Shown: positions 1 to 64,000, counted from the first letter of the stretch. The stretch is 64,000 nucleotides of DNA from Candidatus Marinacidobacterales bacterium (GCA_965226495.1 OZ245365.1:3744001-3808000), one strand, 5' to 3'. The notes: a model not told the origin generated them from the letters alone. A program made the numbers and translations.

Positions 1-2
1 AC

Positions 3-1073
3 GTCGGGGCGAAGCTCGACTTCGTCGAAAAGAATCGGCAGGAGCAGACCCAGATTCGCGAAGACTACGAAGGTGGTCTAACTCGGGAGCTCATTCCTTA
101 CGAGGAGGCCCGACGCAGGCGCGTCGAGATCGACCCTCATCCAGCGCTGGTTGCGAAACCCGAGTTCCTGGGGGTCAGAGCACTCGACGACATTCCGCTC
201 GGCGAGATCGTCCCCTACATCGACTGGACGCCCTTCTTCCATACCTGGGAATTCCGTGGCGTCTTCCCCGCCATTCTGGAGAAACCCGACATAGGAGAGG
301 CGGCTCGGGAGCTCTACGAGAACGCACTGAGCCTAATGAACGATATCGTCGATAAGAAACTCCTACGAGCGCGTGCCGTCTACGGATTTTTTCCCGCCAA
401 TTCCGAAGGTGACGACGTCATCATCTATAAGGACGATTCTCGGGAAGAAGAACGCGTTCGAGTCCACACCTTGCGGCAACAACAGGCCAAGCGGGACGGC
501 CAAGGCTACCTGGCACTCGCGGACTTCGTGGCGCCGGTTGGGTCGGGATTGAACGACCACATCGGTGCCTTTGCAGTGACCGCGGGGCACGGAGTCGAGG
601 AACTCGTGTCCCGGTTCGAAAAGGATCACGACGACTACAACGCCATCATGGCTAAGGCCCTCGCCGATCGCCTGGCCGAGGCCTTGGCGGAAAAACTCCA
701 CGAGGAGGCTCGCAGCGAGTCGGGATTTGGTAAAGACGAGCGCCTCCACAAAGAGGACCTCATTCGCGAACGCTATCGGGGCATTCGTCCCGCCCCCGGC
801 TACCCCGCATCGCCAGACCATACCGAAAAGGCGACGCTCTTTCGGTTGTTGGATGCAGAAAAGAATACTTGTATTTCTTTGACCGAGACCTTTGCGATGC
901 TTCCCGCCGCCTCGGTGAGCGGCTTCTACTTCAATCACCCGGAGGCGCGGTACTTCAGCGTGGGAAAGATTGGCGAAGACCAGGTCGCCGACTACGCCCG
1001 GCGAAAGTCCCTGACCCAGGTCGAGGTCGAGAGATGGCTAGGGCCTTATCTTGGCTACCAACCCAAGGCCTAA
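3..1073 (+). CDS. metH: B12-dependent methionine synthase, C-terminal activation domain (partial, starts before the window)
   Basis: Frame is open from the window start. Motifs YIDWTPFF, YGFFPANS, LADRLAEA, YRGIRPAPGYP and AASVSG match the MetH AdoMet-binding domain. Confidence 0.95.
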   Translation, partial: VGAKLDFVEKNRQEQTQIREDYEGGLTRELIPYEEARRRRVEIDPHPALVAKPEFLGVRALDDIPLGEIVPYIDWTPFFHTWEFRGVFPAILEKPDIGEAARELYENALSLMNDIVDKKLLRARAVYGFFPANSEGDDVIIYKDDSREEERVRVHTLRQQQAKRDGQGYLALADFVAPVGSGLNDHIGAFAVTAGHGVEELVSRFEKDHDDYNAIMAKALADRLAEALAEKLHEEARSESGFGKDERLHKEDLIRERYRGIRPAPGYPASPDHTEKATLFRLLDAEKNTCISLTETFAMLPAASVSGFYFNHPEARYFSVGKIGEDQVADYARRKSLTQVEVERWLGPYLGYQPKA

Positions 1074-1666
1074 CTCAGAAACGTGAAGTACCTCCAAGTT
1101 CCCATGAAGGCCTTGCTGACGTTGCAGGTGCCTTGCCCGGCGGTGTGCTGAAGCTCTTCGAGAAGGTGGCCGCCCATTCGCACATGGTTGAGCGACATCC
1201 ATCGAGCGAAACCCGCGAACGGCGAATCGTGGAAATCCACGGCGGCCAAGATCCCTCCTCTTCGCAGTCGCGACAGCGCCGCCTCAATCGCCACTTTCCA
1301 TCCCGGGTTGGTCATTGACAGCGAATAGCTGAATAACACGAGGTCGAAGGGCTCCGACTCCGCGGGCACTCCCGGAAACTCGCCCTGCAAGAGACCCATT
1401 CGATCTGACCATCGGTTGAGCTTCCTTTCCGCCTTAGACAGCATATCGGGCGAGAGATCGACGCCGGTCAGGCTCGCCGACGGAAAAAGCTCGGCAAGCC
1501 TTCGCAAGTTCCTTCCGGTCCCGCACCCGACCTCGAGGACGCGCCGTGGAGTGAGGCGATCGGCGACTTGCCGCAAGAGCTCCTCCCGGCCGAAAAGGAA
1601 GGCCCAGCGCGTCGCATCGTAGAAGCGAGCGTGCAACCGGTAATAGCTCTCTACGCGATCCACCAT
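1070..1666 (-). CDS. Class I SAM-dependent methyltransferase, BtaB-like (betaine lipid N-methyltransferase family)
   Basis: YYRLHARFYDATRWAFLFGR N-terminus, VLEVGCGTGRN SAM motif and FSYSLSM resemble BtaB. Confidence 0.75.
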   Translation of the reverse strand: MVDRVESYYRLHARFYDATRWAFLFGREELLRQVADRLTPRRVLEVGCGTGRNLRRLAELFPSASLTGVDLSPDMLSKAERKLNRWSDRMGLLQGEFPGVPAESEPFDLVLFSYSLSMTNPGWKVAIEAALSRLRRGGILAAVDFHDSPFAGFARWMSLNHVRMGGHLLEELQHTAGQGTCNVSKAFMGTWRYFTFLS

Positions 1667-1778
1667 GAAGTCTCACTGTCCGAACGAGTTGACGAGCCCC
1701 AACCCCGCGAAGATAGGAAGACAGATTGTAGCCGACAGACGGCGGGCCGGAACATCGATCACCCTCTGGGGGCCCCTC

Positions 1779-1836
1779 CCACTAGATGTGGGGCCCAAGG
1801 CGCTTGACAGGGGCCGAATATACCTATATATAGTGT
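1779..1836 (+). promoter_or_regulatory. Tandem NrdR-box-like sites overlapping a sigma70 promoter
   Basis: ccaCtAgATgTgGggc (1779-1794) and tacCtAtATaTaGtgt (1821-1836) match acaCwAtATaTwGtgt and start 42 bp apart. TTGACA at 1804-1809 has a TATATA/TATAGT -10 inside box 2. Confidence 0.7.
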
Positions 1837-1933
1837 AGGTACCCCCGAGAGAACTTGATTGGCGCATAGGTCTACGAACCGTAGACTCTATCAAGGCTGG
1901 GCGCTTCATTGGCCCATATTTGGAGGGTTCTAA

Positions 1934-2131
1934 ATGGCAAAGCGGAGAAAGAAAAAGGCTGGCGGTTCCGCCGCAGCGATCAAGAAGGTTAGGACGACTG
2001 CCAAGCGACTCGCCAATAAGGCAAGGGCGAAAATTCGCAAACAGCAGAGAGAGATCGCACGGTTGAAGAAGCAGAACGCACGCCTCAAGAAAGCGGCCAA
2101 GAAAAAGGCCTCGAGACGCCGCAAGAAGTAG
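1934..2131 (+). CDS. Small Lys/Arg-rich histone-like or protamine-like protein (65 aa)
   Basis: GGAGGG RBS at 1922-1927, upstream promoter and downstream terminator. 31 of 65 residues are K/R and only one is acidic. Confidence 0.8.
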   Translation: MAKRRKKKAGGSAAAIKKVRTTAKRLANKARAKIRKQQREIARLKKQNARLKKAAKKKASRRRKK

Positions 2132-2150
2132 CTCTTCGCGGTAACCACTA

Positions 2151-2211
2151 GCCGGCCCCCCCCGATCGCCGGCACCATCCGGTGATCGGGGGTCCCGGTT
2201 TCCTTTTTTTT
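2151..2211 (+). terminator. Intrinsic terminator
   Basis: Stem cccccgatcgccgg / ccggtgatcggggg followed by a T8 tract at 2204-2211. Confidence 0.8.
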
Positions 2212-2248
2212 CCTGGATTCGGCAACTTTTTCTTATAGTCTCATCTTC

Positions 2249-3650
2249 ATGTCTGGCCCCAACCTGTCCTTCCACGGTGGCGCTGGGACGGTCACCGGGC
2301 TCCCGTCATCTTCTAAGCGTTTCCGGACTCCAACTCTTGGTCGATGCCGGCTTGTTCCAGGGGTTGAAGAAGTTGCGGCTTCTCAACTGGCAGGAGCCCG
2401 ACTTCGATCCTCGGTCGGTCGATCCTCTATTCCTCACCCACGCGCACATCGATCATAGCGGCTACCTTCCCCGACTCGTGCGCCAGGGTTACTCCAACCC
2501 GGTTTATTGCACCCCGGCGACTATGGATCTGGTGAGGCTCCTCCTATTGGACTCCGCGAAGATTCAAGAAGAAGACGCGAACTACGCCAACCGAAAAGGA
2601 TTCAGCAAACACCGACCGGCCCTGCCGCTTTACACCAGCGCGGACGCGGAGGCCGCCTTCGAGTTGATGAGACCGCTGCCCTACGGCGAATGGCTCGAGG
2701 TCCGAGAAGGGGTTCGTGCTCGGTTCCTCAATGTGGGCCACATACTGGGCTCGGCGATGGTCGAAGTACGCATGCCCATCGGGAAAAAGGAACAGGGCAT
2801 CGTGTTCAGCGGCGACGTCGGACGATACGATGTGCCATTGCATTCCGACCCCTCGGAACCTCCAGCCAGCAACCTGCTGGTCGTCGAATCGACATACGGG
2901 AATCGCACTCACGATGCCAAACCGATCGCGGAGCAGATCACCGAGCCCTTCAAAGAAGTCTTCGCGCGAGGAGGAATCGTGTTGATCCCTTCTTTCGCGG
3001 TGGGCAGGGCTCAGCTTGTCACTCTCATCTTGCGCGAGCTGATGAACGAGGGTCGTCTTCCAGAGGTGCCTATCCATATCGATAGCCCGATGGCGGTCAA
3101 TGCTACCCGCATCTACAGTAAGCATCTCGACGACGGAAGTCTCGATGACGAGTTGTCGGAAGATGGGGGAAGCCGTCTCTTCCCTCGAAACGTGGAGTTC
3201 CACCGCACGGTCGACGAATCGAAGGAACTCAACAAACTGTCCGGCCCTCGCATCATCATCTCCGCGAGCGGCATGCTGACCGCCGGCCGCGTCCTTCATC
3301 ATTTGCGCCGACTATTGCCGGACAAGCAGAACCTCATCTTGCTGGTTGGCTATCAGGCGGCGGGGACACGCGGTCGGGCGCTACTCGAAGGTGCTAAGAC
3401 GCTACGGATGCACGGACGGCAGGTCCCGGTTCGCGCGAAATTCCGTTCGGTACACGGCCTGTCAGCACACGCCGACCAAGAGGAGCTCATTCGATGGATT
3501 GGCTCCTCGAAGTCTCCTCCCAAGACCGTTTTCGTGACTCATGGTGAGCCAAAAGCATCCAAGGCTCTCGCCGAACGAATAGAAAAAGAGTTCGGCTCCC
3601 GCTGCTTCGTACCTCGATTGCAAGATCGCTTCGACCTCGCAACACTCTAG
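2249..3650 (+). CDS. MBL-fold beta-CASP ribonuclease (TTHA0252/Ysh1-like); +1 frameshift near 2297-2299
   Basis: N-terminus LSFHGGAGTVTG is in one frame. SRHLL...VDAGLFQG, THAHIDHSG, GHILGSA, FSGDVG, ESTYG, SAHAD and VTHGE are in the next. Confidence 0.85.
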
Positions 3651-3812
3651 ACCGACTACCCGCGGCATCGCTTCTAGAAACGGAGAACTACCACGCTTTT
3701 CTTGACTTCCGTTCGGCTCGCGTTGAGCTTCGCGGAGTGCGGAAACACAAAAGACTTCATATTGTCGAATGGCGCGGAAGGCCTTATCTAGATCGTCAGC
3801 CGGCCCCCTGGA

Positions 3813-3847
3813 TTGACTTGGCGCGGTGTTGCGCATACAGTATGCGC
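3813..3847 (+). promoter_or_regulatory. Sigma70 promoter with overlapping palindromic operator (putative GntR site)
   Basis: TTGACT (3813-3818), 17 bp, TACAGT (3836-3841). Perfect palindrome GCGCATAC-A-GTATGCGC at 3831-3847. Confidence 0.7.
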
Positions 3848-3864
3848 CAAAGAGCACAGCGTTC

Positions 3865-4701
3865 ATGCACATAAGCCCATCAAAATGTGTTGCTTGCGGT
3901 AATTGCGTCGCGATCTGCCCTATGGAGGCCATCGCGATCAACCCGATATCGAACCGCGCGGAGATCGATCAGGCCAACTGCGTCGAGTGTTATCAGTGCT
4001 TTCGCGGAATGAGCCAAGAGCACCTAAACCCAACCGTGGTGCGTTCGCTGCGAAAAGTCTTGGGCTGGATGCGTCTTCGTTTCGAGCCCGAGCCGGACGT
4101 CTGCCCGACCGCCGCGTTCGAGCCCGATGAGCTGTCCTGGCCCCGGGTCGTTAGACGAGCCTTCTCCGACGTTACTGCTACGCACGAGAGCACCGGCATC
4201 CACGGCCGAGGCACCGAGGAAGTCAAAACTAACGATGTGACCCGGCGCGTTCAGAACGGCGAGGCGGGCTTCGTCGTCGAGTTCGGTCGCCCGAGTATCG
4301 GGGTGTGGTTCAAGGATATCTATCGCATGACGACTCGACTCGCCGAAGCGGGTGCGGAGTTCGAGCCCAACAATCCGGTGACGCACTTGATGACGGACCC
4401 TGCGCGGGGCCGGATTAAAGAAGATGTTCTCGGCGAGAAGGTCTTATCCGCGATCGTCGAGTTTAAGATACCCCTAGGTCGGGTCGATGAAATGCTCGAC
4501 GTCATCGAGACGACGGCACCGACCCTCGATACAGTGGTCTCCTTAGGAATCGGTGCCGTTTGCGATTCAGACGGGTCCAACCCCGTCCCGGAGATCATGT
4601 CGCGCCGTGGCTACTCGGTTGTCCGCGGGAAAACCAACCTTGGCCTGGGGCGGGCCACCAATCAGGAAACGGCCGAAACAGAGCTCGAGGTGACGCGGTG
4701 A
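3865..4701 (+). CDS. Uncharacterised 2x[4Fe-4S] ferredoxin-domain protein
   Basis: CVACGNCVAICP and CVECYQC...(insert)...VCP motifs, followed by an unassigned domain of about 190 aa containing GRGTEEVKTNDVT. Confidence 0.85.
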   Translation: MHISPSKCVACGNCVAICPMEAIAINPISNRAEIDQANCVECYQCFRGMSQEHLNPTVVRSLRKVLGWMRLRFEPEPDVCPTAAFEPDELSWPRVVRRAFSDVTATHESTGIHGRGTEEVKTNDVTRRVQNGEAGFVVEFGRPSIGVWFKDIYRMTTRLAEAGAEFEPNNPVTHLMTDPARGRIKEDVLGEKVLSAIVEFKIPLGRVDEMLDVIETTAPTLDTVVSLGIGAVCDSDGSNPVPEIMSRRGYSVVRGKTNLGLGRATNQETAETELEVTR

Positions 4702-5375
4702 CCAATACACTTCACCGTTCCGGTCAACCCGACGATCTCAAGGACGATTACATTCTGTTCGCCATGTGCACGCGGGGAAAGAACGATGTGGGAGCACCGG
4801 AACGCCTCCGAGAGTTTCTGAGAATCTGCGCTCGGCACAACCCCATCAACATGGGTGATGGAAGAGACGGAGGCATCCACCGTCCGTCTCGAAGTCTGAA
4901 TCCGCTTGTCCACTGGCGTCGTCCCGAAAACGGTTCGATGGAAGACGTCATCGAAGGGATCACCGCGCCCACCACTGCCGCGGCGGTCTTCGACAACCCC
5001 GACTCGCTTCGCGAGTGTCTCCAAGAGGTCAAAGCTGCCGACCTGGGACTCTCGATCAACATCTCCGCGCTGACGGAAGACGCGAGGCAGTGTAGCGAGC
5101 AAGCGGGGATCGATCGACACGCTGTCGAGTACTCGCTCGGGTTCTTGGGGAAAACGAGCAAGCTACCGGAATCGAACGTTCTCTCTCTCATCACGATGTG
5201 CGGCCACGGGATGGTCTCTAGTGCGTTCGCTCAGAAGATGATCGACTGGGTCAAAACCGATCGCAAGACTCCTGCCGAATGCGCCCGCTACATGACACGT
5301 TTCTGTGTATGTGGTGTTTTCAACCCCGTACGAGCGGAGCGGCTACTCCGTCAAAGGTCTAACAATGCCGGCTAA
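4698..5375 (+). CDS. Conserved-looking hypothetical protein with MCGHG and CxCGxFNP motifs
   Basis: GTGA start/stop overlap with the upstream gene and a GAGG RBS. Begins MTNTLHR and has clustered C-terminal Cys/His. Confidence 0.8.
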   Translation: MTNTLHRSGQPDDLKDDYILFAMCTRGKNDVGAPERLREFLRICARHNPINMGDGRDGGIHRPSRSLNPLVHWRRPENGSMEDVIEGITAPTTAAAVFDNPDSLRECLQEVKAADLGLSINISALTEDARQCSEQAGIDRHAVEYSLGFLGKTSKLPESNVLSLITMCGHGMVSSAFAQKMIDWVKTDRKTPAECARYMTRFCVCGVFNPVRAERLLRQRSNNAG

Positions 5376-6066
5376 CAGGCTCAAGGGCAAGAGGTTGGAA
5401 AGACATACTCTCGCCGATCAGGCCTACGCTTCCCTCAAGAAGGCGATGCTGGAGGGAGATCTTCGCCCCGGCGAACGCTTGAAGGAGCTCGAGATCGCAA
5501 AATCACTCGGAGCAAGCCGCACCCCGGTCCGGGAAGCGTTGTCGAGGCTGGAACAAGAGGGCCTCGTCCAACCCTTTCCGTCAGGAGGGCTGACCGTCGT
5601 CGAGCTATCGCCGGACGACATCGAGCAAATCTTCGGTCTCTTGAAGGTCGTGGAGCCCTATGCGTGCAAGCTCGCCCTGGAGAACATCACGGAAAAACAA
5701 CTCGAGAAGATCGAGTCGATTTGTGCGCGTGCCGAAGGGCTTACGGAGGACAACGAGCGCCGCATCGAATTGAACCGACGCTTTCATGAGGTGCTGATTG
5801 AAGTGACGGGACACCTACGACTCATCGAGCTCGTCTCCAACGTACGCTCGGCGATGCAACCCTATCGCGTCATCACCATGAACTCGCCCGAGTTCCAATC
5901 CTCGCCCGAATTTCTGACCCTAATGGTGCGAGACCACACTCAGATCGCCCAGGCGTTGAGAGCGCGCGACGAGGAGCGGCTCGTTAGGCTGGTCCACGCG
6001 CACGACGAAGTGGCAAAACGCAGCTTGATCGATTTTACTTGGGGGAAGGGTAAAGAACAATCTTAG
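5365..6066 (+). CDS. GntR family (FCD) transcriptional regulator
   Basis: wHTH LRPGERLKE...LGASRTPVREALSRLEQEGLV, and FCD motifs NRRFH and DH..I..AL. Confidence 0.93.
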   Translation: MPANRLKGKRLERHTLADQAYASLKKAMLEGDLRPGERLKELEIAKSLGASRTPVREALSRLEQEGLVQPFPSGGLTVVELSPDDIEQIFGLLKVVEPYACKLALENITEKQLEKIESICARAEGLTEDNERRIELNRRFHEVLIEVTGHLRLIELVSNVRSAMQPYRVITMNSPEFQSSPEFLTLMVRDHTQIAQALRARDEERLVRLVHAHDEVAKRSLIDFTWGKGKEQS

Positions 6067-6899
6067 AAGCTGCCGGTTTGGAAATCCCGAACCGCCTGGA
6101 TCAACTCCTCTTGAGTGTTCATCACGAAGGGACCGAATCGAGCGACCGGCTCGATGAGGGGCGCGGCCGCAAGCAGCAGGAAGCGGACCGGCGATTTGCC
6201 TGTCTCCACCGCGATGGCGTCTCCGCCCTCGCAAACCGCGAGATGCCCAGAGCGAAGTATTTCTTCACCACCTAGCTTGCCTTCACCCTCGAAGACATAG
6301 ACGAACGCACTGTGCTCCGAGGGAACCGGCTGCTCGAAACGTGATTGGGGCGGGACCTTGACATCTAGATAAAGAGGAGCGGTGGCGATGCCGACCACCG
6401 GCCCGGACAGACCACCGGACTTGCCAGCGATCACTCGCACCTCGGCACCGTCTTCGAGCGTCAGCACCGGGATCTCGTTCGGCGGTATGTCTTGGTACCT
6501 CGGATTACACATCTTTTCCCCCGCCGGGAGGTTCACCCAAAGCTGGAAGCCCCACATCAAGCCATCTTCCTGCTTCGGCATCTCGGAGTGAATGATTCCT
6601 CGCCCGGCGGTCATCCATTGCACGCTGCCGGCGGTCAAGGCGCCGGTGTGGCCGGTGTGATCCTTGTGTTCCATCGAGCCCGCTAGCATGTAGGTAACGG
6701 TCTCGAAACCGCGGTGGGGGTGATCGGGGAAACCCGCGATATAGTCTGCGCTATCGTCGGATTTGAACTCATCCAGCAACAGGAAGGGGTCGACGTAGTC
6801 GAGGGCCGGCAGGCCTAGGCTTCGTTTGAGCCTGACGCCCGCGCCGTCAGAGGTTTCTCGCCCCTCGACGACTTTGACGACTCTGCGTAGGTTGGACAT
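6063..6899 (-). CDS. Pirin family protein
   Basis: DPFLLLD, GFPDHPHRGFETVTY, WMTAGRGIIHSE, QLWVNLP and GPFVMN motifs. Confidence 0.95.
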   Translation of the reverse strand: MSNLRRVVKVVEGRETSDGAGVRLKRSLGLPALDYVDPFLLLDEFKSDDSADYIAGFPDHPHRGFETVTYMLAGSMEHKDHTGHTGALTAGSVQWMTAGRGIIHSEMPKQEDGLMWGFQLWVNLPAGEKMCNPRYQDIPPNEIPVLTLEDGAEVRVIAGKSGGLSGPVVGIATAPLYLDVKVPPQSRFEQPVPSEHSAFVYVFEGEGKLGGEEILRSGHLAVCEGGDAIAVETGKSPVRFLLLAAAPLIEPVARFGPFVMNTQEELIQAVRDFQTGSF

Positions 6900-6970
6900 G
6901 CCCTTTCCGGCCCGCGATCATGCCAGGATCTGCGCTCGAGGTAAAGCCCCCCACCGCATATTTGGCGCCA

Positions 6971-8323
6971 CTAGTTCGGCGCGGATACCGGTGCGCCAAC
7001 CCGAAATCCAGCGTCCTCCTCAAGAACGAATTGCAGCGCCTTTCGATCGAGAACCACACCGGCCTTCACCACCGTCTCGATATTTCGGGTATCGCTGATT
7101 CTTCGGTCCGGCCGGCCGTTGACGATCAGGAGATTAGCCAGCCTCCCAGGCGCGAGAGTTCCCCACTCCTCGTCGGCGTGCATCAGCTTGGCGGCATTCG
7201 AAGTGGCGATCGAGATCGCCTGGAGCGGCGTGAGTCCTGCCTCGACGAGAAGCTCCATCTCCCGGTGGACACCTTCCCCGAAAAAGACACCCGGATAGGG
7301 AGTATCGGTGCCGGCGACGAGAAGCACTCCCGCATCGAGGAGCTTCTTGGCGTTGTCCTTTCTTAGTTGGAATTCTCGTTTGGACCGATCGACCCGCGAT
7401 CGCTCGGCGTCGGTGAGTGGTCGGGACATCTCCTCTCTTAAATCCTCAAGAAACCAAGGTGGAGTGGTGTCCTTGATGAGCGGATCGCGAAGGAAGTCGA
7501 AATCGTCGAAACGACGGCGCGTCCCGAACTCTGCCACCGCCAAGGTCGTGATGACGCGAATGCCCTTGCTTGTCATCAAAGCCAGCCCCTCCTCGTCGAT
7601 CGTCCTCGCCGGCAAATGGGCGAAGGCCGTCATGTCGGTCCGCATCAAATCGATAGAGCCGTTGAGAGACCACTGATCGACGATCAACGGGAGAGAGACT
7701 TTTTTGGCCTCAGTCGCGAGAGCACTCAACATACGGTAGGAAAGCCCACCGTACGCCTTGATGACATCCACGCCTGCCCCCTTCAGCCCTTCCGCAATCT
7801 TCGGTATCTGGTCGAGCGAGGTCGCGACGTGGGAAATGGGGGGCCAAGCAGGGTCGCTACCGTCGACCAACGCGCCGGCGCAATAGATGCGGGGTCCGGG
7901 TATGCGTCCTGCGGAGACCTCTTGCCGCATTTGAAGGATGAACGGCTGGACGTTGCCAACATCCAGGATCGTCGTGACGCCATTATAGAGAAGAGAATTC
8001 AAGTATCTCTGATAGCCGAGCATATCGACCCGGTGTCCGTCCCACCCTCCCAAGAGATGAACGTGCATGTCGGCGAGCCCGGGTAACACCGTTTTTCCCG
8101 TGGCGTCGATCACACGAGCGTCGGGAGGGATCTCGATCTGTCGAGTCGGCCCCACCGCCTGAATCCGGTCACCGTTGATGATGACCGTTCCGTTTTCGAG
8201 AGGGGCGCCGCCTTCGCCGTCGACGACGACCGCGTTGGTAATAGCGAGACGGGTATCGTCTTGTCTCATGAAACCAGTCAGAAAAACGAAAGCGGTCAGG
8301 CAAAGGACCACGTTCTTGCTCAA
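6971..8323 (-). CDS. Secreted amidohydrolase family protein
   Basis: PGLADMHVH, GVTTILDVG, AGTD and G.LAPG..A.LL motifs. TTG start with an AGGGAG RBS and a signal-like N-terminus. Confidence 0.85.
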   Translation of the reverse strand: MSKNVVLCLTAFVFLTGFMRQDDTRLAITNAVVVDGEGGAPLENGTVIINGDRIQAVGPTRQIEIPPDARVIDATGKTVLPGLADMHVHLLGGWDGHRVDMLGYQRYLNSLLYNGVTTILDVGNVQPFILQMRQEVSAGRIPGPRIYCAGALVDGSDPAWPPISHVATSLDQIPKIAEGLKGAGVDVIKAYGGLSYRMLSALATEAKKVSLPLIVDQWSLNGSIDLMRTDMTAFAHLPARTIDEEGLALMTSKGIRVITTLAVAEFGTRRRFDDFDFLRDPLIKDTTPPWFLEDLREEMSRPLTDAERSRVDRSKREFQLRKDNAKKLLDAGVLLVAGTDTPYPGVFFGEGVHREMELLVEAGLTPLQAISIATSNAAKLMHADEEWGTLAPGRLANLLIVNGRPDRRISDTRNIETVVKAGVVLDRKALQFVLEEDAGFRVGAPVSAPN

Positions 8324-8391
8324 TAGACTCTCCCTTCGTTGAAACCGGGAAGCGTTCCCGATCGATACGGACAATACGACCTGGGCACTAG

Positions 8392-8892
8392 ATGTACAAT
8401 CTCCCCGTGGCAACTGTTTACATTACGGTTGGTCTTCTTCTGATCGCCGGACTCTTGGGATCGTTCCTCCCCGTCCTTCCGGGCACGCCACTCATCGTGG
8501 TAGGAGCGCTGCTATACGCGTATATGACCGACTTTGAGACCATCGGCGTCGGGAGGCTTCTCATCTTGGTCGGGTTCAGTCTCCTCGCGTACGTACTCGA
8601 TTACACCGCGGGCGCGCTGGGCGTCAAGAAATTCGGAGGGAGCAGCTGGGCCGTCGTGGGGGCCGTGCTCGGAGCGGTGGTAGGAGTCTTCTTCGGCGCC
8701 ATCGGTCTCGTGCTCGGCCCGATCCTCGGCTCGGTCCTTGGCGAGCTGCTTCGCAGCCGCAAGTTCAAGAATAGCCTCAGAAGCGCTCTCGGAACCGGGG
8801 TGGGGATGCTGCTCGGAGTCGTCGCCAAGCTCTCCCTCGCCGTGGTCATGGTGGGCCTCATCCTTTGGTGGATTTGGAAAGGTGCTAGCTAG
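8392..8892 (+). CDS. DUF456-like membrane protein
   Basis: Hydrophobic throughout; PVLPG, KKFGGS and GP..G...GEL motifs. Confidence 0.85.
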   Translation: MYNLPVATVYITVGLLLIAGLLGSFLPVLPGTPLIVVGALLYAYMTDFETIGVGRLLILVGFSLLAYVLDYTAGALGVKKFGGSSWAVVGAVLGAVVGVFFGAIGLVLGPILGSVLGELLRSRKFKNSLRSALGTGVGMLLGVVAKLSLAVVMVGLILWWIWKGAS

Positions 8893-9436
8893 TGGGAGAC
8901 GGTGCCATAGGATCGGCCTCTTCTTCTTCGGGAACATCGCTGTACCCGTCAGCGTGGATCCTCCAAGAGCCGTCGGCGATTCGTTTCAAGACCACGACAA
9001 ATTTCCCCTTGCTCCGGCTGATCTCTTGTCCCTCCCGCGCACGGATGAGCGTGTAGTAGCCAATGTCATAGGCGAGATCTCCGTCGATGTCCCGGTCCAA
9101 GCTGCTGAAAGACAGCTCCAGCTGAACTCCGTCTTCAGACATCCGAGCCAATCCACCCTCGAAGGACTGCTCGATCGCTTCGCGCCCTCGCAAGACGTCT
9201 CCGCCTGGCGCCAGGTAAAGCGCGTCCTCCGTATAGAGTGCAGCAACAAGCTTAGGATCCGCCAGATCGTAAGCTTCACTAAACACGCGATAGACCTCGT
9301 CGATGGCGCGATAGTCCGCATCCGCATCTCGTTGCGTATGGTTCGCCGCCTCGTCCATCCGCGCTGCGCGCGAGCAGGCGCCCAACCCCAGCGCGAAAAG
9401 CCCAGCGGAGACGGTTGCGATGAGTTTCTCTGTCAT
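8885..9436 (-). CDS. NTF2-like (DUF4440/SnoaL-like) lipoprotein
   Basis: Lipobox LGAC; LYTEDA, GREAI, GDLAY, GKFVVVLKR and DGSWRI motifs; GGAGGAG RBS. Confidence 0.8.
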   Translation of the reverse strand: MTEKLIATVSAGLFALGLGACSRAARMDEAANHTQRDADADYRAIDEVYRVFSEAYDLADPKLVAALYTEDALYLAPGGDVLRGREAIEQSFEGGLARMSEDGVQLELSFSSLDRDIDGDLAYDIGYYTLIRAREGQEISRSKGKFVVVLKRIADGSWRIHADGYSDVPEEEEADPMAPSPTS

Positions 9437-9654
9437 GAGACTCCTCCCTAACCCGTTATGCCACCCATCCCCTCTGTCTTCTCTCAAAGGCCGGCCTTCC
9501 CGTCGTCATTTTCCTCGAAAGCAAAGCATTAGCCAAAAGGATTCTTTTCAGCCCAGCGAAGTGTCTGCTCTTAAACCTCTTATGGCCGCGGCGGGACTGT
9601 GGTAAGCTCACGACATGGAGCAAGCGGCTCCGACATCTTACCAGGGAGGCTCCA

Positions 9655-10881
9655 ATGGCCGACGCGCCGGCAACCACCGTATCGAAGAAGACCCAAGAGC
9701 ACATCGCCCTCGCCGAAATGCATGGGGCCCACAACTATCATCCACTCCCCGTCGTCATCGAGCGAGGTGAAGGTATTTGGGTATGGGACGTCGACGGAAA
9801 GAAGTACATGGACTGCCTATCTGCGTACTCCGCTGTGAACCAGGGACACTGCCACCCCCGGCTCATCGAAGCCACGAAGAAACAGGCGGAAAGACTCACC
9901 CTCACTTCGCGAGCCTTCCATAACGACCAGACCGGACCTTTTTTCAGAGAGCTTGCGGAAGTCTGCGACATGGACACGGTACTCCCTATGAACACAGGTG
10001 CCGAAGCCGTGGAGACGGCCATCAAGACGGCTCGCAAATGGGGCTACACAAAGAAGGGTGTAGAGGACAACCAAGCCGAGATCATTGCTTTCGAGAACAA
10101 TTTCCATGGCCGTACCACGACCATCGTCGGCTTCTCCACCGAGGCCCAGTACCAGGAGGGTTTCGGACCCTTCACTCCTGGGTTCCGCACCGTGCCGTAC
10201 GGGGACGTGGACGCGGTGCGGCATGCGGTGAACAAGAACACCGTGGGGATCCTGGTGGAGCCCTTACAAGGTGAAGCGGGAGTCGTCGTCCCGCCGGAAG
10301 GATTCCTTCGCGGCTTGAGAGATCTCGCGACCGCGGAGAGCGTCCTCCTCCTTGCGGACGAAATTCAAACCGGCCTCGGCCGCACCGGTCGGATGTTCGC
10401 CTGTCAGCACGAGAACGTTCAGCCGGATGTCTACATCGTCGGCAAGGCTTTAAGCGGGGGTTTCTACCCCGTCTCGGCAGTGGTCTCCTCCAACGAGATC
10501 CTTGCCGTCTTTGAGCCCGGTGATCACGGGTCGACGTTCGGCGGCAATCCTTTGGCTTCCGCGATTGCCCGCGAGGCGCTCCGCATCTTGGTCGAGGATA
10601 AGCTACCGGAACGTGCACACGAGATGGGCACGTACTTCATGGAAGGCTTGCGTCAGATCGATTCTCCCCACGTCAAAGAGGTGCGGGGCAAGGGACTACT
10701 CATCGGCGTCGAGCTCAAACCCGAGTCGGGGCCAGCACGAACCTTCTGCGAAAGCCTGATGGAACGGGGCATGCTCTGCAAGGAGACTCACGAGAGCGTC
10801 ATTCGATTCGCGCCACCGCTCGTCATAGAGCGCGGCGACGTCGACTGGGCACTCGGTGAAATTCGCGAGGTCCTCTCCTAG
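9655..10881 (+). CDS. rocD: Ornithine--oxo-acid aminotransferase
   Basis: GAHNYHPLPVV, SAYSAVNQGHCHP, MNTGAEAVET, DEIQTGLGRTG, GKALSGG and HGSTFGGNP motifs. Confidence 0.95.
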   Translation: MADAPATTVSKKTQEHIALAEMHGAHNYHPLPVVIERGEGIWVWDVDGKKYMDCLSAYSAVNQGHCHPRLIEATKKQAERLTLTSRAFHNDQTGPFFRELAEVCDMDTVLPMNTGAEAVETAIKTARKWGYTKKGVEDNQAEIIAFENNFHGRTTTIVGFSTEAQYQEGFGPFTPGFRTVPYGDVDAVRHAVNKNTVGILVEPLQGEAGVVVPPEGFLRGLRDLATAESVLLLADEIQTGLGRTGRMFACQHENVQPDVYIVGKALSGGFYPVSAVVSSNEILAVFEPGDHGSTFGGNPLASAIAREALRILVEDKLPERAHEMGTYFMEGLRQIDSPHVKEVRGKGLLIGVELKPESGPARTFCESLMERGMLCKETHESVIRFAPPLVIERGDVDWALGEIREVLS

Positions 10882-10894
10882 CCGAAGACAACCG

Positions 10895-12097
10895 TCAAAT
10901 TCCCCGATAGGGCCGTTCGAGATAACGGCGGGCTGTCTTGTGAGAGTCCCCGACTGGCGGAAGGCCAAGCACCGCATCGTAGTGTGACCGAGCCCTTTCC
11001 CTCCTTCCCTTCTCATCCAATATGAGCCCGGCCTCGAGATGACATAGCGCCTGCTCGCGGGCCGGTGTCCTGGAGTGTTCCGTGCAATCGACGAACTGCT
11101 GAAGCGCCAGATCGTGGCGGCCCAGACGAACGAGCCGGCTGCCAAGCTTGTATCGAAACGTTTCGAGGGAAAGCTTGTTGTAGTTGGGTCGTTGCTCCTC
11201 GGCAAGTTTCACGACTGTGAGATAGGTCTTCACGGCGTCTTGCTTTCTGCCCATTCTCTCCAGTATTTGCCCTTGGTTGAGGTGGAACAAGAAGTTTCGA
11301 GGAAAACGTCGGTGTAACTCACCGGCGATCGCCAAGGCATCCTGATTCTTCTTTTCGCGGAAGTGTACAACCATCAGCAGCACGCTGGCCTCGTCGGGAA
11401 CTGATAGTCCTTTGTCGCGAGCGAGCTCCAGGTACTCGATGCCTCTCTCTTCACTGCCGCGATATCCCACGATCTTGGCGGGCCATTTGAAGTACCAACG
11501 CAAATTATCGACAATGTACTCGTACAAACCGACGCTCATATAGGCATCGTAGTATTCGGGGTTTTCCGTCAGGATCCTCTGATGCTCGTGGTAGGCCCTT
11601 TTGGCGTGACGAATGGCCCCCATCTTGCTCCGGTCGATGGTGTAATAAAAGGCAGCCAGCAGACCCTCGGCACTACCACGAAGGAATCGTGCGTCTTCAC
11701 TCCCCACGTCCTCTTTCAAGATCGCCGCTGACAGACGTTGGCTTCGCTCGATGTTCTCGAAGAACGCTTGTCGGTGAGCGCCCGGCATTTTTCGGGCGGA
11801 GGCCTTGTTGAAGTAACCGGGAGCTACGAATCGACCGAGGTTGAGATCTTGGCGCTCGAAGAGCTCACGAAGCCAAATCGCCGCCGCGATGTCGAGCGGT
11901 GGACCCGGATGAACGGGATACTTAGCACTCACGTCGGTGAAGGTCGCGATCGCTCGCTCATAGTCCAGGTTGTAGATCTGCTCGAAGCCCTCGCCAACGA
12001 GAGCAAGGTACTCCGCATCGCTGTGATCGGGGCTCGCGGAACCGAGAGCGGCGCGACCCGCAAGAACCAGTGCCACGATGACCAGAGCACTTTTCAA
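10895..12097 (-). CDS. Secreted TPR-repeat protein
   Basis: Signal peptide and repeated TPR-like helical pairs (DAYMSVGLYEY, FHLNQGQIL, CHLEAGLIL). Confidence 0.75.
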   Translation of the reverse strand: MKSALVIVALVLAGRAALGSASPDHSDAEYLALVGEGFEQIYNLDYERAIATFTDVSAKYPVHPGPPLDIAAAIWLRELFERQDLNLGRFVAPGYFNKASARKMPGAHRQAFFENIERSQRLSAAILKEDVGSEDARFLRGSAEGLLAAFYYTIDRSKMGAIRHAKRAYHEHQRILTENPEYYDAYMSVGLYEYIVDNLRWYFKWPAKIVGYRGSEERGIEYLELARDKGLSVPDEASVLLMVVHFREKKNQDALAIAGELHRRFPRNFLFHLNQGQILERMGRKQDAVKTYLTVVKLAEEQRPNYNKLSLETFRYKLGSRLVRLGRHDLALQQFVDCTEHSRTPAREQALCHLEAGLILDEKGRRERARSHYDAVLGLPPVGDSHKTARRYLERPYRGI

Positions 12098-12259
12098 AAA
12101 GAACTCTCCTCGATTGACAAGCTGTAGGTGATTTCCCCACGGGCGTTGTGAAACCCCAACGCCCAGGCCCCTTTCAGGGATCGGCCAGAGTCACAGTGCG
12201 ACCTCACAACTCCCCTTAAACACAACGCTATTCAGCTCCCACCTCGTTTGCGCCGGAAC

Positions 12260-12275
12260 TGGTACCCCCTTTGCT
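12260..12275 (+). promoter_or_regulatory. Sigma54 (-24/-12) promoter
   Basis: TGGTAC-CCCC-TTTGCT gives exact GG-N10-GC spacing (GG 12261-12262, GC 12273-12274), about 95 bp upstream of the ORF at 12370. Confidence 0.6.
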
Positions 12276-12369
12276 TTGAAAAGTCTCACAACGAACTTAC
12301 CAAAACACACTAACAGCTTTAGGCGGCCCGGCTAACGGGTGGTCCCCCTTCGGCTGACGGAGCCAAAGC

Positions 12370-12852
12370 ATGAAAATGATACTGGGATTGATGGGGCTTC
12401 TTCTCTTCTTCAGCTTAGCCGCTGCTCCCAACGCTCGCGCTTGCTCTCCGCTAACCAAGTCAGACGACACCTCGTCCGAAGCGGAGCCAGACGACAGTAC
12501 ACCCGCCCAGATTGAAGTCGACGAGTCCAAAGGACAAGAGGGACAACAGGCACGGGGTCTCTACCGGTTTTTCGGAGCCACCATGTTTGCCGCATCGGCA
12601 GGAGACATCGCCAGCACCGAGTGGGGTCTGACGAAGCCTGGGATCTATGAAACAAATCCCTTGGCGACGAATCGGAATGCTCGCGTCACCGCACACGTCT
12701 TGGTGCCGACGGTCGTTTGGTGGACCACCAACAAAATGCGGAAGGACGGTCATTACAAGGCGGCGCTTTGGATTCGCATCGGCGTCACCGCGGCATACGG
12801 CTATGCGGTCATGAACAACCTGCGGACGGCGGGAGCCGCCCCAATCAATTAG
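12370..12852 (+). CDS. Hypothetical exported/membrane protein with DUF5658-like C-terminal domain
   Basis: Signal peptide, acidic linker, D..ST..GL..PG.YE.NPL motif and hydrophobic helices. Confidence 0.65.
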   Translation: MKMILGLMGLLLFFSLAAAPNARACSPLTKSDDTSSEAEPDDSTPAQIEVDESKGQEGQQARGLYRFFGATMFAASAGDIASTEWGLTKPGIYETNPLATNRNARVTAHVLVPTVVWWTTNKMRKDGHYKAALWIRIGVTAAYGYAVMNNLRTAGAAPIN

Positions 12853-12967
12853 TGGCTTCCTTCCTTTGTTCCCTCTCCCCCTGGGCCGCGGCCGTCAAAA
12901 CAGGCTGTGGCTGTGCCACCGGGCGGGCAAGGTAGCCAGACGGCGGGTGAGGGGAAATTAGACCGAT

Positions 12968-15133
12968 TTAGCGTCGCCCAGCGTCAGAGGCGGGGGCGCT
13001 CAACGTCAACACCCCCACCTTCTCGAGCATCCGAAAGTACTCTTCGAACTCTTCGAGCGGGGCAGGACCATACTCCGCGGCAAGCCGCTCCCGAATTTGG
13101 CCCAAGTTCAACTCTCCGTCCGCGAAATTGAGAGTCTCCCACGGGTAGTAGCGGCCGCGGCGGACCAGTCGGATCTTCTCGGCAAACTCCGCATCCTGGA
13201 GTTTCTCTTTGAGCCAATCCTGGCCGTACTGGTGTCGAAATAGATTCACCGGCCCTCTTATCTCCGTGTTGCGCGTGGGAACCAGAAGAGCGATCCCACC
13301 ACTTGGTGGAGACGACGGTTCGAGCGCGCCCCACTCTCGCAATTCTGCGATCGTCGCCGCCTGCTGACGCAGGCGCTTTTGGGCGGCCGGCTCCAGTTCA
13401 ACCACACTCCGGGCGGTCTTTATTACATAGTCCTTCGACGTTGCGTCGGAGGCGAAGACTTCCAGGGTCGCGAGCGCCTCCGCTTCGCGCCGATACGCCT
13501 GGGTGATGGTATTCTGAGCCAACCAGTAGTCGTCCGGTGCAGAGTCCCTCGACGCCGCCCAAAGCAGATCCATCGCCCTTCGCTCCTCACTCGCCAGTCG
13601 GGTGCGAGTCTTTTGAAGCGCGTTCTGAGCCAAACTCGGTATGTCATCGGATCCCGCCGATGCCATGGCCAACGCGGCGGCCCCGGCGATCACACCGGCT
13701 CGCTTCATTTGCGTCGCATCGGCCCGCGCGCGATTGTCTTCTTGTGTCCCAATGAACGGATCGGGCCAGGTATTGAATAGAACGGCGTGGAGGCCAATGC
13801 TCGCCTCGCCGACGTCTTCATGATCGCTCGGACCCCAAAAATCCTCGATCTTGTAAAAGAACTGGTCACCGCTACCCGCCGGATCGACAATGGGGAGGAG
13901 GAAACCACTGTCGAAGCTACCCGCACGTCCGTGCCGAATGGAAATAGTGTTGCCTTCTCCGACGACTTCGAACATTTCCTGCACGATGTCATTGATGAAA
14001 GAGGGACGTGAGTGTGGCGTTCGATAAAGACGCAGTATCGATTGGCTCAGATGCTGATGATCTCCCACCATGTCCAGGTCCAGATAGGCCAGCACGCGCT
14101 TGGTATTCTCGGGGTAGGTATAGAAGTAGTAGAGGCTGGTCGTGTGCTCGGCTCCCCAAGTAAAGCGGATGTTGCGACGTGGCCGGGGGATCTTGCCCCC
14201 CTCGACCAGAGTCGCCAGGCTTCGGGCCAAGTCCAGGGTCGCTCCCACACCGGTCAGATTGTTCCCTCCGCCGCCGTTGCGATAATTAGTGTGCCCCTGG
14301 ATCCAAATCTCCGGCAGCTCGGGTTCTGTTCCCTTCACCACGGCGTGAACCTGCGGGTAGTAGCCGGCCTTCGTTTCCGCTTCGACTTGGGCGTTCACGA
14401 CGAGTCTCTCCCCGGCGGCGAGCCTATTGGAAAGCTCCTTCCCTGAACGGTAGGAAACGGAAATGACGAATCCTGGAGGCTCACCATTCGGGCCGTCACG
14501 AGGAGCGATCTGAACCCCGCCAATGAGATCGGGTTGGCTGATGTGATTCGCCGTGCGATAGGCGATCACTCCTGCCGCACCGTGCTCCCAGACCGCCGTC
14601 GCATGAACCATCCCCGGGGAACCGGAAGCGAGCACGATCTTCCCCGACACGGACTTGCCTTCGTAGTCCGACGCCTTGGTGCCCGCCCCGACATCGACCA
14701 GCTCGACAGTCAAATCAGCGCTGGTGCTGAACCGACCAAGATGGCCGCGATAAGCGTCGAAGCTTGCGATCCGTTCCTTGTTGGGCTCGATCAACCAAAT
14801 CTCCGCCTTCTTACCCTCCCACCAGGGCTCGGACCGAAAAGCCCAGTAGTAGAGTTTTCCATCGGACGGGAACTTTTCGATCTTCACGTCCGAGAGTCCC
14901 CATCCCCGTGCGCTGTCGGCGATGTAGTCCGCCGTCTGCTCGGCCCCGAGTGAAGGCGAAAAACCTGAGAAATTGCTGACGATGTGCGAGAAGTGGTTGA
15001 GCCCCATCTCCCCGGAGGTCTCTGCGATGAGGGCGTCCATGGTCTCGCGGTCGATCAAAGTAGAGTCTTGACCGCGGGTCATGCCCCCGCCGCCAAGAAG
15101 CACGGTCAAGAAAACCAAGACTCGTCGCTTCAT
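12968..15133 (-). CDS. M28-like peptidase with PA domain (DUF4910-like); metal site appears degenerate
   Basis: Signal peptide, PA domain (ELVDVGAG...VSGKIVL), IRFTWGAE, DLDMVG and GPSDH motifs. Confidence 0.75.
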   Translation of the reverse strand: MKRRVLVFLTVLLGGGGMTRGQDSTLIDRETMDALIAETSGEMGLNHFSHIVSNFSGFSPSLGAEQTADYIADSARGWGLSDVKIEKFPSDGKLYYWAFRSEPWWEGKKAEIWLIEPNKERIASFDAYRGHLGRFSTSADLTVELVDVGAGTKASDYEGKSVSGKIVLASGSPGMVHATAVWEHGAAGVIAYRTANHISQPDLIGGVQIAPRDGPNGEPPGFVISVSYRSGKELSNRLAAGERLVVNAQVEAETKAGYYPQVHAVVKGTEPELPEIWIQGHTNYRNGGGGNNLTGVGATLDLARSLATLVEGGKIPRPRRNIRFTWGAEHTTSLYYFYTYPENTKRVLAYLDLDMVGDHQHLSQSILRLYRTPHSRPSFINDIVQEMFEVVGEGNTISIRHGRAGSFDSGFLLPIVDPAGSGDQFFYKIEDFWGPSDHEDVGEASIGLHAVLFNTWPDPFIGTQEDNRARADATQMKRAGVIAGAAALAMASAGSDDIPSLAQNALQKTRTRLASEERRAMDLLWAASRDSAPDDYWLAQNTITQAYRREAEALATLEVFASDATSKDYVIKTARSVVELEPAAQKRLRQQAATIAELREWGALEPSSPPSGGIALLVPTRNTEIRGPVNLFRHQYGQDWLKEKLQDAEFAEKIRLVRRGRYYPWETLNFADGELNLGQIRERLAAEYGPAPLEEFEEYFRMLEKVGVLTLSAPASDAGRR

Positions 15134-15250
15134 CAATCCTACTCCTCCCGCCCTCTCCGGGGCGATGCGCGAGGCGACCAAGGCCTCGCGGTTTCTCGAA
15201 CCCTTAACGACATAGCTTTTAGCACAACGCTCTTTCTGAGATCGAGTACC

Positions 15251-16330
15251 TCAGGGATGCGATGCCACCCATCCGGCCGCCGCGACTCCAGCAAGCTGGC
15301 CGGACCTGCGGGCCTGCTCTTCATCTGCCGGCCCCAGAACGTCTCCCGCCAAAAAAACCCCCGGAATCGTCGTGCTTCCTTGGGAATATACTTTCGCGCG
15401 ATCTCCCTTGAGCTTCCGATCGTAGTACGTCTCGCAACCGAGAGCGCGGACCAGCCCCAGGGAAGGAACTCTTCCTCCTTCCACGACCACCGTATCCACA
15501 TCGACATCGACCTCCCCTTCCGGTGAAGCGCGCTGGTCAGGATCGGCGGTCACCAGCCTCGCGCCCGATACTCTGAGCTTCCCCCGGGCCGAAGCCAAAA
15601 TCATTTCTTGGCCCACCACAATGACGCGCTCGGCGCCGAGCTGCTCGAGGCGTCCGCCGAGCCGGCCAGCGCGCTCCGCCCCACCACAGAGCAAGAATCG
15701 CGAGCCGGGCAAGAAGCTCCTTGCCGCAAAGCGTTCGGTCAAATCCATCGGCAGCACACCGGGAAGCGTCGAGCCGGGAAACGAATGCACGCGATCGAAA
15801 GCCCCGGTGGCCACAACGAGCGCTTTCCATTTCAGTGGGACCCGAGCCCCATCTCGTAGACAGAAAAGCTCCCCATCCAGCACGATGGTCGGCTCCGGAG
15901 AACGAACCGCGGGGAGTGACATGAGCCTCGCTTCCAAAACGTCAACGTCCTTTATTCCGGCAGCGCGTGCCGCGCGAGCCGCCTCGAGGCCCGCGGGACC
16001 GGCTCCGACGACAACGATGCTGGCGTGGCGATGAGCCTCGATTCGCGGCGGATCGACGAGTCGACTCAGTGCATTCTCCTCACCGGAAGACTCCGAAGTT
16101 CTGAGCGAGAGATCGGGACACAAAGGAAATCGACAGCACGGTAAATCGGGCAGGCCTTCCACCAGAACATTGCAGTCTCGGCAGCTGCCGTTCCCGCAAA
16201 ACAAGTATGGGAGCTCGCCCGGCGGAGGGACTTCGGAGCCTCTGAGGAACTGCTTCATAACCGCCGCGCCGGCAAACTCGATGGAGTCGTCTGCGGTCAG
16301 TTCTACACCGTTCAAGAAAAAACGGTTCAT
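15251..16330 (-). CDS. 2Fe-2S plus FAD/NAD-binding oxidoreductase (sarcosine oxidase alpha / HcnAB / opine oxidase-like)
   Basis: FCGNGSCRDC...CC, VVGAGPAGL, VVATGA, FPGSTLPGV and TTIPGVFLAGD motifs. Confidence 0.8.
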   Translation of the reverse strand: MNRFFLNGVELTADDSIEFAGAAVMKQFLRGSEVPPPGELPYLFCGNGSCRDCNVLVEGLPDLPCCRFPLCPDLSLRTSESSGEENALSRLVDPPRIEAHRHASIVVVGAGPAGLEAARAARAAGIKDVDVLEARLMSLPAVRSPEPTIVLDGELFCLRDGARVPLKWKALVVATGAFDRVHSFPGSTLPGVLPMDLTERFAARSFLPGSRFLLCGGAERAGRLGGRLEQLGAERVIVVGQEMILASARGKLRVSGARLVTADPDQRASPEGEVDVDVDTVVVEGGRVPSLGLVRALGCETYYDRKLKGDRAKVYSQGSTTIPGVFLAGDVLGPADEEQARRSGQLAGVAAAGWVASHP

Positions 16331-16350
16331 TTGAGTATAGTATCGCGGTC

Positions 16351-18120
16351 ATGAGGTGGTCGTGGCTCACCCTGCTGGCGTTCGGCGGCGTTCATGCCTG
16401 TTCTTCCGGCCCTTCCGCGGATCTGATTCTCCGCGGAGGGAGGATTTACACGGTCGACCGAGAGCAACCCTGGGCCGAGGCGGTCGCGATCCGCGGAGAC
16501 GAGTTCATTGCCGTTGGACGTAGCCAAGAAATGGATCGGCTGATCGGCGGCGACACGGTCGTGGTCGAGCTCGACGGCCGTCTGGTCTTGCCCGGCATCA
16601 TCGATAGCCACATCCACTTCCTCGAGGGTTCGCTTCTTCTCGACCACGTCCAACTCGCCGAGGCCACCTCGCTCGAAGAAATGAAGGACATCGTGCGGCT
16701 CTTTGCCGAGGCCAACCCCAATGCGCCGTGGATCATCGGCCACGGTTGGAATTACACCAACGTCGATGAAGGACGACTACCCACTCGGGACGATCTTGAC
16801 GACGTCGCACCCGCTCGACCCGTCTTCCTCATGGCCTATGACGGTCATACCGCCTGGGTCAACTCGAAGGCTCTCGCCGCCGCAGGGATCGATAGCCAGT
16901 CGAAGCCACTAGGTCCGGGCGAGATCGTTAGGGATCCCGAAACCGGACAGGCAACCGGAGCACTCAAGGAGAAAGGAGCGATCCAGTTGGTGCGTCGCGT
17001 CATCCCCCGGCCCACCCGCGAGCAGTTACTAGCCACGCTCCGGAAGGGGATCGCCTATGCACACCGTTTCGGTGTGACGAGTATCCACTCCGCCGGCGGA
17101 ATTCCAGCCGAGGAGGATGCCGAGGGATATCCAGATAACGACGCACTCGATCTGTTCGCGGAGCTAGAGCAACGAGGCGAGCTGACGCTACGCGTTTATT
17201 CGGCGATGATCATCAATGGCACCACCACCGACGAGGACCTGGACCGCTTCGCCGAGTTGGGTGCGCGCCACCGAGGCCCCTGGCTCAAGGCCGGAGCGGT
17301 GAAGATCTTCATGGATGGCGTCATCGAGTCTCACACCGCCGCGATGCTCGAGACCTTTGCCAACAATCCCGAAGAACGTGGGGCTCCCAACTATACGCAG
17401 GCCGAGATCAACGAGCTCGTCTCCAAACTGGACGAGCGCGGCTTTCAGATCTTCACTCATGCTATCGGCGACCGAGCGGTGCGTATGGTCCTCGACGCAT
17501 ACCAGGAGGCCGCCGACGCCAATCCAAAGTCCCAGGGCCGGCATCGCATCGAACACGTCGAGGTTATCTCTGAGATAGACATCCCTCGTTTCGCCGAGCT
17601 CGACGTCATCGCGGCCATGCAGCCGCACCACGCGACTCCCGACATCGTGGGGGTGTGGGCCAAGGGCGTAGGGCCGAAGCGGATCGAGCGAGCCTTTGCG
17701 TGGAAGAGCCTTCGCGATGCCGGAGCGAGAGTCGTTCACGGAAGCGACTGGGCGGTGGTCACCATCGACCCATTGGTCGGACTCCATACCGCGGTCACGC
17801 GCCAAGATCTCGACAACCGGCCGGAAGGTGGCTGGATTCCCAATCAAAGATTGAAGTTGGAGGACGCGATCTCTGGTTATACGTTGGATGGCGCCTTTGC
17901 GTCTTTCGAGGAGGACGTCAAGGGTTCTATCGAGGTCGGAAAGCTGGCCGATCTCGCGGTTCTCTCGCAAGATCTCTTCAAGGTGCCGCCCCGCAAAATT
18001 GCAGCGACCGAGGTGATGATGACCCTCGTCGGAGGCAAGACAGTCTACGTTTCGCCTCGTTTTCTACCACCAGACTTGATAGAAACACTTTCGTCGATGA
18101 GTTCCCGAGGAATGCACTAA
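16351..18120 (+). CDS. Amidohydrolase 3 family (YtcJ-like) lipoprotein
   Basis: Lipobox VHAC; PGIIDSHIH, HTAWVNS, KIFMDG, HAIGDRA, HRIEH and GSDW motifs. Confidence 0.92.
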   Translation: MRWSWLTLLAFGGVHACSSGPSADLILRGGRIYTVDREQPWAEAVAIRGDEFIAVGRSQEMDRLIGGDTVVVELDGRLVLPGIIDSHIHFLEGSLLLDHVQLAEATSLEEMKDIVRLFAEANPNAPWIIGHGWNYTNVDEGRLPTRDDLDDVAPARPVFLMAYDGHTAWVNSKALAAAGIDSQSKPLGPGEIVRDPETGQATGALKEKGAIQLVRRVIPRPTREQLLATLRKGIAYAHRFGVTSIHSAGGIPAEEDAEGYPDNDALDLFAELEQRGELTLRVYSAMIINGTTTDEDLDRFAELGARHRGPWLKAGAVKIFMDGVIESHTAAMLETFANNPEERGAPNYTQAEINELVSKLDERGFQIFTHAIGDRAVRMVLDAYQEAADANPKSQGRHRIEHVEVISEIDIPRFAELDVIAAMQPHHATPDIVGVWAKGVGPKRIERAFAWKSLRDAGARVVHGSDWAVVTIDPLVGLHTAVTRQDLDNRPEGGWIPNQRLKLEDAISGYTLDGAFASFEEDVKGSIEVGKLADLAVLSQDLFKVPPRKIAATEVMMTLVGGKTVYVSPRFLPPDLIETLSSMSSRGMH

Positions 18121-18994
18121 TGTTGGGGGTAAGGGAAAAGCTTGTGTTGTTTGTACTGATGATGTCTCTCGCGGCCGCTTCCCAGGCCCAAGACAAGATC
18201 AAAGTCATCGTAGATCAGGACGCGCGCGGGCCTTGCAGCACCGACATGCAGTCGATCTTGATGTTCGCGCAGTCTCCCAAGGTGGAGGTCCTGGGCATCA
18301 CGATCGCGAGCGGTGACTTGTGGATGGATCAAGATACGCTCCATACCCTGCGCGCTTTGGAGATCGCCGGGCGCACCGACATCCCGGTCTACCGCGGGGC
18401 GGTGTTCCCCCTTCTGAACAGCAAGGAAGAGGCGGAACGCTGGGAGGTCCTTTACGGTGAGCATCTCTATAAAGGAGCGTGGAACGACGGGATGCCAGGA
18501 CCGTACGAACGAGTGCCGCTGCCGGAAGGCGAGCCGACGACTGAGCCCGCGGAAGGCCACGCTGCCAATTTCATCGTGCAAGCGGTAAACGCCAATCCGG
18601 GAGAGGTTGTTATTTGGAGCGGCGGCCCGCTTACCAACATCGCGCTCGCGCTGATGCTGGATCCGAAGCTTCCGGAAAAAGCCAAGGAGTTGGTGGTGAT
18701 GGGGGGTGGGATTGACCGCGCGCTCTATCGCAAGGAGTTCAACTGGTGGTGGGATCCGGAAGCGACCCGCATGGTGCTCCGAGCTCCGTGGAAAAAAATA
18801 CCATCACACCGATGGACATTTCGGTCAAGACACGCCACAGCGAGGAGTTGGTGGCGCGCATCGGTGAATCTTCCAGACCTGTGGCGCAATACATCAAGCG
18901 CTTCCACCGGATGTCGCCGCCGGACGCAGATCCCGATTGGGTGCCCTGGATCTTCATGTGGGACGAGGTGAGCGTTGCTACGAAGAACTCATGA
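18120..18994 (+). pseudogene. Nucleoside hydrolase (IU-NH family), frameshifted and apparently C-terminally truncated
   Basis: VIVDQD, IPVYRGA, GPLTNIAL and EFNWWWDPEA motifs. Frameshift at the A7 run 18792-18798; homology appears to stop just after MWDE. Confidence 0.75.
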
Positions 18995-19059
18995 CGAACT
19001 AGCATGACGAGTAGTAAACAGTGACCATCGGTTATCAGTACATAACTAATAAGTACTGA

Positions 19060-20688
19060 TTACTGATTACTATCGTCGTATCCGCCTGCCCCTGGCTGCG
19101 TGATCTCCATCCGCTCGTTGATCTTGGCTTCGCGGACCATGCGCCGTACGTCTGCCAACAGTGCCGGCGCGTCATAAATGATGCCGTCCTTGATGGTGTA
19201 CCGGACGCCCCCCACTCGAATCGGCTGGTTCTCGTCGTTCAGTTTGATGGCCCCGGTGCCGTAGAGCACTTTCAGATTCGAAAGCGGGCTCTCCTCCAAG
19301 ATGGCGAAGTCTGCCAGCTTGCCGACTTCTACGGAACCGATCTGATCCGACCGCCCCAAGGCCTCCGCGCCCTCGAGTGTCGCAGACCGGATGACTTCCA
19401 GAGGATGGAACCCCGCCTCTCGCAAGAGCTCCAGCTCTCGAATGTAGCCGAAGCCGTACAACTTATAAATGAATCCCGCATCGGATCCGGCGGCCACTCG
19501 CCCACCGCGGTTCTTGTACTCGTTCACGAACGTCATCCACAAGCGGTAGTTGTTCTTCCACTCCACCTCGTCTTCGGTGGTCCAGTAGAACCAGAAAGAA
19601 CCGTGGGCCTTTCGACTCGGCTGGTAAAAACGCCAAAGGGAGGGCAGCGTGTATTCCTCGTGCCACTCCGCTCTCCGCGCCCGCATCAAGTCCCGGCTGG
19701 CCTCGTAGATGGTGAACGTCGGAACCATCGTGAAGTCGAGCTCCAGGAGCTCTTCCATGACTTCGTTCCAATGTTCACTGTAAGGAGGTGCCGCTTGTTT
19801 CCAGAGTCGTCCGGCCTGTCCGAAGCGGTCCTGTTCGTTGCTGTAGTTGTAGTCGAGTGGAAAATCCTGGACCGTCCGGTCCGCGAACAAAGCCTCCGGC
19901 AATCCGTACCAGTGCTCCATCGTGGTGAGCCCTAGCCGAGCGGAGTCGAGCACGTTCATCCACGCCACGCCCATTTGGGCATGGTGGCAGGCGGTTCGAA
20001 TTCCCTGTTGCTTGGCTTCATCGATGGTGGCCGCCATGATATCGGGTCGGAGAGACGTGAGTTTCAAACCATCCGCTCCTTGCTTCGCCACTTCGGCGAC
20101 CCAGGCCCGAGCCTCATCGGGAGACGCAACAGGAGCGTCCCGACCTTGGCCGAAGCGGATGTAGGCCTGAATACGCGGTGCCGTAATCTCACTCTTCGCG
20201 CTCTTCTCCTTGTGGCGCAAATTCCAATCCAACCCGTTGCCGCTCCCTGGGTCGCGGATAGTCGTGATCCCGTGCCCCATCCAAAGCTTCAGGACGTACT
20301 CCGCCGACGTGCCTTGGCTGGCGCCGCCGATGTGCGCATGCATGTCCACCAGACCGGGCATCACGTACATTCCCTCGACGTCGAGCTCCTTGTCGCCCGC
20401 CTCCGCCTTTGGTCTCTTATCCTCGTCGATCGGAACGCCGGGAAAACCTACATTTTTTATCTGCACGATCCGATTCTGTTCGACGACGATGTCGACCGGT
20501 CCGATCGGAGGAGCGCCGGTACCATCGATGAGGGTGGCACCGCGCAGTATCAAGCGATCGAACGGTCCTTCCCCTTCCGCGCGCGGAGGCGCGTCAGGAA
20601 TAGGCTGCGGCTGACGTTGCGCAAAAGCGCCCTGGCTCAGTAGCAAGGCTACGAAGAGCCATGTTTTCGTAAGGATCCGCTTGATCAC
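19060..20688 (-). CDS. Secreted amidohydrolase family protein
   Basis: PGLVDMHAHIG, GITTIRDPG, EHWYG, AGSDAG and GSVEVGKLAD motifs. Confidence 0.9.
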   Translation of the reverse strand: MIKRILTKTWLFVALLLSQGAFAQRQPQPIPDAPPRAEGEGPFDRLILRGATLIDGTGAPPIGPVDIVVEQNRIVQIKNVGFPGVPIDEDKRPKAEAGDKELDVEGMYVMPGLVDMHAHIGGASQGTSAEYVLKLWMGHGITTIRDPGSGNGLDWNLRHKEKSAKSEITAPRIQAYIRFGQGRDAPVASPDEARAWVAEVAKQGADGLKLTSLRPDIMAATIDEAKQQGIRTACHHAQMGVAWMNVLDSARLGLTTMEHWYGLPEALFADRTVQDFPLDYNYSNEQDRFGQAGRLWKQAAPPYSEHWNEVMEELLELDFTMVPTFTIYEASRDLMRARRAEWHEEYTLPSLWRFYQPSRKAHGSFWFYWTTEDEVEWKNNYRLWMTFVNEYKNRGGRVAAGSDAGFIYKLYGFGYIRELELLREAGFHPLEVIRSATLEGAEALGRSDQIGSVEVGKLADFAILEESPLSNLKVLYGTGAIKLNDENQPIRVGGVRYTIKDGIIYDAPALLADVRRMVREAKINERMEITQPGAGGYDDSNQ

Positions 20689-20765
20689 GGCTTAGGCCTC
20701 CCCTCTCTCTCGAAACTCGACGGAATATAGTACAGAACGCGCCGGTTGGCGATTCGGCTCGCGGT

Positions 20766-20794
20766 TTGACCCGGCCCCTTTCCAGGGCTAGATT
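20766..20794 (+). promoter_or_regulatory. Sigma70-like promoter of the cyclase gene
   Basis: TTGACC, 17 bp, TAGATT. Confidence 0.5.
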
Positions 20795-20841
20795 AGGCCG
20801 TCTTTAACGAGTCCTGCCTTCAACGTTCGATGGAGTGACAC

Positions 20842-21750
20842 ATGCGACGTACTCGAAATTCGCTACTGCCGCTGGTCTGCAAACACCGCGGGGCGATGAA
20901 CATGGAGCCGTTCAAAGGGTTGTCCGCAATCAGCGCGGCATTGATCGCCATCGTCGTGGGATGCCAAATGCCCCAACGTGATCCCAACGAAGACATCGCA
21001 GCGATCTTCTCTGGCAACGGAGCCGAATGGATCGACATGAGCTATGCCTACGACGAGACAACCCTCTTTTGGCCCACCGCCCAACCCTATGAGCTCGAAG
21101 TGGTCGCCGCCGGGATGACCGAAGCAGGCTACTACTATGGAGCCAACAACTTTTGTACGGCGGAACATGGCGGTACGCACTTGGACGCCCCGATCCATTT
21201 CTCCGAGGGAAAGCATACGACCGAGCAGATCCCGTTGGCGCGGCTCATCGGACCCGCGGTCGTCGTGGATGTCAGCGAGGCCGCGGCGTCCGACCCAGAC
21301 TATTTGATCGGTGTGGACGACCTCGAGGCGTGGGAATCGACTCATGGCCACATCCCGGACGAATCGATCCTTCTATTGAAGACCGGCTGGGGAGAGCGCT
21401 GGCCCGACCGGGAAACGTACTTGGGGACAAGCCTGACCGGTGAGGAAGCGGTGCCAGAGCTCCATTTCCCCGGCATCGATCCCGATGCGGCTCGCTGGTT
21501 AGTGGAGAATCGGAACATCGACGCCATCGGAATCGACACCGCGAGCATCGACTACGGTCAATCGAGTCTCTTCGAGACCCACCGAATCTTGCTAGGGGAG
21601 AACCTCCCCGCCTTCGAGAACGTGGCGTCGCTCGACCGACTGCCGCCGACCGGTGCCTACATCATTGCCCTTCCGGTGAAAATAGGCCGCGGAACCGGTG
21701 GCCCGCTCCGCATGGTAGGTGTGATCCCTGCCCTATCAGGCCGTCCCTAG
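20842..21750 (+). CDS. Cyclase family (kynurenine formamidase-like) protein, probably a lipoprotein; start uncertain
   Basis: EHGGTHLDAPIHF, LLKTGW, FPG, GIDTASID and ENV motifs. Confidence 0.9.
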   Translation: MRRTRNSLLPLVCKHRGAMNMEPFKGLSAISAALIAIVVGCQMPQRDPNEDIAAIFSGNGAEWIDMSYAYDETTLFWPTAQPYELEVVAAGMTEAGYYYGANNFCTAEHGGTHLDAPIHFSEGKHTTEQIPLARLIGPAVVVDVSEAAASDPDYLIGVDDLEAWESTHGHIPDESILLLKTGWGERWPDRETYLGTSLTGEEAVPELHFPGIDPDAARWLVENRNIDAIGIDTASIDYGQSSLFETHRILLGENLPAFENVASLDRLPPTGAYIIALPVKIGRGTGGPLRMVGVIPALSGRP

Positions 21751-21756
21751 ACCTGC

Positions 21757-22638
21757 TTACTGTTGCATCAAGAACGCCCTACCATCCTCGTAACCCAAGT
21801 CACAGGCCCGCTCGAGCTTCTGTCGGTCACGTGTTGCCCGACCAACTCCCAGCGGTCGGGATGGACGCAAGACCACTATGCGAGATTCTGTGGGAGCCGC
21901 CGTCAGTACCGCCGCGGCTTCTCGATAGCGGCGGTGACGTTGGTTCAGCGCCTTGCGTACTCCCGCAGTGGTTGAGAGGAGGTGATTCCCAAGCGGCGCC
22001 CACCACTTCCGCACGCCTCGGTTCTCGATCGAGCTCGTCAGAACGACAACGACTTCCTTCGCGCCGAGGGCCAGCGCTTGTGATTCCCAAGCCCACCACT
22101 TACTGGATCGACAGGATCAGCGCGACCAGGATCAGCGACCCCCGTCCACATACCGCCGTCCTTGATAGACGACGGGGCGACGATAGAAGAGGGGCAAAGC
22201 ACAAGTCGCCCGGAGCGCAGTCAACAAATCATCCTCGTGGTTGTTCAAGTACCGAACCGCTCCCGTTTCGGCGTCCGTGACACCGATGTGCAGTGGGACC
22301 GGGCTCTTCTTCAACGCTTCGAGATCTAGTGGGCAGAGTTTGCCGTGGACCTCATCAGTCAAGTAGTCGATATCCATCACATCACCGCCGTTAAGAAGGC
22401 GATGCCAACGAATGAAGTTTTTGCCCGCTAGGTAGTCGAGATACACCGTGCGGTTGCGGCCCGGTTGACCGGCTAGAAAGGAGGCCGCGGTACAGGCTCC
22501 GGCGGAACACGCGACGACGAGATCGAAGCCGTGCGACCGTTGGTTCTCCGCGAAGGCCTCCAACACTCCAGCGGTGTAAGTGCCGCGCATCCCCCCGCCT
22601 TCCAATACCAACGCGCGTGACCCGCCATTCATGTTCAT
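21757..22638 (-). pseudogene. Patatin-like phospholipase, disrupted at about 22080-22143
   Basis: LVLEGGGMRG, ACSAGA and YVDGG motifs. The C-terminal part (QALALGAKEVVVVLT...DLGYEDG) lies in another frame. Confidence 0.8.
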
Positions 22639-22713
22639 GGGGAGACCATTCTATTGAAAAACTGCCGGGCTCGCTCGCCCATGAGCCTCGCCATCCCACA
22701 TAATAGGTTCGCT

Positions 22714-24210
22714 ATGGAGAACGAGTTTTCTTTTCGGACGCGCCGTCAAGCTTTGAAAGAGGCGGCGACCAAAGAGCTCGACCTGGTTGTCATTGGCGGC
22801 GGCATCACCGGCGCCGGCATCGCGTGGGATGCCGCCTTGCGTGGTATCCATACCGCGGCCTTCGAGCGCCGCGACTTTGCGCACGCCACGAGCAGCAAGA
22901 CATCGAAGATGATCCACGGTGGGCTCCGTTATCTCCGCAACTTGGAGTTTTCGTTGGTACGTGAGTCCCTACGGGAGCGCAAGATCTTGCTCGAAAACGC
23001 TCGGGAGTTCGTGAATTGGCTCCCCCTGATCATCCCGCTCTTTTCTCCATGGGACGTGCTGAAGTTCCGCACCGGTCTGGTTCTCTATGACGCCCTGGCC
23101 AAGGAGCGGGGCAGAACGCATTGCAGGCTGAAGAAAGAGCAAGTCGTAGCAGCAGTCCCCTTCTTGGAAACGCTCGAGTTGCGGGGCGGACTGCAATATT
23201 GGGACGCGGTGATGGATGACAGCCGGCTGAACCTGGCGGTCATGGCTTCCGCCGCCAGCCACGGAGCTCTGATTTCCAATCACGCCGAGGTCGAGGAATT
23301 CGTCTTCGCGGGCAGTCGGGTGTCTGGAGTCCGGGTCCGTGACCGAATCAGCGGCGAGAGCTTCACGGTTCGGGCACGTCAGGTCGTCAATGCTACCGGC
23401 CCCTGGGGCCCAACGCTCGACCAGAAGACCGGATCGTCTGCTTCTCTTCGGCTACGACCCAACCGAGGCGCTCACCTGATCGTTTCGTCACATCGACTCC
23501 CGGCAGAGTCTGCGCTCGCGATCCCACTCCCCGGCGGACGACTTCTTTTCGTGGTCCCCTGGCAAGGGAGAGTGCTCTTGGGAACGACAGAGTCCGTGTT
23601 CGCTGGAGATCTGGATTGCGTCGCCGCGGAGGGCGAGGAGGTGAACTTCCTCCTAGAACTTGCCGGGCGTTTTTTTCCGAAAGTCCATCTATCCCGGCGC
23701 GATATCCTCGCCAGTTTCGCCGGGGTCCGGCCCTTGGTGGACGCTGGCAATCGTTCTCTTTCGCGTACCAGCCGGGAGGACAAGATCGGGCTTTCCTCTT
23801 CGGGACTGATCTCAGTGGCGGGGGGGAAGTACACAACGTTTCGACGAATGGCAGAAAAGGTCGTCGACCGCGTCGTCGATCGTCTCCAAGGAGAAAAACG
23901 ACGTTTGGGTCCATGCCGTACGAGGGAGATAACACTCGACGGCATACTCCCGCCCTCTCCTGATAGAATCCCGTCCGCGGAAACCATCCGGGGTAGCATC
24001 CATCGGGAGATGACCATGACCCTGGGCGATCTTCTGATTCGCCGCACCAAGGCGGTTTTGCTCGAAGAAGATCAGGGCTTGGGCTCGGCCGAGACGGCCT
24101 CCCGAATCATGGCCGAGGAGCTGGGTTGGAGCGACGACGAACGTCAAGCGCAGGTGTCGGTTTTTCGCGACGAGGTATCGCAGTGTTTCAAACGAGGAGA
24201 GCTCCTATGA
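22714..24210 (+). CDS. glpD: FAD-dependent glycerol-3-phosphate dehydrogenase/oxidase
   Basis: VIGGGITGAG, TSSKTSKMIHGGLRYL, DDSRL, VNATGPW, GVRPL and GGKYTTFR motifs. Confidence 0.88.
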   Translation: MENEFSFRTRRQALKEAATKELDLVVIGGGITGAGIAWDAALRGIHTAAFERRDFAHATSSKTSKMIHGGLRYLRNLEFSLVRESLRERKILLENAREFVNWLPLIIPLFSPWDVLKFRTGLVLYDALAKERGRTHCRLKKEQVVAAVPFLETLELRGGLQYWDAVMDDSRLNLAVMASAASHGALISNHAEVEEFVFAGSRVSGVRVRDRISGESFTVRARQVVNATGPWGPTLDQKTGSSASLRLRPNRGAHLIVSSHRLPAESALAIPLPGGRLLFVVPWQGRVLLGTTESVFAGDLDCVAAEGEEVNFLLELAGRFFPKVHLSRRDILASFAGVRPLVDAGNRSLSRTSREDKIGLSSSGLISVAGGKYTTFRRMAEKVVDRVVDRLQGEKRRLGPCRTREITLDGILPPSPDRIPSAETIRGSIHREMTMTLGDLLIRRTKAVLLEEDQGLGSAETASRIMAEELGWSDDERQAQVSVFRDEVSQCFKRGELL

Positions 24211-26261
24211 CTCGATGGAAGACAGTAGCAGTCTTGGTCTGCGGGCTCCTGGTTGCGCAGCAAGGCATTGCGCAGAAAAGATCATGGCGCGCCGCCGACG
24301 AGTTCAAAACCAAGAGCTTCAGTGATCTGGCCGTCTCGCCGGAGGGCGATGCTCTACTCTTCGTCTTGCACGAAAGCGACCTCGCGAAGAACCGTCGATA
24401 TTCGAACATTTGGCTGCTACCGACTAGCGGAGGGCCGCAGGCAGCTCGACAAGTTCAGCAGGCTCCGCGGGCCTTGACCGATCGCGGCTCCTTTTCGAGC
24501 CCGCGGTGGTCGCCCGACGGGAGGCGGATCGCTTATTTCGCTTCCGATGCGAAGGGGCTGAGCCTGTGGGTCATGAACAGAGACGGCGGCCAAAAGAAAC
24601 ATCTCACCGGCCTGGAGCGTTCCAACGCGTACCTAGGATGGGGTGACAACGTGGGCAACCATCTTTCCTGGTCGCCTGATGGCAAGACCCTGGCTTTTAC
24701 TGCGGCCGGTCCGAGTTACTACCGCAAGCCGATCGCACCGCCAGCTCTTCCCAATGAGAACGAGCCGATGGTGGTAGAGCGGGCTCTCTTCAAGGCTACC
24801 TATTACTTCTCGGATCTTAGACGCACTCATATCTGGACGATTCCCGTCGGCGGGGGCGAACCGAAACAGATATCCAGTGGAGACTACGACTACCACTCCA
24901 TCTCCTGGTCCCCGGATGGTGAGAGCATCGCGTGTATCTCGAATCGAACCGGAAGAGACGACTTCGATTCCAACACCGATATTTGTTTGCTCTCCCCGGA
25001 GGGGGGACCGGTTCGGCAACTCACGAATACGCCGGGCCCCGAATATCAACCCTTCTGGTCCCCGGATGGTGAGCGCATCGCGTTCCTAGGGAGGGAAAGA
25101 CCGGGCCGGAGCCGTGCGGCCGATCCCGAGCTCAAGAAAGTTTACGTGATCAATCCCGACGGGTCCGAGCGAGTAAATCTAACCGCCCCGCTGGATCGGT
25201 GGAGCACATCGCCCCGTTGGTCGGTGGACAGCCGCAACGTGTACTTCACCGCCCAAAACTCCGGTGCCGGCTCGCTCTACTCTGCTCCTCGGGACGGCGG
25301 GCCGGTCGAGCCGATCGTCGACTCCGAGGGCACGGTCGGGAGCTTTGCCGTGAACGACAAGCACGAGGTTTTTTTCGCCTACGCCGACGACACGCGCCCC
25401 TCAGAACTCTATGGGCTTCCCGAAGGCATTCGAAACCGCAACAAGCTGACGGCATTCAACGACCCCGTGCTCTCCCAGGTCGCCACGATTCCGACCGAGA
25501 AGTTCGCATACCCCAGCGTCGACGATCTCACGATAGAAGGCTGGATCATGAAGCCCGGAGGGTTCGAGAAGCGCAAAAGACATCCCATGATTCTAGCTGT
25601 CCATGGCGGCCCTCACGGGCAATACGGATTCAATTTCTATGGGCAGTTTCAATACCTCGCGAGCGCCGGCTACGTGGTCGTGTTCTTGAATCCCCGAGGC
25701 AGCACCGGCCGGGGACAGGCATTTTCCGACATGTGCGTAGGCGATTTGGGCGGCGGCGACTACAAAGACCTGATGGCGGGTGTGGACTACGTTCTCGAGA
25801 AATACGATTTCATCGATCGGAATCGCTTGGGTGTGACCGGCACGAGCTACGGTGGCTATATGACCAATTGGATCATTACCCACACCGACCGTTTCAAGGC
25901 AGCGGTGCCAGTCTCCAGCATCAGCAACTTGATCAGCATGTGGGGCACGGCGGCCAACTACTTGTGGTTCCCGAGTGACATGGGCTTTCGGCCGATGGAC
26001 GACTACCAGCGGGCCTGGGACGCATCCCCTCTCAAATACGTCAAGAACTGCAAGACACCCACGTTGTTCATCAGCGGCGCATGGGATTTCATCACCCCCG
26101 TCTACCAGGCGGAGGAAATGTTCATCGCCCTGAAATCTTTAGGCATTGATGCGACTCACGCATCCTATCCGAACGAGGGCCACGGAGTCCGAAACCAACC
26201 TCGCCACACTCATGATTATTACGAGAGAGTGGTAGCTTGGTTCGATAAGTATGTGAAGTAA
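24207..26261 (+). CDS. S9 family peptidase with WD40/TolB-like propeller
   Basis: WSPDG repeats, VHGGP, GTSYGG nucleophile and YPNEGH. Confidence 0.93.
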   Translation: MTRWKTVAVLVCGLLVAQQGIAQKRSWRAADEFKTKSFSDLAVSPEGDALLFVLHESDLAKNRRYSNIWLLPTSGGPQAARQVQQAPRALTDRGSFSSPRWSPDGRRIAYFASDAKGLSLWVMNRDGGQKKHLTGLERSNAYLGWGDNVGNHLSWSPDGKTLAFTAAGPSYYRKPIAPPALPNENEPMVVERALFKATYYFSDLRRTHIWTIPVGGGEPKQISSGDYDYHSISWSPDGESIACISNRTGRDDFDSNTDICLLSPEGGPVRQLTNTPGPEYQPFWSPDGERIAFLGRERPGRSRAADPELKKVYVINPDGSERVNLTAPLDRWSTSPRWSVDSRNVYFTAQNSGAGSLYSAPRDGGPVEPIVDSEGTVGSFAVNDKHEVFFAYADDTRPSELYGLPEGIRNRNKLTAFNDPVLSQVATIPTEKFAYPSVDDLTIEGWIMKPGGFEKRKRHPMILAVHGGPHGQYGFNFYGQFQYLASAGYVVVFLNPRGSTGRGQAFSDMCVGDLGGGDYKDLMAGVDYVLEKYDFIDRNRLGVTGTSYGGYMTNWIITHTDRFKAAVPVSSISNLISMWGTAANYLWFPSDMGFRPMDDYQRAWDASPLKYVKNCKTPTLFISGAWDFITPVYQAEEMFIALKSLGIDATHASYPNEGHGVRNQPRHTHDYYERVVAWFDKYVK

Positions 26262-26262
26262 T

Positions 26263-27273
26263 TCAACACTGATACCGTTTCTTGATGTTGGGAATCAAGT
26301 ACTCGCTGAAGGAGCGGTCGAGGTCGAACGTCGGCTCCCAACCCCATTCCCTTTGCGCCGCGGTGTCGTCGAGATCCGCGGGCCAAGTATCGATGATCGC
26401 CTGGCGCTTCTCGTCCACTTGAAAGCTGATCTGCGCACCCGGAAACGCCCGAAGAACGAGAGCACGTATCTCCTCGGCGGAAAGGCTGAAGCTGGTGACG
26501 TTGTAGACCAAACGACTAAGGGAATCGCGGGGTGCCTGCGCCAAATGAAGCAGAGCTTGCACCGCGTCGGGCATGATCAAAAAAGGGATTCGAGCTTCGG
26601 GACGTACGAAACATTCGTAGTGCTCTTTTTTTGCCGCGGCATGGATCATCTCCGGCGCGTAATCACTGGTCCCCCCGCTCGGCAGCGTAAATGCGCTGAT
26701 GAGACCAGGGAAACGGACGCCCCGGAAGTCCACCATCACCGGTTGCTCAGCCGCTAGTTGTTTGTAGTTCTGGCTGAAATAACTGCCCAGCATTTCGCAG
26801 TAAAGCTTGTTGCATCCGTACATCGTCGTCGGAGAGTTCCACTCCCACTCGCGCACTCGGGCGTAGCGAGCCTTCGTCTCCCGATCGGGCAAGCCATAAG
26901 CGGCGATCGAGCTCGGGAAGATGAACTGGACCGGCCGACCCCGCCACTGGGACTGCTCCGAGGCTAGTTTCAAAAGCTCCAGCATTCCCTCCACGTTCAC
27001 GCGGTGCGCCGTCTCGGGACTGAACTCGGCTCGGGTCGAGAGCAAAGCGGCGAGATGGTAGATGGTGTCGATCTCGTACTCCGCCACCAGACGGTCCAAC
27101 AACGCCTTATCTAGGATGTCTCCTTGGATATGTATGCCATCGCCCAGGTCACCGGGGAGTGGTGATAGATCCAAAGTGACCAGCAAGTGGCTCTTGGACT
27201 TCGAGAGCTCCTTGATGAGCGCCTGGCCTACTTCGCCGGCGGCGCCAGTGATGAAAACGATCTTCTTTCGCAT
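26263..27273 (-). CDS. NAD-dependent epimerase/dehydratase (SDR-type L-threonine 3-dehydrogenase-like)
   Basis: ITGAAGEVG, HLAALLS, PSSIAAYG, MYGCNK and GGTSDYA motifs. Confidence 0.85.
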   Translation of the reverse strand: MRKKIVFITGAAGEVGQALIKELSKSKSHLLVTLDLSPLPGDLGDGIHIQGDILDKALLDRLVAEYEIDTIYHLAALLSTRAEFSPETAHRVNVEGMLELLKLASEQSQWRGRPVQFIFPSSIAAYGLPDRETKARYARVREWEWNSPTTMYGCNKLYCEMLGSYFSQNYKQLAAEQPVMVDFRGVRFPGLISAFTLPSGGTSDYAPEMIHAAAKKEHYECFVRPEARIPFLIMPDAVQALLHLAQAPRDSLSRLVYNVTSFSLSAEEIRALVLRAFPGAQISFQVDEKRQAIIDTWPADLDDTAAQREWGWEPTFDLDRSFSEYLIPNIKKRYQC

Positions 27274-27438
27274 GTCCTTGATTCCCGCCTTCGCCAGGGC
27301 TTCGGCGAGGCAAGCCTGCTCAACGAGCGACCGATCGTAGTCCCTCAACCGTAGCCAAGCAACCCTTCAACCATTCGTATTGAGGCACCATCGAAGCGCA
27401 TGCTAGGATGAGCCACTTCCCGGGGCACTACAAAAGAG

Positions 27439-28035
27439 ATGAGCGGAACTCCCACCAGTCGATCTTCAACCTCCAAGCTGCGTTTCTACCCGCTCACCCT
27501 TACAAGATGGTCGGATCTGGAAAACCTCTTTGGAAAACGCGGAGCTTGCGGCGGTTGTTGGTGCATGTACTGGATCCGAAAACGTTCGGTGTTCGAGAAA
27601 CAGAAAGGCTCGGGGAACAAGAGGGCCCTAAAGAAAATGGTCGCGGACGGTGATGGGCTCGGCCTCATCGCGTATTCCGAGCGAGACCCTGTCGGTTGGT
27701 GTGCTCTCGGCCCGCGAGAACGCTATTCGGTTCTCGACCGGTCCCGTATTCTGAGGCCCGTCGACGAAAAGCCCGTTTGGTCGGTGGTCTGTTTTTTCGT
27801 AGCGAAACCGTTCCGACGATCGGGTGTCACCGTGGCCTTACTCGGTGCGGCCGTCAAATACGCCAAGCGGCACCGGGCTCGCATCCTGGAAGGTTATCCG
27901 GTAGAGCCCAAGAAAGATCCGATGCCTGCGGCCTTTGCATGGACCGGGCTCGCGGCAGCCTTTCGAAAAGCCGGCTTCACCGAGATCCTCAGGCGTTCGG
28001 AGACCCGCCCCATCATGAGGTACGAGATTCGTTGA
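27439..28035 (+). CDS. GNAT family N-acetyltransferase
   Basis: GACGGCWCMYW, VGWC, WSVVCFFV, RRSGV and LEGYP motifs. Confidence 0.88.
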   Translation: MSGTPTSRSSTSKLRFYPLTLTRWSDLENLFGKRGACGGCWCMYWIRKRSVFEKQKGSGNKRALKKMVADGDGLGLIAYSERDPVGWCALGPRERYSVLDRSRILRPVDEKPVWSVVCFFVAKPFRRSGVTVALLGAAVKYAKRHRARILEGYPVEPKKDPMPAAFAWTGLAAAFRKAGFTEILRRSETRPIMRYEIR

Positions 28036-28046
28036 ATGGAGTAAAA

Positions 28047-29597
28047 ATGAAACGACGCTACTCTTTGCGCCTCCTCTTCCCTTTTTTCGTAGCCTTGGCC
28101 GTCGCATCCGGCTCAGGTTCCTCCGACGAACCCGCGCTGGACACTCTCGACTCCTACGTCGAGGAGTCGATGAGAACGTGGGACGTCCCCGGGCTCAGCC
28201 TCGCGATCGTAAAGGATGGCGAGGTCGTCGTTGCCACCGGATACGGCCTCCGCGAGCTGGGAAAACCGGACAAGGTCGATGGTAGGACGATCTTCAGCAT
28301 CGGTTCTTGCAGCAAGGCATTCGGAGCCACCGCCGTCGCTCTCCTCGTCGAGGACGGCAAGCTCAGGTGGGACACGCGGGTCGTGGATCATCTCCCCTGG
28401 TTTCGACTCTACGATCCCTGGATGACTTACGAGCTCAGAGTACAAGACATCCTCACCCATCGAGCCGGCACCGGGAGCATGAACCAACTTCGCCCCATCG
28501 CGAAAGACCGCAAAGACTTCCTGCAGCGTCTGCAATACGGACGTCCTTCCCACGGCTTCCGGGATCGCTACGGATACACGAACGACATGTTTATCCTCTC
28601 GGGACAGCTGGTGGAGGAAGTCAGCGGGACAACTTGGGACGAGTTTGCGCGCACTCGTATATGGGTTCCCTTAGGAATGAGTGATACGACGACACGCATG
28701 GGCCTGGCGACGGGAGTAGAGAATCGTTCGGCGCCGCACGAATTCGTGGAGCATTTCACGGGTTCCAACAAGACGCCGGGACCAGCCCTCAAACCGATCA
28801 CTTGGGAGTTTCCCGACAACGTTGCGGTCCCGTCGGGTGGTGTCGTTTCTTCAGCCCGCGATATGGCTGCGTGGATGAAATTCTACTTGGAATCGGACTC
28901 GGAAGGCCTACTTTCCAACGACTCCAAGAAGCTCCTCGTTGCGCCGCACACCGTGATACCCAGTCCCCTTTGGTGGATGATCGCGGATCGACGTCCGGCA
29001 TACGCGATGGGATGGGCAACGGGCGACTTTTTGGGTAAAACGGTCATCTTCCATGGAGGCGAAGTACCCGGATACAACGCGTCGGTAGCCTTGGTCCCGG
29101 AGGAGAATTTGGGAGTCTACGTCGCGACCAACCGCACCTCGCTTCTGCCCTTTCTCTTGACCAAGCACATTGTTGCGAGCTTCGGGGATCCAGATGATGG
29201 ACACGATTGGCAGCCCGAATATATGGAGCAGATCCAACAATGGAACAGCGACGCGCGGGCGATCGAGGAGACGCGTTCGGCGGGTCGACTAAAGGGCGTG
29301 GGCCCTTCGCTACCACTCGATGCGTACGTGGGCCGATTCGAGAACGGGTTCGCCGGAACGCTCAGAATCAGAAAGACCGAGGACGGCTTGCAAGCAGAAC
29401 TAGCGGCGCGAGAGGGGCCGATCGTTTTCGAGCTCGAGCATTGGCACATCGATCAATTCACCGCGACTTGGTTGGATGTAGAGTTCTTCTTCTCTTTCCT
29501 GATCAACGAGCTGGGTGCGGTGACCGATGTCAAGCTCAGCCACTACGGAACATTTCAGAAAGTACCGGAAGCGTCCCCTGCAGAAACTAGAAAATGA
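28047..29597 (+). CDS. Beta-lactamase-family serine hydrolase with DUF3471-like C-terminus
   Basis: SxxK (SCSK), LTHRAG, YxN (YTN) and HGG motifs; signal peptide. Confidence 0.9.
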   Translation: MKRRYSLRLLFPFFVALAVASGSGSSDEPALDTLDSYVEESMRTWDVPGLSLAIVKDGEVVVATGYGLRELGKPDKVDGRTIFSIGSCSKAFGATAVALLVEDGKLRWDTRVVDHLPWFRLYDPWMTYELRVQDILTHRAGTGSMNQLRPIAKDRKDFLQRLQYGRPSHGFRDRYGYTNDMFILSGQLVEEVSGTTWDEFARTRIWVPLGMSDTTTRMGLATGVENRSAPHEFVEHFTGSNKTPGPALKPITWEFPDNVAVPSGGVVSSARDMAAWMKFYLESDSEGLLSNDSKKLLVAPHTVIPSPLWWMIADRRPAYAMGWATGDFLGKTVIFHGGEVPGYNASVALVPEENLGVYVATNRTSLLPFLLTKHIVASFGDPDDGHDWQPEYMEQIQQWNSDARAIEETRSAGRLKGVGPSLPLDAYVGRFENGFAGTLRIRKTEDGLQAELAAREGPIVFELEHWHIDQFTATWLDVEFFFSFLINELGAVTDVKLSHYGTFQKVPEASPAETRK

Positions 29598-29722
29598 AAG
29601 GGGTTGCTCAGGCGAAAAAATCGAGGCAGGGTCGCGAGAAGTCGCCTGCCGACGTAGCGCGAGGTCTGAGGGTGAGGCCCCGGATCACTGATGGGGGTTA
29701 GTCAACACCGGATGTTGGTGAG

Positions 29723-29977
29723 TCAAATGTCTTCGCCTTCATCCATCACTTCATCGTCGTCGTCGTCGTCGTCGTCGTCGAAGTCGTCCTCGTCCTTCGG
29801 CTGTTCCTCTTCGTCTTCTCCGTAGTCCTCTTCTTCTTCTTCGTCCTCATCGACGAAATCATCGTAATCCTCGTCTCCGCCATCCTCTTTCTCTTTATCG
29901 CGCACCCGGAAGAATTGAAGGAGTGGCTCAGGCAGCCCAGGACTGTCGGACTCCCAGAACGAATTTTGGAATTGCAT
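29723..29977 (-). CDS. Small highly acidic (Asp/Glu-rich) protein, 84 aa
   Basis: GGGGGAG RBS, own near-consensus promoter and a terminator-like hairpin with T-tract downstream. About half the residues are D/E. Confidence 0.7.
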   Translation of the reverse strand: MQFQNSFWESDSPGLPEPLLQFFRVRDKEKEDGGDEDYDDFVDEDEEEEEDYGEDEEEQPKDEDDFDDDDDDDDDEVMDEGEDI

Positions 29978-30036
29978 GACGTACACTCCCCCCAAACCTT
30001 CAATAAGCAAAGACGCCACCCTTTAAGGGCGCGCGT

Positions 30037-30065
30037 ATTATAGCGACCGTACTCAGTGCCATCAA
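30037..30065 (-). promoter_or_regulatory. Sigma70 promoter of the acidic protein gene
   Basis: Minus strand reads TTGATG, 17 bp, TATAAT. Confidence 0.7.
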
Positions 30066-30123
30066 GACTCCGGAGACCTTCCCCATGATATTATCCCTCC
30101 CCGCATCCCGGGAGAGAAGAACA

Positions 30124-31464
30124 ATGAGCGCGATTCTGGTCAAGACCGACATTCCCGGCCCACGCTCGAAGACCCTCCATAACCAGAGAGAAAAGGCCGT
30201 ACCGCGCGGGCCGTTCAACGTCACGTCGGTATATATTGCCCGAGCCGAGGGGGCCTTGGTAGAAGACGTCGACGGCAATCGCCTTATCGACTTCGCGGGT
30301 GGTATCGGCGTACTCAACGTCGGCCACTGTGCCCCCGAGGTCGTGGCAGCGGTCCAAGATCAAGCCGATCGGTTCACTCATGCCTGCTTCCACGTGACTC
30401 CGTATGAAGTCTACCTCCGCCTCGCGGAACGCCTCAACGAGCTCGCTCCTATCGACGGGGAGAAGAAGACGTTTCTCACCAACAGCGGCGCCGAGGGCGT
30501 CGAGAACGCCGTCAAGATCGCCCGCGCCCATACCGGTAGGCCAGCGATCCTCTGTTTCGAAGACGGATTTCACGGCCGCACGCTGCTCGCGCTATCCCTC
30601 ACGAGCAAGATCGCTCCCTACAAGGCGGGAATGGGCCCGTTCGCACCAGAGGTCTACCGCGTTCCCTATGCCTATTGCTTCCGTTGTTCGTATAATCTCT
30701 CCTACCCATCCTGCGATATCTTTTGTGCCTCTCACTTGGAGGACGCCTTCCGGCGTTACGTCCAGCCAGAGTCGATCGCCGCCGTCGTTGTGGAACCGGT
30801 TCTCGGCGAGGGCGGCTTCGTGGTACCACCCCGCGAGTACTTTCAAGTTCTCCAGGAAGTGTGTCGCAAGCACGGCATTCTGGTGATAGCGGACGAGGTT
30901 CAGACCGGAATTGGTCGCACCGGCCGCTTTTTCGCCAGCGAGCATTTCGGTTTGCGACCAGATCTTCTCGTCTCCTCGAAGTCCCTCGCCGGCGGACTCC
31001 CCCTCGCCGCCGTGATTGGCAAGGCCGACATCATGGACGCCCCGGATGTCGGAGCCTTAGGAAGCACGTTCGGAGGAAATCCGCTTTCATGTGCCGCGGC
31101 ACTTGCCGTGCTGGACATCATGGAGAAGGGTAACCTACTCCAGCGCTCGAATGAGATCGGAGAACGCGTCTGGAGTCGCGCGAATAAGTGGAAGGAGCGA
31201 TTCAGCCTCGTTGGCGACGTACGCGCACTCGGTGCGATGGCCGGAATCGAGCTCGTCACCGACCGCGAGAGCAAGTCGCCTGCCAAGGAAGCCACACAAC
31301 GAGTAGCGCAGCTGGCCCTCGAGCGCGGCTTACTCACCATCACCGCCGGCACCTATGGAAACGTCATCAGGACGCTCATGCCACTCGTCATTCGAGACGA
31401 AGAGCTCGAAGAAGGCCTCGACGTCTTGGAAGCGGCGTTGGAACAGGTCAACGCGGAGCTCTAG
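30124..31464 (+). CDS. gabT: 4-aminobutyrate--2-oxoglutarate transaminase
   Basis: DFAGGIGVLNVGH, NSGAEGVENAVKIAR, FHGRT, EPVLGEGGF, DEVQTG and TFGGNP motifs. Confidence 0.92.
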   Translation: MSAILVKTDIPGPRSKTLHNQREKAVPRGPFNVTSVYIARAEGALVEDVDGNRLIDFAGGIGVLNVGHCAPEVVAAVQDQADRFTHACFHVTPYEVYLRLAERLNELAPIDGEKKTFLTNSGAEGVENAVKIARAHTGRPAILCFEDGFHGRTLLALSLTSKIAPYKAGMGPFAPEVYRVPYAYCFRCSYNLSYPSCDIFCASHLEDAFRRYVQPESIAAVVVEPVLGEGGFVVPPREYFQVLQEVCRKHGILVIADEVQTGIGRTGRFFASEHFGLRPDLLVSSKSLAGGLPLAAVIGKADIMDAPDVGALGSTFGGNPLSCAAALAVLDIMEKGNLLQRSNEIGERVWSRANKWKERFSLVGDVRALGAMAGIELVTDRESKSPAKEATQRVAQLALERGLLTITAGTYGNVIRTLMPLVIRDEELEEGLDVLEAALEQVNAEL

Positions 31465-31521
31465 CTCGCCCGAGGAGCGGGCGGAATGACCCAAGCAATT
31501 CTGCTTGGCTCACTGGCCTCT

Positions 31522-34426
31522 CTATTGTCGGGGGCGCGGTACGTCGGTGAGTGCCTCCATGATCGCGTCGTGGAACGCCGGGCGAACCTCCCGAATCTGC
31601 GTATTGTCACGACTCGGGTGCACGCGGTTCGTCAAGAGGACGACGATGAGCTCCTGTTCGGGATCGATCCAAAGAGAGGTTCCTGTAAAGCCAGTATGAC
31701 CGAACGAGCACGAAGAGAAGTAACGACCGGCGGAGCTTGGCCTTGGCGGAAGGGACGGCGTGTCCCAACCCAAGGCGCGACTACTACCGGGAACGAGGTC
31801 GGCCCGTCGGCTGAACCGCTCGATCGTGGACCGCTTCACGATGCGGTGCCCGTCATACACTCCGCCATTCAGGATCATTTGGGCGAAGATGGCCAGATCA
31901 CGGGCGGTGGAGAATAAACCCGCGTGGGGTGCCACTCCCCCGAGTGCAAAGGCGTTCTCGTCGTGTACCTCTCCAGTCACAATTCTTCCGCGCCAAGGGT
32001 CATCTTCGGTGGGAGCGATGCGCGGACCAAGGGACGCCGGCGGCTTGAAACGTGTATGCCTCATTCCAAGCGGCTCGAATATAGTTTCTGTCGCCATCGC
32101 GTCCAAGCTCCGACCCGATACTCGTTCGAGAATCTCACCTAATAGAATGAACCCGAGATCGGAGTAGACCGATTTGGATCGGGGTGGGTAATCGAGGGGG
32201 AGTCGAGAGATCTCCTCGACATAGCGTTTCCTCACCCGAGCCGCCGACCCTTCGCTCGATAGGGTCTTGTAATAGTCTTTCCACCAGAGGATTCCGCTCG
32301 AATGAGCGAGAAGGTCGGCGACAGTAATTACATCCTTGCCTTCGCCGGCAAGCTCGGGCAGGTAATCTCGGACGGGCGCCTCGAGTCTCAGTTCCTCTTT
32401 CTCGACGAGGACCATCGCCAGCGTTGTCGTCACAACGACTTTGGTCAATGACGCAACGTCGTAGATCGTGTCCATCGTCACGAGGGGCGCATCCTCCGAA
32501 TAGCTTTGCCGGCCGAAGGCACGTTCCATCGCGAGCTTGCCCTCCCGCGCGACCACCACGCTTCCGCCAGGGAAGGCCTTCGACTTCAACCCGTCATCTA
32601 GAACACCGGCGGCGACCCGCAGACGGACTTCGGAAAAGCCCGCGTCTTTGGGAGACTCGATTTCGCCCAACTCCATCTTTCGTTGCTCGAGTGAAATGCC
32701 GTAACCAACAGGATACTTCTCCGAGAGCCGCACGGGAAGCGTCCCCCCGATACCGATCTCACCGAAAAGGGCTTTGGCGACCGCACGCTGCGAACCCGCC
32801 GAAAAATCAAAAACCGCAACAACCGCCGAAACGCGTGGAAGCTCGACGACCGTGTACGGATCGCCCATCATCGCGGCAACGACCGTCCGTCCGCTCTGTA
32901 CCAGCTCATCGAGCGCCTCCCAAAGTTCCCACGGAATGATCGGTCGTTCATTCGCCTGGCGAGAGCTAACGAAGCTCGCAAACACCACCACATCGACATC
33001 GTTCGCCAACTGAATCATCTCCTCGATCCGTGCGGAAGCGCTCTCGGGTGTCAACGTCAAGAACAGGACATCTTCCGACCTTGCTTCGAGATCAACCTTC
33101 AACGCCGCATCCAGCGAAGGGCCACGTCGGTCCTGTTCGTAAACGTAGCTCACGACAAGGGAACGGGAAGTGTCGGCCACGGGAAGCGCATCGGCGTCAT
33201 TCTCGAGCAACGTAATCGATCGGTCGGCGATCTCCTGCACTCGTTGCTCGAAACGAGGATCGGCGACGAAACGAGGGATGTTTCGCAGATCCACGGTTCG
33301 CCGGCGCAGAAGATCGAGACGCGATTTGGCTTCCAGAATGCGCCTCACTGATTGATCGATGCGCTCCTCCGAGAGCTCGCCACGACCGACCGCTCGTATC
33401 ACCGCATCCCATGCCGTGAGCGGATCGGGCGGCACGACAAGTATGTCGCATCCCGCCTTGACCGCAGCGACCGCCACCGCGCCCCCCCACGATCCATCGC
33501 GCGCCCCTCCCATGTCGAGGGCATCGCTCACGATCAAACCCCTGAACTGCATCTCCTCGCGCAGCAACCCTTGCAGGATCTCGGGAGAAAAAGTTGCGGG
33601 GCGATCTCTGCGTCCGTCGAGAGACGGCACCGCCATATGCGCTGCCATTACCGCGGCAACGTCCGCTCCGATGGCGGCACGGAAGGGCGCGAGCTCTACC
33701 TCCTCGAGTCGAGCACGCTCCAAATGAAGTACGGGGAGAGATCGGTGCGAGTCGACGGCGGTCGCCCCGTGCCCCGGAAAATGCTTGGCGGTCGCAAGGA
33801 GCCCTTTTTCCTGGGCCCGGGAAACGAACGCCGCTCCCAGACGACTCACTCCTTCCGGGGCCTCGCCATAGGAACGCGTGTTAATAACCGAATTCGCCGG
33901 GTTCACGTTGAGGTCTAGTACCGGCGCGAAGATCAGGTGAATACCGATCGCACGCGCCTCGCGAGCAGTCACTTCCGCCTGAAAGCGAACGTCGTCTTCA
34001 TTCCCGCTCGCGCCGATCGCCATGGCGCTCGGGAACCGGGTGGCGCCTCGAACTCGAAAGGCGGTGCCCCACTCGTAATCCGAAGCCATCAACAATGGCA
34101 CCGGCGCAGCCGTCTGCAAGCGATTCGCGATGACGGCAATGGCTAAGGGATCGCCTTGAAAGAAAACCACTCCGCCGATCCGACCCGCTGCGGCGGCCTG
34201 TTCCAAAGCTTGTAGCTCCGGAGCGTTCTGGTGCACAAAGAAACCCTCTGACCGAGCCAGGATCATCTGACCGACTTTCTCGCCGAGGGTTAGAGAGGCC
34301 AGCGTCTCGCTCGCCCACCGGTCTCGCATGTCTGGCGGCAGTGGAGCCGTCGACCGCACACACGACGTGAGGACCAGCGCCAAACCGATGGTGAACAAGA
34401 GTCTAGGGCTCGTGGGGGGGGGCCAT
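31522..34426 (-). CDS. GH3 beta-N-acetylglucosaminidase fused to a beta-lactamase-like serine hydrolase (lipoprotein); probable frameshift in a C9 run near the start
   Basis: KHFPGHG...DSH, SDALDM, SLTK, YSD, GEVHD.NA and GHTGFTG motifs; lipobox LTSC. The ATG at 34426 comes into frame if the run is C8. Confidence 0.88.
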
Positions 34427-34519
34427 CAGCGCATCATTCTACTACCTACTACTCGTCTTTATTTGCGAGCCGAGCTCTGCTTTTCGGCGTCCAGCCGGCT
34501 CCAAGGTATACTGCCGGTC

Positions 34520-35125
34520 ATGAAAAAGATCGCTCTTGTACTAGGGCTGTTCATTTCCGCAGCCACGGTAGCTCAAGGCCACACTCGTCAGGAAACGACG
34601 CAGAGTGCCAAAGCCACCTTCGCGGGAGGCTGCTTCTGGTGCATGGAAGAAGCCTTGGAGAAGGTCGATGGCGTCGCGTCCGTCGTCTCCGGCTACGCGG
34701 GAGGCACGGAGGCGAACCCGACCTACAAGGAAGTCTCGTCCGGCAGGACCGGTCACACCGAAGCCGTCGAGGTCGTCTACGATCCGGGAAGCGTGAGCTA
34801 CGGCGAATTGCTGGAGGTGTTCTGGCGCAACATCGATCCCACCGATGGAAGCGGCCAGTTCTGCGACAAGGGCCCCCAGTATCGCTCCGCCATCTTCTAC
34901 CACGACGAGGAGCAGAAAGGACTCATCGAGGAATCGCTGCAATCGCTGGAGGATACGAAACCGTTCGACGAGCCGATCGTCACTGAAATCGTGCCGGCCT
35001 CGATGTTCTACCAAGCCGAGGACTATCACCAGGATTACTACGAGCGGAATCCTATCCGCTACCGGTACTACAAGTACGGCTGCGGCCGGACCCAGCGATT
35101 GAAGGCTCTTTGGGGGCCTAAATAA
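34520..35125 (+). CDS. msrA: Exported peptide-methionine (S)-S-oxide reductase
   Basis: FAGGCFWC, SGYAGG, TGHTEAV, GQFCD and AEDYHQDY motifs; signal peptide. Confidence 0.95.
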   Translation: MKKIALVLGLFISAATVAQGHTRQETTQSAKATFAGGCFWCMEEALEKVDGVASVVSGYAGGTEANPTYKEVSSGRTGHTEAVEVVYDPGSVSYGELLEVFWRNIDPTDGSGQFCDKGPQYRSAIFYHDEEQKGLIEESLQSLEDTKPFDEPIVTEIVPASMFYQAEDYHQDYYERNPIRYRYYKYGCGRTQRLKALWGPK

Positions 35126-35287
35126 TACCTAAGTAATAGAAGAGTAATAGCTGAGCAATAGAACAAGAATAAAGAAGACGAGCGGACGCCCCTCTTCCGA
35201 ACTAACCGCCGACCTCCTCGCCCCGGTTCCCTCCGACTGCATACAATAGGTCTGTTTCCGGGAATACCCTTATCCCAAACACCTAGA

Positions 35288-38203
35288 ATGTCGAGAAGCC
35301 GCGAACCAGAGCAACCCCAGGAAAAGCCCAGGCTCGTTCTCTGTGCCGGTTGGCGGGGCGTTCAAAAACACCTCCTGGAATCGCTCGACGCCAAAGATTC
35401 CGTCAGTGCTCTCTCGATACGGGAGATCGTGATCGTGGTCCCCACGGCAGCGGCCGGTCACCTTCTTCGAAATACGCTCGAGCAGCAGCTCCTAGATCAG
35501 CGGGTGGCGACCTTTCTGCCAACCATCACGTCGATGAGTGCGCTCACGAGGAACCTCGTGGAACGTTCCCTGGGGCGCGTTCGCCTGGTCGATCCGCTCT
35601 TGCGCGAGGCGCTCTTGGAGCAGGCGCTATCGGAAGCCGCTCAATCAGGGACACCGCCACCCTTCACATCAGGCGAAGCCCTGTCCCCCCGCATTCTGGC
35701 GTTTTACGACGAGCTCTGGTCGGCCGGGCATCACCTCGAAGATTTTGTATCCCGTGCCGAGGAGGAGTTTGATGTCCCGGAGGATGTCGGTGCCAAACGC
35801 ATGGCTGAGCAAACCCGCTTTCTCGGTGAAGGCCTGAAACGCTACCAGGAAAAGCTTTCCGCACTTGGACTAGAGGATGGGACGACGGTGTTCGCGGCCC
35901 TTCTGGAGCGCGGCGCGCCGTTTCCTTATCGGAGAGCCTTCCTCATGGGCCCGGACGCGATTACGGCCAGAGAACTTTCCTTCTTAGGCTCCCTCGCCGG
36001 TCTAGATTCGCTCGAACATCTGGTTTCCGAAAGTATGGCGCGCGCTCACACTGTCCAAAGCCTCCATGGTTCGGCCGCAGTCCCATCGATCGACGCGCCC
36101 GCCGGCACCGCCTCCCCCACGTTGCTGAGACCCGAAGGAGAGAACGCGATCGCTTTCGTCGGAAGAGATCGGGAAGAGGTGCTTGTTGAAGTAGCCCGTC
36201 TTCTCAAGGCGCGAGCAGCAACCGGAAGTCTTCCCGCCTTGGAGCGCATCGCCGTCGTCGTACCCTCCCCACTCCCTTACCTTTACCTTGCCAAGAAAGC
36301 ACTCGGTCAAGCGGGCATTCCCTATCAATTGCAGGACGACTTTCCACTGGCCACCGAACCTTACCTGGCTGCCTCCGATTTGGTGCTGTCCTATGTTGAG
36401 CTCGACGGTAGCCGGAGCGCCGCGCTCGCTTTGCTACGCAGCCCTTTCTTTCGTTTTCCCGATGTGGGTTCGGCTGCGGTCGCCACTTTGGATCGCGAGC
36501 TTACCAAAGCGCGAGAAGTAGGAGGGTGGAAGGTCTGGCGTCGTATGCTGGCCGCCCTGAAACGACTTCCCGTGCAGCCCCCCCTACCCGGAATGGAAGA
36601 GCAAGAGCACACAGAGCTCGCCGCTATTTCCGCCTTGGTGCAAGCGGCCGAGCACTTGGCTCCGCTGGCCGATTCCGGTACCCCTCTCAGCGAAAAGGTC
36701 GAATCGTTTCGGAGTTTCCTAACAAAATACGGACGCCCCCCACATGAGGAAGACACGGTCGGTGAGCCGACGCGTCACGGGCGGGCACGGGGAGCGTTGC
36801 TTTCCATCCTGGAACGACTATCGGATGCGGCCAGGAAAGTGGGAGACCCCCCCATAGCGTTCCAAGCCTTCCAGGACAAGCTTCACCGCGCCATCGAGTC
36901 TCATACGTTCTCGACTCGAGCTGGCCGCGGTGGAATCCAGATCGTCGACGCCCGTTCGGTCGGCCTCGGCGCCTTCGAGATGGTCGTGCTGGTCGGGCTC
37001 AACGAAGGCGAGTGGCCGGCTCGCTCCGATCGAAACATCTTTTACCCCCAGTGGCTACTCAAAGACTTCGGCTGGCCCAACGACACCGAGCTACTCGCCG
37101 CCGAGCGGGCATCATTCACCGAGCTGCTTCACTTGTCTTCGGGCTCGGTGGCGGTGTTCCGACACGAGCTGGAGGAAGAAATCCCCACGGTGGCTTCGCC
37201 CTTTCTCGAAGAGGTCTCCCAAACGATCACCGGGAGACAAGAGCGTGTACCCGCGGAGGCGCTCCAGGGACTCGTCATCTCACGTGTCGAGGCCTTGCGC
37301 ACCGGTCTGGCTCCGATTGACGAACGATACGTGAACGATCGGAGACCCAACACCAGAGAGCTTCCATTCCTGGAGCCAAAAACGGTCTCCGCAACGGCCT
37401 TCGAGCTCTACCTGAGGTGTCCCTTCAAATATTTTTCGCGACACATTCTTGGTATCGAAGAAGAGGAAGACTTCGACGAAGGGATGACGCCGATGCAGCG
37501 AGGCATTCTCATGCATGACATTCTGAGAAAGGGCTTCGAGCAGTGGGACGGCGTCGATGACCAGCCGCATCCGATCACCGAGGACAACTACCACGAGGCG
37601 ATGGCCTTGTTTCGGCGGGTGGCAGCCAAGCGGCTTCCTCCGGAGCGACGTTCCTTGGAGATGGAGCGGCTCTTCGGCGGTCCAGGCCAGACCGGCGAGA
37701 TCGAATGGTTGCTCCGTCAAGAGATGGAAAAGGAACCGCTTCGCCGTCGCCTAGTGGAGTACGGCTTCCAGAACCACTTTCAATTCCCCGAAGGTCCCCA
37801 TCAAGAAAAACCCTGGTTCGTTCGGATCAAAGGGCGGGCCGATCGCGTCGACATCGACTCGCGAGGCTCGCTCCATGTCCTCGACTACAAGAGCGGAAGA
37901 GCACCCGAGGCAAGGTTATCCCTGCAAGTGCCGCTCTACGCCATGTGTCTCGAACAGCAACTTGGGGCTCGAGCCGTTGGAGCATCGTACCTGAGCCTTC
38001 GCGAACGGAAGGCCGTTCCCCGTCAGGATTTCCAGAAAGCAGCGACCCTGCTCAAGGACACCTACCGGAATGTCTCCGACGGACGCTTCGCTCCTCACCC
38101 TTCGCAAGACTTTCTCTGCAACACTTGCGGCTACGTGGGAGTTTGCCGAAAGGAAATCGAAGAGAGCTCCGGGCGAGAACCGGAGCCCGAGGCCGGGTCA
38201 TGA
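35288..38203 (+). CDS. addB: AddB-like inactive helicase / PD-(D/E)xK nuclease with Fe-S staple
   Basis: SAT...YLRCPFKYF, GRADRVD, LDYKSG, LQVPLY and CNTCGYVGVC motifs. ATGA-coupled to the AddA-like gene. Confidence 0.8.
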   Translation: MSRSREPEQPQEKPRLVLCAGWRGVQKHLLESLDAKDSVSALSIREIVIVVPTAAAGHLLRNTLEQQLLDQRVATFLPTITSMSALTRNLVERSLGRVRLVDPLLREALLEQALSEAAQSGTPPPFTSGEALSPRILAFYDELWSAGHHLEDFVSRAEEEFDVPEDVGAKRMAEQTRFLGEGLKRYQEKLSALGLEDGTTVFAALLERGAPFPYRRAFLMGPDAITARELSFLGSLAGLDSLEHLVSESMARAHTVQSLHGSAAVPSIDAPAGTASPTLLRPEGENAIAFVGRDREEVLVEVARLLKARAATGSLPALERIAVVVPSPLPYLYLAKKALGQAGIPYQLQDDFPLATEPYLAASDLVLSYVELDGSRSAALALLRSPFFRFPDVGSAAVATLDRELTKAREVGGWKVWRRMLAALKRLPVQPPLPGMEEQEHTELAAISALVQAAEHLAPLADSGTPLSEKVESFRSFLTKYGRPPHEEDTVGEPTRHGRARGALLSILERLSDAARKVGDPPIAFQAFQDKLHRAIESHTFSTRAGRGGIQIVDARSVGLGAFEMVVLVGLNEGEWPARSDRNIFYPQWLLKDFGWPNDTELLAAERASFTELLHLSSGSVAVFRHELEEEIPTVASPFLEEVSQTITGRQERVPAEALQGLVISRVEALRTGLAPIDERYVNDRRPNTRELPFLEPKTVSATAFELYLRCPFKYFSRHILGIEEEEDFDEGMTPMQRGILMHDILRKGFEQWDGVDDQPHPITEDNYHEAMALFRRVAAKRLPPERRSLEMERLFGGPGQTGEIEWLLRQEMEKEPLRRRLVEYGFQNHFQFPEGPHQEKPWFVRIKGRADRVDIDSRGSLHVLDYKSGRAPEARLSLQVPLYAMCLEQQLGARAVGASYLSLRERKAVPRQDFQKAATLLKDTYRNVSDGRFAPHPSQDFLCNTCGYVGVCRKEIEESSGREPEPEAGS

Positions 38204-41200
38204 ATCGAGATTTCCTGCCCGAAGACCGTTTGGCTCGCGAGCAGGCCGCCGATCCCCGCTTCAACGTAGCGCTCGAGGCCTCAGCTGGTACCGGCAAAAC
38301 CAGCGTCTTGGTCGACCGCTATGTCCGCCTCATCGAGGAAGGTGCTTCGCCACGTCACATTTTGGCGATTACGTTTACCCGGAAGGCTACCGGTGAAATG
38401 AAGAGCCGCATCATCGAGGAGCTTCGTCGCCGAGGCCAGCTGTGGTCAGCGGTGCGGGAAAGACTCTTCGATATCCACATTGCCACTATCGATGCCTTCT
38501 GTCTCGGCCTTCTCAAAGAATTCCCCCTCGAGGCCGGGCTCAACCCAGACATCGAGCTGCTGGACGAAGTCGACACGCAGCGTCTCACCGAGATAGCGGT
38601 CGAAGAGTCGTTGGCAGAGACAGCATCGCCCGATGGGCCGGACATGGGTTTCTTAACGTCGGTCTTCGGAGAGCCGGCCCTTCGTCGTAGTCTGCGTGAC
38701 CTCCTACGAAGCCGCCTGGTCAAAGAAGAAGCCCTCCGTCGCTTCGTGGATCGCCACGTCCCCCGCGAGCTCGACCTCGAATCCTCTCTTCGGCGCATGG
38801 TCGAAGGCCTGAGCGATATTTTGGGCGGCAGAGAAGGCGTGGAGCGGCTCTTGTCCTCGGGGCCCGATCCGTCACCACGCTCCCGCGCGCTGGGGTTCGC
38901 CTTCCGGCGAGCGATCGATCCCGAGCGGGCGACACCCCTCGACGTCGAGCAAGTAGTGTCCCATTTCCTGACACAAGAAGAACGCCTCCCTCGCAAGAAA
39001 CTCGCAAACTTTTTTGGCGCGCGAGATTTTGCCGACCGCGCCACCTACGAGAACCATCGAAACCAAGTGCTCGCTCTTGCCCCGGCCGTATCCGAGGCCT
39101 ACGCGCGCTGGTTCGGCGACCGGGACCTCTACGGTGTCCGGGAGCTCTGGAGGCTTTTTCGCGTAGCTTCCAGGCGATTCCAAACCTTGAAGGAATCCCG
39201 GCGGGGACTAGACTTCACCGACGTGCTGGTACGCGCAGTGAAGCTTCTCGAGCGGCGCGAGGAGTTTTCTCAAAGCCGCTTCCGCTTGGAGTCCCGATAC
39301 CATCATCTTCTTATCGACGAGTTTCAAGACACTAACGACGTTCAGTGGCGATTGCTGCGAGCGCTCATCGATTCTTGGGGGGAGGGCTCGGGTCTCGTGC
39401 AGGATGCGATTTTGGCAGAGCAATCGGCAGGAAGGGGCAGCGGCGTGCTGCAAGAACCTTCCATCTTTGTCGTCGGGGACCGGAAACAATCCATCTACGG
39501 TTGGCGAGACGCCCGCGTGGAGGTGATGGAAAAGGCGGCACGCCAGGTGTTGAGACTGAGGCCGAGAGGCGGTCGGCGCTTGACGATCCGCCAAAGCTTC
39601 CGTGCCAAAGGAGACCTCCTCGATTTCTTGAACGATGTCTTTTCCGGAGTTCCCCAAATAGGGCAGGAGCTCGAGTGGTCCTTTCGATACGGCGAAGCAG
39701 ACCACTTTCCGGTATTGGAAAAGGAAGAGGGCGCACAACCGGTTAGTCTCGTCGTCGAGCCCAATCTACCAAGAGCGGCGTCAGCCGTTGCCGACGAGAT
39801 CGTGCGGCTCCTCGAAGAGGAGCGCTGCCGCCCCAAGGACGTCGCGATCCTGTTTCGGAGCCGGACCCACTATCGAGTCTACGAGGAGGCTCTCGCGGAA
39901 CGAGGCGTACCGGCTTATGTCTACCGAGGCCTCGGATTCTTCGACTCATCGGAGGTTAAAGACATCCAAGCGTTGGTACGGTTTCTCTCCGAGCCGGGAT
40001 CCGAGCTTCGTGCCGCCGAGCTTCTGCGTTCTCGATTCGTCGCACTTTCGGACGGCGGCCTGGCTCGCATCGCTGCGGGACGGGGACCACGTGGAAGCGA
40101 GGGCCCGTTGGCGAAACTACTTCGGGGCGGAAGCCGGTCGACAGACTTTCCGCCCACGCTGTCCGAGGAAGACCGGGCCGCCGCTCTGCGGGCCGCCACC
40201 ACCGTCCCGAACTGGCTTCGGCGAGTGGACCGTCTACCTCCCGCGGACCTGATACTTCAAATCCTCGAAGAAACGGATTACCCGGCCTGGTTGACGGGGC
40301 GCAAGGGCCAACAGGGTTGGGAGAATCTAAAGAAGGTCCTGGAGATGGTTCGACGGGCGCAGAATCGCGGCTACTTGACGCTGGCGCGCCTCGCCGAATA
40401 CCTCGATAGTGCTTCCACCGGAGAGGAATCGCTAGCCGTCCTAGAAGCCGTGGACGCGGTTAACCTCATGACGATCCATGCCGCCAAAGGGTTGGAATTC
40501 GATACTGTCTTTGTGGTCAACATGGATCAAAAAACACGCACCGATACGTCACTGCCTCGCATCAAGGAAAAACCGAACGGAGACGCCGAGGTCCACGCCT
40601 TGGGGAGACCGGAGGCGGAAGGCCCAGCTCGAACCGTAGAGGAAGAAAAACGGCTGCTCTATGTCGCCCTGACCCGCAGTCGCAAGGGGCTCATCCTCTG
40701 TGCCTCTGACTTAGCAGACGGTGAATCACAGACAACATTCTTGCACTTGCTACCGGAGGAGCTGCGCGCCCTCTTCCACGAGGCGCTCGGGAGTGACAAG
40801 CAGGAATTGTCTTGGACGCCGAAGCTCCAAACGCACCGACTCAGACTGCTCCGCCCTGCGCCCGAGCCGCGTCGACACCGAGGCACACGAGAAGAGCCGA
40901 CCTACCGTGACGCACTCGGGCTTCTTGAAGATGCAAGACCAGAACGAGTCACAGTGAGTGAGCTGGTTCGTGAGCACGTGGGGGAAAATACGGCGCCCTG
41001 GGATCTCGAGCCGGTGGACACTACGGTCGGGAAATTGGTTCACCGCATGTTCGAGTTCGATGTGGACGATGGCGCGTCCCTAACCGATGTCGCGGTGGCG
41101 CTTTCAGCAGAGCTCTTCGATCGAGGTCCTAGCGAACGGGAACGGACGGCGCACGCCGCGGCAAAGCTCTACCAAGCCCTGCGAGCAAGCACTCCGTTAC

Positions 41201-41526
41201 GGGAGCTGCTCACCAAGGGACAGGTGTTTCGCGAGGTTCCGTTTTCGTTTCGTCGCCCCCAGCAGAACGTCCAAAGTGTTCAGATCGTCCGCGGCACCAT
41301 CGACAGCGTTGTCGTCTTCGAAGACCGCATCGTGGTCATCGATTACAAGACCGGCACCCGGAGCGATTCGCATCGCCTGCAGATGGAGCTCTATGTCGAG
41401 GCGGCTCGGGAGTTATTCCCCGATCGTCCCGTCGAGGGGCTCGTTTTCTACGCTACGGGTTCGCCCCTTCGCGTCGCATCAGAACAAAGTGACGGAGAAC
41501 CCGGAGCTCAGCTCGAGTTATTCTAG
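38200..41526 (+). CDS. addA: AddA-like UvrD helicase/nuclease
   Basis: ASAGTGKT, AITFTRKA, IDEFQDT, VGDRKQSIYGWR, MTIHAAKGLEF, LLYVALTR and GTID...IDYKTG motifs. Confidence 0.88.
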   Translation: MNRDFLPEDRLAREQAADPRFNVALEASAGTGKTSVLVDRYVRLIEEGASPRHILAITFTRKATGEMKSRIIEELRRRGQLWSAVRERLFDIHIATIDAFCLGLLKEFPLEAGLNPDIELLDEVDTQRLTEIAVEESLAETASPDGPDMGFLTSVFGEPALRRSLRDLLRSRLVKEEALRRFVDRHVPRELDLESSLRRMVEGLSDILGGREGVERLLSSGPDPSPRSRALGFAFRRAIDPERATPLDVEQVVSHFLTQEERLPRKKLANFFGARDFADRATYENHRNQVLALAPAVSEAYARWFGDRDLYGVRELWRLFRVASRRFQTLKESRRGLDFTDVLVRAVKLLERREEFSQSRFRLESRYHHLLIDEFQDTNDVQWRLLRALIDSWGEGSGLVQDAILAEQSAGRGSGVLQEPSIFVVGDRKQSIYGWRDARVEVMEKAARQVLRLRPRGGRRLTIRQSFRAKGDLLDFLNDVFSGVPQIGQELEWSFRYGEADHFPVLEKEEGAQPVSLVVEPNLPRAASAVADEIVRLLEEERCRPKDVAILFRSRTHYRVYEEALAERGVPAYVYRGLGFFDSSEVKDIQALVRFLSEPGSELRAAELLRSRFVALSDGGLARIAAGRGPRGSEGPLAKLLRGGSRSTDFPPTLSEEDRAAALRAATTVPNWLRRVDRLPPADLILQILEETDYPAWLTGRKGQQGWENLKKVLEMVRRAQNRGYLTLARLAEYLDSASTGEESLAVLEAVDAVNLMTIHAAKGLEFDTVFVVNMDQKTRTDTSLPRIKEKPNGDAEVHALGRPEAEGPARTVEEEKRLLYVALTRSRKGLILCASDLADGESQTTFLHLLPEELRALFHEALGSDKQELSWTPKLQTHRLRLLRPAPEPRRHRGTREEPTYRDALGLLEDARPERVTVSELVREHVGENTAPWDLEPVDTTVGKLVHRMFEFDVDDGASLTDVAVALSAELFDRGPSERERTAHAAAKLYQALRASTPLRELLTKGQVFREVPFSFRRPQQNVQSVQIVRGTIDSVVVFEDRIVVIDYKTGTRSDSHRLQMELYVEAARELFPDRPVEGLVFYATGSPLRVASEQSDGEPGAQLELF

Positions 41527-41645
41527 TTAACGCATTTGAATACAATAACTTGCAGAGAAGCTCGCTTCATGTCCCGGTGTCGCCTTTCCTCCAAAATCCC
41601 TTCCGTAGTATCATTAAACTACACAATCTAATACATGAGGTCTGC

Positions 41646-44567
41646 ATGACGACCGCAGGAATCCAGCGCGGCCCGGGGGGCGGTGTGACTATCGTCTCGT
41701 CCGGATCCCTCGAGGATACGCCCCTCGCCGAGGTGATCCGCCGCATCGTGCTCGAGGAGCGAAGTGGAGAGCTCCGCGTCGCCGCTCCGCCGGCGGTGAA
41801 GACGATCTCTTTTGACCGAGGCTTCATCGTGTACGCCTCCAGCAATCTGGAAAGCGACGGCCTCGGGAAGCTGCTGATCGATTCGGGCCGCATCTCCAAG
41901 AACGAGCTTGCCCTGGTGGGCATGCTGACGAGGACGGGCAAGAAGTCTCTGCGCCAGTCTCTGGTGCAGGGCGGCATTGTCTCTGAGGAGGAACTCGGCC
42001 GCTACGTGGCAGTGCAGGTAAACGAGATCGTGCTTTCCTTGTTCTCCCTCGTGCGAGGGACGTACCGCTTCCATGAGGGACCGTGCACGACTCCTATAGA
42101 TCTGATGGTCAGCCTCTCCGCCCACCGAATCTTGTTAGAGGGCATACGGAGGATGAGCAGCGGCAAGCTCATCCTCGGCGGCCTCCCCGCGCTCAAGAGT
42201 AAGGTAACGCTCGTCGATGAGCCTCCCTTCACGCTGGACGTCGACAAGCTTCGACCGATGGAAAAAGCGGTGCTGCGTTTGGCACATCACGGGTTATCGA
42301 TCGGAAGGATCGTCAACACCATCGGCGAGGACAAGGGAAAAACACTTCGCGCCTGCTACTCGCTTTACGGCGCTGGGGTCTTGGAGCCAGTCACAAGCGA
42401 TGCGCCAAGGCCGCGTCCCATCCAAGAGGAGACGGGCTCGTTCTTGGTTTCCGAAATCCTCCGAAAGGTTCAGCCGGTGGAGGACGGCGCGAGTCCACCT
42501 GCTGCCGCCGCGGTAACCGAGGCGGCGAACGCGCCGGTCCCGGCCATCCCAATGAGCGACGAGCCCCATCCGTCTACCGAGGAACCTCCACCCGACGAAT
42601 TGCCCACGCTTGCGGCCCTCGAAGAGCAAGAACGGCAGAACCAAGAAGCGCCGGAGCAACAACAGGCCTCGGGGGGGCTTTCGCTCCTGATCGCAGCAGT
42701 CGGAGCTCTATGGTCCAGCCTCGTTGGATGGTTCGCCAATGCGATGGCTGCGTTTACGACATCGAGGCCTACCGATCAGTCGGCGCAGGTCGCTGACACG
42801 GATGAACCCAAAGCGGGCGACTTTGTTTCTTCGGAAGCCGAAGCGAGAGTTGCTGAGCTGGACCGCACGTCGCCGGCTCCCGAATCGAACGAGATGGCTC
42901 CGACCGTCGCTGCGGTTGGAGTACCGTCGTGGTCTATGATGGATACCCCCAGCGAAGAGGACTCGCCTCCCCCTACCAAAGAGACGGTCGACGACGGGAT
43001 GGGAGTGCCCTCCTGGTCCATGAAGGACACGCCCAGCGAGGACGTAGCGAAACATGCCCCGAGTGCGTTCGTCGAAGAGCCCGACTACCAACACTCAGTA
43101 GTCGAAGGCCTAGGCGTCCCGAAATGGTCCCTCAAGGACGCTCCGGAAGAAGAGTCGATCCCCAAGCGCAGGAAAGAACCGACGCATCTAGAGCCGGAGC
43201 CACCAGTTTCGCTCGGAGTCGAAGACGAGGAGCCGCAGGCGCCGGTTCGCAGCTATCAACCTGACGATTCCTCTCCGATCCTCGAAGACGACCTCGTCGC
43301 GCTAGAACCGGAAGAAAATCCCGAACACTCGATGCTGGACGCAATCCCCTTGGAAGAGATCACCCGAGAAGAGGAAAGCCCCGAACTCTTGATCATGATC
43401 GACGAAGACGCTTTCGCGGATGTCCCGGAGTTCGGGCAGGACGTTGCGGCTCTTCCTCATGAGGAACCGTCTATACACATCGAAACGGAAGTCGACGAAA
43501 CAGACCAAGTCGCCCCCGACATGGAAGTCACGGAAGTCGTCGAGGACGATGTGCCTACGTTCGAACGGGAACCTGCGTTCGAGGAGCAGCAGGTCTTTGC
43601 CGAAACGAGCGCCCCGCCGATGTCCATCGAGGGCGACGAGGACGACGAGGACGTCGAATTCGATTTCGAGCCGGTCACAGCCGAGTCGCAAGCTTCTAGC
43701 GCCGAGCCAAGCCAAGTCGTGGCGCGTTCCGCCCCGGTTGAGGCCCAGGCCCGCGTGTCCACGCCGACCTCGAAGGCAAGCCGCGTCGTCGCAAAAACAC
43801 CTTCACCCGCTCAGGCGAAGGCTCCGGTGACCAAACGAACCAAGAAGCCTTCACCCCCCTCGAAGGCAAGCCGCGTGGTCGCAAAAACACCTCCACCCGC
43901 TCAGGCGAAGGCTCCGGTGGCCAAACGAACCAAGAAGCCTTCACCGCCCTCGAAGGCAAGCCGCGTCGTCGCAAAAACACCTTCACCCACTCAGACGAAG
44001 GCTCCGGTGGCCGAACGAACCAAGAAGCCTTCACCGCCAGCCCCCGAGAGGAAGGCTCCCCCTGAATCAACGCCCCCGACGCGACCCGCTCCGATAGAAC
44101 CCACAGGCGACGGCGACGTGAGCGCTTCGCCGCCCCCGCAGCACAGCAGCCGCCCTAGCAACGAGGATGTCGTCGGAGCCGAGGTACGCCTTCTCCGTGA
44201 CGTGAAGCTCCACTTCAAGGTGAGGGATTGGGCAGGAGCGGTTCCTCTGCTGGAAAGGTTGGTGGAGCTCTCCCCCGGCAACGCCCTTTACCGCGGAATG
44301 CTGGGTCGTGCGATGACGAGCCGGCCCGAGTTACGGAACAACGCAGAGAAGCACTTCGTCGAGGCACTTCGCCTGTCTCCGCAAAACCCTGAGCTCCACT
44401 ATTGGCTCGGCCTCTATTACAAGTCGTTCGGTTTGGAATCTCGAGCCTTCAATGAATTTCGCACTACGCTGCGTATCAATCCACAACACGCAGGTGCCAC
44501 GAAACAAATGGCCGCGGCCGGGAAACGTGGGACCAGTGGCGGCATGCTCAAGAAGCTCTTTGGCTAG
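41646..44567 (+). CDS. DUF4388-domain protein with long acidic/Pro-rich linker and C-terminal TPRs
   Basis: N-terminal GSL...L.EV...I..E.RSGEL...I.F..G.I.YASSN pattern, low-complexity middle and TPR C-terminus. Confidence 0.8.
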   Translation: MTTAGIQRGPGGGVTIVSSGSLEDTPLAEVIRRIVLEERSGELRVAAPPAVKTISFDRGFIVYASSNLESDGLGKLLIDSGRISKNELALVGMLTRTGKKSLRQSLVQGGIVSEEELGRYVAVQVNEIVLSLFSLVRGTYRFHEGPCTTPIDLMVSLSAHRILLEGIRRMSSGKLILGGLPALKSKVTLVDEPPFTLDVDKLRPMEKAVLRLAHHGLSIGRIVNTIGEDKGKTLRACYSLYGAGVLEPVTSDAPRPRPIQEETGSFLVSEILRKVQPVEDGASPPAAAAVTEAANAPVPAIPMSDEPHPSTEEPPPDELPTLAALEEQERQNQEAPEQQQASGGLSLLIAAVGALWSSLVGWFANAMAAFTTSRPTDQSAQVADTDEPKAGDFVSSEAEARVAELDRTSPAPESNEMAPTVAAVGVPSWSMMDTPSEEDSPPPTKETVDDGMGVPSWSMKDTPSEDVAKHAPSAFVEEPDYQHSVVEGLGVPKWSLKDAPEEESIPKRRKEPTHLEPEPPVSLGVEDEEPQAPVRSYQPDDSSPILEDDLVALEPEENPEHSMLDAIPLEEITREEESPELLIMIDEDAFADVPEFGQDVAALPHEEPSIHIETEVDETDQVAPDMEVTEVVEDDVPTFEREPAFEEQQVFAETSAPPMSIEGDEDDEDVEFDFEPVTAESQASSAEPSQVVARSAPVEAQARVSTPTSKASRVVAKTPSPAQAKAPVTKRTKKPSPPSKASRVVAKTPPPAQAKAPVAKRTKKPSPPSKASRVVAKTPSPTQTKAPVAERTKKPSPPAPERKAPPESTPPTRPAPIEPTGDGDVSASPPPQHSSRPSNEDVVGAEVRLLRDVKLHFKVRDWAGAVPLLERLVELSPGNALYRGMLGRAMTSRPELRNNAEKHFVEALRLSPQNPELHYWLGLYYKSFGLESRAFNEFRTTLRINPQHAGATKQMAAAGKRGTSGGMLKKLFG
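43768..44037 (+). repeat. Three tandem 90-bp coding repeats (SKASRVVAKTPSPAQAKAPVxKRTKKPSPP)
   Basis: cgaaggcaagccgcgt recurs at 43771, 43861 and 43951 with few substitutions. Confidence 0.95.
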
Positions 44568-44688
44568 CAAACGGTAGTACCTTTCCTCGCGTTCCTTATC
44601 CAAAGACTCCCCACGACAACCGCGTCGTGTAACCCCCCGGTAAGCTTGTGCTAAGCTTCAGTGGAAACTCTGTTCGGAAAGGCTGTCG

Positions 44689-46239
44689 ATGCGCCGCGAT
44701 TTCAAAGTGAAGGAACTATTCATAGCAAGTGCCCTGTTGATTGCCCCCTTATGGCTGGGCGGTGTCTATTCCGGAGTCGAGGGCGACATCCACCTAACGC
44801 ACGGCGTTGCTAGTGGTGACGTGACCTCCCGTAGCGCCGTTATTTGGGCGCGGGCCAGTGCGCCCGGTGAAATGGTGGTGGATGTCGATACCGACTCCGC
44901 CTTCCCGAACCCGCGGCGATTTCGGTCGCGGAACTCGGAGCCAACCGATTTCACGGCTCAAGTGAGGCTCGAAGGCCTGCAGCCCGCCACTCGCTACCAC
45001 TTCCGAGTTCACTTCGTCAACGCTTCAGGAGAACGTTCCTCGTGGGCAAACGGAACTCTCGAGACCGCACCGGACACAACAGCTGAGCTTCAAGCTCTTC
45101 GTTTCGTCGTCGTCGGAGATTTGGGCGGCCACGGCTATTGCCGTGACGAGGAAGATGGTTACCGCATCTTCGACCACCTGCGCGAACTGTCACCTCACTT
45201 CATCATCGCCAACGGTGACATGATCTACGCCGACACCGAGTGTCCCACCGAAGGACCGGAAGGGAGACGCAATGTTCCCGGAGAATTTTCGAGAATAGAT
45301 TCGGCCAAAATCGATTGGACGAACCGGGACCAAATCCAAGAGCTCTATTGGAAACACTGGCGCTATCATCGTGCCGATCCTCACTTTCAGCGCTTCCTTG
45401 CGCAAACACCGATCTACGTGCAGTGGGACGACCACGAAGTGATCAACGATTTCGGAGCGCGCTGGCCTTTCTGGCCCCCCGATCAACACCGCGAGGGGTT
45501 CGCTAACGTGGTCGAGGCCGGCAGGAATGCCTTGTTTCATTACAATCCTATCGGGCGAGACTCCAACGAGCCGGAGCGTATCTATCGTTCTTTCCGATGG
45601 GGTAAGGACTTGGAGCTTTTCCTGATCGACGGTCGGTCCTATCGCGACGGTAATGTTCGACCCGACTCCGCCACTCACCCAAAGTCACTTCTGGGAGAGA
45701 AACAGTTCGCGTGGCTAAAGCAAGGCTTAGCCGCATCCGACGCAACGTGGAAAATCGTCAGCTCCGACGTTCCGCTTTCCGCACCGACGGGTTCCGACTC
45801 CGAGAACTACGGCAGGGATGGCTGGGCGAATGGAACCAGGAAGGATCTCTCGTCCCGCACCGGTTTCGAACGCGAGCTCTTGAACCTACTTGGCTATCTC
45901 GACACTTCCGATGTCGACAACCTAGTGTTTGTCGTCACTGATGTTCACGCCGCGCTCAGCATACGGTATGACGTGGACGCGAACGGTGATGGGGATCGGT
46001 TCGTCTTCCACGAGTTCATCAGCGGTCCGCTGATGGCGGGGAAACTTCTCGTCCCCCCCGAGCTCGACCCGACCCTACGACCGGTCCTCCTCTACGCCGA
46101 GGGAGACCTTTTCAATTTCGGGACCTACCGGCTGGAGAGGCGTCCCGACGGCAACGTACACTTCCTCGCTGAGGTCCGCGATGAGACCGGAGGCGTCCGC
46201 CCTGGCTCGTCGATCGACCTGTCGCCTGAGGGCCAGTAA
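44689..46239 (+). CDS. phoD: Alkaline phosphatase D family protein
   Basis: HGVASGD, GDMIYAD, WDDHEV.ND, DGRSYR and TDVH motifs. Confidence 0.88.
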   Translation: MRRDFKVKELFIASALLIAPLWLGGVYSGVEGDIHLTHGVASGDVTSRSAVIWARASAPGEMVVDVDTDSAFPNPRRFRSRNSEPTDFTAQVRLEGLQPATRYHFRVHFVNASGERSSWANGTLETAPDTTAELQALRFVVVGDLGGHGYCRDEEDGYRIFDHLRELSPHFIIANGDMIYADTECPTEGPEGRRNVPGEFSRIDSAKIDWTNRDQIQELYWKHWRYHRADPHFQRFLAQTPIYVQWDDHEVINDFGARWPFWPPDQHREGFANVVEAGRNALFHYNPIGRDSNEPERIYRSFRWGKDLELFLIDGRSYRDGNVRPDSATHPKSLLGEKQFAWLKQGLAASDATWKIVSSDVPLSAPTGSDSENYGRDGWANGTRKDLSSRTGFERELLNLLGYLDTSDVDNLVFVVTDVHAALSIRYDVDANGDGDRFVFHEFISGPLMAGKLLVPPELDPTLRPVLLYAEGDLFNFGTYRLERRPDGNVHFLAEVRDETGGVRPGSSIDLSPEGQ

Positions 46240-46357
46240 AGGTTGGCCAAGAGTCGACCGCACCACACCAATTCGGCCTCGCCATATTGGCGGTTTGCCG
46301 GCCGCGGCGGATTTCGTTATTGTCAAGCATTATGCCGAAACCGCGAGGAACGGCCCG

Positions 46358-47605
46358 TTGACCTGCGTATCGACTTTGGTCAACGGTGGCCAACAACAGG
46401 AACGCGCGTTGCCTGCGGGTGTTGCAGACGCTGTGACTCAGGCGTTGAACGGTGGCGCGCTCCCAAGCGACGCCGCCCACCGACTCGCATTGTCTGAAAG
46501 CGATTCCCTACCGTCACTTTGTCGCGCCGCCGCCGAGCTTCGTGACCGAGGCAAGGGCCGCATCGTTACCTTCTCTCCCAAGGTTTTCATTCCTCTCACC
46601 CGACTTTGTCGAGACTTCTGCGGATATTGCACGTTTCGCCAATCTCCGCCCGAGTCCAAATCGCTCTTCATGACAATCGAAGAAGTCGTGGAGGTTGCCA
46701 AAGCTGGAAAACGTGCCGGCTGCACCGAGGCGCTCTTTACGCTGGGCGAGCGACCCGAGCAGCGCTATCCCGAAGCCAAGGCCTGGCTCCAAGGAGCGGG
46801 GTACCGGACGACGTTGGACTATGTTCGCGATGCCGCAGCAGTTGTCATCGAGGAAGTCGGACTCTTGCCTCATTTGAACCCGGGCACGATGAGCCGTCGA
46901 GAGTTGGCCTCGCTGCGTCCTGTGAGTGCATCCATGGGCATCATGCTCGAGAACGTTAGCCCACGCCTCACCGAACTGGGAGGTCCGCACCATCAAGCAC
47001 CGAGCAAGTGGCCTCTTGCGCGCGTCAAGGCCCTGTCGCTCGCGGGCCAGGAGAAGGTGGCGTTCACCACTGGGCTCCTGGTAGGAATCGGTGAAACCCG
47101 TGCTGAAATCATCGACTCCCTCATTACGATCCGAGAGCTCCATGAGCGCTATGGCCACATCCAAGAGGTCATTATCCAGAACTTCCGGGCAAAACCGGAC
47201 ACGGCCATGAGCGACCACGCGCATGCCTCGACCGAAGCAACCCTGTGGACGGTGGCCGTAGCACGTTTGATTTTGGGCCCGGGGGCCAACATCCAGGTCC
47301 CACCCAACCTCAATCGAACCGACTACCCGACCTACTTGATGGCGGGCATCAACGACTGGGGTGGTGTGTCCCCGGTCACGATCGACTACGTGAACCCTGA
47401 AGCTCCCTGGCCTCACCTCGGCCATCTGCGAGCCCAAACCGAGAGGCTCGGTTTTCAGCTCAAACCGCGTTTGCCGCTTTACCCGGAGCTCGTGACAGGG
47501 GATGGACGCCTTATCCCTACCGACCTGAGCGATCGGGTCCGGGCGCACGCGGATGATGAGGGTTATGTAAGCGGAGGCATCGAGCGCTATGCACCTTCCG
47601 AATAG
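46358..47605 (+). CDS. cofG: FO synthase subunit 1 (radical SAM); start uncertain
   Basis: FIPLTRLCRDFCGYCTF, EALFTLGERPE, LPHLNPG, IQEVIIQNFRAKP and GINDWGGVSPVT motifs. Confidence 0.92.
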   Translation: MTCVSTLVNGGQQQERALPAGVADAVTQALNGGALPSDAAHRLALSESDSLPSLCRAAAELRDRGKGRIVTFSPKVFIPLTRLCRDFCGYCTFRQSPPESKSLFMTIEEVVEVAKAGKRAGCTEALFTLGERPEQRYPEAKAWLQGAGYRTTLDYVRDAAAVVIEEVGLLPHLNPGTMSRRELASLRPVSASMGIMLENVSPRLTELGGPHHQAPSKWPLARVKALSLAGQEKVAFTTGLLVGIGETRAEIIDSLITIRELHERYGHIQEVIIQNFRAKPDTAMSDHAHASTEATLWTVAVARLILGPGANIQVPPNLNRTDYPTYLMAGINDWGGVSPVTIDYVNPEAPWPHLGHLRAQTERLGFQLKPRLPLYPELVTGDGRLIPTDLSDRVRAHADDEGYVSGGIERYAPSE

Positions 47606-48944
47606 TCAAGGTTCGAACGGACAGTCCATGGACGCGATGCTGCAAGGCGTCGCGATCGACGTCGCCCGAGTGCTCGGGAAGGCGCTGGATGGTGGAGAAC
47701 TGACGATCGACGAAACCGTTCTGCTGTTTCGGACCACCGGAGCCGAGCTGGACGCCACGGCGAAAACGGCCGATGAGTTACGTAGTCGAACGGTCGGTGA
47801 TCTGGTGACCTACGTCGTCAATCGTAACATCAACTTTACCAACGTGTGCATCAAGCGCTGTGGATTCTGTGCCTTCAGTCGTGATTTTCGCCAAGAAGAA
47901 GGTTATCTCCTCCCCACCGAAGAGATCGTTCGACGCGCGAAGGAAGCGTGGGATCTCGGGGCGACCGAAGTCTGTATCCAGGCCGGCCTTCCCCCTCAAA
48001 TGGAAGGGGACCTCTACATCAAGCTTACCCGAGCACTGAAGGAAGCGCTGCCTGGGCTGCATATCCACGGTTTCTCACCGGAGGAGGTCTTGTACGGTGC
48101 GGTTCGCTCCCGGGCATCGATTCGTGAGTACTTGCACGAGCTCAAGGAAGCTGGAGTAGGAAGCCTCCCGGGTACGTCGGCCGAGATCTTGGATCAAGAT
48201 CTTCGAGACCTCATCTCTCCCGGCCGGATCCGCGCCGATCAATGGATCGATGTCATCACCACCGCTCACGAGCTCGGGATACCCACGACGTCGACCATCA
48301 TGTACGGACACGTCGAGAACGAGGTGCACAAAGCGCGTCACCTCGCCCTGATCCGCGATCTTCAGAAAACGAGTGGCGGTTTCACCGAGTTCGTTCCCCT
48401 GAGCTTCATTCACACAGAAGCGCCCATGTTCACGCACGGCACCGTTCCAACGGTGAGGTCCGGAGCCTCCCGCGAGGAAGTGATCAAGATGCACGCCGTG
48501 GCCCGGATCGTGCTGAACAATTGGATACCGAATTTGCAAGTCTCATGGGTCAAAGAAGGACTGCCCACTAGCCAACTCCTCCTCACCGCGGGAGTGAACG
48601 ACATGGGTGGCACTCTCATGAACGAGAGCATCTCCACCTCGGCGGGAGCGCCCTTCGGCCAGTTGGTGGCACCGCTCACCTTCCGGAAGCTGATTCGCGA
48701 GGCCGGCCGTGTCCCCGCCGAGCGCCATACCACGTACCGGATTCGACGAGTCTTTGCCGACCAAGAGAGTGCAGCGGCGTCCGACCCCTTGGATGAGATC
48801 GGACAGGACTCAGAAGAACGCCTCGGCTCGTATCAACGCCTAATCAAGATGGACCGCTTTCGTTATCAACATCCTCGCCGTAAGGCGGTTGCCCTCGCTG
48901 GTGGGCCTGGTAAGCCTGGTAAGCCTAGTAAGGATTTCCAGTGA
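47589..48944 (+). CDS. cofH: FO synthase subunit 2 (radical SAM)
   Basis: VVNRNINFTNVCIKRCGFCAF, GATEVCIQAG, PGTSAEIL and GGTLMNESIS motifs; adjacent to cofG. Confidence 0.92.
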   Translation: MHLPNSQGSNGQSMDAMLQGVAIDVARVLGKALDGGELTIDETVLLFRTTGAELDATAKTADELRSRTVGDLVTYVVNRNINFTNVCIKRCGFCAFSRDFRQEEGYLLPTEEIVRRAKEAWDLGATEVCIQAGLPPQMEGDLYIKLTRALKEALPGLHIHGFSPEEVLYGAVRSRASIREYLHELKEAGVGSLPGTSAEILDQDLRDLISPGRIRADQWIDVITTAHELGIPTTSTIMYGHVENEVHKARHLALIRDLQKTSGGFTEFVPLSFIHTEAPMFTHGTVPTVRSGASREEVIKMHAVARIVLNNWIPNLQVSWVKEGLPTSQLLLTAGVNDMGGTLMNESISTSAGAPFGQLVAPLTFRKLIREAGRVPAERHTTYRIRRVFADQESAAASDPLDEIGQDSEERLGSYQRLIKMDRFRYQHPRRKAVALAGGPGKPGKPSKDFQ

Positions 48945-49882
48945 GCTCGAACCAGATCCTCGCCTTTTCTGGAGGCGTCGGGGGCGCCAAGCTTGCGCTG
49001 GGGCTTACTCGGGTGCTCGGTCCCGAGCGATTGACCATCGTCGTGAACACCGGAGATGACGAAGAATTCTATGGCCTTCATGTGGCGCCGGATCTCGACA
49101 CCGTGATGTATACGCTCGCCGGGGTGGTCAACGCCGAGACAGGTTGGGGTGTGGCAGGCGAATCGTTTCGATCCCTCGACATGTTGAAGCGTTACGGCGC
49201 ACCAACTTGGTTTCAATTGGGGGACAAAGATCTCGCAACTCACATTCTTCGCAGACAGAGATTAGACGAAGGTCGCACGCTGTCGGAAGTAGCTGAAGAG
49301 CTCTGCCACCGATTGGGAATTCGTCATCGAGTCGTTCCCATGTCGGATCAACCGATCAGGAGCATCGTTGAGACCGATGAAGGAGACATTGCCTTCCAAA
49401 GTTACTTCGTGGAACGAAAATGTGAGCCGGTGATGAAGGGTCTGAGGTTCGAGGGAGCTCGAGATGCGACGCCGGCACCCGAGTTCGGTCGGGCGCTCCA
49501 CGATGCGTCTACTCTGGTCTTCTGCCCCTCAAACCCATGGTTGAGTGTCGACCCGATACTATCCATACCAGGTGTCAGGAAGGCCGTCCAATCTTTCCCA
49601 GGTCGCCGTCTAGCAGTGAGTCCCATCGTTGGAGGCAAGGCTCTCAAGGGTCCAGCTGCCAAGATCATGTCTGAGCTCGGCTATGAAGTGAGTGCGGTAG
49701 GGATCGCCTCCTACTATCGAAACTTGGTCGACACTTTAGTGATAGATGAGGCCGACCGAGAGCTAGCCCCTTCCATCGAAGCGCTCGGTTTGTCGACTCA
49801 CACAACTGGGACGGTGATGCGGACCCTAGAAGACAAGATTAGTCTGGCGCGAGAGATCTCCCGGATCGCGGACGTAGGCTAA
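48941..49882 (+). CDS. cofD: 2-phospho-L-lactate/PEP transferase
   Basis: SGGVGGAKL, VNTGDD, PDLDTVMYTL, WFQLGDKD, PSNP..S..PIL and KGPAAK motifs. Confidence 0.95.
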   Translation: MSSNQILAFSGGVGGAKLALGLTRVLGPERLTIVVNTGDDEEFYGLHVAPDLDTVMYTLAGVVNAETGWGVAGESFRSLDMLKRYGAPTWFQLGDKDLATHILRRQRLDEGRTLSEVAEELCHRLGIRHRVVPMSDQPIRSIVETDEGDIAFQSYFVERKCEPVMKGLRFEGARDATPAPEFGRALHDASTLVFCPSNPWLSVDPILSIPGVRKAVQSFPGRRLAVSPIVGGKALKGPAAKIMSELGYEVSAVGIASYYRNLVDTLVIDEADRELAPSIEALGLSTHTTGTVMRTLEDKISLAREISRIADVG

Positions 49883-49887
49883 GGAAA

Positions 49888-50505
49888 ATGAACGTGGCGG
49901 TGACGATAGTGATTCCGGTGAAACCCTTGAACGAGGCAAAGAGCCGACTTGCATCGGTACTCGGCCCGGAGACTCGCCGGGAGCTGGTCACCGACATGCT
50001 GGGAAACGTCCTAACCGCTGCCAAGCAATCGAAGGCTAAAAGGATGTTGGTGGTCACCCGTGATTCGATGGTCGGGGCGATGGTCTCGGCCACCGGAGCG
50101 GAATGGACACCGGACCCCGCTACAACGCTCAACGGTAGCTTGCGGGAAGTCTTCCGCACTTGCTGGGCGAATGGAGAAACACCACTCTACCTGCCCGCCG
50201 ATCTACCACGGCTGCGGGCGTCGGAGATTGACGGGATCCTCAGTACTTGGGACGGTGAGGATCAAATTGTTTTGTCCCCTTGCCACAAGGAGCAAGGAAC
50301 GAATGCGCTATTGGTGCCGGCGACATGCGGATTTGAACCTCGACTAGGTGACGGAAGCTTTGCTCGGCACCTGGCGCGCGCATCAAGCTCCGGTATCGTA
50401 ACCGAGGTTTACCGGGCCCCAGGTATAGCCTTCGACATCGACACACCCGAAGATCTCCTCACTCATCGCTACGCCGCCCGATCCCCTCAGGTTCACGCGC
50501 ATTGA
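49888..50505 (+). CDS. cofC: 2-phospho-L-lactate/PEP guanylyltransferase
   Basis: IPVK...AKSRL, PADLP, GTNAL, GDGSF..H and DIDTPEDL motifs. Confidence 0.92.
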   Translation: MNVAVTIVIPVKPLNEAKSRLASVLGPETRRELVTDMLGNVLTAAKQSKAKRMLVVTRDSMVGAMVSATGAEWTPDPATTLNGSLREVFRTCWANGETPLYLPADLPRLRASEIDGILSTWDGEDQIVLSPCHKEQGTNALLVPATCGFEPRLGDGSFARHLARASSSGIVTEVYRAPGIAFDIDTPEDLLTHRYAARSPQVHAH

Positions 50506-51482
50506 GCGCGGAACGCCCTTCCCTCGGCATCCTTCTCCCTACACGCGGACTGCTACTGAAAGGCGATCGACCTCTCAATGCGGAACTCGTCCTATCCCTA
50601 GCGCGGACCGCAGAGGACGCCGGCATCGATTCACTGTGGGTGGGTGACAGCCTGACGGCGAAACCTCGCCTCGAGCCCCTGACCACTCTCGCCGCGGTTG
50701 CGGCACGGACAACCCGCGTTCGTATCGGGACCTCGGTGCTCCTCGCGGCGCTTCGGCACCCAATCACCTCGGCGCACATCATCGGGACCTTGGATCTTCT
50801 CTCCGGCGGACGATTGAAGTTGGGAGCCGGGGTGGGCGGCGCCTTCGTTGACGCCCAGAAAAAGGAATGGCGAAACGTGGGGGTCGACCCCAAGGAGCGC
50901 ACCGGGCGTTTGGAAGAATGGGTACAGATCGTGAAGCGGTTGACCCGGGGCGACACGGTGAGCTTTGAGGGCCGGCACTTTCAATTGGATGAAGTGTCGG
51001 TGCGGCCCCTTTCGCCACAGGACGGCGGCGTGCCGATTCTGCTGGCAACGCATTGGGCCACCGGCAACGCAAAACAGCAGCAGCGAGTGATTCGTTGGGC
51101 CGACGGCTACATCGGAATCAGTGACTCGCCTTCAGATTTCGCAAGGCTGACGGAACGATTGAGCGAGCTGTCGCAAGAGGCAGGCCGAGACTTCACCAAG
51201 ATGGACTCGGCCTTCTACATGACGGTGAACCTCAACGAAGATGAGCGGCGAGCCGAAGAAGAAGCCGACAGCTTCATTCGCAATTACTACGGCCTGAACT
51301 TCTGGACGGACAAGTGGGGCCCTTTCGGCCACCCCGACAAAGTGGTGGAAAGGATCCGGGAGTACGCTGTCGCGGGAGCGAAGACGGTGGTCGTTCGCTT
51401 CGCCTCCCTGGAGCAGGAGCATCAGCTCGAAGTCTTCTTGGCACGAGTACTCCCGAGCGTCCGCGGCTCAAGGAGCTCGTGA
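50502..51482 (+). CDS. LLM-class (luciferase-like), probably F420-dependent oxidoreductase
   Basis: DSLWVGDS, EPLTTLAAVAART and TLDLLSGGRL.LG.G.G motifs; TTGA overlap with cofC. Confidence 0.9.
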   Translation: MSAERPSLGILLPTRGLLLKGDRPLNAELVLSLARTAEDAGIDSLWVGDSLTAKPRLEPLTTLAAVAARTTRVRIGTSVLLAALRHPITSAHIIGTLDLLSGGRLKLGAGVGGAFVDAQKKEWRNVGVDPKERTGRLEEWVQIVKRLTRGDTVSFEGRHFQLDEVSVRPLSPQDGGVPILLATHWATGNAKQQQRVIRWADGYIGISDSPSDFARLTERLSELSQEAGRDFTKMDSAFYMTVNLNEDERRAEEEADSFIRNYYGLNFWTDKWGPFGHPDKVVERIREYAVAGAKTVVVRFASLEQEHQLEVFLARVLPSVRGSRSS

Positions 51483-51516
51483 CTCGTCAAGCCACGGCTG
51501 AGCAAGAAAAAACCTA

Positions 51517-51580
51517 GACAGGATTACGGGATAACAGGATTGGCCCTCTTCATGTACGGTTTCTTTATCCTGTCATCCTG
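51517..51580. repeat. REP-like inverted repeat of ACAGGAT units
   Basis: gacaggat-tacgggat-aacaggat followed by atcctgtc-atcctg. Confidence 0.55.
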
Positions 51581-51800
51581 CTGGACCCGGATGAACTGGA
51601 CCGCCTTCATCAAGCTTTTTTGTACCGCGAGGGGCGGAGAGCGTTTGTTGACTACATCGTTGAAAAACCCCCCTTTTTCTCTTTCTTGTTGGCAAAACTA
51701 ACTTTCTTCTTGGGGTACGACACCTTATGGACCTATAGAACACCCTTTATCATGACCGGAATAGCCGTCAGCGTAGCCACGTATGTGCTGTCACGCCATT
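51581..51800 (+). pseudogene. Fragment of a GT-C/ArnT-like membrane glycosyltransferase
   Basis: Reads LDPDELDRLHQAFLYREGRRAFVDYIVEKPP followed by hydrophobic helices. No start codon; cut off by the IS remnant. AT-richer than its flanks. Confidence 0.45.
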
Positions 51801-51819
51801 CTCGCCGGCCGAGAGGGTT

Positions 51820-52300
51820 GTGCATCGTCAAAACTGGTCCACCCATGAAATCAAGGACTTACGCTTCGCTTGCGTTCCGGTCCGAAGAAGGCGAAACTCC
51901 GCCGCGATGCTCCGCGTACTCATCTTTCAGCAAGTGACCGCGCTCAAGAAGGAGCGCCCGCACCCACTACTCGAGGACGTGGATCGAGCTTTCTGGGTTG
52001 CGCTCCGCGATACTGGGCGAGGATCTCCCGGCGAGGCCATCCAGGTCGGCCTCGGATTGATGCCGAGATCCGTCCGCTGATCCGCACGACGGCTCAGGAC
52101 GGCTGGGGCGCGCCGCGTATCCACGCGGAGCTCACGAAGCTCGGTTTCGTCATCTCTGAGATCAAGGTGTCGCGATACCTGCCACGGCTTCCCGCCGAGC
52201 ACGGCCGTCGTCACATCTTGCACTTCAACGCGACGTTCCACCCGGCCGCGGCGTGGATCATTCAGCAGCTACGTCAGGCGTGTCCCTACGTTACGTTTCC
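51820..52300 (+). mobile_element. Degenerate integrase-core (DDE) transposase remnant
   Basis: Frameshifted pieces DRAFWVALR, GRPRIDAEIR.LIR, WGAPRIHAELTKLGF..SE..VSRY and RRHILHFNAT.HP.AAWI.QQLR.A. Confidence 0.75.
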
Positions 52301-52894
52301 GGCTGCGTCCGGAGCCCCCCGATTCTTGACATCCCCGGCTACTGAATCCGCGACCCGCGTCATCCCGTCGCCGTCTCGGAGACGTCGACCTCACTTTAGT
52401 CGTCGCAATTGCTCTCACTGCGGCCGACCTGAGACAAACTATTTCTCGGAAGCGATCTAGATCATCCACCGACTCCTCGCCCGGTGCCATTCATGCCCAA
52501 AATCAGCACGTCATGAACCAAAGCCAACACGTCGTGGCCAAATTCGGCTTCTCATGGCAGAAAAACCCTTCTGACCGAAAACGTCCGCATTCTCCTTCAC
52601 CCTGCGGACTCCCTACTCCTCCACATCGATCCTTCCGACGGGTACTGTCAAGTTGACGTTGCGCGAGCAAGCCGGGCGCCGCCGGAGTGACGTCTCCGTT
52701 CGAGTCACGCGGCGCACGTGACGGCGTCCCAAGTCGCGTCAGCGGCGCACCGAACGGCAAGACGAGCGCCAGCACCCGCATCCTTAAAAGCAGAGCACGC
52801 CTTGGTTCTAAAGGACGAAAAAAAATGGGTTCACCTTCCTCGAAAGGTAGAAATCGGGTAAGGCTTTGCGACCCAAAACTCGTCTTGACCAGCT

Positions 52895-54219
52895 ATGGAG
52901 CTGGTTGCCACATCACAGCCCAACCCAGCTCTCGCCCTCTACAGGCCTCGACAGCCTCAAAACTCCACTCTGTATCAGCTTCTCGAGGCCTACTACGAAG
53001 ATGTCAAGGCCTGTGGGAGGAGCGATTCGAAAAAAAATACGGCTTCTGGCGCGGCTTCGTCGAAGCTGTGGTGGCTCGTTACCTAGACTGCGGCGTTGCG
53101 GAAGCCGGCTTCGCCCGGCTCAAGTGCGATGACTGCGGAAGCGAGCGCTTGCTCACGCTCAGCTGCAAACAGAGAGGGCTCTGCCCGTCCTGCGACGCCA
53201 AACGCGCCGCTGCCTTTGCTGCTTTTCTCAAAGACGAACTGCTTTCAAACGTTGGCCATAGTCTGTGGACATTTACACTTCCCAAGATGCTCAGACCCTA
53301 TTTCATGCGCCAGCGAGAGCTTCTGGGGGATCTGGCTCGCCTTGCTTATGAGACCATCAAGGAGTTGATGGCCGAAGCCGTCGGCGATCCCCACGCCCGT
53401 CCCGGAGTCGTTGTGGTCCCACAGACGTTGGGGAGTGTTGTGAACCAACATCCCCATGCCCACTGCCTCGCCTCTCGTGGAGTTTGGGATGCCCAAGGAC
53501 AATGGACCCCTGTCCCTTACATCGATACCATCGCTGCGGAGAAGTTGTTTCGCCACAAGATCATTCGCTTGCTGAAGAGCAAAGACCTTTTGAGTGACGA
53601 ACGCATAGAGCTACTCGATTCGTTCCGACATAGCGGCTTTTCGGTCGATGCATCGGTCACCGTTTGGCCTCAGGACACCGAAGGACTCGAACGCCTCTGC
53701 CGGTACCTACTTCGTTGCCCCCTCAGCCTGTCTCGCATTCACTGGACACCGGGCGCAAAAACGCTTTTCTACGAAGCGAAAGGCTCACATGACGACCCCC
53801 TCGCTTCTCATCCGCGAGGCGAGACCGTCGATGTCTTCGAGTTCTTGGCCCGAGTCCTCACGCAAATCCCCAAGCCTCGGCAACACGGCGTGCACTACAT
53901 GGGCGCCTACTCCTCGAGAGCGCGCGCCTTTCGAAAAAGGAAAAACCGCCCTCTGCAGTCGCTCACCAGCCAACAAAACCCCAAAGCCAACTCTGAGCCG
54001 AACCTGTCCTCCAAAAAGCGTGCCGCGCTCAGAAAAAGATGGGCACAGCTCATCAAGCTCATCAGGCGCGTTCATCAGACCGATCCTCTTCAGTGCGACT
54101 GCGGAGGCACCTATCGCGTCATCGCCTTCATCACCGAGCAAAAGGTGATTCGGAAAATCTTGGCTCATCTCGAAAAAAGAAAAAGAAAAAGCGACTCCCG
54201 CCCGCCACCCGAGCCCTAG
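52895..54219 (+). mobile_element. IS91/ISCR-family rolling-circle (HUH) transposase; frameshift at about 53008
   Basis: YRPRQP..STLYQ N-terminus, zinc motif C...CDDC...SCKQRGLCPSC, HPHAH (HUH), RYLLR and C-terminal CDCGG.YRVIAFI. Confidence 0.9.
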
Positions 54220-54420
54220 TCACTGGCTTCACACCACGCCACTTGTCCGTTACCCCGACACCAGACGGCCGGAGTGTTTCTTCAACACCCAACTCCCCCG
54301 GCGGGAGACACTTCTCAACCGCCTTGCCCCGTTTGCTCGAGTTCTGCTACCCTCACCAGGACTCACTCGGACTGCACAGCCCCATTCTGGTGGGGAAAAT
54401 TCGCGGGCCGGCGCTCGGGA

Positions 54421-54440
54421 GCGTATGAATTTTCCTATCC
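54421..54440 (+). other. oriIS-like terminus of the IS91/ISCR element
   Basis: GCGTATGAATTTTCCTATCC lies about 200 bp downstream of the transposase stop and resembles ISCR oriIS ends (GCGTTTGAACTTCCTATAC, as recalled). Confidence 0.65.
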
Positions 54441-54478
54441 TTCTGCGTGGTACTCTAACCGACGTCGAGAGGTTGACG

Positions 54479-55849
54479 ATGCGTGATACGAATCATCGAG
54501 CGGCCCCATTGTTGCTGATTTCGGCTGCACTCTATCTTTTCGTTCTCCACGCCTCCGCCGGCGAAGCCAACGACTGGCCTTCGTTTCGCGGGGTGCGAGC
54601 CGCGGGCGTTGCGGACGGCACGAATCCTCCGGTCGAGTGGGATGTCGAGCAAGGCAGTCACATCGCCTGGAAAACGCCGGTTTCCGGAATGGCGCATTCG
54701 AGCCCGATCATTCGGGGCGAGCGCGTCTACTTGACCACGGCAATCTCGGCTCGAGCCGACACCGCGTTTCAGTTTCCGTTCGACGGGGAAATGGATCGGC
54801 GTACCGACCTCTCCGAGCATCAATTCCGTCTTCTCGCCCTCGATTTGAAGACCGGTTCCGTGGTCTGGGACGAGCTCGCGCTCGAAGCCGAGCCGCGGAT
54901 CGCGCGTCATCCACATTCGAGCTACGCGGCCCCGACCCCCGCCACCGACGGCGAATACCTCGTCGCCTTCTTCGGCTCCGAAGGTCTCTACACGTTCGAT
55001 CTCTCCGGGAAGCTTCTGTGGAAACGAGACCTGGGCCCCCTCGATCAGGGTTCGTTCGACGTGCCCGACTACACCTGGGGTTACGCGTCATCGCCCATCA
55101 TCTACAAGAACCTCGCCATCGTTCAATGCGATCAGCAACAAGGCAGCTTCATCGCGGCGTTCGACCTCGCCACCGGCGAGGAAATCTGGCGCACCGAGCG
55201 TGACGCGCTTCCGTCGTGGTCTACACCCGGAATCTACGAAGGCGAGAGCGGCGCCGAGCTCGTCACCAACGGCACCGAGTACATTCGCGGTTACGACCCG
55301 CTCACTGGCGAAGAGCTGTGGCGGCTCGCGGGCACTTCCATGATCTCGGTGCCGACACCTTTTGTCGCTCACGACCTCATCTACGTCGCCACCGGATACC
55401 ACCGGTACGTGCAACCGATCTACGCGATCCGGCCGGGCTCGCGCGGGGACATCACGTTGGCCGAAGGTGCCGCCTCGAACGACGCGATCGCTTGGAGCCA
55501 GCCAAAGGGCGCGCCGTATTTGACGACGCCGCTCGTTTACGGGGACTATTTCTACACCGTGGCCGGAAACGGGGTGCTGACGTGTTACCACGCACTAACC
55601 GGCGAGCGTGTCTATCAACAGCGCCTCGGAACAGGCGGCTATTTTAGCTCCTCGCCCGTTGCCGCCGACGGACGGGTTTACTTCGCGAACGAAGACGGCC
55701 AGGTGTTCGTGGTCCAAGCCGGTCCCGAGTTCGAGCTACTCGCCACGAACGAGATGGGCGAGGTCACCATGGCCACGCCGGCTCTCGCGCCTGGGTTGAT
55801 TGTCTACCGCACGCTCCATAGCCTCGTCGCGATAGGCACCGCTCCCTAG
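54479..55849 (+). CDS. PQQ-binding-like beta-propeller (BamB-like) secreted protein
   Basis: Signal peptide, DWPSFRG, and repeated SSP/TP and D..TG...W blade motifs. Confidence 0.9.
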   Translation: MRDTNHRAAPLLLISAALYLFVLHASAGEANDWPSFRGVRAAGVADGTNPPVEWDVEQGSHIAWKTPVSGMAHSSPIIRGERVYLTTAISARADTAFQFPFDGEMDRRTDLSEHQFRLLALDLKTGSVVWDELALEAEPRIARHPHSSYAAPTPATDGEYLVAFFGSEGLYTFDLSGKLLWKRDLGPLDQGSFDVPDYTWGYASSPIIYKNLAIVQCDQQQGSFIAAFDLATGEEIWRTERDALPSWSTPGIYEGESGAELVTNGTEYIRGYDPLTGEELWRLAGTSMISVPTPFVAHDLIYVATGYHRYVQPIYAIRPGSRGDITLAEGAASNDAIAWSQPKGAPYLTTPLVYGDYFYTVAGNGVLTCYHALTGERVYQQRLGTGGYFSSSPVAADGRVYFANEDGQVFVVQAGPEFELLATNEMGEVTMATPALAPGLIVYRTLHSLVAIGTAP

Positions 55850-55922
55850 ATCACCGCCGGCGTGAGCGGCGGCGGACGATCCAACGATGAAGATAGTTCC
55901 ATTCCGGCGTTCCCACGAGCCG

Positions 55923-56420
55923 CTAGACGAAATGTGATGTCGGACCGCTAACGCTGTCCGGAACGAGTGGAAACGACGGCTTCGGTTCACCGACTCGGTC
56001 GGCGGAACGCCTGTACCGCTCCATCTTGTCTTTGCCGTAGTCCATCTCCGCCATGTAGAGATTGTGCGGGGCGCACAAAAGCCTGACATTGTCGGCACTT
56101 CGATCGCCGCCGAGCCCGTGGGGATCGTGGTGATGGAATTGCAACCCTCGGCGCTCGGGACATCGTCTACCGCCGCTGGTCTCAAACGTACATTGAGCCT
56201 GATCACGCGCCCACACGAAGCGCCTCACCGGAGCGGGAATTCCGCGCCCGCCCGGCGACGTGTCGGCATCTTCGAGGCTCTTTCTTGGATTTTTGACTGT
56301 GCCGAGACGCTTGGCCTCGAGCCGTTCGAGTTTCTCCGTCACGGACGTTTCGAGCATGGAAGCGAGGTCGGCACCCGGCATGAGCGCCGCGAGCCGTTGG
56401 AGCTTGTCGTGAAGCTCCGC
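55923..56420 (-). pseudogene. 3' fragment of an HNH endonuclease gene
   Basis: IPAPVRRFVWARD..QC.F.....RC.....LQFHH......GG.....N.RLLC..HN. The 5' part is cut off at the LLM repeat junction. Confidence 0.8.
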
Positions 56421-57038
56421 GATGCCCAGAAAAAGGAATGGCGAAACGTGGGGGTCGACCCCAAGGAGCGCACCGGGCGTTTGGAAGAATGGGTACAGAT
56501 CGTGAAGCGGTTGACCCGGGGCGACACAGTGAGCTTTGAGGGCCGGCACTTTCAATTGGATGACGTGTCGGTGCGGCCGCCCTCGCCACAGGACGGCGGT
56601 GTACCGATTCTACTAGCGACGCATTGGGCGACAGGCAACGAAAAGCAGCAGCAGCGAGTGATTCGTTGGGCCGACGGTTACATTGGAATTAGTGACTCGC
56701 CCTCCGACTTCGCCAAACTGAGCGAGCGACTTCACGAGCTGGCCAGCGAGAACGGCCGTGACTTCGACTCCATGGACTCCGTCTTCTATATGACGGTGAA
56801 TCTCAACGACGATGAGCGGCGAGCCGAAGAAGAAGCCGACAGCTTCATTCGCAATTACTACGGCCTCAACTTCTGGAAGGACAAGTGGGGACCTTTCGGC
56901 CATCCCGACAAAGTCGCAAAAACAATCCGGGAGTACGCGGCGGCCGGCGCTAAAACGGTGGTCGTTCGCTTCGCATCTGCAGAACAGGAGCAGCAGCTCG
57001 AAATCTTTCTGGGACGCGTGCTTCCGAGCGTCCGCTGA
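56421..57038 (+). pseudogene. 5'-truncated second copy of the LLM oxidoreductase gene
   Basis: DAQKKEWRNVGVDPKER...VLPSVR* is collinear with the last roughly 205 aa of 50502..51482. Confidence 0.9.
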
Positions 57039-57046
57039 CCGCAAGG

Positions 57047-58720
57047 CTACTGAATATAGCCGAGAGCCTTCAGTTGCTCCAGTATCTCTTCACGCCCCTC
57101 GGTTATCGCCTCCTCGTCACTAGAAAGCGAGGTATCGATGTCGGCATAGCGAGGTGGGTGGGCCTCCAGCCAAGAGGCTTCGAAGATTTGTGGCAACAAC
57201 TTCCCATCCATATCCAGCGGGATGGGGGCGCCGAACATATGAAGAAGGGTAGGCGCAATGTCCAGCACCGAGGCACCGCTAAACGTCGCTCCCTCGCGAA
57301 TGCCCGGACCGGCGGCGACGAATATCCCGTAGGGCGCGTGATGTCCTCCACCTGAAATAGGTTGCTCACCGTGGGCGGACACGACGAGAATCGTGGCATT
57401 ACGTGGCAATCGCTCCAGAAGTTGGCCGAGCCAGTGGTCCATCTGCATGTACGTCTGATCCACGGCTGCCCGAACAGAGGGTGCGCAACCTTCCCGGAGA
57501 GGCGCACCGTGTCGCCAGTGTAGCGTCACGTGGCTGACCACGTCGATACCCCGGAAGTACACGGAGAAAAGGCCTCGCTCCATCGTCGGCAACAGCTGGC
57601 GTGCGATGTTCAAGTAGTACTCGTCCTGCAGCAGGATCTTCGCGACGCCGGTCCTGTCCTGCAAAAGGGACGGATCACAGTCCGACAGGTGGAGCCTCTC
57701 CAGGATCGAGTCAGCCTCTCGCGAATGAGGCGCCAAGGGTGAGAGCTCGGCTGCGAGCTCAGGCGGCCAGGTCAATTCCGACCGACCCTGACGCTTGTAC
57801 TTCATTCCCATTCGCGAGGACACGAGGAAACCATTGACCTCCCGTGCTGGGAAAGTTCCCCAGTGCCCCACGATGCCCACCGGATGCCCGATATCACCGA
57901 GCAGAGTCCAGTAAGGCATCGCCCGCCAATGAGTGCTCTGGATCTCGGTTACTTGCCCGCGAGGCATGTAAAAACCACGGCCGAGAGAAAAGCGCTGGTG
58001 AACGGGATCCAGGAAAAAAACTTCCGCGCCGCGATCGTCGACGACTCTCAGAGAAGCTAGCTCACAGGCCAGCTGGCGCCGATCGGTGGAATCGCTGCGC
58101 TCGGCCGGTCGGCTTTGACGAGAGAAGACGAAGACGAGCTCGTTCCTCACCGGCCGTAGAGATTCTTCCGGGATCGAAACCGAAAAGTCTTCCCATTTGA
58201 CCGGGACTGAGATGGATTGCAACGGTTTCTCGTTCAAGAACAGTTGAACGAATTGCTCTCCGTTGGGTGCATAAGAGTGAAGCCTTAATTGCAACGTCAG
58301 GGGTCGTCGGCCGGGCAGATCCGGCAGGGTCAGGGTCGCTCGCGGCGGGCTTGCTTCCGAGCCCATCCACACCTTCGAAGTACCACGAACGGGCAAGACG
58401 AAATCACGGACGCCATGTTTCTCCGGAACCTTGCCGGTGGCGATCGAAGTCCAAAGAATAGCTGAATGAAACCCCCGACGAGTGCTCTCATTCATGATGC
58501 GCCGCGCGGGGAGCGACCGTAGCGGGCCGTAGGTCCCGGAACGAATCAGCTTCTCGAAGGCAGGCAACCGGTGGGCCGAACGAAGGTCGTCGATGACACT
58601 TGGAGTCGCGCCGTCGAGGCAGACGAGCAGCACGAAGGGCGATTCATCGTCGGTCCGCCAGCATGCGGCCGCCATCATCACGGCGAGCACTAAAGCGCTC
58701 GCAATCCGAAACCGCGTCAC
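57047..58720 (-). CDS. Alkaline phosphatase superfamily (nucleotide pyrophosphatase/phosphodiesterase-like) lipoprotein
   Basis: LDGAT, WTSIATGK.P.KHG, D.VSH, VSAHG and DIAPTLL...MDGK motifs; ends LKALGYI. Confidence 0.8.
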   Translation of the reverse strand: MTRFRIASALVLAVMMAAACWRTDDESPFVLLVCLDGATPSVIDDLRSAHRLPAFEKLIRSGTYGPLRSLPARRIMNESTRRGFHSAILWTSIATGKVPEKHGVRDFVLPVRGTSKVWMGSEASPPRATLTLPDLPGRRPLTLQLRLHSYAPNGEQFVQLFLNEKPLQSISVPVKWEDFSVSIPEESLRPVRNELVFVFSRQSRPAERSDSTDRRQLACELASLRVVDDRGAEVFFLDPVHQRFSLGRGFYMPRGQVTEIQSTHWRAMPYWTLLGDIGHPVGIVGHWGTFPAREVNGFLVSSRMGMKYKRQGRSELTWPPELAAELSPLAPHSREADSILERLHLSDCDPSLLQDRTGVAKILLQDEYYLNIARQLLPTMERGLFSVYFRGIDVVSHVTLHWRHGAPLREGCAPSVRAAVDQTYMQMDHWLGQLLERLPRNATILVVSAHGEQPISGGGHHAPYGIFVAAGPGIREGATFSGASVLDIAPTLLHMFGAPIPLDMDGKLLPQIFEASWLEAHPPRYADIDTSLSSDEEAITEGREEILEQLKALGYIQ

Positions 58721-58892
58721 AAGACTAATGACACTAACACGTGAAGCCGGCGAATTCGGGCCACAGGTATACCGGTCAAACTTCCAGAAGGGTGAGAAGC
58801 GCTCCGAACCCTGCGCTCACTGGGCTACATCCAGTGATGGGCATTTCCCGCCTTCATATATAATGAGGCCTCGTTCGAGGTCTCGGGGTCTT

Positions 58893-59219
58893 ATGGGAAG
58901 CTCATCCGATTCGTTCATCCTTCACGATCTTCGGGTAACGGTTGCGGAGATCCGAGGCCGGTCGGTTTGCGGCCTCAAGGTGGGGGACTATTTCGAAGTT
59001 CGCAACAGCAGTCAGGTGGTGATCCCACCAGATAGGCACTTTTGCATGTTCGCGCTGGCGGCGGTACTTCCCTTATTGCCCGCCAAGCAGCGTGAGCTCC
59101 ATGAGAACGATTGGTTGACCGAGGACAGTCTAGTAGCCTGCCCGGATCCGGAAGAGCAGCTCATCATGAAGATCGAGCGCATCGCACCGGTGACGCTGCG
59201 AAAGAGCGATTTGACTTGA
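58893..59219 (+). CDS. TIGR04076-like small Cys-motif protein
   Basis: DLRV.V..I.G..VC...VGDYFE, FC..ALAA.LPLLPAKQR and ACPDP motifs. Confidence 0.8.
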   Translation: MGSSSDSFILHDLRVTVAEIRGRSVCGLKVGDYFEVRNSSQVVIPPDRHFCMFALAAVLPLLPAKQRELHENDWLTEDSLVACPDPEEQLIMKIERIAPVTLRKSDLT

Positions 59220-59225
59220 ATTAGT

Positions 59226-59430
59226 GCGCGTGGGGCCCCACCCCCACGCGCTGGCCCTCGCTCTTTCATCAATGGCGTTCGGGCCCCACCCCCAACGCCA
59301 GATGCTCCGTCGACTTCGCGACTCCGCATCGGCTCAAGGCTGCGCTCGGGCCTAAAACCACGGCCGGGTTCCCTTGGCTTCCGCAATCCGTGAGCCAATT
59401 CCTCCCGGCCGGCGGGCCATCCGGCCCGTT
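59226..59430. repeat. REP-like palindromic intergenic element
   Basis: gcgcgtggggccccacccccacgcgc and ggcgttcgggccccacccccaacgcc share the core GGGCCCCACCCCCA; further hairpins follow. Confidence 0.6.
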
Positions 59431-59433
59431 TGT

Positions 59434-60435
59434 TTAACTTTTAAAAGCCGGGAGCACTTCGTCCCCAAGCAAGCGAACCGCTTCCGCCTCGTTCTCACCG
59501 TGCGGAGTTCCAAACTCGAAGACGTCGACGCCGGCGTCGAAGAGCTCCTCCATGCGCCGAACGATGTCTGCTGGTGTCCCGAAACAGCTGAAGCGTCGAA
59601 GGGTATCGTCCGAAATGGCCCGAGCCGCTCCTTCGAAGTCTCCACTCAACATCCCTCGCTCTACGGCCTCGATCTCTTCCGGAGACGGCGAATAGGTCGG
59701 ATCCAGTCTTCCGATCGCGGAAACGTAAGTCGCGACTCGGTGTCGTGCGATGGTTTCGGCACGTTTGCGGTCTCGATCCACGACGGTCACCGCACCGAAA
59801 ATCATGCGAACCTCCGAAGGGTCACGCCCCGCCGGCTTCGTTCCGGCATCGATATAGCCGCGAAACGTCTTCGCCGCCTCGGGATTCACCGACCCGCCTA
59901 TCTTGACCATGTCTGCGATCTTACCGGCCAGCGCGGAGGTCTTTTCCCCCCACGTGCCGAGCAGAACGGGAACGCGACGACCGGGGATCGGAAAACGTAG
60001 GTAAGCCTCGGGCCCCAGACGAAAGACGGAACCTTCATAGGGCTGGTGCTCGTGTTCGCCAGCCAACAAGGTCTGCACCGCCTCGACCATCTCGCGAATC
60101 GCGGTCAAGGGGCGAGGCTGGGGAACTCCGATATGCTCGAAAAAGGCCCCCTTCCCTACCCCCAGATAGGCTCGGCCGCCGCTAGCTTCATCCAGCAGAG
60201 CCAAGTTGGCTGCAATCTGAACCGGGTGGTTGAGATACGGGTTCACCACTCCCGGCCCTAGAAGCGAGTGTCGAGTGCTCTGAGCGAGCTGGAACAGGGC
60301 GCCCCAGGGTGGCTGATACAGGAGATCGTCGTAGACGGAAATCGTCTCGAATCGATAGGACTCGACCAGTTTGCCGAGCTCAGCGTAATCGGCGAGCCTC
60401 TTATCAGCGAGAAACGAAATCCCCAGCCGTCCCAT
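59434..60435 (-). CDS. LLM-class F420-dependent oxidoreductase (Mer-like)
   Basis: LGPGVVNPY..HP..IA, LDEASGGRAYLG.G.G and FGTP motifs. Confidence 0.85.
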   Translation of the reverse strand: MGRLGISFLADKRLADYAELGKLVESYRFETISVYDDLLYQPPWGALFQLAQSTRHSLLGPGVVNPYLNHPVQIAANLALLDEASGGRAYLGVGKGAFFEHIGVPQPRPLTAIREMVEAVQTLLAGEHEHQPYEGSVFRLGPEAYLRFPIPGRRVPVLLGTWGEKTSALAGKIADMVKIGGSVNPEAAKTFRGYIDAGTKPAGRDPSEVRMIFGAVTVVDRDRKRAETIARHRVATYVSAIGRLDPTYSPSPEEIEAVERGMLSGDFEGAARAISDDTLRRFSCFGTPADIVRRMEELFDAGVDVFEFGTPHGENEAEAVRLLGDEVLPAFKS

Positions 60436-60480
60436 CTATTTCCAACTCCGAGTGTCCGTGCAATGCATTGGTTAAGACCG

Positions 60481-60501
60481 TTCAAGCCAAGTTGGCTTGA
60501 A
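60481..60501. promoter_or_regulatory. Perfect 21-bp palindrome, putative operator
   Basis: TTCAAGCCAA-G-TTGGCTTGAA, about 45 bp upstream of the Mer-like LLM gene. Confidence 0.5.
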
Positions 60502-60607
60502 GACCAGGAGGTAACTGAGCTCCATGAGTTCGTTTATCGGTGTCCCTGGTGTCTGGCGTCGTCCACAGCAGCAGCCACGTCAAATGACGCCCGATCACCC
60601 AATTTAT

Positions 60608-61681
60608 CTATTGAGGAAATGCCGAGGGCGGTGTGTCTTGGTAGCCTTCGCCTTCGAGTGCCTCCATGAATGCCACTAAGGCGTCGACCTCTTCATCTTT
60701 CAAATCGAGTGGCTCAATTTTCGGATCCAGGTGAGGGTTCGGGTGACCGCCCTCATTGTAAAGCTCGACGACCTCTCGAAGTGTGGCCACCGATCCGTCG
60801 TGCATGTAGGGAGCGTGTTTCGTCACCTCCCGCACGCTCGGTGTCTTGAAGGCACCCAAGTCTTTATCCTCTTTCGTCACCACGTAGCGGCCTTCGTCGA
60901 AGAACGACTTGGTTTCGGGGTTCCAACCGACACCAAGGTTGTGGAACGTGCTGTCGGTGAGGTTCTGTCCCAGATGACACTGGTTGCAGCTGGCCTTACC
61001 GAAAAAGAGATGGTCGCCCAGCTTGACTTGGTCCGACACGGCGTCTTTCTCGCGCCCAACCTTCCAGCGATCCCAGGGAGAATTCCCGCTCAGGCGCGTC
61101 CTCTCGTAGTCGGCGATCGCCTTGGCGACACGCTCTGCGGTGACCTCAGAGCTGCCAAAAGCTTCCTCTAAGTACTTGCCATAGCCTTCGATCCCCGAGA
61201 GGGTGCTCAACATCCCATCGATCGTATGACCCATCTCTATCGGATTCTCGACCGGCCCCAGAGCCTGCTCTTCGAGAGAGCCGGCTCGACCGTCCCAGAA
61301 GAAGTTTGGGTAGAGCGTCCAGGCCAGGTTGAACGCGGGTGGTGCCTTGCGTCCGCCCTTCTGCCCGCCGATACCGGTCGATACAGGCGTGGGTTCGGAA
61401 AAAGCGTTCTCCGGTCGGTGGCACGTGGCACAGGAAATCGTATTGTCTTTGGACAGACGGGTGTCAAAGAAAAGCCATCGACCCAGACGAACACGCTCCG
61501 GGGTCGGCGGCTCTTCGAGATCCGCGAAGCTCGCGTCGATTCCCAACGGTGGCTCTGGAAGCGGCACCACCGGATTGGCAGCTTCCCACTCCGGCGTACG
61601 CTCCGCGCATCCGGCAACGAGACCGGAAGCTAGAATCAGAACTGCTGTACAACGCATCCTCTGAATCATCAGAAGCTCCAA
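60608..61681 (-). CDS. Di-heme cytochrome c peroxidase (CCP/MauG family) lipoprotein
   Basis: Heme motifs CATCH and CNQCH; FWDGRA, GAFKTPS and APYMHDG; lipobox VAGC. Confidence 0.93.
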   Translation of the reverse strand: MELLMIQRMRCTAVLILASGLVAGCAERTPEWEAANPVVPLPEPPLGIDASFADLEEPPTPERVRLGRWLFFDTRLSKDNTISCATCHRPENAFSEPTPVSTGIGGQKGGRKAPPAFNLAWTLYPNFFWDGRAGSLEEQALGPVENPIEMGHTIDGMLSTLSGIEGYGKYLEEAFGSSEVTAERVAKAIADYERTRLSGNSPWDRWKVGREKDAVSDQVKLGDHLFFGKASCNQCHLGQNLTDSTFHNLGVGWNPETKSFFDEGRYVVTKEDKDLGAFKTPSVREVTKHAPYMHDGSVATLREVVELYNEGGHPNPHLDPKIEPLDLKDEEVDALVAFMEALEGEGYQDTPPSAFPQ

Positions 61682-61896
61682 TAACAGTGCCGGCCACTAT
61701 GAGATCCTTACCGGCCCCGCTTGGCGAAGCCGAGACCGTAGCACGGGCGTAGAAAAACTGTCAACAATCCACGCCTCTTCATTCTCCTCCAACACGCGTA
61801 CTTCCCCCAAATCAAATCGCACTCGGACCCACCCACTCGGTCCTGGACTCGCGGGGGGTTTGGTTGTAGAGTTCCCACCTTACTGAGGAGGAAGTC

Positions 61897-63234
61897 ATGT
61901 TCCATCGTGTATCAGGAAAGACTTTGATCGCCAGTTTGCTCCTGGCGGGGCTTATCGGCTGTGAACAGGCAACCCCGCCGCCCGCCGGTGAAGCATCGAA
62001 CACCGCTGCGTTTGTCGGTGCCACCATCATCGACGGGTCGGGCGCTGAGCCAATCGAGAACGGAGTCCTCGTCGTACGCAACGGCAAGATCACAGCGGTC
62101 GGTGATGTCGATACGACGGTTCCCGACGGTGCGGAGCGAATCGACTTGTCCGGCAAGACCATCATCCCCGGAATCATCGTCACTCACGGGCATGTCGGAC
62201 AAACCAAAGGACTCGAGTCCGGCCCCGAGAACTATACCAAGGAGAACGTGTTGGACCAGCTTGGCCGCTACGCGCGCTATGGGGTCACAACCGTGGTGAG
62301 TTTGGGGGGCGATCTGGAGCCCGGATTCCGGCTCAACGACGCACAAGAGACCGCCGACCTCGATCGAGCCAGACTCTACACCGCCGGGTCGGCACTCGCC
62401 GGACAAACCGCCGATGAGGCGGTAGCGCTAGTCGACGAGAAGGCCGACATGGGTGTGGACTTCATCAAGCTGCGAGTTGATGACAATCTCGGCACGATCG
62501 AAAAAGCATCACCGGAGTTCTACCAGGCTGCGATCAAGCGCGCTCACGAGCGCGGCTTGAAGGTCACGGCGCACCTCTACTACTTGGAAGATGCGAAGGG
62601 TCTTCTCAACGCCGACGTGGATTTCATCGCTCACAGCGTAAGAGATCAGGAAGTAGACGATGAGCTGATCAGTCTAATGAAGGAACGCAACGTCTGCCTC
62701 ACACCCACCCTCACTCGGGAGATGGTGAGTTTCGTTTACGAGGACGTCCCAGAGTTTTTCGAGGACCCTTTCTTCTTGAAGGAAGTAGACCCCGACATCA
62801 TCGAACAACTGAAAGACCCCGCGCGGCAGCAACGCGTCCGCGACAGCAAGGCGGCTCAAGCTTACAAGCAAGCACTGGTCGTGGCTTCCAAGAACGTCAA
62901 TACCTTGGCCGACAACGGGGTCACAGTAGCCTTCGGCACCGACAGTGGTCCGCCGTCTCGTTTCCAGGGCTACTTCGAGCACTTAGAGATGGAGCTCATG
63001 GCCGAGGCCGGGCTTGCGCCGATGCAAGTTCTGAGCGCTGCAAGCGGCAACGCAGCACGCTGTCTCGGGCTCGACGGTCTGGGCACGCTCTCGGCAGGAA
63101 ACTGGGCCGACTTTGTGGTTCTCAACAAGGACCCGCTAGCCGACATCAAAAACACGCGGAGCGTCGAGTCAGTTTGGATCGCGGGGAATGAGGTGCCGGG
63201 CCGTGAGGAGGCCGATAGCCCAGAAACGGAGTAG
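61897..63234 (+). CDS. Amidohydrolase family lipoprotein
   Basis: Lipobox LIGC; PGII.THGH, GVTTV.SLG, AH and FGTDSG motifs. Confidence 0.9.
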   Translation: MFHRVSGKTLIASLLLAGLIGCEQATPPPAGEASNTAAFVGATIIDGSGAEPIENGVLVVRNGKITAVGDVDTTVPDGAERIDLSGKTIIPGIIVTHGHVGQTKGLESGPENYTKENVLDQLGRYARYGVTTVVSLGGDLEPGFRLNDAQETADLDRARLYTAGSALAGQTADEAVALVDEKADMGVDFIKLRVDDNLGTIEKASPEFYQAAIKRAHERGLKVTAHLYYLEDAKGLLNADVDFIAHSVRDQEVDDELISLMKERNVCLTPTLTREMVSFVYEDVPEFFEDPFFLKEVDPDIIEQLKDPARQQRVRDSKAAQAYKQALVVASKNVNTLADNGVTVAFGTDSGPPSRFQGYFEHLEMELMAEAGLAPMQVLSAASGNAARCLGLDGLGTLSAGNWADFVVLNKDPLADIKNTRSVESVWIAGNEVPGREEADSPETE

Positions 63235-63243
63235 CGAAACGCC

Positions 63244-63921
63244 CTACTGAAGAAGAGTCTCTTCGACAAGGGCTTCCGGTAGATTCACGGGATGGCCGAA
63301 GTACACGACGTTGCCCTTTCGATCGATCAAAACGCATCGGGGGATGGCTCGTACCCCATAGCTTTGAACAACGTTTGCCTGGAAATTTCCCTGGTCGAAC
63401 AGGAATAGAAAACTAAAGCCGCCATCGTCGATGTAGCCCAAAACGTCTTTGCTCGGCCCCTCGATGTTGACACCAATGACCTCTAGGCCTTGTTGCTGAA
63501 ATCTCTGATAGAGCTTCTCCACTGTGGGCATCGAAGAACGACAAGGACCACACCATGTCGCCCAAAAGTCGACGAGGACGGTCTTGCCACGGAAATCGGA
63601 AAGAGACACTCTACGACCGTGGCGATCTTCGAGCGCAAACGGCGGAGCGGGCGACCTCGTAGCGACGCTTCCTCGTGGTCTCGCAGGGATGAGGTCTCCA
63701 GTTTCAAGGGAGGAACCCTCTCGGACCATGTCGGCGGTAGAGGGCTCTGTCACCCCGGCGGCGGTGCTCTCGATGTCCTCGTCGGTCAAGGTCAGGACCG
63801 AGGCACCGCTGTTTTGTTTGCGGCGCTCCTTTTCCTTCTTCGCAACCTCGCCGAGCGATTGCCCGAGAACCAAAGCCGGAAGGAGCGAGAAAAGAGCCCC
63901 CGCGAGAACGCGCTTAAACAT
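63244..63921 (-). CDS. TlpA-family thiol-disulfide oxidoreductase
   Basis: [10 protein letters not shown] and YGVRAIP motifs; signal peptide. Confidence 0.9.
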
Positions 63922-64000
63922 TCGATCTCCTATTTTCAGGGAACACTACGATCTTAACATGGGGTCCGAGGTCCTTCAACGCTACCTGCGACCGGTCACG

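What the first reader, a model, noticed from the sequence alone, without database searches (positions are those of the whole stretch)
1779..2211. Candidate NrdR-regulated histone-like protein that may couple chromatin protein supply to dNTP status
Seen: a self-contained unit of TTGACA promoter, leader, GGAGGG RBS, 65-aa ORF and strong terminator. Two 16-bp sites keep all six strongly conserved NrdR-box positions (C.A.AT.T.G) and start 42 bp apart; the second (tacCTATATATAGtgt) covers the -10. Known: NrdR is the ATP/dATP-sensing repressor of ribonucleotide reductase genes. It binds tandem boxes spaced by whole helical turns (about 21, 31-32 or 41-42 bp) and occasionally precedes replication genes. 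No reductase gene is adjacent here. Inference: a very basic nucleoid protein may be co-regulated with dNTP synthesis, loosely like S-phase histone expression. I know of no described case.
Basis: partly seen in the sequence, partly recalled or inferred. Interest (0 to 1): 0.78.

Follow-up and report, generated by a model that had tools for sequence, protein, structure and literature searches.

The report
NrdR-type operator on tiny basic-protein gene
A small, self-contained gene for a very basic 65-residue helical protein in a marine acidobacterium carries what looks like a genuine two-box binding site for NrdR, the repressor that normally controls only DNA-precursor synthesis, so this orphan protein is probably switched on together with dNTP production.

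Summary
Window 1779-2211 is a monocistronic unit: NrdR-like box 1 (1779-1794), TTGACA (1804-1809), box 2 over the -10 (1821-1836), a ~95-nt leader, GGAGGG, a 65-aa ORF (1934-2131) and a strong terminator (2150-2211). The genome has nrdR. I trained a weight matrix on 24 distinct paired sites upstream of the reductase gene, drawn from the 30 loci fetched for the genome and its relatives. By this matrix the pair is the third best tandem pair in the 6.3-Mb genome, after the reductase gene and an hpt-like gene. The 26-bp spacer is a documented NrdR geometry. Both boxes and the -35 are conserved islands in two genera, while flanking DNA is not. Metatranscriptome contigs cover only leader plus ORF. 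The protein occurs in 4 of 55 genomes of the order and belongs to no Pfam or NCBIfam family. It is 48% Lys/Arg and is predicted to be one long helix forming a parallel dimer. "NrdR-regulated" is well supported in silico (about 0.7). "Histone-like" rests on composition only. Paired, phased NrdR boxes on non-reductase genes are reported absent in E. coli and P. aeruginosa, so this family's enlarged regulon is moderately novel. It includes hpt, a FadL-type porin and this gene.

The parts
1779..1794 (.). NrdR-type box 1 (distal), ending 9 bp upstream of the -35
   Evidence: One search gives the sequence. It scores 15.2 bits, rank 24 in the genome. C4, A6, A8, T9, T11 and G13 are invariant in 4 of 4 genomes; variation occurs only at positions 1, 10, 12 and 14. 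The site marks the 5' edge of conservation: 13/16 identical to the other genus against 81/150 further upstream.
1804..1809 (+). -35 hexamer TTGACA, inside the 26-bp spacer between the boxes
   Evidence: Invariant in 4 of 4 genomes. The rest of the spacer is only 10/20 identical between genera.
1821..1836 (.). NrdR-type box 2 (proximal), overlapping the -10 (TATATA 1827-1832 or TATAGT 1829-1834)
   Evidence: It scores 10.6 bits, rank 163. C4, A6, A8, T11 and G13 are kept in 4 of 4 genomes; T9 is C in G002 and G in G001. It is 14 of 16 identical to the E. coli nrdAB box 1 as printed in Table 5 of PMC13584703.
1840..1933 (+). 5' leader (~95 nt) with GGAGGG (1922-1927). A possible helix pairs the leader's 5' ACCCCC with the Shine-Dalgarno sequence.
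   Evidence: 80/95 identical between genera, more than the coding sequence at 149/193. The fold appears but is not better than shuffles (z -1.3 and -0.2) and shows no compensatory pairs. No Rfam match. RNA contigs begin at 1853-1856 in 3 runs.
1934..2131 (+). ORF of 65 aa: 19 Lys, 12 Arg, 1 acidic residue, no aromatics, 7.5 kDa
   Evidence: Orthologues of 64-66 aa have in-frame length differences. Against the other genus, 15 codon differences are synonymous and 18 non-synonymous over 58 codons. The model is a single helix, residues 10-64, pLDDT 87.7. A parallel dimer model scores 0.42 against a best control of 0.00.
2150..2211 (+). Intrinsic terminator: GC-rich hairpin followed by a T-run
   Evidence: -39.2 kcal/mol, z -4.8.

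Best explanation
This is a monocistronic gene whose promoter carries a long-spacer NrdR operator. When NrdR is loaded with ATP plus dATP, a tetramer binds box 1 (just upstream of the -35) and box 2 (over the -10). The boxes are four helical turns apart, so the -35 lies inside the complex, RNA polymerase is excluded and the gene is off. When dATP falls relative to ATP, NrdR leaves the DNA and the gene is transcribed together with the ribonucleotide reductase gene and an hpt-like salvage gene.

The product is a lineage-restricted, extremely basic single-helix protein that probably forms a parallel coiled-coil dimer and binds nucleic acid. My committed guess is DNA: extra coating or bridging capacity when replication demands precursors.

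Shown in silico: the operator's sequence, spacing, genome-wide rarity and conservation; the presence of an E. coli-like NrdR; and transcription of the unit in nature.

Inferred: NrdR actually binds here; the sign of regulation; dimerisation; and the nucleic-acid target.
For: 1. nrdR is present and scores above the curated cut-off (193.9 bits against 124.65). Its product aligns gap-free over residues 1-149 with E. coli NrdR chains and has Asp15 and Arg17.

2. In the 30 fetched loci (the genome itself and 29 relatives), the reductase gene carries tandem core boxes 31-32 bp apart in all f1/f2 loci with enough upstream DNA. A matrix built from the 24 distinct paired sites ranks this pair third in the genome. 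Only 4 pairs have both sites at 10 bits or more at spacings of 16-69 bp, against about 0.008 expected per spacing.

3. The spacer is 26 bp. Spacers of 25-26 bp are native in most streptococci. E. coli NrdR binds a 26-bp spacer with KD 24 nM, better than its 45-91 nM at 15-18 bp (PMC12051234 abstract, section 2.5 and passages).

4. Phylogenetic footprint. In G000, G001, G002 and G006, 46 of 48 core positions are kept and the -35 is invariant. Between genera, box 1 is 13/16 identical, box 2 14/16, the rest of the spacer 10/20 and DNA upstream of box 1 81/150. Four metagenome contigs of the G006 lineage keep both boxes at -155 and -113 from the ATG.

5. The two deviations, at T9 of box 2, are tolerable. 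A8/T9 are 'not absolutely critical', and E. coli nrdAB box 2 naturally has a middle AG (PMC13584703 sections 8 and 10). Reductase-gene distal boxes in family f3 of this same order have CC, CG or GG in the middle.

6. Gene and boxes travel together. Three family members that lack the ORF (G003, G004, G005) have no site of 9 bits or more and no basic ORF upstream of the syntenic beta-CASP gene.

7. Other non-reductase genes in this family carry conserved paired boxes. These are hpt in G000, G002, G004 and G005, and a FadL-type porin in G000, G001 and G002. An enlarged regulon is therefore plausible here.

8. RNA-library contigs from two studies cover 1853-2110, 1856-2099, 1856-2130 and 1911-2130 and nothing outside, while DNA runs hold the whole stretch.

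9. Protein: the helix model and the homodimer model. The dimer scores 0.42 against a best control of 0.00. That mark was reached by 20 of 30 solved homomers and 1 of 23 solved monomers. Runs agree in at least 86% of contacts, and pLDDT is at least 71.
Against: - No binding or expression experiment exists.
- Box 2 is only rank 163 by the matrix, and its AT-rich palindrome coincides with the -10. Its conservation could therefore be promoter conservation.
- T9 of box 2 is lost in 2 of 3 genomes of the window's own genus.
- All reductase-gene and hpt operators in this order use 31-32 bp spacing, never 42. S. coelicolor, L. monocytogenes and S. pneumoniae NrdRs bind 26-bp spacers 7- to 70-fold or more worse in vitro.
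- The independent lineages number only two genera, and the whole box-to-ATG block is conserved (123/153).
- Box 1 has 5 of 8 A/T between C4 and G13, exactly at the 63% lower limit given in PMC13584703.
- The consensus promoter scan found no site.
- In G001 the ORF is interrupted by a transposase insertion, so the protein is dispensable at least there.
- The dimer pass may reflect likeness to GCN4-type zippers. DNA binding is pure inference.
Confidence: 0.68

Rival explanations
1. The two 'boxes' are not NrdR sites. Box 2 is just the AT-rich -10 region of a strong promoter. Box 1 is the operator of some other regulator, or a conserved upstream promoter element, that happens to fit the loose core C.A.AT.T.G.
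For: The bare core is frequent: 1242 genome hits. Box 2 ranks only 163 and overlaps the -10. T9 of box 2 varies in 2 of 4 genomes. The 42-bp spacing is not used at any reductase-gene or hpt operator in this order. A preprint reports that a comparable motif search returned more putative single boxes in random DNA than in real sequence, and its authors suspect most non-RNR boxes in E. coli and P. aeruginosa are false positives (10.1101/2025.03.28.645925, passages).
Against: A pair with both sites at 10 bits or more at a helically phased spacing is expected about 0.04 times per genome for the five phased spacings. In box 1, only the degenerate positions vary while all six core positions are invariant. 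The critical C4, A6, T11 and G13 of box 2 are invariant too, whereas a -10 hexamer alone would not need C4 or G13.
Confidence: 0.2
2. NrdR does regulate the gene, but the product is not a chromatin protein. It would instead be an RNA- or ribosome-associated small basic protein (comparable in size and charge to the smallest ribosomal proteins), or a basic partner of some other polyanion.
For: There is no match to any nucleoid-protein family. The composition (48% K/R, no aromatics) is as typical of small ribosomal or RNA-binding proteins as of DNA binders. The neighbouring gene encodes a beta-CASP RNA-specificity metallo-hydrolase in both genera. The unit is seen as short, well-covered RNA contigs while its neighbours are not.
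Against: There is no match to ribosomal-protein families either. The gene is found in only 4 of 55 genomes of the order and is interrupted in one, which is unlike a core ribosomal component. The terminator separates it from the beta-CASP gene. Control by a dNTP sensor fits a DNA-related role better.
Confidence: 0.3
3. The main control is post-transcriptional. The conserved 95-nt leader is a translational switch, either sequestering the Shine-Dalgarno sequence or being bound by the basic protein itself, and the NrdR-like boxes are incidental.
For: The leader is the best-conserved part of the locus: 80/95 against 149/193 for the coding sequence. Both genera can pair ACCCCC with the Shine-Dalgarno region.
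Against: The folds are no better than shuffles (z -1.3 and -0.2). None of the 30 predicted pairs shows a compensatory change. There is no Rfam family. A leader switch would add to promoter control by NrdR rather than exclude it.
Confidence: 0.1

Closest known systems
Paired NrdR boxes of ribonucleotide reductase operons (for example E. coli nrdAB, and S. pneumoniae nrdHEF/nrdDG with 25-26 bp spacers)
   Same: Two 16-bp partially palindromic boxes with C4, A6, A8, T9, T11 and G13. The centres lie an integer number of helical turns apart, and the operator overlaps the core promoter. Box 2 is 14 of 16 identical to E. coli nrdAB box 1 as printed in PMC13584703. The 26-bp spacer matches the streptococcal type.
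   Different: The downstream gene is not a reductase or any nucleotide-metabolism gene. Within this order, the reductase-gene operators use the short 15-16 bp spacer.
Non-reductase genes linked to NrdR: topA in Pseudomonas aeruginosa and dnaA in Shewanella
   Same: A DNA-transaction gene placed under a dNTP-sensing regulator. A topA promoter fusion responded to nrdR deletion and to box mutation (PMC4409342, passages).
   Different: Those promoters have a single box, and NrdR appeared to activate topA. A later RNA-seq study found no topA change and states that no non-RNR gene has more than one box in E. coli or P. aeruginosa (10.1101/2025.03.28.645925, passages). This locus has a full phased pair placed for repression.
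Small basic bacterial chromatin proteins (HU/IHF, H-NS, Lsr2, chlamydial Hc1)
   Same: Small size, very high positive charge and predicted oligomerisation.
   Different: No sequence relationship to any of them. The predicted fold is one continuous helix, unlike the HU or H-NS folds. DNA binding is not shown.
Leucine-zipper / bZIP-type parallel coiled coils (GCN4)
   Same: A predicted in-register parallel dimer over residues 15-55, with a basic sequence N-terminal to a heptad-spaced I41/L44/L51 core. The only hits in the structure databank are weak matches to GCN4 zipper constructs and a NEMO (NF-kB essential modulator) construct (E 0.0007 to 1).
   Different: No bZIP Pfam match. Basic residues run along the whole helix and both tails. 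The similarity is short and compositional, not evidence of homology.

Membership tests
NrdR operator (paired NrdR boxes) | Two 16-bp boxes, each with the critical C4 and G13 | tested here: met
   Kept in both boxes in 4 of 4 genomes and in 4 of 4 related metagenome contigs. Criticality is taken from PMC13584703 section 10.
NrdR operator (paired NrdR boxes) | A6 and T11 in each box | tested here: met
   invariant in both boxes in 4 of 4 genomes.
NrdR operator (paired NrdR boxes) | AT-rich centre: middle AT preferred, and at least 63% A/T between C4 and G13 | tested here: met
   Box 1 has 5 of 8 A/T, at the limit, and 6-7 of 8 in the other three genomes. Box 2 has 8 of 8. The middle AT is kept except at box 2 in G002 (AC) and G001 (AG).
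NrdR operator (paired NrdR boxes) | [quoted passage not shown] | tested here: met
   The spacer is 26 bp and identical in length in both genera.
NrdR operator (paired NrdR boxes) | An nrdR gene with the DNA-contacting Zn-ribbon residues in the same genome | tested here: met
   (TIGR00244, 193.9 bits). One search shows Asp15 and Arg17 present and a gap-free alignment to E. coli NrdR.
NrdR operator (paired NrdR boxes) | Scores like the genome's own reductase-gene sites | tested here: inconclusive
   Box 1 at 15.2 bits lies just under all but one of the 24 training scores (one at 8.6, the rest 15.4-20.3). Box 2 at 10.6 bits is below the main range, yet above natural distal boxes of family f3 (3.9-12.4 bits).
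NrdR operator (paired NrdR boxes) | Lies upstream of a ribonucleotide reductase operon | tested here: not met
   The only reductase large-subunit match is about 400 kb away. The neighbours here are metH, a methyltransferase and a beta-CASP hydrolase, and the other genus shows the same synteny without a reductase gene.
NrdR operator (paired NrdR boxes) | ATP/dATP-dependent binding of NrdR and repression in vivo | not testable with these tools
   Needs EMSA or MST and reporter assays.
Bacterial histone-like / nucleoid-associated protein families | Sequence membership in HU/IHF, H-NS, Lsr2, Hc1, histone-fold or similar families | tested here: not met
   A Pfam scan at E up to 0.1 gave only a noise hit, Dyp_perox_C at E 0.038, below its cut-off. 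NCBIfam gave none for 3 of 3 homologues.
Bacterial histone-like / nucleoid-associated protein families | Binds DNA with little sequence specificity and is abundant on the nucleoid | not testable with these tools
   There are only indirect hints: 31 of 65 residues are K/R, and RNA contigs are restricted to this unit.
bZIP / leucine zipper | Parallel two-stranded coiled coil | tested here: inconclusive
   The model scores 0.42 against a best control of 0.00, just at the mark, and may be a pass from memory of GCN4-like zippers.
bZIP / leucine zipper | bZIP basic-region signature or family match | tested here: not met
   No bZIP family in the Pfam scan.

The most novel reading that the evidence does not exclude
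A young, lineage-specific chromatin protein, a parallel coiled-coil dimer bristling with Lys/Arg, was born with or quickly acquired a full two-box NrdR operator. A bacterium would then tie the supply of a DNA-coating protein to its dNTP sensor. That would be a functional analogue of replication-coupled histone synthesis. It would also be the first case where NrdR's tetramer mechanism is used on a gene outside nucleotide metabolism.
Probability: 0.25. Interest if true: 0.75.

Novelty: new member of a known kind. Interest (0 to 1): 0.55.

Why it matters
NrdR is currently viewed as essentially reductase-specific. In E. coli and P. aeruginosa, only reductase operons have paired, helically phased boxes, and the few non-reductase candidates have single boxes of doubtful function.

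This acidobacterial family has conserved paired boxes on at least three non-reductase promoters: hpt, a FadL-type porin and this orphan gene. If NrdR binds them, the tetramer mechanism is not confined to reductase genes, and regulon growth can be studied in a natural case. The short-spacer (31-32 bp) and long-spacer (42 bp) operators of one genome could then be compared with a single NrdR.

The product is also a clean candidate for a new class of small basic nucleic-acid-binding protein, and it is expressed in nature.

Tried and rejected
- Rfam scan of window 1-6000 at E up to 1: only a sub-threshold snoRNA hit elsewhere and nothing in the leader.
- Leader structure: not better than shuffles and no covariation. 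Two lineages are too few for a covariance model, so none was built.
- Homologue searches. The word-indexed search gave 2 proteins. The exhaustive search gave 4, one of them a repetitive 621-aa false friend. The metagenome scan gave 4 loci of the G006 lineage plus one weak match, L045 (52% identity over 27 residues), which has no boxes. The genome scan gave G001/G002/G006 equivalents plus one weak match, L049 (41% identity), also with no boxes. I dropped both weak matches as non-homologous.
- Protein Atlas: best score 0.86, below the level that means anything.
- Phage collection: no match.
- Fold search: not run, because a single helix gives meaningless matches.
- Parts of 1500-2500 without RNA-contig cover (before 1853, after about 2130) are not evidence of silence, because contigs drop thin ends.
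- The idea that the boxes serve the divergent methyltransferase gene (1070-1666, minus strand) was rejected. That gene is absent from the locus in the other genus, which keeps the boxes.
- The idea that the boxes are relics of a lost reductase gene was rejected for the same reason.
- Literature searches for an NrdR-controlled nucleoid protein found none described among the rows shown. One search listed 15 of 211 papers, one search listed 15 of 41, and one search listed 3 of 3. I saw listings only, so this is a weak negative. Rodionov and Gelfand 2005 was not available to read and is recalled only.

Full report
**What is there.** Window 1779-2211 is a compact, self-contained transcription unit on the + strand.
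- Box 1 is CCACTAGATGTGGGGC at 1779-1794.
- A perfect TTGACA lies at 1804-1809.
- Box 2 is TACCTATATATAGTGT at 1821-1836.
- A leader of about 95 nt ends in GGAGGG (1922-1927).
- The ORF of 65 codons runs 1934-2131.
- A GC-rich hairpin with a T-run follows at 2150-2211 (-39.2 kcal/mol, z -4.8, 0 of 200 shuffles as stable).

The box starts are 42 bp apart, so the spacer is 26 bp and contains the -35. Box 2 covers the only plausible -10, which is TATATA at 17 bp or TATAGT at 19 bp. The consensus promoter scan reported no site in 1400-2600, because neither reading meets its criteria. The promoter call therefore rests on the perfect -35, its conservation and the RNA data below.

The neighbours are the 3' end of metH, a divergent SAM-methyltransferase gene (1070-1666, minus strand) and a downstream beta-CASP metallo-hydrolase gene. 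None is a reductase gene.

**Does the genome use NrdR, and what do its sites look like?** The window lies in a 6.34-Mb, 59% GC single-contig genome. Titles of near-identical public records place the group in Vicinamibacteria / 'Candidatus Marinacidobacterales'.
- nrdR is present at 193.9 bits against a cut-off of 124.65.
- Its product aligns without gaps over residues 1-149 to the E. coli NrdR crystal chains and has Asp15 and Arg17 (chain identity from PMC12176259, passages).
- The single reductase large-subunit gene lies about 400 kb away.
- Upstream of it, and of its orthologues in the 30 loci fetched, sit tandem core boxes. They are 32 bp apart in f1/f2 (one case at 31). Family f3 has one strict box plus a degenerate one at -32.

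From the 24 distinct paired sites I built a symmetrised weight matrix. The training sites were selected with the strict core, so the weight on the core positions is partly by construction.

**Is the pair more than chance?** The bare core is common: 1242 hits against about 967 expected. With the matrix, box 1 scores 15.2 bits (rank 24 of 6.3 million positions) and box 2 scores 10.6 bits (rank 163).

Only four pairs in the genome have both sites at 10 bits or more at any spacing from 16 to 69 bp, against about 0.008 expected per spacing:
- the reductase gene (32 bp, 35.3 bits summed);
- an hpt-like phosphoribosyltransferase gene (31 bp, 32.8 bits);
- this locus (42 bp, 25.8 bits);
- one pair at 47 bp.

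Three of the four sit at whole helical turns.

**Is a 26-bp spacer legitimate?** Yes, in principle.
- Spacers of 25-26 bp are the native form in most streptococci, and binding follows helical phase (PMC12051234; abstract, passages and section 2.5 read).
- Tolerance is species-specific. E. coli NrdR binds a 26-bp spacer at 24 nM, better than its 45-91 nM at 15-18 bp.
- L. monocytogenes NrdR binds its best long spacer (26 bp) 7-fold worse than its best short spacer. S. coelicolor NrdR binds its best long spacer (24 bp) 36-fold worse, with still higher KDs at 25-27 bp. S. pneumoniae NrdR binds the 26-bp spacer 70-fold worse.
- The authors link tolerance to the interdomain linker, which is three residues longer in E. 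coli than in S. coelicolor.
- This genome's NrdR matches the E. coli length exactly. It spans 152 residues where the S. coelicolor chain spans 149.

That it therefore tolerates 26 bp is my inference. Against it, every reductase-gene and hpt operator seen in this order uses 31-32 bp.

**Conservation.** The ORF occurs in 4 of 55 genomes of the order: G000, G001 and G002 in one genus and G006 in another, which is 2 of 22 genera. In public protein sets the ORF is nearly absent (2 and 4 hits). Four metagenome contigs belong to the G006 lineage.

In all four genomes the promoter aligns.
- TTGACA is invariant.
- Box 1 keeps all six core positions and varies only at positions 1, 10, 12 and 14.
- Box 2 keeps C4, A6, A8, T11 and G13, but T9 is C in G002 and G in G001.
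- Overall, 46 of 48 core cells are kept.

Between the two genera the identities are as follows.

| Region | Identical / compared |
|---|---|
| Box 1 | 13/16 |
| Box 2 | 14/16 |
| Spacer outside the -35 | 10/20 |
| DNA upstream of box 1 | 81/150 |
| Leader | 80/95 |
| Coding sequence | 149/193 |
| beta-CASP gene | 980/1369 |
| metH | 660/900 |

The boxes and the -35 are thus islands in an otherwise drifting promoter, and box 1 marks the 5' edge of conservation.

The T9 changes do not disqualify box 2.
- A mutational study concludes that C4/G13 are critical, that A6/T11 seem critical, and that A8/T9 are not, provided at least 63% A/T lies between C4 and G13.
- E. coli nrdAB box 2 naturally reads AG in the middle (PMC13584703; sections 8 and 10 read).
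- In this order, the f3 reductase-gene distal boxes have CC, CG or GG there.
- Box 2 is 14 of 16 identical to E. coli nrdAB box 1 as printed in that paper.

**Gene and operator go together.** In G003, G004 and G005, which lack the ORF, the region upstream of the syntenic beta-CASP gene has no site of 9 bits or more and no basic ORF. G007's contig is too short to judge. In the G006 lineage the methyltransferase gene is absent and metH directly precedes the unit. The boxes therefore serve the small ORF, and they are not relics of a reductase gene.

**Expression.** Fifteen coded runs of unstated library type hold all or nearly all of the sampled words of the 601-base query (window 1700-2300). In four RNA libraries from two studies, the only contigs laid on 1500-2500 are these:
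- 1853-2110, 0 differences, depth 9;
- 1856-2099, 0 differences;
- 1856-2130, 11 differences (a close relative);
- 1911-2130, 5 differences.

Contigs cannot give exact ends or strand, and DNA carry-over cannot be excluded. Still, three contigs starting at 1853-1856, about 12-15 nt after the predicted start, with none reaching the flanking genes, is a weak hint. It suggests a discrete, comparatively abundant short transcript.

**The protein.**
- It has 65 residues: 19 Lys, 12 Arg, 1 Glu, 14 Ala and no aromatics, at 7.5 kDa.
- Orthologues are 64-66 aa with in-frame differences and 20 invariant positions.
- Codon differences between genera are 15 synonymous to 18 non-synonymous over 58 codons, which is compatible with a translated, constrained ORF.
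- It matches no Pfam or NCBIfam family.
- The model is one helix, residues 10-64, mean pLDDT 87.7 from a 6-row alignment.
- A two-copy model gives an in-register parallel dimer through residues 15-55. It scores 0.42 against a best control of 0.00. That mark was reached by 20 of 30 solved homomers and 1 of 23 solved monomers. Runs agree in at least 86% of contacts, and pLDDT is at least 71. The model supports pairing but does not show it.
- The pass may come from likeness to GCN4-type zippers, which are the only weak hits in the structure databank.
- In G001 the ORF is split after about codon 12 by a 1.46-kb insertion carrying a 431-aa transposase ORF. The gene is therefore not essential there, unless this is a strain variant in the assembly.

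**Most likely mechanism.** NrdR loaded with ATP and dATP binds the two boxes as a tetramer, brackets the -35 and covers the -10, and so blocks RNA polymerase. When dATP drops, it releases. This follows established NrdR biochemistry combined with the anatomy found here. No step has been measured for this locus.

The product is probably a dimeric, highly basic helix that binds a polyanion. I favour DNA because of the regulator, but RNA or ribosome binding is a live rival. The conserved leader can pair its 5' ACCCCC with the Shine-Dalgarno sequence in both genera. That would add translational control, but the fold is statistically unremarkable.

**Comparison with what is known.** The operator meets every sequence-level criterion of a paired NrdR site except lying in front of a reductase gene.
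- Known non-reductase candidates (topA in Pseudomonas, dnaA in Shewanella) have single boxes.
- A topA fusion responded to nrdR deletion in one study (PMC4409342, passages).
- A later RNA-seq study saw no topA change. It states that in E. coli and P. aeruginosa no non-reductase gene has more than one box, and that pairs at integer turns are confined to reductase operons (10.1101/2025.03.28.645925, passages).

In this acidobacterial family, paired boxes also sit directly upstream of hpt orthologues in G000, G002, G004 and G005. They also precede a FadL-type porin gene in G000, G001 and G002. The locus is therefore best filed as a new member of the NrdR regulon kind, within a lineage whose regulon has grown.

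I found no described NrdR-controlled nucleoid protein, but I saw search listings only. I did not read the papers' supplementary box catalogues or Rodionov and Gelfand 2005, which I only recall.

**Verdict.**
- Observation: confirmed.
- NrdR control: probable, about 0.7, in silico only.
- 'Histone-like': unproven.
- Interest: moderate, 0.55.

Noticed in passing
L076 158-204 (G000:C1:1994357-1994403): A second non-reductase NrdR operator. Two boxes 31 bp apart (17.4 and 15.5 bits) straddle a TAGAAT -10, directly upstream of a phosphoribosyltransferase (hpt-like) ORF. Paired boxes also lie directly upstream of the hpt orthologues in G002, G004 and G005.
   Followed up: partly
L077 199-245 (G000:C1:3972598-3972644): Tandem core boxes 31 bp apart, the second overlapping a TTGACC, lie upstream of a FadL/TodX-type outer-membrane transport protein gene. 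The same arrangement is seen in G001 and G002 of the same genus. The second box scores under 8 bits by the matrix.
   Followed up: partly
L010 about 1710-3170 (G001:C22, between 320511 and 321970): In G001 the 65-aa ORF is interrupted after about codon 12 by a 1.46-kb insertion carrying a 431-aa transposase-like ORF on the opposite strand. The promoter, boxes and leader remain intact upstream.
   Followed up: partly
window 1840-1933: The 5' leader is the best-conserved stretch of the locus between genera (80/95). It can sequester the Shine-Dalgarno sequence with its own 5' end. It matches no Rfam family, shows no covariation, and its fold energy is unremarkable.
   Followed up: partly
L002 731-778 (G000:C1:3341400-3341447): At the genome's own reductase gene, both NrdR boxes lie upstream of a near-consensus TTGACA-N18-TATAAA promoter rather than over it. 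That is an odd position for a repressor.
   Followed up: no
L012, L014, L016, L024, L025, L038 (reductase-gene upstream regions of family f3): The distal reductase-gene boxes in family f3 have CC, CG or GG in place of the central AT while keeping C4, A6, T11 and G13. They are natural examples of the tolerance reported in the 2026 mutational study.
   Followed up: partly
G003, many places (for example G003:C2:62277-62322; L053, L061): A repeated element present in well over a dozen copies in G003 carries two NrdR-like cores 36 bp or 25 bp apart. It is probably a mobile element whose ends mimic the core, and it inflates pattern counts in that genome.
   Followed up: no
L067, L072/L075, L073/L074 (beta-CASP orthologues): The downstream beta-CASP hydrolase gene has an in-frame TAG in G001 and is split into two frames in G002 and G003. 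These are either assembly errors in the genome bins or decay of the gene.
   Followed up: no
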